Assembly: GCA_964388035.1 (NCBI GenBank)
Contig: CAYLZE010000026.1
Location: 33,223-50,938 of the forward strand
Reading direction: 5' to 3'
Source of the DNA: an uncultured archaeon
GTDB taxonomy: Archaea > Asgardarchaeota > Lokiarchaeia > Sigyniarchaeales > SOKP01
DNA length: 17,716 nucleotides
Part shown: positions 1-17,716 of the stretch, piece after piece
Position numbering within the stretch: the first letter of the stretch is position 1
Layout of the letters: each line of letters starts with the position of its first letter
Notes under the pieces: generated by a model
Databases searched by the model: none
The model's input: the letters and a program-made list of their open reading frames with translations, nothing else
What the model was told of the DNA's origin: nothing
Translations under genes and position numbers: made by a program

Positions 1-379
1 CCAATTTTTTCCTTTCAGACCCGGTAGCGATACAAATTGTTTTAGCTTTAAAGTTTTGAAAAAAAGTTTTCAAAATAAAATAGTCTTCCTTCTTTTCGAT
101 AGATTGAATTTCATCCGATATAAATGGAATATTTAATGATTCCATGTGTTGTCTAAACATCTCCATGAGACCCTGTCCACTAATCGAAGTAACTCCTGGA
201 TAATTTTCAACAATATGAGTTGTAGTGATTAATCCCCCGAAAACTTTCCCAATAATCAATATTTTCATTGCAAATCTTGCGGCATATATCCCACATCCAA
301 TTGCAGTAGGCCCACCCCCAAGAATGATGAGGTCATATACTTTTTCGGGATCAAATTCAAGAGAATCAATATTGAACAC
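1..379 (-). CDS. trxB: Thioredoxin-disulfide reductase (FAD/NAD(P)H), N-terminal part; runs off the window's left edge
   Basis: Not in the ORF track; translated by hand from GTG at 379 as MFNIDSLEFDPEKVYDLIILGGGPTAIGCGIYAARFAMKILIIGKVFGGLITTTHIVENYPG...TICIATGSERKKL. It has the FAD-binding GGGP motif, the GG-x7-ENYPG motif and the ATG motif of TrxB. GGAGG lies just upstream and the start overlaps the end of the PDO gene by 14 nt. Confidence 0.92.
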   Translation of the reverse strand, partial: MFNIDSLEFDPEKVYDLIILGGGPTAIGCGIYAARFAMKILIIGKVFGGLITTTHIVENYPGVTSISGQGLMEMFRQHMESLNIPFISDEIQSIEKKEDYFILKTFFQNFKAKTICIATGSERKKL

Positions 380-1049
380 GGATATTTCCTCCTAATAATG
401 CTCTTAAAATCTCGTTAGGGCCCACCATTCCCGTGAGAGGACTCTGATCGTTTATTAGCGTATAAGGCACTCCCGCCGCGTCGTAATACTGTCCAATATC
501 AGGATTGGCCATAATATCTACAACAACCGTGCGAATTTTTCCACCCGAAGCGAGGGCAAACTGATTGCTTATATTACAAACTTGTGGGCAATAAGGACAT
601 TGCATGGTAATCATTACTTTTATTGTTGAAGAAGGAATGCGATCCAGTACCTGTTTGATGGCGGCTTCATAATAATTGGGTGCTCCAGCAAATGTAAATA
701 ATGCTTGTATAAAAGGTTGCGTTTCTTGTCCCCGTGGTGCTGCTAAATATCGGATTACTTCATTTCCTTGATTATCTATAAACAATATAGTTGGAACTCT
801 TTGTACGTCATAACGTTTAGCAAATTCTGGGTCATCATAAATGGAATGCTCCTCGATTGTTAATTTACCATTGGAATTATTTTCATAAATTCTTAAAAGA
901 TTCATGATTTCATTGCATTCTATGCATTCTCTTTCTTTTCTTCCATCAGAATTTGTTTTTAAAGATGTAAATACGAGTAATTTTACATTTTTCGTTAACT
1001 TCCCCATTTCCCTTCTGATTATTTCAATATATTTATCTTGGGTTGCCAT
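366..1049 (-). CDS. Protein disulfide oxidoreductase (PDO / AhpF N-terminal-like, two thioredoxin folds)
   Basis: CIEC in the N-terminal unit and CPYC in the C-terminal unit, cis-Pro motifs RVPT and GVPY, 227 aa, GGTG SD upstream, adjacent to trxB. Confidence 0.88.
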   Translation of the reverse strand: MATQDKYIEIIRREMGKLTKNVKLLVFTSLKTNSDGRKERECIECNEIMNLLRIYENNSNGKLTIEEHSIYDDPEFAKRYDVQRVPTILFIDNQGNEVIRYLAAPRGQETQPFIQALFTFAGAPNYYEAAIKQVLDRIPSSTIKVMITMQCPYCPQVCNISNQFALASGGKIRTVVVDIMANPDIGQYYDAAGVPYTLINDQSPLTGMVGPNEILRALLGGNIRVQY

Positions 1050-1369
1050 TTTGAAACACCATGTTATTATATTTTAAAAATTATTTTGCTCTTATTATTC
1101 ATTTAAATCGTTTTTTTATCATAAAAATAAATCTTCTATAAATTAGTATTCTACTAAGATGTATAACGAAAAAGAATCTATTATTTGTTTATATAATAAA
1201 CAATAACTGAGATCGTATTCAAACTGAAATCACATAATCATTACTCCTTTTTGGTTTAGAAATAATAATAAAGAAAAACTCAAATTCTGTTATTGATAAT
1301 GCAATTAATCAAATTAGATCTCTCTTTCGAATTAGTTTTTAAAAAGCTATTTTTCTTTAATGAAAAAAA

Positions 1370-2062
1370 TCAAGCATACATTCCTCCAAAATCCCGTTCC
1401 CCACGGGTTAATTTATCTAAAAGATCTTGGAGTGTAAACATTCCGTAAATATGGTCTTTTTCATTAATTATGGCATGAGGGACTCCGCTAATTTGGTATT
1501 TTTCAGCCATATCCGGGTTTGCATCAACATCAATTATCTCAGAGGTTACCTTCCCGTTCGACAAAGATGCAAATAAATTCACAATAGGCACCACATTCGG
1601 GCAATAGGGACAATTTTGGGTGATAAAAAGCTTAATCGAAGATTTGGGTACTTTTTTTAAATTAGTCTTAATTGTATCTTTATAAAAGGAAGATAAACCA
1701 GAAAAGTATTGGATACTTGTTATGAATGGTACTAATTCAGAGCCCGCAGGTTCAGCAATATATCTTATGGGTTTCTCATCTTTTTCATTTACAAAAATAA
1801 TCGTCGGAATTCTATTTACATTGTACTTTTCAGCAAGCTCTTTTTGTTCTTCAATAGAATACTCTTCAATTTTCAATTTTCCATCAGTATATTTTTCTAA
1901 AGTTGATAAGAGATTCAAAATTCTTTCACAAGCTAAACAATTTCGCCTTTTTGTCCCGTCATTTAGAGTTTTAAAGTCAGTAAAAAGCATTAATAGGACT
2001 TGGCTTTTTAATTTACTCATTTCATTCTTTATTAATGCATCGTTTTGCAAAATATATGACAT
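1370..2062 (-). CDS. Protein disulfide oxidoreductase (PDO), second paralog
   Basis: CLAC and CPYC motifs, RIPT and GVPH; colinear with the 366..1049 protein. ATG at 2062 (MSYILQ) is preferred to the track start at 2074. Confidence 0.88.
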   Translation of the reverse strand: MSYILQNDALIKNEMSKLKSQVLLMLFTDFKTLNDGTKRRNCLACERILNLLSTLEKYTDGKLKIEEYSIEEQKELAEKYNVNRIPTIIFVNEKDEKPIRYIAEPAGSELVPFITSIQYFSGLSSFYKDTIKTNLKKVPKSSIKLFITQNCPYCPNVVPIVNLFASLSNGKVTSEIIDVDANPDMAEKYQISGVPHAIINEKDHIYGMFTLQDLLDKLTRGERDFGGMYA

Positions 2063-2525
2063 AAATGTCCACAATTAATAGGTTATTTGATTGTTTAAAT
2101 TATTTCTTCACTAAAGATGCAAAAATAATATAATTTATGCTTAAAATTTGAACATTATTAAAGAAAAGGTTAATTTCTAGCATCAAACTATTTAAGCTAT
2201 TGAACTAAAAGTATATAAGTTTAGATAACTTGATCCCATTCTTTTTAATTAAAAAATTTAAGATATCTGCCAATTAATCATTTTTAATTACAAGAATTAA
2301 TTAGATTTAGAATTTAATTTAAGCCGTGATGTAATTGCCTTTAACAATAGAAAATAATAGAATAAAAAAGAATTTCTTTTAAAATCTAAAGAATTCACTA
2401 AAAAGGCACTCCTTCTTAGAATAGGGTAGATTAATGCATCTAAAAATCACTAAATCAATTAACTCATAAGATTTTATATTTTCTTTCAATTCTAAAAAGT
2501 TATAGTCCTTATAAGGCTCGGGAAA

Positions 2526-3494
2526 ATGCAATTAGTGGAACTTGCTTGGGATGAAACTAGTAATTTAATATTTGAATTTGAAAAAGACAAACAAGAAGAG
2601 AATGTGGTTATTCCGGAAACCACTGCTCGTGTAAATCTCAAATTTGAAATATCCCCGGCCTTTGATATGAAATCCTTCAATAAACCTCCGCCTCATTTGA
2701 TTTCCATAAAAGAGATCTTTTTCACTCAAAAAACCATGTGCTTCTTGATAAATTTAAATCAATTGAATTGCCCCAACGAATTACGCATAACTATCCTAGA
2801 AATGACAATTTTTTTTCTTAATGGTGATAAGATCATCATCACTTTCAATAATAGTTACAAATTTTCTGAATTAGAGTACAGAGATGCATTTTACAAAGAA
2901 GATTACGTTCAGAATTATGCTTCTCGTGAAAAAGTAAAAACTAAAATTACTCAAGAAAAAATATTTAAAAAGATTCAAACCGACTTTATAAAAAATACTC
3001 AAGAAACAACATACATGTATCAAAGAAATCAATTTGAAAATAGCGGGGAGAATGTTGAGTATTATGCCTTAATCCAGGAAAATAATGAAAGATTAAAAAG
3101 AGTCGAAGAAGAGCTAAAAAATATCTCGAACATGTTGAGACAAGGCCGATTTTCTGGAAATAATTATACAGTAACCAACTCTCTTTTAGAAGGTCCTCCT
3201 CAAAGAGGAATTGAACGAATCAAGAAAACTTCTAAGACCACGACAATAACCCAACAAAGCATTATATACCTTGGCGAATTGAAAACAGTATTAAAGAAAG
3301 GACAAAAAGACAATAAAGAATTTGATATTAGAGAAATATTAAAACCAATGAGCGAAGAAGATCTTAATAAAATAACCTTAAATGAGGAAGATTTATTGAA
3401 GAAACAAGAAGAAGCGATAAATAATGAGATCGAAAGACTGAAGAAACAAGAAAGTCAAGTGCTTCGCTTAGAAAATCTTAAAAAGCCAGAATAA
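2526..3494 (+). CDS. Hypothetical protein with coiled-coil segments and a charged C-terminal region
   Basis: 322-aa ORF in AT-rich DNA; heptad-like segments LIQENNERLKRVEEELKNISNML and LLKKQEEAINNEIERLKKQE; no family recognised. Confidence 0.7.
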   Translation: MQLVELAWDETSNLIFEFEKDKQEENVVIPETTARVNLKFEISPAFDMKSFNKPPPHLISIKEIFFTQKTMCFLINLNQLNCPNELRITILEMTIFFLNGDKIIITFNNSYKFSELEYRDAFYKEDYVQNYASREKVKTKITQEKIFKKIQTDFIKNTQETTYMYQRNQFENSGENVEYYALIQENNERLKRVEEELKNISNMLRQGRFSGNNYTVTNSLLEGPPQRGIERIKKTSKTTTITQQSIIYLGELKTVLKKGQKDNKEFDIREILKPMSEEDLNKITLNEEDLLKKQEEAINNEIERLKKQESQVLRLENLKKPE

Positions 3495-3511
3495 ACCTCT
3501 TAAAATTAATC

Positions 3512-4474
3512 TCATGAGAGAAGCTCGAATAAATCCTTTATTTCTGGCTTGATCTTAGCTCTTTTCCCAAATACATTAATGAACCAATAACAATCGGGGC
3601 AATAGTATGTGACAAAATCGCCTTTATATTCCTTAACTCTTATTTTTGCGATTTTTTCTGCAACTTCTTTTCTTAATTGATGACCTACCCCCCCTCCGCA
3701 ACACCACTTGGGAATGTCCATTATGGTATATCCCGATTCTTTCAAAATGTGTTCAACGTGATCTCCCACTCCTTTCTTTTGATCATAAACGAGGGGACAA
3801 GCATGCTGGATGCTGACGCTACCCTCTTTCTTTTCTCTTGATGGCTCGAGGTAATCGGTATAATATTTGATTTTAATTCCTAAATCACTGTATTCTTTTT
3901 TGAAAACCATGTAACAGCTTGGACATAAAGTTATAATTTTTTTGAAACCCTTGCTCTTGAAAAGCTGTTTGTTCCTTTTTACGAGTTTATTGTAAGTCTC
4001 TATTGCTCCAGTAACTAAAATTGGGTACCCACAACATATTTCTTCAGGCAGAATACAAAAATCAACTCCTCTTCTCAAGAGATAATTGATGGCGTTTTCA
4101 CCATATCGTGGCGTTTTAACACTAGTAAAACACCCGAAATATAATAAGGTTTCACTCTCTTCTGGAATGGATCCTGTATTCTTAATTCGAGATTTATTCT
4201 TGGGATAGGGAGTGCCATACAATTCAAAATTAGCGATTATTTCTTCTAATCCTTCTATCTTGTTCCCATCCATTAAAAATTTGTGCTTTAATAAGATTCG
4301 CTCGTCGGATGTACCACATTCGCGGCAATGAACACAATTATATAATTTATTGTAATCCTCTTGTTTGAATTTAAACTCTTCTTTCCTTTTAATTAAATCG
4401 AGAACCTCTTCATTTGAAAGAAAATTATCGGGATCCACTTCTTTGGTAGGATATTCATGTTCTTTTTTATTCAT
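3512..4474 (-). CDS. CCG-domain (HdrD/GlpC-like) Fe-S oxidoreductase, compact form
   Basis: YFGC...CCGYP...CPSC (first CCG domain), HAC...CCGGG...CPDC (second CCG domain) and an N-terminal CxxCxxC. Confidence 0.85.
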   Translation of the reverse strand: MNKKEHEYPTKEVDPDNFLSNEEVLDLIKRKEEFKFKQEDYNKLYNCVHCRECGTSDERILLKHKFLMDGNKIEGLEEIIANFELYGTPYPKNKSRIKNTGSIPEESETLLYFGCFTSVKTPRYGENAINYLLRRGVDFCILPEEICCGYPILVTGAIETYNKLVKRNKQLFKSKGFKKIITLCPSCYMVFKKEYSDLGIKIKYYTDYLEPSREKKEGSVSIQHACPLVYDQKKGVGDHVEHILKESGYTIMDIPKWCCGGGVGHQLRKEVAEKIAKIRVKEYKGDFVTYYCPDCYWFINVFGKRAKIKPEIKDLFELLS

Positions 4475-4537
4475 TGTTTAAAATTCGATTTATATATTAT
4501 TTAAAACGGTCATTTATGGAATATATTAAATCTAAAT

Positions 4538-4551
4538 TATTAGATCTAATA
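4538..4551. promoter_or_regulatory. Perfect 14-bp palindrome TATTAGATCTAATA, candidate operator upstream of the CCG gene
   Basis: Self-complementary sequence about 64 nt upstream of the 4474 start, preceded by the similar TATTAAATCTAAAT. Confidence 0.3.
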
Positions 4552-4634
4552 TCTTATAACCCCGAGCTATTAGGCAATGTTTCTTTCAATATAACATCAT
4601 TATAAATTAAAGAAAAATAAAGTAAAAAACTAAA

Positions 4635-4790
4635 TTATTCTTTTTTAAGTTTTACATTTGTTCGTTGAATTCCGACTTCTTTATTTCCAGGAATTGCTGC
4701 TCCACAATTATCTCTTTTTGCCTCATTTTTTTCAATTGTCTTCTCAAATTCTTTTTCTAACTCCTCATCCGACATTTCTTTTTTTGCCAT
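4635..4790 (-). CDS. Small hypothetical protein (51 aa), not in the ORF track
   Basis: ATG..TAA reading MAKKEMSDEELEKEFEKTIEKNEAKRDNCGAAIPGNKEVGIQRTNVKLKKE; protein-like composition, co-oriented between the FTR and CCG genes, AT-rich promoter-like region upstream. Confidence 0.65.
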   Translation of the reverse strand: MAKKEMSDEELEKEFEKTIEKNEAKRDNCGAAIPGNKEVGIQRTNVKLKKE

Positions 4791-4901
4791 GATATAAATA
4801 GGGAATTCGTTTTATTTAAAATTTATAGTTATTAATTATTGAAAGCATATTTAAAGATAAAATAAAAGAAGAATTAGACGAGCTAAATCATTTTTTAAAT
4901 A

Positions 4902-5273
4902 TTAAATATTTTCATTCATGTATTCTAATGTTGCTTTTTCTTTTTCTACTGATCTTCTCTCGGGAACATTTACAAATAATTTATCTCCTTTATAAAAATC
5001 AAGCGCCAAGAATAAATTGCAATAGCACGCGCCATGTTCTTTCACATCAAGTGGAGCATAATTACAGGGACAAATTATATCTCTATCCAGTTCTCTTTTA
5101 CCTGCAGCTAACCTACAAGGACAAGATTGATATCCATATCTCTTCTTATTTTCTACAAGACCATCAATAAGATCATTTAGAGATTGTTCATCTTTATTCA
5201 AGATCCAATTATTTTTCTTAGCAACTTGGTTGCAATATTTTCTCATTCCCTCTTCAGTTTCCATGTTCATCAC
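4902..5273 (-). CDS. ftrB: Ferredoxin:thioredoxin reductase catalytic subunit (FTR/FDR family)
   Basis: Signature YGYQSCPCR...DIICPC...GACYCNLF and a VPERR tail; GGAGG SD inside the end of the upstream grx gene. Confidence 0.93.
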   Translation of the reverse strand: MMNMETEEGMRKYCNQVAKKNNWILNKDEQSLNDLIDGLVENKKRYGYQSCPCRLAAGKRELDRDIICPCNYAPLDVKEHGACYCNLFLALDFYKGDKLFVNVPERRSVEKEKATLEYMNENI

Positions 5274-5276
5274 GAT

Positions 5277-5594
5277 TTATTCCTCCTTCGAAAATAGTTT
5301 TTCATATTTATCAGGATCATATCCCACAATCACTTCACTATCATCACACACCATGAAGGGATAAGAAATTCTTGATTGGTACTTTTCTTTTAAGAAATCT
5401 AAGATTTGACTTTTATTGGAATAATCTATGGTATCCACATCCACGTAGCGATACTTTATATTTCTTTCATCTAACCAGCGCTTGCATTTCTTGCACCACA
5501 TGCACGTACTCAAAGTAAAAATAGTTACTGCTCTCTTGTCATTTTCTCCCTTTACACTTACAGATAATTTATCAATTAATTCTTGTGTTGACAT
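5277..5594 (-). CDS. Glutaredoxin-like protein (methanoredoxin-like, CMWC)
   Basis: FTLSTCMWCKK active site, SYP cis-Pro, IVGY. Start probably at ATG 5594 (MSTQE) or 5606 rather than 5660, which overlaps the HEAT gene. 3 nt from ftrB. Confidence 0.9.
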   Translation of the reverse strand: MSTQELIDKLSVSVKGENDKRAVTIFTLSTCMWCKKCKRWLDERNIKYRYVDVDTIDYSNKSQILDFLKEKYQSRISYPFMVCDDSEVIVGYDPDKYEKLFSKEE

Positions 5595-5638
5595 GTTTAG
5601 TTCCATATTTATTTGTTTTAATTTAAAATCTTTAATTA

Positions 5639-6088
5639 TTAAGCGATGTGCTCTTTCCAATTTGGATCAATGCATTGAAGGGCCTTTTCAGTCATTTTTC
5701 TAATATCCGTACTACAAGAGTCCTGTATCACTCCCAACTCAGTTAATGCTTTTTTATCGCCGATTTTAAATAAACTCTCAATTACGATATATAGCGTAGT
5801 TGCGTTGGGGTCTTTCTTTGATAGTTCCTTTTTTAAAAATTCTATGATTGGAGCGGTAGCTTTATGGTCTTTAATTTTGCCTAAAGCTTCGATGATTCTA
5901 TTAATGACTCCCAAATCTTTCTCGGAGCGAAGGGATTCTATCAATATAGAAGTTGCTCGAGAATTTTTAAAATTGCCCAATTTTGTCGCAGCCAAAGCTC
6001 GTAGTTTCCAAGAATCTCCCTTAATCAGTTGTTCTATATACTCCGTATATACTTCTTCTTTTGTATTTTTCGTCTTAACTTGATCCAT
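5639..6088 (-). CDS. HEAT-repeat (PBS-lyase-type) protein
   Basis: Repeats WKLRALAATKLGNFK...ATSILIESL, VINRIIEALGKIKDHKATAPIIEFL and VIESLFKIGDKKALTEL. Confidence 0.88.
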   Translation of the reverse strand: MDQVKTKNTKEEVYTEYIEQLIKGDSWKLRALAATKLGNFKNSRATSILIESLRSEKDLGVINRIIEALGKIKDHKATAPIIEFLKKELSKKDPNATTLYIVIESLFKIGDKKALTELGVIQDSCSTDIRKMTEKALQCIDPNWKEHIA

Positions 6089-6478
6089 TTGAGTGTATTA
6101 AATTTTACACGCATTATAATCTATTGGTTATAAATTATTGAAATTTGTAATGCATGAAAATAGTTATATAATTTTTTCAATATTTAATTGTTTTTTTCAT
6201 AATTTCACATTTGTCCAGAATTAGTTAATTAAAACCTCATTAGAGCCAATTTCGAAATTAAATGTTTAATCTTTTCTCTTAAACTTTCCTTTACCTAACT
6301 TTAAGAATACCAATATACTTTAAGTAAGAGAAGTTTTTATTAAAAAAGCAATAAGATAAATTATAATTTTTCTAGGTTAATGATAAATATTGAGATAAAT
6401 AAGTTAATACTCATACTGAAGTAATATAAATTATTTTTTAAAATCTAAGAAAATAAATTTTTTTTAAAGATCTTCTTA

Positions 6479-6784
6479 ATGAGTATTATGACTGAAATGA
6501 ACCTTCCTATCATAATATCGAAGAAAGATTGTGATCGATGTACAATATTAAAAAAATGGCTAGCAGAAAATAAGGTGGAATACGTGGATAAAGATATTGA
6601 TGATGAAGAATTCGTACATCAATTATTACGTGATAAAAATTTTATTCTAACGTTTTGCGATGACGAGGGCTGTCTTGTGAATACTCCCGTTGTAATCTAC
6701 AAAGGAAAATATTGGTTTAAGGAATTATGGGGTATTTCAGGTTTAAGAGAAAAGGAAGCCAAGAAACTTTTTAATGTAAAATAA
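6479..6784 (+). CDS. Glutaredoxin/NrdH-like redoxin (CDRC)
   Basis: IIISKKDCDRCTILKKWL...VEYVDKDID...NTPVVIYKGK, a thioredoxin fold with cis-Pro. Confidence 0.82.
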   Translation: MSIMTEMNLPIIISKKDCDRCTILKKWLAENKVEYVDKDIDDEEFVHQLLRDKNFILTFCDDEGCLVNTPVVIYKGKYWFKELWGISGLREKEAKKLFNVK

Positions 6785-6841
6785 TTAATTTTCTTTATTT
6801 TTTTGTAATTTGTATTATTCAAATGAATAATCTCAAGTATT

Positions 6842-7435
6842 CTAGCTTTTTCTAAATTCTGCCATCCTTTTTATAACTTTTTTAATTGATTTTAACCCTT
6901 CTTCATCATTCTCAACACCAATCCTCCCCTTATCATTGCTCCATAGACTAGCACCTAAATTTGCTCCAAAGGCTCCTCCTGAAACGATGATCACGTGATT
7001 TTGTTGAAAAAAGTCTAAAATCGAACGAATCGCAATTTCTTGTCCACCACTCCGGTCTCCTCCAACTGCTAATGCCATCCCCACTTTATTTTTAAATACA
7101 TTTGGATTTTGAGCAACTAATGCCCTACACCGATCCATAATTGCTTTTAATTGTCCCGATAAGTTACCTTGAAATACAGGAGTTCCAAAAAGGAGAAAAT
7201 CTGCTTCTTTTAACATTTCATAAAGTTCTGAAAGATCATCTTTATGTATACATCCTTTTTTTTCTCGTATGCAATAATCACAATGGATACAAAATTTGAT
7301 CTCTTTATTTCTTACACTCCAAAATGTTGTTTCGAATTGATACTTTACTGCAGCATGATCAAGAGCATATTTAACCGCGTAATCAGTTCCCTGCACTCTA
7401 GGGCTGGCACAAATACCAAGTAATAGATTTTTCAT
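6842..7435 (-). CDS. isf: Iron-sulfur flavoprotein (Isf; flavodoxin-fold NADPH-dependent FMN reductase family)
   Basis: ASPR FMN loop, compact Cys motif CIHCDYC-x5-C followed by IHKDD, GTPVFQG, DRC, GGDRSGGQE. Confidence 0.88.
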   Translation of the reverse strand: MKNLLLGICASPRVQGTDYAVKYALDHAAVKYQFETTFWSVRNKEIKFCIHCDYCIREKKGCIHKDDLSELYEMLKEADFLLFGTPVFQGNLSGQLKAIMDRCRALVAQNPNVFKNKVGMALAVGGDRSGGQEIAIRSILDFFQQNHVIIVSGGAFGANLGASLWSNDKGRIGVENDEEGLKSIKKVIKRMAEFRKS

Positions 7436-7589
7436 TTTAAATCATTATAATTGAATTTATTATATAAAATTGCATTCATTTCGTGATAAAACCTTTCCCG
7501 TTTTTTAAAATTACTTTAAAATATATGAAAGAGGCGTTTTTAATTTTAACATAAAAAACTTAAATAATATGGATGAAGTTTAATATAAT

Positions 7590-8936
7590 ATGAAGGTTAT
7601 AATCGTTGGAAACGGCGTTGCGGGGACTTTTTCTGCACAAAATATAAGAAGTCTCGATAAAGATGTATCCATTCAAATTTTCACGGAAGAAAAATATCCA
7701 TATTACACAAGGGTTAAGCTACCAGAACTTATCTCTGGAAGAGCGACTATTGAGGATTTAATCGTTTATGATGAGGAATGGCATGAAAAAAACCATATTA
7801 AACTCAATTTAAATACAAAAATAAGAAAAATTGATACTAATGCTAACCAAATCTATTTAAATGAGAATAATGAACCTCTTTCCTATGATAAATTGATTCT
7901 TGCTACTGGAGGTTTTCCAAGTATTCCTCCATTAAAAAACGCTAAAGAATTAATCGGGAAGGGGGTGTTTACTTTAAGAAACATTGATGATGCATTAGAG
8001 ATTAAAAAATTTATTCAAGAAAAAGGTGTAAAAAAAGTAGTTGTGATTGGAGGTGGCTTACTAGGACTAGAATTATCTCGACAAATCAGAAATTGTGATT
8101 TGGATACTACCGTCGTAGAATTTTTTCCAAGATTATTACCAAAGCAATTAGATAAAGATTGCGGCTCGTTTTTAAAAGGAGATATTGAAAAAATGGGTAT
8201 ACATGTGATCTTAGATGCGCATACACAAGAAATTTTAGGGGACAAATATGCTAAAGGAATCGCAATAAAAGATAAACCCGACGTAGAAGCAGATATGGTA
8301 TTAATCCAAGCAGGAGTAACGCCCAATATAGATTTAGCAAAAGAAGCTAATATAGAAACAAATAAAGGAATTATCGTTAATAACTATTTAGAAACAAGTG
8401 CAGTTGACGTGTTTGCCGTTGGTGATTGTATTGAATATGAGAAACAGACCTGGGGAATTATTCCGGCTTGTATAGAGCAGTCAAAAGTTATTGGGGCCTC
8501 AATATTAGGAAAAGAAGAAAAGAAATATACCGGAACTGTCCCTAAAAACACGCTTAAGATTGTTGGGATTGATCTAACTTCGATAGGTGTTTTTGATCCC
8601 GAGGATAAAGATTTGGTAGGTGCGGGATGGCAAATATTAAAAAATATTGATAAGAAAAGCAATTGTTATAAAAAAATTGTTCTTAAAGACCATAAATTAA
8701 AAGGGGCGATATTATTTGGGGAGAAAAAAGGCATCCCCTATATCAATAAGCATATTGAATCAGAAGTGAATGAGGAAGAACTAAGAGAAGCAATAGAAAT
8801 GTTCATATGGAAATGTGAGAATTGTGGATACATTTACGATGAAGCCGAACAAGAAATTCCATTTAAAAGTTTACCAGGAGATTGGAAATGTCCTGATTGT
8901 AATGGACCTAAAGAAAATTTTAAAAAGACAGCATGA
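7590..8936 (+). CDS. NAD(P)H:rubredoxin oxidoreductase-like flavoprotein with a fused C-terminal rubredoxin domain
   Basis: GNGVAG, LILATG, GGGLLGLE and VFAVGD motifs; C-terminal WKCENCGYIYD...LPGDWKCPDC from about 8799. Confidence 0.9.
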   Translation: MKVIIVGNGVAGTFSAQNIRSLDKDVSIQIFTEEKYPYYTRVKLPELISGRATIEDLIVYDEEWHEKNHIKLNLNTKIRKIDTNANQIYLNENNEPLSYDKLILATGGFPSIPPLKNAKELIGKGVFTLRNIDDALEIKKFIQEKGVKKVVVIGGGLLGLELSRQIRNCDLDTTVVEFFPRLLPKQLDKDCGSFLKGDIEKMGIHVILDAHTQEILGDKYAKGIAIKDKPDVEADMVLIQAGVTPNIDLAKEANIETNKGIIVNNYLETSAVDVFAVGDCIEYEKQTWGIIPACIEQSKVIGASILGKEEKKYTGTVPKNTLKIVGIDLTSIGVFDPEDKDLVGAGWQILKNIDKKSNCYKKIVLKDHKLKGAILFGEKKGIPYINKHIESEVNEEELREAIEMFIWKCENCGYIYDEAEQEIPFKSLPGDWKCPDCNGPKENFKKTA

Positions 8937-8996
8937 TTATAAACACCTCTAAATCTCTAAATAAATCGAAAACTAAATTAAAATGAGAGAAATAAA

Positions 8997-9134
8997 ATGA
9001 TTTTCCGATGCAGAAAATGCAATTATTTATATATAGATGAAGAACATGAGATTCCCCTTCATGAAGTTAAAAAAGATTTTTGCCGTCCCCGATGCCGATG
9101 TTCAAAGAAAATGTTCATAGAGAAATTTATTTAA
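8997..9134 (+). CDS. Divergent basic rubredoxin-like protein (45 aa), not in the ORF track
   Basis: MIFRCRKCNYLYIDEEHEIPLHEVKKDFCRPRCRCSKKMFIEKFI aligns without gaps to the downstream rubredoxin. Confidence 0.7.
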   Translation: MIFRCRKCNYLYIDEEHEIPLHEVKKDFCRPRCRCSKKMFIEKFI

Positions 9135-9268
9135 GACCATGAGATTGCTCTTTCTGATGATGAAACGTGAAGAATAGGTATTTTTATAAATTATTAAATT
9201 AATCTTTTTATAAATATATTAATTTGGTACTTTAAAATACATATTTCAATAGAGGTTTGAGAAAAGTA

Positions 9269-9403
9269 ATGAAATGGGAATGCACTGCTTGTGGATATAT
9301 TTATGATGAAGAAGTAGAAGGAACTAAGTTTGAAGATTTACCAGATGATTGGACTTGTCCTGTATGTGGTGTTGGAAAAGATATGTTTGAAAAAATTGAA
9401 TAA
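9269..9403 (+). CDS. rub: Rubredoxin (short-chain, 44 aa), not in the ORF track
   Basis: [44 protein letters not shown] with canonical CxxCGYxY and LPDDWxCPxCG; GAGGT SD upstream. Confidence 0.96.
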
Positions 9404-9409
9404 TAGAAA

Positions 9410-9450
9410 TCCTTTTTATATCCGTTTTTTTTTCCCTTATTTATTTTTTT
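9410..9450 (+). terminator. Oligo-T archaeal-type terminator after the rubredoxin gene
   Basis: Several T-runs (T5, T9, T7) directly after the stop codon. Confidence 0.45.
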
Positions 9451-9579
9451 ACTTAAAATTTGTCTCTTTTTGAGAATCATAAAAATATATGTAGATTCCT
9501 TTAAAAATTTAAATAAAAACATTTATTTATTAATTAAAATATATAAATAAATTATATAAAATACTGGGGTAAAAGTTGC

Positions 9580-9915
9580 ATGGCAATTGATGGAAATTTT
9601 ATTTTAAATTTAATATGCTCTCTTGGAGGCATTGTGTTTTTTATATACAGTCTTATAATTATTAGAAACATTAAAGCCCTATTTCCGGGAGCAAATCTCA
9701 TAAAAAAGTGGCTGATAATTCAAGTTTTGATACTGCTATTTCTTGTAGGATATGTATGCAATATTATTTTTTTAGCCCTTGATATATTTGAAATCGTGAC
9801 AATAATGACAGCTATCGTCTACTTCTTTGGTGGGTTATTCGTTTTGATTGTAATAAATTTGAGTTATAAGACCTATAAATTAATTGTCCTTGATTCGGAA
9901 ACAACAGAAAAATAA
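9580..9915 (+). CDS. Small membrane protein with three predicted TM helices
   Basis: Three hydrophobic stretches of about 20 aa in 111 aa; 17 nt upstream of the longin gene. Confidence 0.8.
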   Translation: MAIDGNFILNLICSLGGIVFFIYSLIIIRNIKALFPGANLIKKWLIIQVLILLFLVGYVCNIIFLALDIFEIVTIMTAIVYFFGGLFVLIVINLSYKTYKLIVLDSETTEK

Positions 9916-9932
9916 GAGTTAAAGTAATTATT

Positions 9933-10331
9933 ATGTCCTCCATAATTAAAGAGCTCTGGGTATTCTCGGGAGATGGAAGTCCTATCGTTGATTTTTGTGA
10001 AGAAAAAAAAATAGATGAAAATTTCATTGGAGGATTTATAACAGCGATTAAAGCATTTAGTACGGAATTAACGGGGAAAGATTTAAAAAGTTTTACTATT
10101 GAAAATAATAAATTTACCTGTACATCTGCACTTGAAGGAAATGTTATCCTCGCGTGCCGCTGCGCCTCATCTACCAATGATAAAACCATCCAAAAATTAT
10201 GTACGATTCTCGTACAAATATTTAACGAACTTTATAAACCTAGTGATATTAAGAATTGGAATGGAAATTCGGCATATTTCGACAAGTATAAAAAAAGAAT
10301 CGATCTTTATTTTAAATTGGGAAATTTATAA
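9933..10331 (+). CDS. Longin-domain-like protein (Asgard-type)
   Basis: Pattern ELWVFSGDGSPIV (beta1-beta2), DENFIGGFITAIKAFSTEL (alpha1), LKSFTIENNKF, and C-terminal helices with WNGN..YF, as in longin/roadblock-like proteins of Asgard archaea. Confidence 0.72.
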   Translation: MSSIIKELWVFSGDGSPIVDFCEEKKIDENFIGGFITAIKAFSTELTGKDLKSFTIENNKFTCTSALEGNVILACRCASSTNDKTIQKLCTILVQIFNELYKPSDIKNWNGNSAYFDKYKKRIDLYFKLGNL

Positions 10332-10538
10332 TTACTTCAAAATTTAAATCTACTCGTTTTTTAAATAATATTATTCTCAAAACCCATAATTAGTTAGGTA
10401 ATTAGAGGATAAAATTTTAATTAATATTTGATAGAAATCAACTTTATAACGGGGTTCAAAATAATAATTAATAGCATAATTCATGAAATAACTCTTAAAA
10501 GGTGAATGTAAATAACTCTCTTTGAAATAATAAAAGAT

Positions 10539-11720
10539 GTGCTTTTTGTTGGATATGTTGATTGGGAAGTCAGAAACTTCCATGGTTATTCTACTCATCG
10601 AGGTTCCTCGTATAATGCATATATTGTCAAGACTGGGCAAAAAACAGTATTAATTGATACGGTAAAACGTCCATATTTTGATTATTACCTGCAAAATATA
10701 AGAGAAGTCGTCGATCCCGCTGAAATTGATTATTTGATTATTAACCATGTTGAACCGGATCATTCGGGGGCATTCCCCGAGATCTTGAAATATTTATCTA
10801 AAGCTGAAGTAATCGCATCAGAAAAGGGTGTGGAAAATCTTAAATTGCATTATCATAAAGAAATTAAGGATGAAATATTCGATAAAATTAGAAAGGTTAA
10901 GCAAGGGGATACTTTGGATATAGGAGATGGCAAATCCTTTACTTTTGTTCCTATCCCCATGATTCATTGGCCCGATTCCATGGTCTCCTTTATGAGCGAT
11001 GCAAAAGGAAAAAATATTTTGTTTTCAAATGATGCATTTGGTCAACATTATGCGACTTCAAAAATATGGGATGATGAAAATGACCTTTCGATTGTAATGG
11101 CTGAAGCAGAGAAGTATTATGCAAATATTTTATTGCATTTATCTCGATTAATTGCTAAAGTATTACCTGCTGTTGGGGCTTTACCTATTGATGTGATATG
11201 TCCCTCGCACGGGATATGCTGGAAAACCCACCTTACAACCATTTTAGATGCTTATAAGAAATGGTCAGCAGGAGAAATTGAGGAAAAAAGCGTATTAATC
11301 GTATATGATACCATGTGGGGTAGCACGGAAAAAATAGCCATTCATCTCTATCAGGGATTTAAAGATCGCGGTATAAAAGTTAAGAGATTCTGCTTGACTC
11401 ATGCGGATTATAGCGATGTAATCACTGAAGCAATGAAAGCAAAAGCAATCCTCATTGGAAGTCCCACTTTAAATAATGGTATGTTCCCTACCGTGGCAGA
11501 ATATGTCTGTTATCAAAAAGGTCTAAAACCAATGAATAAAATTGGATTAGCTTTTGGCTCTCACGGCTGGGCGGGAGGCGCAGTTCGAGAAATAACGAGA
11601 GAAATGCAAGGTGCAGGAATTGACATGATGGAGGATACAATTGAAATTCAATTTGTACCCACTGCAGAACAGCTTAATTTTGATGAGATTATTGATAAAG
11701 TTATAAAAAAAATGGAGTAA
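10539..11720 (+). CDS. fprA: Flavodiiron protein (A-type flavoprotein, O2/NO reductase); true start may be 10512
   Basis: Diiron ligands NHVEPDHSG, HWPD, FSNDAFGQH and PSHG; flavodoxin motifs YDTMWGSTE, GSPTLN and FGSHGWAGGA. Confidence 0.96.
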   Translation: MLFVGYVDWEVRNFHGYSTHRGSSYNAYIVKTGQKTVLIDTVKRPYFDYYLQNIREVVDPAEIDYLIINHVEPDHSGAFPEILKYLSKAEVIASEKGVENLKLHYHKEIKDEIFDKIRKVKQGDTLDIGDGKSFTFVPIPMIHWPDSMVSFMSDAKGKNILFSNDAFGQHYATSKIWDDENDLSIVMAEAEKYYANILLHLSRLIAKVLPAVGALPIDVICPSHGICWKTHLTTILDAYKKWSAGEIEEKSVLIVYDTMWGSTEKIAIHLYQGFKDRGIKVKRFCLTHADYSDVITEAMKAKAILIGSPTLNNGMFPTVAEYVCYQKGLKPMNKIGLAFGSHGWAGGAVREITREMQGAGIDMMEDTIEIQFVPTAEQLNFDEIIDKVIKKME

Positions 11721-11737
11721 AATTAGAGGTTTAAATC

Positions 11738-12919
11738 ATGGAATTTAAATTAAATGAAGAACAAATTGCTTTGAAACAAAAAGCCAGGGATTTTGCCATA
11801 AAAGAAGTATTGCCCGTGGCAAAAAAATATGATGAATCTGAAGAATTTCCTTTAGAAGTTATTAAAAAAGCGCATGAACAGAGATTATTGAATCTAGCTA
11901 TTCCAAGCAAGTATGGGGGATTAGGGCGAGGTTTATTAGATTCCTGTTTGGTTGTAGAAGAAATGTCTTCTGCATGTCCCGGTATCGCTACCTCCATTTT
12001 TGATAATAATTTAGGAGCAGAACCTATTATTATCGGGGGCAATGAGGAACAAAAACAGAGAATTCTTTCTGATTTAGTAAAGGAATTTAAATTAATTGCT
12101 TTTGCAACCTCAGAACCAACGATGGGATCGGATGTTGCTGGGATGAAATGCAAGGCAGAAACAGATGGTGATGACTACATCCTTAACGGAACTAAATTCT
12201 GGATAACTAATGGAGGATATGCGGATTATATAACCGTTTTTGCCACCATTAATCCCGAATTAAAACATAAAGGAATATGTACCTTTATCGTTCCTACTGA
12301 TTCGGAAGGCGTAACATTAGGGAAACAGATTCCCAAATTGGGTCAAAGAGCATCTAACACCGTCTCTGTTGTACTAAAAAACGTAAGAATAAAGAAAGAA
12401 AACGTTTTAGCAAAGCCAGGAAGGGGATTCGTTTTAGCCATGCAAACTTTCGCCCATACTCGACCTGCTATAGGTGCATTTGCTGTAGGATGCGCGCGTT
12501 CCGCGATGGAATATTCAATAGATTATGCCAAGAAAAGGAATGTCTTTGATCACTCCATCGATCATTATCAAGCAATACAATTTAAAATTGCAGATATGTT
12601 TAAAGATATTGAAGCTGCCAGATTATTAACTTATAAAGCAGCTTGGGAAGCAGATCAAGGATTAGACAATAATCTCAGCTCTTCAATTGCCAAAGCCTTT
12701 GCCTCGGATGTTGTAATGAAAGTGACCACTGAAGCAATTCAAATATTTGGTGGTTATGGATATTTAAGAACATATCCCGTTGAAAAGTTATTTAGAGATG
12801 CAAAATTATATCAAATTTATGAAGGAACTTCTGAAATTCAAAGAATCGTCATCTCACGTTTTGCTATGAAAACTTATGAACATGCCATGCCAAGTTTGTT
12901 TAAACGCGATAGAAAGTAG
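11738..12919 (+). CDS. Acyl-CoA dehydrogenase (short/medium-chain type)
   Basis: [54 protein letters not shown] (catalytic Glu in YEGT); GAGGT SD; 17 nt after fprA. Confidence 0.96.
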
Positions 12920-12959
12920 CAAAATTAATATTAATTTCTTTTAATACCTTTTTTTCTCT

Positions 12960-13412
12960 TTATTGTCCTAACCTTTTAAAATATTCTTCTCTACGGAATT
13001 TTCTATGACATAAATTATCACAGAAAATAGGAGATTCAGAATTTAACCAAATTTTTTTCAATTCTTCTATTTTTAAATCTTTATTCACTTTGCTAAAGGT
13101 GAAGAGGTCCATGACTTTATTACAGTATTGGCAATAACGATATTTTAGCTGATCCGCAACACTTCTAAGTTCTCCCCATTTCAAATCTTTAAAGCATTCA
13201 CAACAATGAAATTCCAATAATGTATGCTGCCATAATTTGATTATATAATCTACACTAAACTCGGTGTTATCACTAAGAAAATCGTATATATTCAAATCTT
13301 TTCCACATTTCCAGCAAGTTCTTTTTCGGAAATTTGTTTCCTTTTGAATCCTTTCCCGTAATTTTGTAATTTTTTTCCACAAAACTTCATTATTTATCTT
13401 TTTGGGAAACAA
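12960..13412 (-). CDS. Hypothetical Cys-rich protein with two tandem zinc-finger-like repeats
   Basis: CWKC...CCEC and CQYC...CDNLC; TTG start with GTGGT upstream. Confidence 0.78.
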   Translation of the reverse strand: MFPKKINNEVLWKKITKLRERIQKETNFRKRTCWKCGKDLNIYDFLSDNTEFSVDYIIKLWQHTLLEFHCCECFKDLKWGELRSVADQLKYRYCQYCNKVMDLFTFSKVNKDLKIEELKKIWLNSESPIFCDNLCHRKFRREEYFKRLGQ

Positions 13413-13433
13413 GAATTATCGAACCACTTTTTT

Positions 13434-13459
13434 TAACCCGGTTATTATTAACTTAGTTA
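13434..13459. promoter_or_regulatory. Two tandem TAAC-N3-GTTA palindromes, candidate operator
   Basis: TAACCCGGTTA (13434-13444) and TAACTTAGTTA (13449-13459) just upstream of the 13412 start. Confidence 0.4.
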
Positions 13460-13532
13460 TATTAATAGCTTCTTAAATATAAAATAGTTATCAAAATTAG
13501 CTCCTTCCTTTTTATGTACAGTTCTTAAGTAA

Positions 13533-14090
13533 TTAAGAAATTTCTCGATCGAAGGCTATTATTTTTTGAGCTGCAGTCAGAAAATTTGGCGCAACTATCG
13601 TTGGTATTACTATCTTTTTCTCGATATCCGCGTAATGCTCCATTCCGTGACCCGTTAACAAGTAAACGGTCCTACATCCCCCATTAATCCCTAGCACTAT
13701 ATCTGAAGGATGATCCCCCATTACCCAGGAGCTTTGTAAATCAATTTCATAGTTTAAACATGCCTCTTCCAACGCCTTTGTTTTTGGTTTCCTGCAATCG
13801 CAATCTTCTTCCGGACCATGCGGACACACATAAGTTTTCTCTATGGTTATATTGAAAGAATGAAGCACTTCTACCAGATGGTCATTAAATGCCAAGAAAT
13901 CTTCGAAAGTGTAATACCCTCGCCCTATTCCAGATTGATTTGTTACGATGAAAAATAGAAACTCCTGCTTAAGTAAGCTTAATCCTTCAATTACACCCGG
14001 CAATAATTTAAAGTCTTCTAATTGATGAACATATCCCTTATCTTCATTTAAAGTTCCATCTCTATCTAAAAAAATGGCTTTCTTTTTCAT
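13533..14090 (-). CDS. gmhB: HAD-IIIA phosphatase, D,D-heptose 1,7-bisphosphate phosphatase / histidinol-phosphatase family
   Basis: FLDRDGTLN, VTNQSGIGRG, CPH...CDCRKP zinc loop, MGD...D. Confidence 0.88.
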   Translation of the reverse strand: MKKKAIFLDRDGTLNEDKGYVHQLEDFKLLPGVIEGLSLLKQEFLFFIVTNQSGIGRGYYTFEDFLAFNDHLVEVLHSFNITIEKTYVCPHGPEEDCDCRKPKTKALEEACLNYEIDLQSSWVMGDHPSDIVLGINGGCRTVYLLTGHGMEHYADIEKKIVIPTIVAPNFLTAAQKIIAFDREIS

Positions 14091-14341
14091 GATAATCTAG
14101 CCTTTATTTAAATGAGTTAGAATGCTCTTCAAGACACTAAATGATCGACCTAAGATAAAAAAATCCATGCAAGATATAGCTTTTCTAAAGTCATTTTTCC
14201 TTACCTTCCATGTCAATTCTTTAAACTTTTGAAGAAAAAAGATAAGCACTATGAGGAATTATATGTCCACATAAAAAAGTGTAAAATTCCATGGATTCGA
14301 CGGGTTTTTAAAGAAAATAACGGGTAAATTATAAAAAAAAA

Positions 14342-16711
14342 TTAATTAGGTTCTTTTTCGATGGGATATCCTTTTCTATGCCACATCATCATTCCCCCAA
14401 TTAGATTTCTTACGTCTTTGTAACCCGCATTAGCTAATAATTGAGCAGCCATCATGGAACGGGCACCTGATGCACAAATCATGATTATTTCCTTATCTTG
14501 ATAATTTTTTAGACGCTCTAAGTCATTCATCAATTCTCCTAAAGGTATTAATTTAGCTCCTTTAACATGGCCCCCTAAGCCATGGAATTCTTGGGGAGAT
14601 CGCACATCAACCAAAATTGATGGTGAATCCGCTGAATCAATGCGTTCATATAATTCCTCAACACTTATTTCACTAAGCGCCGGAGCATTCGGACCTCTCC
14701 TTTGTGCTCGGGGCTGCTTTCCCATTTTAATCGGGATCTCAATCTGCTTAACCCCCGTGTCCTCTTTCTCTAAAATAGCTGCCAACTTGCTTCCTTCTTT
14801 ACCCATGTGGATTAAATGCACTGCCTCATTCAATTTTACATATGCTTCCACGCTCGATTTAAATCCCGGATCTGTGGCACTAATTTTAAGCTTTTTTCCT
14901 TTAGGAAGGGTCTCAAGTCCTTTAATTAACGCATTTAAAGGTCCTGGACAGGATAATCCGCAAGCATCCACTTCCATGAATTCATCCGATTCCTTTATCT
15001 TTTGCTCTATCATTTCATCCATTATTTCTTCTCCGGGACCACATTCTGCCGCAATTTCCTCGTTTGTTGCTTTAGCCATTTTATATAATTTATATCCTCC
15101 GGTGAGATTAAGAGCATTATATCCCTTTTGTATTAATAATCTCGTAGCTAAGTATCCCCGAAATCCAACCTCGCAAAAAACATAAATGTCCTTAGTTTTA
15201 GGGATTTCATTGAGTTTGCTTCTCAATTCTAAATCATCAATATTTATCGCATCTTCAATCGTGCCCAATTCATACTCCTCTGGTGTCCTTACATCAAGGA
15301 AAATACTATTATTTTTTTTAATTTCCTCAACTTCATTCCATTGCCAAATAGGATGGTCCCCTCTTAAATAATTGGACGCAACGAAACCCGCCATGTTGAC
15401 GGGATCCTTTGCGGAACTAAAGGGAGGTGCATATGTGAGCTCTAATTCTTCAAGATCATAAACCGTTCCCCCGTACTTTATCACGGTAGAGATCACGTCT
15501 ATGCGCTTCTCCGTTCCTAAACCTCCCACGGCTTGTGCACCTAAAATTTTGCCACTCGGTACTTCAAAAAGTAATTTCAACGTGATGGGAATCGCACCGG
15601 GATAATATTCTGCATGATTATTTGGATGAATAAATATTTTCTCATATTGAAGCGGCATTGAGCTTAATTGTTTCTCATTTAAACCAACAAAGGATACTAC
15701 CATATCAAAGACTTTAAGAACGGACGCGCCCAAAATTCCTTCATATACTGAATCGCGTCCCGCAATATTATCGGCTGCGATGCGTCCTTGTTTATTAGCA
15801 GGGCCCGCCAAAGGAATTGCAGTAATATCCCCCGTTTGAAACTGTTTTACCTCCACGGCATCCCCTACCGCATAAATATTGGGATCCGAGGTTCGCATGT
15901 GATCATCTACTTTTATATGACCCTTAGGGCCAATCTCAAGTCCGGCTTCCACCGCTAATTTATTATCAGGACGCACTCCTATTGCTAAAATTATCATGTC
16001 TGTTTCAATCTTTTTTCCACTCTTTGGAATGACGAAACTACAATCGTCTTCACATTGAAAAGAATCAACGGCATCTCCTAATTGCAAACAAACACCATTC
16101 ATGATTAATTCCTGGTGGACGAATTGTGCCATTTCTCTATCAATAGGAGCTAACACTTGATCCAACATTTCAATTATCTTTACCCGTACTCCCAATTTTC
16201 TTAAATTTTCTGCCATCTCTAACCCAATATATCCTCCACCCACTAGGGTTGCATGCTTCACGTCATTGTTTTGAACATATTCTTTTATTTTTACGGAATC
16301 CGGAATAGTTCTAAGCGTGAATGTAGGAACCTCCTCCAATCCCTTAAAAGGGGGGATCACGGGATTGGCCCCTGGAGAAAGAATCAAATAATCATAATCC
16401 AATTCATAGATGGAATTTGTGTTATAATTCTTTATTTGTAGCTTTCTATTCTCTTTATCAATCTTTATCGCTTCATGAGATACTCTCACGTCAATATTGA
16501 ACCGATCAAAAAACGTCTCAGGAGTCATCAACTCTAATTGACTACGCTCTTTAATGACATTTCCCACATAATAGGGCAATCCACAGTTAGCAAAAGAAAC
16601 GTATTGCCCCTTCTCAAGAACAATTATCTCTATATCTTCCCTTAAACGCCTCAGACGGGCTGCCGATGTAGCGCCTCCCGCAACCCCGCCGACTATTATC
16701 ACTCTTTCCAT
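14342..16711 (-). CDS. cdr: CoA-disulfide/persulfide reductase fused to rhodanese, TusA/SirA and a second rhodanese domain
   Basis: GGVAGG, SFANCGLPY (CoADR catalytic Cys), GGGYIGLE, YAPPFS; rhodanese 1 DVRT..E / CEVGFRG; TusA DACGLSCPGP / ATDPGF; rhodanese 2 DVRS..E / CASGARS / GGMMMW. Confidence 0.93.
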   Translation of the reverse strand: MERVIIVGGVAGGATSAARLRRLREDIEIIVLEKGQYVSFANCGLPYYVGNVIKERSQLELMTPETFFDRFNIDVRVSHEAIKIDKENRKLQIKNYNTNSIYELDYDYLILSPGANPVIPPFKGLEEVPTFTLRTIPDSVKIKEYVQNNDVKHATLVGGGYIGLEMAENLRKLGVRVKIIEMLDQVLAPIDREMAQFVHQELIMNGVCLQLGDAVDSFQCEDDCSFVIPKSGKKIETDMIILAIGVRPDNKLAVEAGLEIGPKGHIKVDDHMRTSDPNIYAVGDAVEVKQFQTGDITAIPLAGPANKQGRIAADNIAGRDSVYEGILGASVLKVFDMVVSFVGLNEKQLSSMPLQYEKIFIHPNNHAEYYPGAIPITLKLLFEVPSGKILGAQAVGGLGTEKRIDVISTVIKYGGTVYDLEELELTYAPPFSSAKDPVNMAGFVASNYLRGDHPIWQWNEVEEIKKNNSIFLDVRTPEEYELGTIEDAINIDDLELRSKLNEIPKTKDIYVFCEVGFRGYLATRLLIQKGYNALNLTGGYKLYKMAKATNEEIAAECGPGEEIMDEMIEQKIKESDEFMEVDACGLSCPGPLNALIKGLETLPKGKKLKISATDPGFKSSVEAYVKLNEAVHLIHMGKEGSKLAAILEKEDTGVKQIEIPIKMGKQPRAQRRGPNAPALSEISVEELYERIDSADSPSILVDVRSPQEFHGLGGHVKGAKLIPLGELMNDLERLKNYQDKEIIMICASGARSMMAAQLLANAGYKDVRNLIGGMMMWHRKGYPIEKEPN

Positions 16712-16789
16712 TATAAACGGCCTTATTTTCTAATTATAGCTAAATCAATATTTGTAAATGGCAAAAATCTATAAATTTCTTCCTTATAA

Positions 16790-17225
16790 GTTATTGTAAA
16801 TTTAGTTGGAAATCCACCCCTATCTTAAATTAACCCTCTGAAATATTTATAAATTAAAAGGATTTTAAGTTCATTTTATAAGACAAAATAAAAATTCGAC
16901 TTATTGATCCTATCCCATTATTGAGAAATATGGTAATAACTTTGCTAAGCCCACTATATTTGTATTTTCCGTCGAATGGTATCATTCCTTCATAGATATT
17001 GATTTTTGGCTAGAATTTATTGATCAAGAGCATCCTATTAAAAGATATCTTATTGGAAATAAAGTAGACTCTGAAAATAGGGATGTTCAATTAGAAGAAG
17101 CATGGGGTTTTGCTCAAGCAAGAGACATGACTTATTATGATATATCTGCTTTGAATGCAAATGGATTTAATGCTTTTAAAGAAGCACTCCTAAATAATAT
17201 TAGGAAAATACTAAAAAATGATTAA
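16790..17225 (+). pseudogene. Degraded Rab/Ras-like small GTPase
   Basis: The open frame 16908-17225 encodes ...TIFVFSVEWYHSFIDIDFWLEFI...YLIGNKVDSENRDVQLEEAWGFAQARDMTYYDISALNANGFNAF with G4 NKxD and G5 SAL. Upstream remnants DFKFIL*DKIKIRLID and VNLVGNPP lie in other frames with stops; there is no intact P-loop or suitable start codon. Confidence 0.75.
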
Positions 17226-17716
17226 ATAACACTTATTTTATAACACCTATTTTAGCATCACATGCAAAGAGTTCCCAGAATATTCCCTAATTGAATGAAT
17301 AAATAATATTATTAATTCAATAATTTTCTCATTTTGTTCGCTATCTTTAATTACTCTCTCATTATAATTTAATAATTTGATTTAATAAGAAATTGAAGAT
17401 CAAGATAAAATGCGCTCTCAAAAATCTATAAAATAAAAAAGAAAAAATTCTAAATTTCTATGCAAGGGATCAAAAAATAATTCCTCATCTCCTCTTAGCA
17501 TTTTCAATTTAAATAAAATCTATTGCTCGAATCAAGGGAAAAAAAAGAGAATGAGAGACCCGTGAATTTTAAAATCAATTTAAATTGTTAAACGAATATG
17601 AATAAATTAGGAAATTATATTAGGGGATATTTAATTTTTCATGGAATCTCTCAATAGAATAAAAAAGAAACTCAAGTATTTAAATCTTAGGGTTCTTTTA
17701 GAAAAAATCCAAGGTG

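Follow-up and report, generated by a model that had tools for sequence, protein, structure and literature searches.

Organization of the locus

The window (the whole stretch of DNA that was analysed, 17,716 nucleotides, from an Asgard archaeal genome that is 96.7% complete) contains five minus-strand genes between positions 3512 and 6088. From upstream to downstream these encode a HEAT-repeat protein (HEAT-1, 5639-6088, 149 aa; Pfam HEAT_2, 53 bits, 4e-14), a CMWC glutaredoxin-like redoxin (Grx, 5277-5606; Pfam Glutaredoxin PF00462, 39.5 bits, 6.5e-10), an FTR-catalytic-like protein (4902-5273; FeThRed_B PF02943, 75.9 bits, cut-off 22), a 51-aa microprotein (4635-4790; ORF and alignment of relatives) and a 320-aa protein with two CCG domains (CCG-B, 3512-4474; Pfam CCG x2, 77 bits, 1.1e-21). 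ORF and Pfam analyses bore out all five, together with the co-orientation, the LSTCMWCKK redoxin site and the 3 nt gap between Grx (stop codon at 5277-5279) and FTR (GTG start at 5273) that a first-pass annotation had described. The Grx ORF is open back to 5660, where a TTG start is possible; the ATG at 5606, which gives a product of 109 aa, as in relatives (101-113 aa), is likely the true start.

The same gene order and strand were found in 42 unique loci, all belonging to one Promethearchaeial (Loki-type) family of Asgard archaea, of which 135 genomes were surveyed. This recurrence argues that the five-gene arrangement is not due to chance, although counts of linkage beyond Grx-FTR are inflated by shared ancestry within the family. 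The expectation that the HEAT, microprotein and CCG genes would be linked to FTR/Grx in other genomes was borne out in many relatives but stopped at the family boundary, as no such linkage was seen in other Asgard lineages or in 55 non-family loci. The first-pass annotation did not recognise the combination as described, and we found no account of it in the literature searched; combining Asgard with FTR, or FTR-like with CCG, returned nothing there, which is weak evidence because colon-joined enzyme names are unsearchable.

Three promoter-like elements, whose function is inferred, lie on the minus strand in or just upstream of the cluster. The box CAATAATTTATAA (6128-6140) is located upstream of HEAT-1, and its core, TAATAATTTATAA, is present at this position in nearly all of the 25 relatives compared. 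A second element, TTTAAATA..CGAATT, occurs twice in the window (0.06 matches expected), once some 30 nt before the microprotein ATG (4804-4820) and once upstream of the CCG gene (4482-4505). Across genera, a tcaattttttataaataaaatccttaaata block is conserved upstream of the microprotein. HEAT-Grx-FTR, the microprotein and the CCG gene thus appear, from these motifs, to have separate promoters. Treatment of the five genes as a single module is difficult to sustain, since at least three promoter-like elements divide them, HEAT-1 and CCG genes are present in only part of the family loci, in several lineages the microprotein and CCG are separated by opposite-strand genes, and CCG is a pseudogene in one relative.

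Within the window, the surrounding island encodes two PDO proteins, Isf, NROR-Rd, a flavodiiron protein and a CoADR-rhodanese, and free rubredoxin genes are found at 8997-9134 and 9257-9403. Grx-FTR repeatedly has NAD(P)H-type flavoprotein reductases and rubredoxins as neighbours, which weakens the earlier candidate label of the system as NADPH-independent. Other island genes (Grx2, Isf and PDO) are also syntenic. Flanking island genes are inverted or relocated between loci, but the order and strand of HEAT-1, CCG and the microprotein stay fixed.

The Grx-FTR pair

By its sequence, the Grx-FTR pair is a ferredoxin:disulfide reductase (FDR) and redoxin module. The active site of the redoxin, FTLSTCMWCKK, takes the form C(M/Q/G)WC within the family, and its best PDB matches are 5cax (8.8e-12) and 3nzn (8e-11), with STCMWCKK of the window aligned to STCVWCKK of 5cax. 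A Grx fold, a CxWC site and likeness to 5cax and 3nzn place the protein in the methanoredoxin type. The FTR has the motifs CPC, CPC and CYC, and C51, C53, C68, C70, C83 and C85 are invariant in an alignment of 23 Asgard sequences. In proteins of this kind, the six cysteines comprise four [4Fe-4S] cluster ligands and a redox-active pair. Tyrosine replaces the histidine of CHC in the third motif (CYC in 111 of 121 FTRs), and the protein is nearer to 4tpu_A (2.2e-27) than to the plant and cyanobacterial catalytic subunit FTRc (7bzk and 1dj7, ~1e-7), both of which assign it to the FDR subtype. The earlier identification of the pair as FDR and methanoredoxin-like redoxin is supported by these matches to 4tpu and 5cax.

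The closest characterized counterparts are those of Methanosarcina acetivorans. Its FDR (4tpu) has the same FTR-catalytic-like fold and CPC/CPC/CYC motifs and no variable subunit, and its methanoredoxin (5cax) is a partner redoxin with an STC(V/M)WCKK site. Prakash and co-workers are reported to have found in 2018 that this FDR reduces methanoredoxin and Trx5. PMC6262447 cites that study and the reduction of Trx by FDR. Unlike the M. acetivorans enzyme, the window FDR has no C-terminal rubredoxin domain, ending about 20 residues past PERR, and microprotein, HEAT-1 and CCG genes are added; rubredoxin-fused FTRs of 177-189 aa are present in other lineages. To our knowledge, coenzyme M, the reductant of methanoredoxin, is not expected in Asgard archaea. 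The plant and cyanobacterial FTR heterodimer (1dj7, 2pvd) shares the Pfam family and the six-cysteine cluster/disulfide motif but differs in having histidine at the active site where the window FDR has tyrosine, a thioredoxin rather than a Grx-like partner, and a variable subunit. No match to the latter (PF02941) was detected anywhere in the window genome, which has a single FTR copy, so the first-pass description of an FTR with neither fused rubredoxin nor variable-subunit gene holds genome-wide for PF02941.

The pair itself is an ancient two-gene module, found across many anaerobes, and is not new. Grx lies directly upstream of FTR in 42/42 family loci, and directly upstream of it or fused to it in 54 of 55 non-family loci ranging from Bathyarchaeia to Desulfobacterota. 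Among 20 other Asgard loci, Grx adjoins FTR in 16, and in one further locus a 468-aa Grx-domain protein precedes it. Fusions of 196-292 aa were found in four loci. Chain A of 7pwe (196 aa, annotated as 'ferredoxin-thioredoxin reductase subunit B') is the best match of the window FTR (6.5e-28, residues 101-191), and its N-terminal 70 residues match the window Grx (7.9e-05, residues 3-72). Because it matches both proteins, 7pwe_A represents a natural Grx-FTR fusion, whereas in the window the two are separate genes; a literature search found no publication for this structure. With the Grx-FTR core already known, the novelty of the locus is the linkage of the microprotein to the Lokiarchaeal pair.

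A conserved microprotein accompanies the family FDR

In the microprotein, an acidic helix at the N-terminus precedes a conserved C-terminal half, and C29 (its single cysteine), P34, E38, G40 and R43 are invariant in the alignment of relatives. Synonymous and nonsynonymous changes stand at 9507:5796 in frame, as opposed to 2324:14236 and 1997:14572 in the two off-frame readings; judged by this codon signature, the microprotein is a real gene under purifying selection. In an AlphaFold2 model of the protein alone, residues 8-28 form a helix and the remainder, which includes the conserved half, is unstructured. The gene was missed by standard annotation.

The distribution of the microprotein follows that of FTR. 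It is present in 118 of the 135 family genomes and in none of 266 other Asgard genomes; the remaining family genomes have FTR without a detectable microprotein (3) or neither gene (14), and none has the microprotein only. It is located directly downstream of FTR in 41/42 family loci and, in genomes for which both coordinates were listed, 94-2642 nt downstream on the same strand in 73 of 75, a distance that is almost always less than about 200 nt. Inserted genes were seen between the two in three loci (a rhodopsin gene in two, a ferritin-like gene in one). In five loci that lack both HEAT and CCG, the microprotein is retained. A profile search of 1.84e9 proteins recovered relatives in its own family only (8 clusters), and a search of the ESM Atlas likewise returned only its own clusters. 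One candidate origin, a degenerate rubredoxin split off from a fused FDR, was rejected, as an hhalign comparison with the tails of rubredoxin-fused Asgard FDRs yielded a probability of 0.2% over 2 columns. Elsewhere, rubredoxin-less FTRs occur without a microprotein.

HEAT-1 and CCG proteins are dispensable members of the cluster

HEAT-1, whose repeats are of the HEAT_2/PBS-lyase type, is an optional upstream cluster member with a family-specific cysteine pair. In 26 of the 42 family loci it immediately precedes Grx, and C125 and C139 are both invariant among its relatives. This pair is absent from a paralog, HEAT-2, which adjoins a conserved 440-aa gene that we take to be purD. Three genomes without cluster HEAT-1 carry solely the cysteine-less paralog. 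HEAT-1 was also considered as an unlinked housekeeping gene; the matches elsewhere in four genomes proved to be the same paralog and not orthologs. CpcE and NblB equivalog scores of 27-28 bits are far below the cut-offs of 300-330, indicating that HEAT-1 is not a lyase ortholog.

CCG-B is a soluble HdrD/EtfD/TfrB-like protein that matches the C-terminal part of NCBIfam TfrB at 4.5e-27. Two CCG motifs (C-X31-39-CC-X35-36-CXXC) are present, the first formed by cysteines 115/147/148/184/187 (X31, X35) and the second, slightly short, by cysteines 226/258/259/292/295 (X31, X32). Its AlphaFold2 model (pLDDT 91) has EtfD (9ojn, TMq 0.70) as the best Foldseek match, followed by LutA (9a6l_A) and HdrB (5odc_B and 8rwn_B, E 1e-6 to 1e-7). 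Although motifs, fold and TfrB-like sequence are shared with HdrD/EtfD/TfrB-type proteins, CCG-B has no membrane or heme part, and its ferredoxin domain is reduced to a three-cysteine Cx2Cx2C remnant (C47, C50, C53), which aligns with the second of the two motifs in a paralog 459 aa long. The three N-terminal cysteines are invariant in both family paralogs, CCG-A and CCG-B. Lacking a full N-terminal 2x[4Fe-4S] domain, with its two CxxCxxCxxxCP motifs, and an adjacent HdrE partner gene, CCG-B is not HdrD proper; no HdrC or HdrA partner gene adjoins it either.

One or two CCG-A/B copies, invariant in order and strand, occur in 29 of the 42 family loci and almost never elsewhere in a genome. In three genomes whose cluster lacks CCG, there is no CCG-A/B gene at any other position, and the window CCG-B is the sole A/B copy in its own genome. 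A second paralog was sought among the other 12 CCG matches of that genome, which are HdrD-like proteins of 380-450 aa scoring at most 93 bits, and this candidate was rejected. The final cysteine of motif 2 is missing from some B-type copies (CPDA). In one same-genus genome CCG is a pseudogene, with Grx, FTR and microprotein intact, and in five loci opposite-strand inserts of about 2.5 kb separate the microprotein from CCG-A.

Interpretation

We favour, with some reservation, an FDR and dedicated CxWC redoxin core that was elaborated in one Promethearchaeial family by the microprotein, HEAT-1 and CCG proteins. For the electron donor, the direction of flow and the contacts of the added proteins with FDR or Grx, we infer the following scheme. 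By homology, FDR would take single electrons from a low-potential carrier, either ferredoxin or, possibly, rubredoxin that receives its electrons from the nearby NROR. Its [4Fe-4S] cluster and adjacent cysteine pair would then reduce the redoxin disulfide, and the redoxin would in turn reduce protein or small-molecule disulfides within the oxygen/oxidative-stress island. The microprotein, with its own conserved promoter, would most likely be a small partner that binds FDR or Grx through its conserved C-terminal half and acts as an accessory subunit or else as a dedicated thiol substrate. The other two additions would be an optional HEAT-repeat protein with a cysteine pair and one or two truncated HdrD/EtfD-like CCG Fe-S proteins.

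Alternatively, the genes may form two or three units independent of one another (HEAT-Grx-FDR, the microprotein and CCG) that simply lie together in a conserved oxygen-stress island, in which case HEAT, microprotein and CCG would not be coupled directly to FDR/Grx in function. We regard this as possible but doubtful. It would account for the separate promoter-like elements, the variable presence of HEAT (26/42) and CCG (29/42), the inserts between microprotein and CCG-A and between FTR and microprotein, the decay of CCG in a genome where the core persists, and the synteny of Grx2, Isf and PDO as well. It does not sit well with a microprotein that never occurs without FTR and is almost always close to it, with CCG-A/B and HEAT-1 that are missing genome-wide when missing from the cluster, or with an order and strand that remain invariant as flanking genes move.

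At the other extreme, the microprotein could be an obligate third component of a Lokiarchaeal FDR system, whether as a small subunit of a new kind or as a thiol substrate encoded by a gene, with HEAT-1 and the truncated CCG proteins forming an Hdr-like side branch that trades electrons or disulfides with FDR/Grx. This stronger form is unlikely in our estimation; if true, it would constitute an undescribed multi-protein Fe-S disulfide-reduction machine.

A further reading places CCG in series with FDR/Grx, either as an Hdr-like reductase of low-molecular-weight disulfides or as an electron entry point replacing the rubredoxin domain, with the microprotein or HEAT as an accessory subunit that might give a fourth cysteine ligand to Cx2Cx2C. 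Such a relay would make sense of two complete CCG motifs, fold matches to HdrB, LutA and EtfD, an N-terminal site whose only three cysteines are invariant in both paralogs, one invariant cysteine in the microprotein, the near-confinement of CCG-A/B to positions behind Grx-FTR-microprotein, and the CoADR-rhodanese gene and free rubredoxins of the window. We nonetheless judge it improbable, as CCG is optional and decaying in a sister genome, some B-type copies lack the last motif 2 cysteine, and no thiol-biosynthesis gene is linked to the cluster. CCG domains also serve the non-thiol enzymes EtfD, LutA and GlpC, and this, together with the best fold match being EtfD, weakens the earlier suggestion that the CCG protein links the pair to a thiol.

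It is highly improbable that the pair is chiefly a reductant supply for class III ribonucleotide reductase, as reported for Methanosarcina barkeri, whose pathway from ferredoxin through FDR and an NrdH-like redoxin to NrdD is cited in PMC6262447 (reference 32): that system also joins an FDR to a small CxxC redoxin, the window Grx also scores on NrdH/YruB-type models, and the genome encodes NrdD (475 bits) and a single FDR, but NrdD is on another contig with no redoxin, Grx or FDR nearby, the window pair is outside any nrd operon, and in every family examined the cluster has oxygen-defence genes as its neighbours.

Under the favoured reading of an elaborated FDR-redoxin core, the core needs no new explanation, since the main non-flavin disulfide reductase of Asgard archaea is then the widespread FDR-Grx pair. 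What is defined here is a set of three family-restricted additions (the microprotein, a cysteine-bearing HEAT protein and truncated HdrD-like proteins), and the microprotein offers a clean case of a small conserved protein linked to an Fe-S enzyme. Most Asgard archaea are strict anaerobes, and among prokaryotes they are the closest relatives of eukaryotes; how they cope with oxygen and with thiol redox stress matters for models of how eukaryotes arose. Of the cultured Asgards, MK-D1 and, apparently, Lokiarchaeum ossiferum fall in a sister family without the microprotein, HEAT-1 and CCG additions, which makes heterologous reconstitution a realistic route.

The Grx-FTR pair and its relatives

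All five co-oriented minus-strand genes described in the first-pass annotation were found, and Pfam named four of them: a HEAT_2 protein (HEAT-1, 5639-6088), a glutaredoxin (Grx, ORF 5277-5660), the FTR catalytic chain FeThRed_B (4902-5273; 75.9 bits, the cut-off being 22), and a protein with two CCG domains (CCG-B, 3512-4474). The 51-aa ORF at 4635-4790, here called the microprotein, matched no family. The details reported for the pair at the centre of the cluster were borne out. The window Grx reads FTLSTCMWCKK; 3 nt separate its stop from the FTR start; and the FTR carries CPC..CPC..CYC and terminates shortly past PERR, with no rubredoxin tail. Since the Grx proteins of relatives are 101-113 aa long, the true start is probably the ATG at 5606, 32 nt past the HEAT stop. 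The FTR gene is the only one in this 5.47-Mb Asgard MAG (96.7% complete), and, as stated for the window, a variable-subunit gene is absent, in this case from the whole genome.

The best solved relatives of the FTR were 7pwe_A (6.5e-28) and 4tpu_A (2.2e-27), while plant and cyanobacterial FTRc matched at only ~1e-7. The 173-aa 4tpu_A was deposited under the title 'Rubredoxin' and is the Methanosarcina acetivorans FDR. For Grx, the best solved relatives were 5cax and 3nzn, Methanosarcina methanoredoxin-type proteins with the site STCVWCKK. Residues 3-72 of 7pwe_A (196 aa) match Grx and residues 101-191 match FTR, so that this protein is a natural fusion of both. FDR reportedly reduces methanoredoxin and, together with an NrdH-like protein, is said to supply the class III RNR of M. 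barkeri.

The pair is widespread. Of the 400 Asgard genomes examined, 245 contain PF02943. Outside the window's family, 20 Asgard loci were compared: Grx lies directly upstream of FTR in 16 of them, and in one more a 468-aa Grx-domain protein precedes it. A set of 55 non-family loci came from Bathyarchaeia, Methanomethylicia, Thermoplasmata, Nitrospirota, Thermodesulfovibrionia, Actinomycetes, Syntrophobacteraceae, Desulfobacterota, Spirochaetes and others; in 54 of these, Grx is directly upstream of FTR, often overlapping it, or fused to it. The partner Grx site is nearly always Cx(W/F/H)C, and CYC is present in 111/121 FTRs. FDRs have been described as Fe-S enzymes related to FTRc and able to reduce a Methanosarcina Trx (PMC6262447), and methanoredoxin and the FTR/FDR class have been reviewed (PMC7278568). 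Given this wide occurrence and the FDR and methanoredoxin relatives, the core of the finding is the already known FDR-redoxin module and is therefore not new. Two FTR matches (L058:7907-8176 in G126; L060:3760-4029 in G125) contain an in-frame TAA, leaving open frames of just 89 aa, and neither lies next to a Grx gene; these could be disrupted genes or an atypical form. An FtrB double-selenoprotein model exists in NCBIfam.

The combination of genes had not been recognised as described. This does not hold for the Grx-FDR core; it may hold for the additions, as a literature search, in which colon-joined enzyme names could not be matched, found no paper that connects FDR with the microprotein, with the Cys-bearing HEAT-1 or with the truncated CCG-A/B pair.

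Electron supply

By homology, FDR would take single electrons and reduce Grx, and its donor, going by the family name, would be ferredoxin. NROR-type or glutathione-reductase-type flavoproteins and rubredoxins recur beside Grx-FDR in several phyla, so that independence from NADPH, as proposed, is not established. A ~460-aa flavoprotein disulfide reductase (Pyr_redox_2 plus Pyr_redox_dim) immediately precedes Grx and a rubredoxin-fused FDR in Bathyarchaeia, Jordarchaeia and other Asgards. The three genes recur as a unit (L115:6314-8552, L121, L130, L134, L137, L144, L066, L067), a hint that FDR may be linked to NAD(P)H or to a low-molecular-weight thiol.

The sister family includes Promethearchaeum syntrophicum MK-D1, Ca. 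Harpocratesius and a 6.04-Mb single-contig genome. In place of the window family's additions, in its loci (L053, L054, L055 (= L111; L136 in MK-D1) and L107) a divergent NROR flanks Grx-FTR, followed by a flavodiiron protein and, a few kb on, an acyl-CoA dehydrogenase; the linkage between FDR and oxygen reduction is tighter there than in the window.

A microprotein linked to FTR

In relatives, homologs of the microprotein follow FTR directly. Their alignment shows an acidic N-terminal helix followed by a conserved C-terminal half, with C29, P34, E38, G40 and R43 invariant. Substitutions fall mostly at third codon positions, and the ratio of synonymous to nonsynonymous single changes is 9507:5796 in frame; the two alternative frames give 2324:14236 and 1997:14572.

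When 400 Asgard genomes were searched with a profile, matches came from 122/134 family genomes plus the window's own and from none of the 266 genomes outside the family. Five matches were weak and confined to the N-terminus, and leaving these out gave 118/135 real occurrences. All 118 of these family genomes also have FTR; FTR occurs without the microprotein in 3 (G163, G250, G260), the microprotein without FTR in none, and neither gene in 14. Of the 75 genomes for which coordinates of both genes were given, 73 have the microprotein on the contig and strand of FTR and 94-2642 nt downstream of it, the distance being no more than 420 nt in 67 of the 73. One of the two exceptions has the genes on separate contigs, and the other has only a weak N-terminal match elsewhere. 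Among 1.84 billion representative proteins, 8 clusters matched the profile, all from the same family, and the ESM Atlas yielded no further relatives. The microprotein is thus real, family-restricted and near-obligately linked to FTR.

AF2 predicted a helix at residues 8-28 and left the conserved C-terminal half unstructured (pLDDT ~60), which fits a segment that would fold on a partner. Because the microprotein persists with FDR and Grx even where HEAT and CCG are gone, we infer that it binds one of the two. Its link to FDR is the most testable new lead. The idea that it is a degenerate rubredoxin domain was rejected after a negative comparison with that domain.

A block strikingly conserved across genera, tcaattttttataaataaaatccttaaata, lies ~55 to 24 nt upstream of the microprotein ATG. 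Within the window, TTTAAATA..CGAATT has just two matches, against 0.06 expected, one preceding the microprotein and the other CCG. These motifs suggest that the microprotein has a promoter of its own, possibly a leaderless one.

HEAT and CCG genes

The gene order HEAT, Grx, FTR, microprotein, CCG-A, CCG-B on one strand was seen in all 42 unique family loci, whose record names are those of Promethearchaeota/Promethearchaeia MAGs. Grx is present in 42/42, the microprotein in 41/42, at least one CCG gene in 29/42 and HEAT-1 in 26/42, some absences being due to contig ends. The suggested linkage of HEAT, microprotein and CCG to Grx-FTR thus stands within the family but not beyond it, as none of the three was next to FTR in either set of outside loci, the 20 Asgard ones or the 55 from a wider range. 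HEAT-1 and CCG-A/B are conditional in presence and fixed in position; their loss leaves the core in place, so they appear to depend on the core and not the core on them. In several lineages the microprotein and CCG-A are separated by ~2.5 kb of genes on the opposite strand, and insertions between FTR and the microprotein comprise a ferritin-like gene (L034) and schizorhodopsin (L045, L085); the latter, at 8709-9314 in L045, is bacteriorhodopsin-like by Pfam (7e-24).

The single-contig genome G188 (C1) carries two full Isf / Grx2 / HEAT-Grx-FTR-microprotein-CCG-A copies, at ~0.90 Mb (L048) and 3.13 Mb (L049), one with CCG-A shortened to 213 aa. The Loki-family cluster, with 66-67% FTR identity, also lies on contigs that bear the labels 'Candidatus Nanopelagicaceae bacterium' and 'Candidatus Odinarchaeota' (L081, L099) and are probably mis-binned or mislabelled.

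The main rival explanation is that the cluster reflects mere co-residence in an oxygen-stress island. Around the five genes, the window is a redox island, with two PDO-type double-thioredoxin proteins, a second Grx-like gene, an Isf-type FMN reductase, an NROR-rubredoxin fusion, free rubredoxins, a flavodiiron protein, an acyl-CoA dehydrogenase and a CoADR-rhodanese-TusA protein. Co-residence is a reasonable account of HEAT and CCG; it fits the microprotein poorly. Within the island, ORF 9257-9403 matches rubredoxin (2e-15), and a 45-aa ORF after the NROR-rubredoxin fusion (8997-9134) matches the fusion protein weakly (phmmer 1e-04), with no Pfam rubredoxin match.

HEAT-1 has two invariant cysteines, C125 and C139. 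In genomes without HEAT-1, the best matches were a paralog with neither Cys, beside a conserved 440-aa gene that looks like purD. The window's genome also encodes this paralog (L076:3750-5664, G000:C43), which there has an extra Cys-rich C-terminal tail (CPYC..CKEC); at this locus and L073, L074 and L075 it is 155-169 aa long and adjoins the purD-like gene. In genus g2, a HEAT ortholog with one of the two cysteines (L072:5074-7400, G147:C36) lies outside the FTR cluster, divergent beside a 495-aa glutathione-reductase/LipDH-type flavoprotein (GGTCLNVGC).

Two CCG paralogs were distinguished: CCG-A, which adjoins the microprotein (GCLST.., CCGW), and CCG-B, the window's type (GCFT.., CCGYP). 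Each has two CCG motifs and a mere Cx2Cx2C remnant of the ferredoxin domain, which aligns with the second of the CxxCxxCxxxCP motifs in an HdrD-like paralog of 459 aa. The window has CCG-B only, and no further CCG-A/B copy was found in its genome. In G162, of the same genus, stop codons interrupt the cluster CCG copy, and on another contig an A-type copy is split over two frames; G147, G193 and G164, which lack a cluster CCG, have no CCG-A/B gene anywhere in the genome. The best 120 database relatives were all from Loki/Promethearchaeota. The closest structure to the AF2 model of CCG-B (pLDDT 91) was that of Mycobacterium EtfD in its soluble part (TMq 0.70), followed by LutA and HdrB, and the best NCBIfam match was to TfrB (C-terminal part). 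As EtfD does not act as a disulfide reductase, thiol chemistry is at most a candidate role for the CCG proteins, and the suggestion that they tie the pair to a low-molecular-weight thiol is weakened. The window's genome encodes about a dozen other HdrD/GlpC-like CCG proteins of 380-450 aa on other contigs, which is many paralogs for a single archaeon.

Follow-up and report, generated by a model that had tools for sequence, protein, structure and literature searches.

Acyl-CoA dehydrogenases (ACADs) are generally taught as ETF-dependent enzymes. Class A flavodiiron proteins (FDPs) accept electrons from rubredoxin and reduce O2 to water, and their canonical electron donor is NAD(P)H:rubredoxin oxidoreductase (NROR), which acts from NADH via rubredoxin; Moorella FprA (1ycf) and Desulfovibrio ROO (1e5d) belong to chains of this kind. 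The butyryl-CoA:oxygen oxidoreductase (BOOR) of Fusobacterium nucleatum, reportedly described by Bystrom and Wolthers in 2024, is said to consist of a protein called BCR and an adjacent FDP, FN1423. According to a review (PMC12288474), BCR is a fusion of Bcd, the EtfA C-terminal domain and rubredoxin, the FDP is encoded by a separate adjacent gene, the two proteins form a complex, and butyryl-CoA (-10 mV) is coupled to O2 through rubredoxin and the FDP. The review thereby rules out a BOOR in which the FDP is fused to the ACAD and rubredoxin, as the earlier note on the DNA considered here had described the Fusobacterium enzyme.

The DNA analysed here, a stretch of 17,716 nucleotides from an uncultured Lokiarchaeial (Promethearchaeia) archaeon, an affiliation with which its nearest homologs agree, that we call the window, carries genes for an NROR, rubredoxin, an FDP (fprA) and an ACAD on one strand (Table 1). 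The fprA stop codon (TAA, 11718-11720) and the ACAD start codon (ATG, 11738) are separated by exactly 17 nt, and the GAGGT motif within this gap lies 7 nt 5' of the ATG; the earlier note had read the gap and the motif correctly. The ATA start that it proposed for fprA is plausible as well, with GGTGA ahead of it and a location at the start position of the orthologs, where 17 of 30 have ATG and 10 of 30 have ATT; starting instead at the GTG of position 10539 would remove part of the first strand of the protein. Judged from these orthologs, non-canonical starts look common in the Asgard lineage of the window. Scans for sigma-70 promoters and terminators, a type of scan unsuited to archaea, gave hits at chance level only. 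An in-frame ATG-TAA occurs immediately 5' of the fprA ATA (window 10500-10514), and in 3 of the 10 orthologs that start with ATT the next codon is ATG.

Table 1. Location of the fprA–ACAD gene pair, its putative ribosome-binding motifs and the associated rubredoxin genes in the window.
Feature	Position	Strand	Basis
NAD(P)H:rubredoxin oxidoreductase (NROR) with fused C-terminal rubredoxin	7590..8936	+	Pfam Pyr_redox_2 + Rubredoxin_C + Rubredoxin
Basic rubredoxin-like ORF, possibly degenerate	8997..9134	+	No Pfam match; ortholog comparison
Free rubredoxin, 44 aa	9269..9403	+	Pfam Rubredoxin, E=1.5e-15
SD-like GGTGA, 6 nt ahead of ATA	10501..10505	+	Sequence; ortholog starts preceded by similar motifs
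fprA, predicted class A flavodiiron protein (FDP), 402 aa, probable ATA start	10512..11720	+	Pfam, PDB match, ligand motifs, ortholog starts
SD-like GAGGT inside the 17-nt fprA–ACAD gap	11726..11730	+	Sequence
Predicted MCAD-branch acyl-CoA dehydrogenase (ACAD), 393 aa	11738..12919	+	Pfam, 1ukw, ortholog C-termini, trees

The rubredoxins, placed by the earlier note just over 1 kb upstream on the same strand, are where it put them: the free rubredoxin gene ends 1.1 kb upstream of fprA on that strand, with two unrelated genes in between. What had been overlooked is the NROR-rubredoxin gene, the canonical NADH donor. All three components of the chain from NADH through NROR and rubredoxin to a class A FDP are thus present in the window with their motifs intact, and the ACAD is a conserved further gene that the canonical chain lacks. 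The NROR gene is conserved in the cluster among relatives, many of which have a free rubredoxin gene immediately 5' of fprA or of the ACAD gene. The two intervening ORFs of the window (9580-10331), one small and hydrophobic and the other Fuz/longin-like, were not seen at the same place in the relatives mapped. A small basic rubredoxin-like protein is kept directly after the NROR gene in relatives; the corresponding ORF of the window has CRPRC as its second Cys knuckle, compared with CP(R/K)C in the orthologs. No ETF gene and no beta-oxidation gene besides the ACAD occurs in the window according to the ORF list and a Pfam scan of ten ORFs, which bears out the earlier note on this point; etfBA genes lie on other contigs.

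The FDP consists of the Pfam domains ODP/Lactamase_B and Flavodoxin_1 with no extra domain, matches 1ycf with E=2e-98 and retains its diiron-ligand motifs (HxExDH, H152, D174 and H233). On the basis of this metallo-beta-lactamase plus flavodoxin architecture and the ligand set H-x-E-x-D-H, H, D, H, it is assigned to class A. At the positions of E. coli D52 and S262 it has Lys and Trp. A 2026 study reports unchanged kinetics in such selectivity variants (PMC13133992), and we therefore downgraded these residues as a diagnostic of O2 versus NO reduction. A second FDP encoded in the same genome has no adjoining ACAD gene.

The ACAD has all three ACAD domains by Pfam, and neither an EtfA nor a rubredoxin domain. 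Its best PDB match by both sequence and fold is the Thermus thermophilus MCAD 1ukw (TM 0.94, 50% identity), and its catalytic Glu362, at the position of MCAD Glu376, is invariant in 79 homologs. Fold and catalytic Glu position are those of the medium-chain ACADs (1ukw; human MCAD in its ETF complex, 1t9g), whereas the enzyme of the window differs from them in having Glu212 replaced, other pocket-floor residues and a conserved C-terminal tail, in the lack of visible etf or beta-oxidation neighbours, and in having relatives that bear rubredoxin fusions. At the pocket floor, F88/D89 stand where pig MCAD has E99/A100, a hint of a different chain preference. MCAD Glu212 contacts Arg249 of ETF (PMC10925408). 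None of 77 members of the ACAD family has Glu here. Beyond the family, the residue is Glu in only 97 of the 150 closest cluster representatives, and about 35% of other ACADs, MCAD-like enzymes of Thermus and Deinococcus among them, lack it. Since Glu212 is this variable beyond the family, we downgraded it as a diagnostic of ETF use, and its loss is weak evidence for ETF independence.

The locus resembles BOOR in that an ACAD gene sits beside a co-oriented class A FDP gene, rubredoxin is the presumed carrier and the proposed overall reaction is the same (acyl-CoA + O2 to enoyl-CoA + H2O). In contrast to BCR, which is about 635 aa long and includes EtfA, the ACAD of the window is a 393-aa, ACAD-only protein; rubredoxin is free in the window and fused directly in relatives, with no EtfA domain. 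In quick, midpoint-rooted trees (as are all trees here) with two BCR-FDP loci as BOOR references, the ACAD family is a single clade that lies with the MCADs and is separate from BCR, which groups with Bcd-type and ETF-linked ACADs. The FDP is only 30% identical to its Fusobacterium counterpart and falls in another clade, the gene order is reversed, and NROR is encoded alongside. BOOR itself is marked by an ACAD and an FDP that form a stable complex and reduce O2 to H2O with electrons from butyryl-CoA, but do not act as an NO reductase. The proposal of the earlier note, that the BOOR chain exists here as separate proteins, does not hold, given that an EtfA relay is absent and both proteins are of other clades; we rejected the window as a split copy of BOOR. 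Because it misses two BOOR-defining features, the EtfA-containing fusion and the BCR clade, we regard the Asgard system as a convergent variant and not as a BOOR proper, a predicted analogue assembled independently of BOOR that probably works like it. We found no description of the ACAD-rubredoxin/FDP family in the literature searched, the coverage of which is incomplete.

The fprA–ACAD system is real and conserved, and it is probably functional. In the reading that we prefer, to which we give a probability of roughly 0.6, electrons from acyl-CoA would pass through the ACAD and rubredoxin to the FDP and O2 independently of ETF, in parallel with the NADH, NROR and rubredoxin branch. Acyl-CoA would be oxidized to enoyl-CoA at the FAD of the ACAD, as the fold and the catalytic Glu suggest. 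The ACAD would then hand electrons singly to rubredoxin, in the window the free protein, which would reduce the adjacent FDP, and the FDP would reduce O2 to water (NO may be a substrate too). NROR would feed the same rubredoxin pool from NADH, and this pool probably supplies rubrerythrin and superoxide reductase. The effect would be to remove O2 by means of a weak reductant that is hard for a fermenter to dispose of, with NADH spared. That acyl-CoA electrons reach O2, the part of the earlier note's inference that stands apart from BOOR, is well supported by genomic context, and BOOR provides a precedent. Neither outcome that the earlier note named as refuting, a unique adjacency or an ACAD that reduces only ETF, was observed: the adjacency recurs, and several relatives have the ACAD but no detectable ETF.

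The adjacency that the earlier note saw in one genome is widespread. In a class-level sample of 151 Lokiarchaeia genomes, the ACAD family is found in 113 (116 copies) and the FDP clade of the window in 83 (85 copies). An ACAD gene lies directly downstream of 82 of these 85 FDP copies, 79 by coordinates and 3 with the ACAD cut by a contig end; of the other three copies, two abut a contig edge and one, in G012, has no link to an ACAD gene. The adjacency is therefore not unique to the genome of the window, and it is far beyond chance. Related genomes are not independent observations and shared descent explains part of the 82/85 count, but it does not account for a link that survives replacement of the FDP. 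In seven genomes (G006, G118, G129, G027, G029, G031 and G033) the same slot is filled by an FDP of a second clade, about 32% identical to the first, and in three others (G030, G039 and G143) such an FDP lies at most 0.7 kb from the ACAD gene. Sister genomes of the three in genus g6 (G006, G118 and G129) have an FDP of the first clade at this place. In families f2 and f4, too, the second clade adjoins the ACAD gene or lies nearby. Both FDP clades are paired with both ACAD subgroups, from which we conclude that the link survived replacement of a partner.

Where the FDP has been lost, the ACAD gene usually follows a free rubredoxin gene (G053, G058, G108, G128, G131, G141 and G001). For instance, in G001, which belongs to the genus of the window, a large deletion has left remnants of fprA between an intact rubredoxin gene and an intact ACAD ortholog that is 86% identical (L063:7365-8278). 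Two genomes of 97-98% completeness (G003 and G015) have an ACAD-rubredoxin and rubrerythrins, with no FDP found. No FDP was seen, within the flanks examined, near any of 42 bacterial ACAD-rubredoxin loci (Desulfobacterota, Smithellaceae and spirochaetes), and the five bacterial genomes tested all have a rubredoxin-FDP locus at another place. Given the retention of the ACAD after FDP loss, the bacterial loci without an FDP and the NROR donor, rubredoxin rather than the FDP looks like the constant partner. ACAD-rubredoxins without an FDP, in the two archaeal genomes and at the bacterial loci, count against the proposed chain. In genus g4 (four genomes), neither an intact ACAD nor the FDP clade of the window was found; one of these genomes (G016) has a frameshifted ACAD ortholog with no FDP nearby (L080).

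These losses also bear on the possibility that electrons flow the other way, from NADH through NROR and rubredoxin to an ACAD that reduces enoyl-CoA, as an ETF-free fermentative sink with FDP and ACAD as alternative acceptors on one rubredoxin pool. The potentials of rubredoxin and of the acyl-CoA/enoyl-CoA couple are both near 0 mV, so the step would be reversible; moreover, the order NROR, rubredoxin, ACAD stays where the FDP is lost, and some ACAD-bearing genomes have no FDP that we could find. However, such a flow would forgo the energy gained by a bifurcating ETF-Bcd. Each ETF operon of the genome includes an ACAD of its own, and in one of them EtfA bears a ferredoxin; the ACAD gene next to fprA, for its part, sits among genes for rubrerythrin, superoxide reductase and FDP. 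We consider this direction quite improbable.

One indication that the preferred chain runs through rubredoxin comes from fused relatives. About 43 of the 116 ACAD copies have long frames (447-533 aa), and those examined end in a C-terminal rubredoxin, either long and canonical (PF00301) or short and of the rubrerythrin type (PF21349); the fused ACAD-rubredoxin relatives are 445-480 aa long and have no EtfA domain. In a quick tree, ACADs with the long rubredoxin group with unfused ones like that of the window, those with the short rubredoxin form a separate branch, and members from other Asgard classes are unfused. Given the two rubredoxin types and the unfused Asgard outgroups, two independent fusions are the simplest reading, in which case the split state in the window is probably ancestral. 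We initially supposed that the ACAD of the window had lost a fused rubredoxin; with the unfused outgroups included, we favour an ACAD that was never fused, though a loss is still conceivable. Among 38 longer homologs (689-2000 aa) there was no ACAD-FDP fusion, which is weak evidence. We infer transfer from ACAD to rubredoxin because of the two fusions and the gene order; we further propose that it is direct from FAD, runs in the oxidative direction and has O2 as the final acceptor. The EtfA flavin that BOOR keeps between ACAD and rubredoxin counts against direct transfer.

Alternatively, O2 could itself oxidize the reduced FAD of the ACAD; rubrerythrin would remove the H2O2 so formed, and the FDP would only be co-regulated. 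Some bacterial Bcd enzymes show such side oxidase activity, rubrerythrins are present in five of five genomes tested, and the ETF-contact Glu is lost. A fused rubredoxin would then be needless, H2O2 production would be costly for a strict anaerobe, and the ACOX Pfam match of the ACAD is below cut-off; we regard this route as very unlikely.

The genome of the window does encode ETF, in two etfBA operons, one on contig C15 and one on C4, both preceded by an ACAD gene of their own. It is thus conceivable that the FDP is fed by NADH, NROR and rubredoxin alone, and that the ACAD works with ETF in the usual way and is kept in an oxidative-stress operon by co-regulation or history. The complete NROR-rubredoxin-FDP chain in the window suffices to feed the FDP and counts against the need for an ACAD donor. 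Similarly, the lack of a fused carrier on the ACAD, together with two ETFs able to act in trans, counts against the preferred chain, and the persistence of the ACAD past FDP loss would be expected of a passenger. Such an arrangement leaves unexplained the two different rubredoxin fusions, the adjacency kept through FDP replacement and the ACADs kept in genomes without detectable ETF, and we judge it unlikely. ETF alpha and beta were not found in seven ACAD-bearing genomes (G011, G024, G140, G146, G150, G025 and G032), five of which have an unfused ACAD adjoining the FDP, as in the window. Among them, G011 is 99% complete and G032, Ca. Harpocratesius repetitus, is a single scaffold. Within genus g14 (G032, G025 and G028), all three genomes lack detectable ETF alpha and beta and have 5-8 ACAD matches each. 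Given that the seven genomes are mostly MAGs and keep other ACAD paralogs, the absence of ETF is supportive only.

From the perspective of evolution, bacterial ACAD-rubredoxins, such as BBO71953.1 of Desulfosarcina alkanivorans, nest within the Lokiarchaeial short-rubredoxin branch in the quick tree, with a Helarchaeota protein as the nearest outgroup. When the Asgard sequences were constrained to form one group, p-AU was 0.022, but this group was chosen after seeing the tree, and the bacterial proteins had been collected for their resemblance to Asgard queries. Transfer from archaeon to bacterium is therefore a lead, not a result. We tentatively entertain a wider scenario, which is possible yet doubtful as a whole: Lokiarchaeia would have independently evolved ACAD-to-rubredoxin transfer without an ETF flavin, reducing O2 and peroxide with acyl-CoA, the unfused form in the window would probably be ancestral, rubredoxin would have been fused twice, and one form would have passed to Desulfobacterota, Smithellaceae and spirochaetes. 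This widespread bacterial family (L134-L176, L182; P0088; Desulfosarcina, Smithellaceae and spirochaetes) is annotated merely as acyl-CoA dehydrogenase.

If the proposed chain is correct, a direct ACAD-to-rubredoxin route would be new wiring, as even BOOR keeps an EtfA flavin, and strictly anaerobic Asgard archaea could cope with O2 by means of amino-acid or fatty-acid intermediates. Such a capacity would matter for understanding how, prior to mitochondria, organisms related to the host lineage of eukaryotes dealt with oxygen. The system is present in the cultured P. syntrophicum MK-D1 (G038), where one strand encodes both the ACAD-rubredoxin (QEE15297.1) and the FDP (QEE15303.1) at a distance of about 6.9 kb, and hence it is testable now.

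In further support of the preferred chain, two other Asgard families have an unfused ACAD homolog near genes for rubredoxin, rubrerythrin or FDP. In most loci of Asgard family f12 (L192-L197 and L211), an unfused ACAD homolog instead follows an hdrC-hdrB-hdrA-hdrA/MvhD-like cluster and a gene for a large Fe-S protein, which is possibly another ETF-free coupling. Elsewhere in the window, on the opposite strand (14342-16711), lies a gene for a 789-aa protein in which a CoA-disulfide-reductase-like portion is joined to a rhodanese, a TusA and another rhodanese domain.
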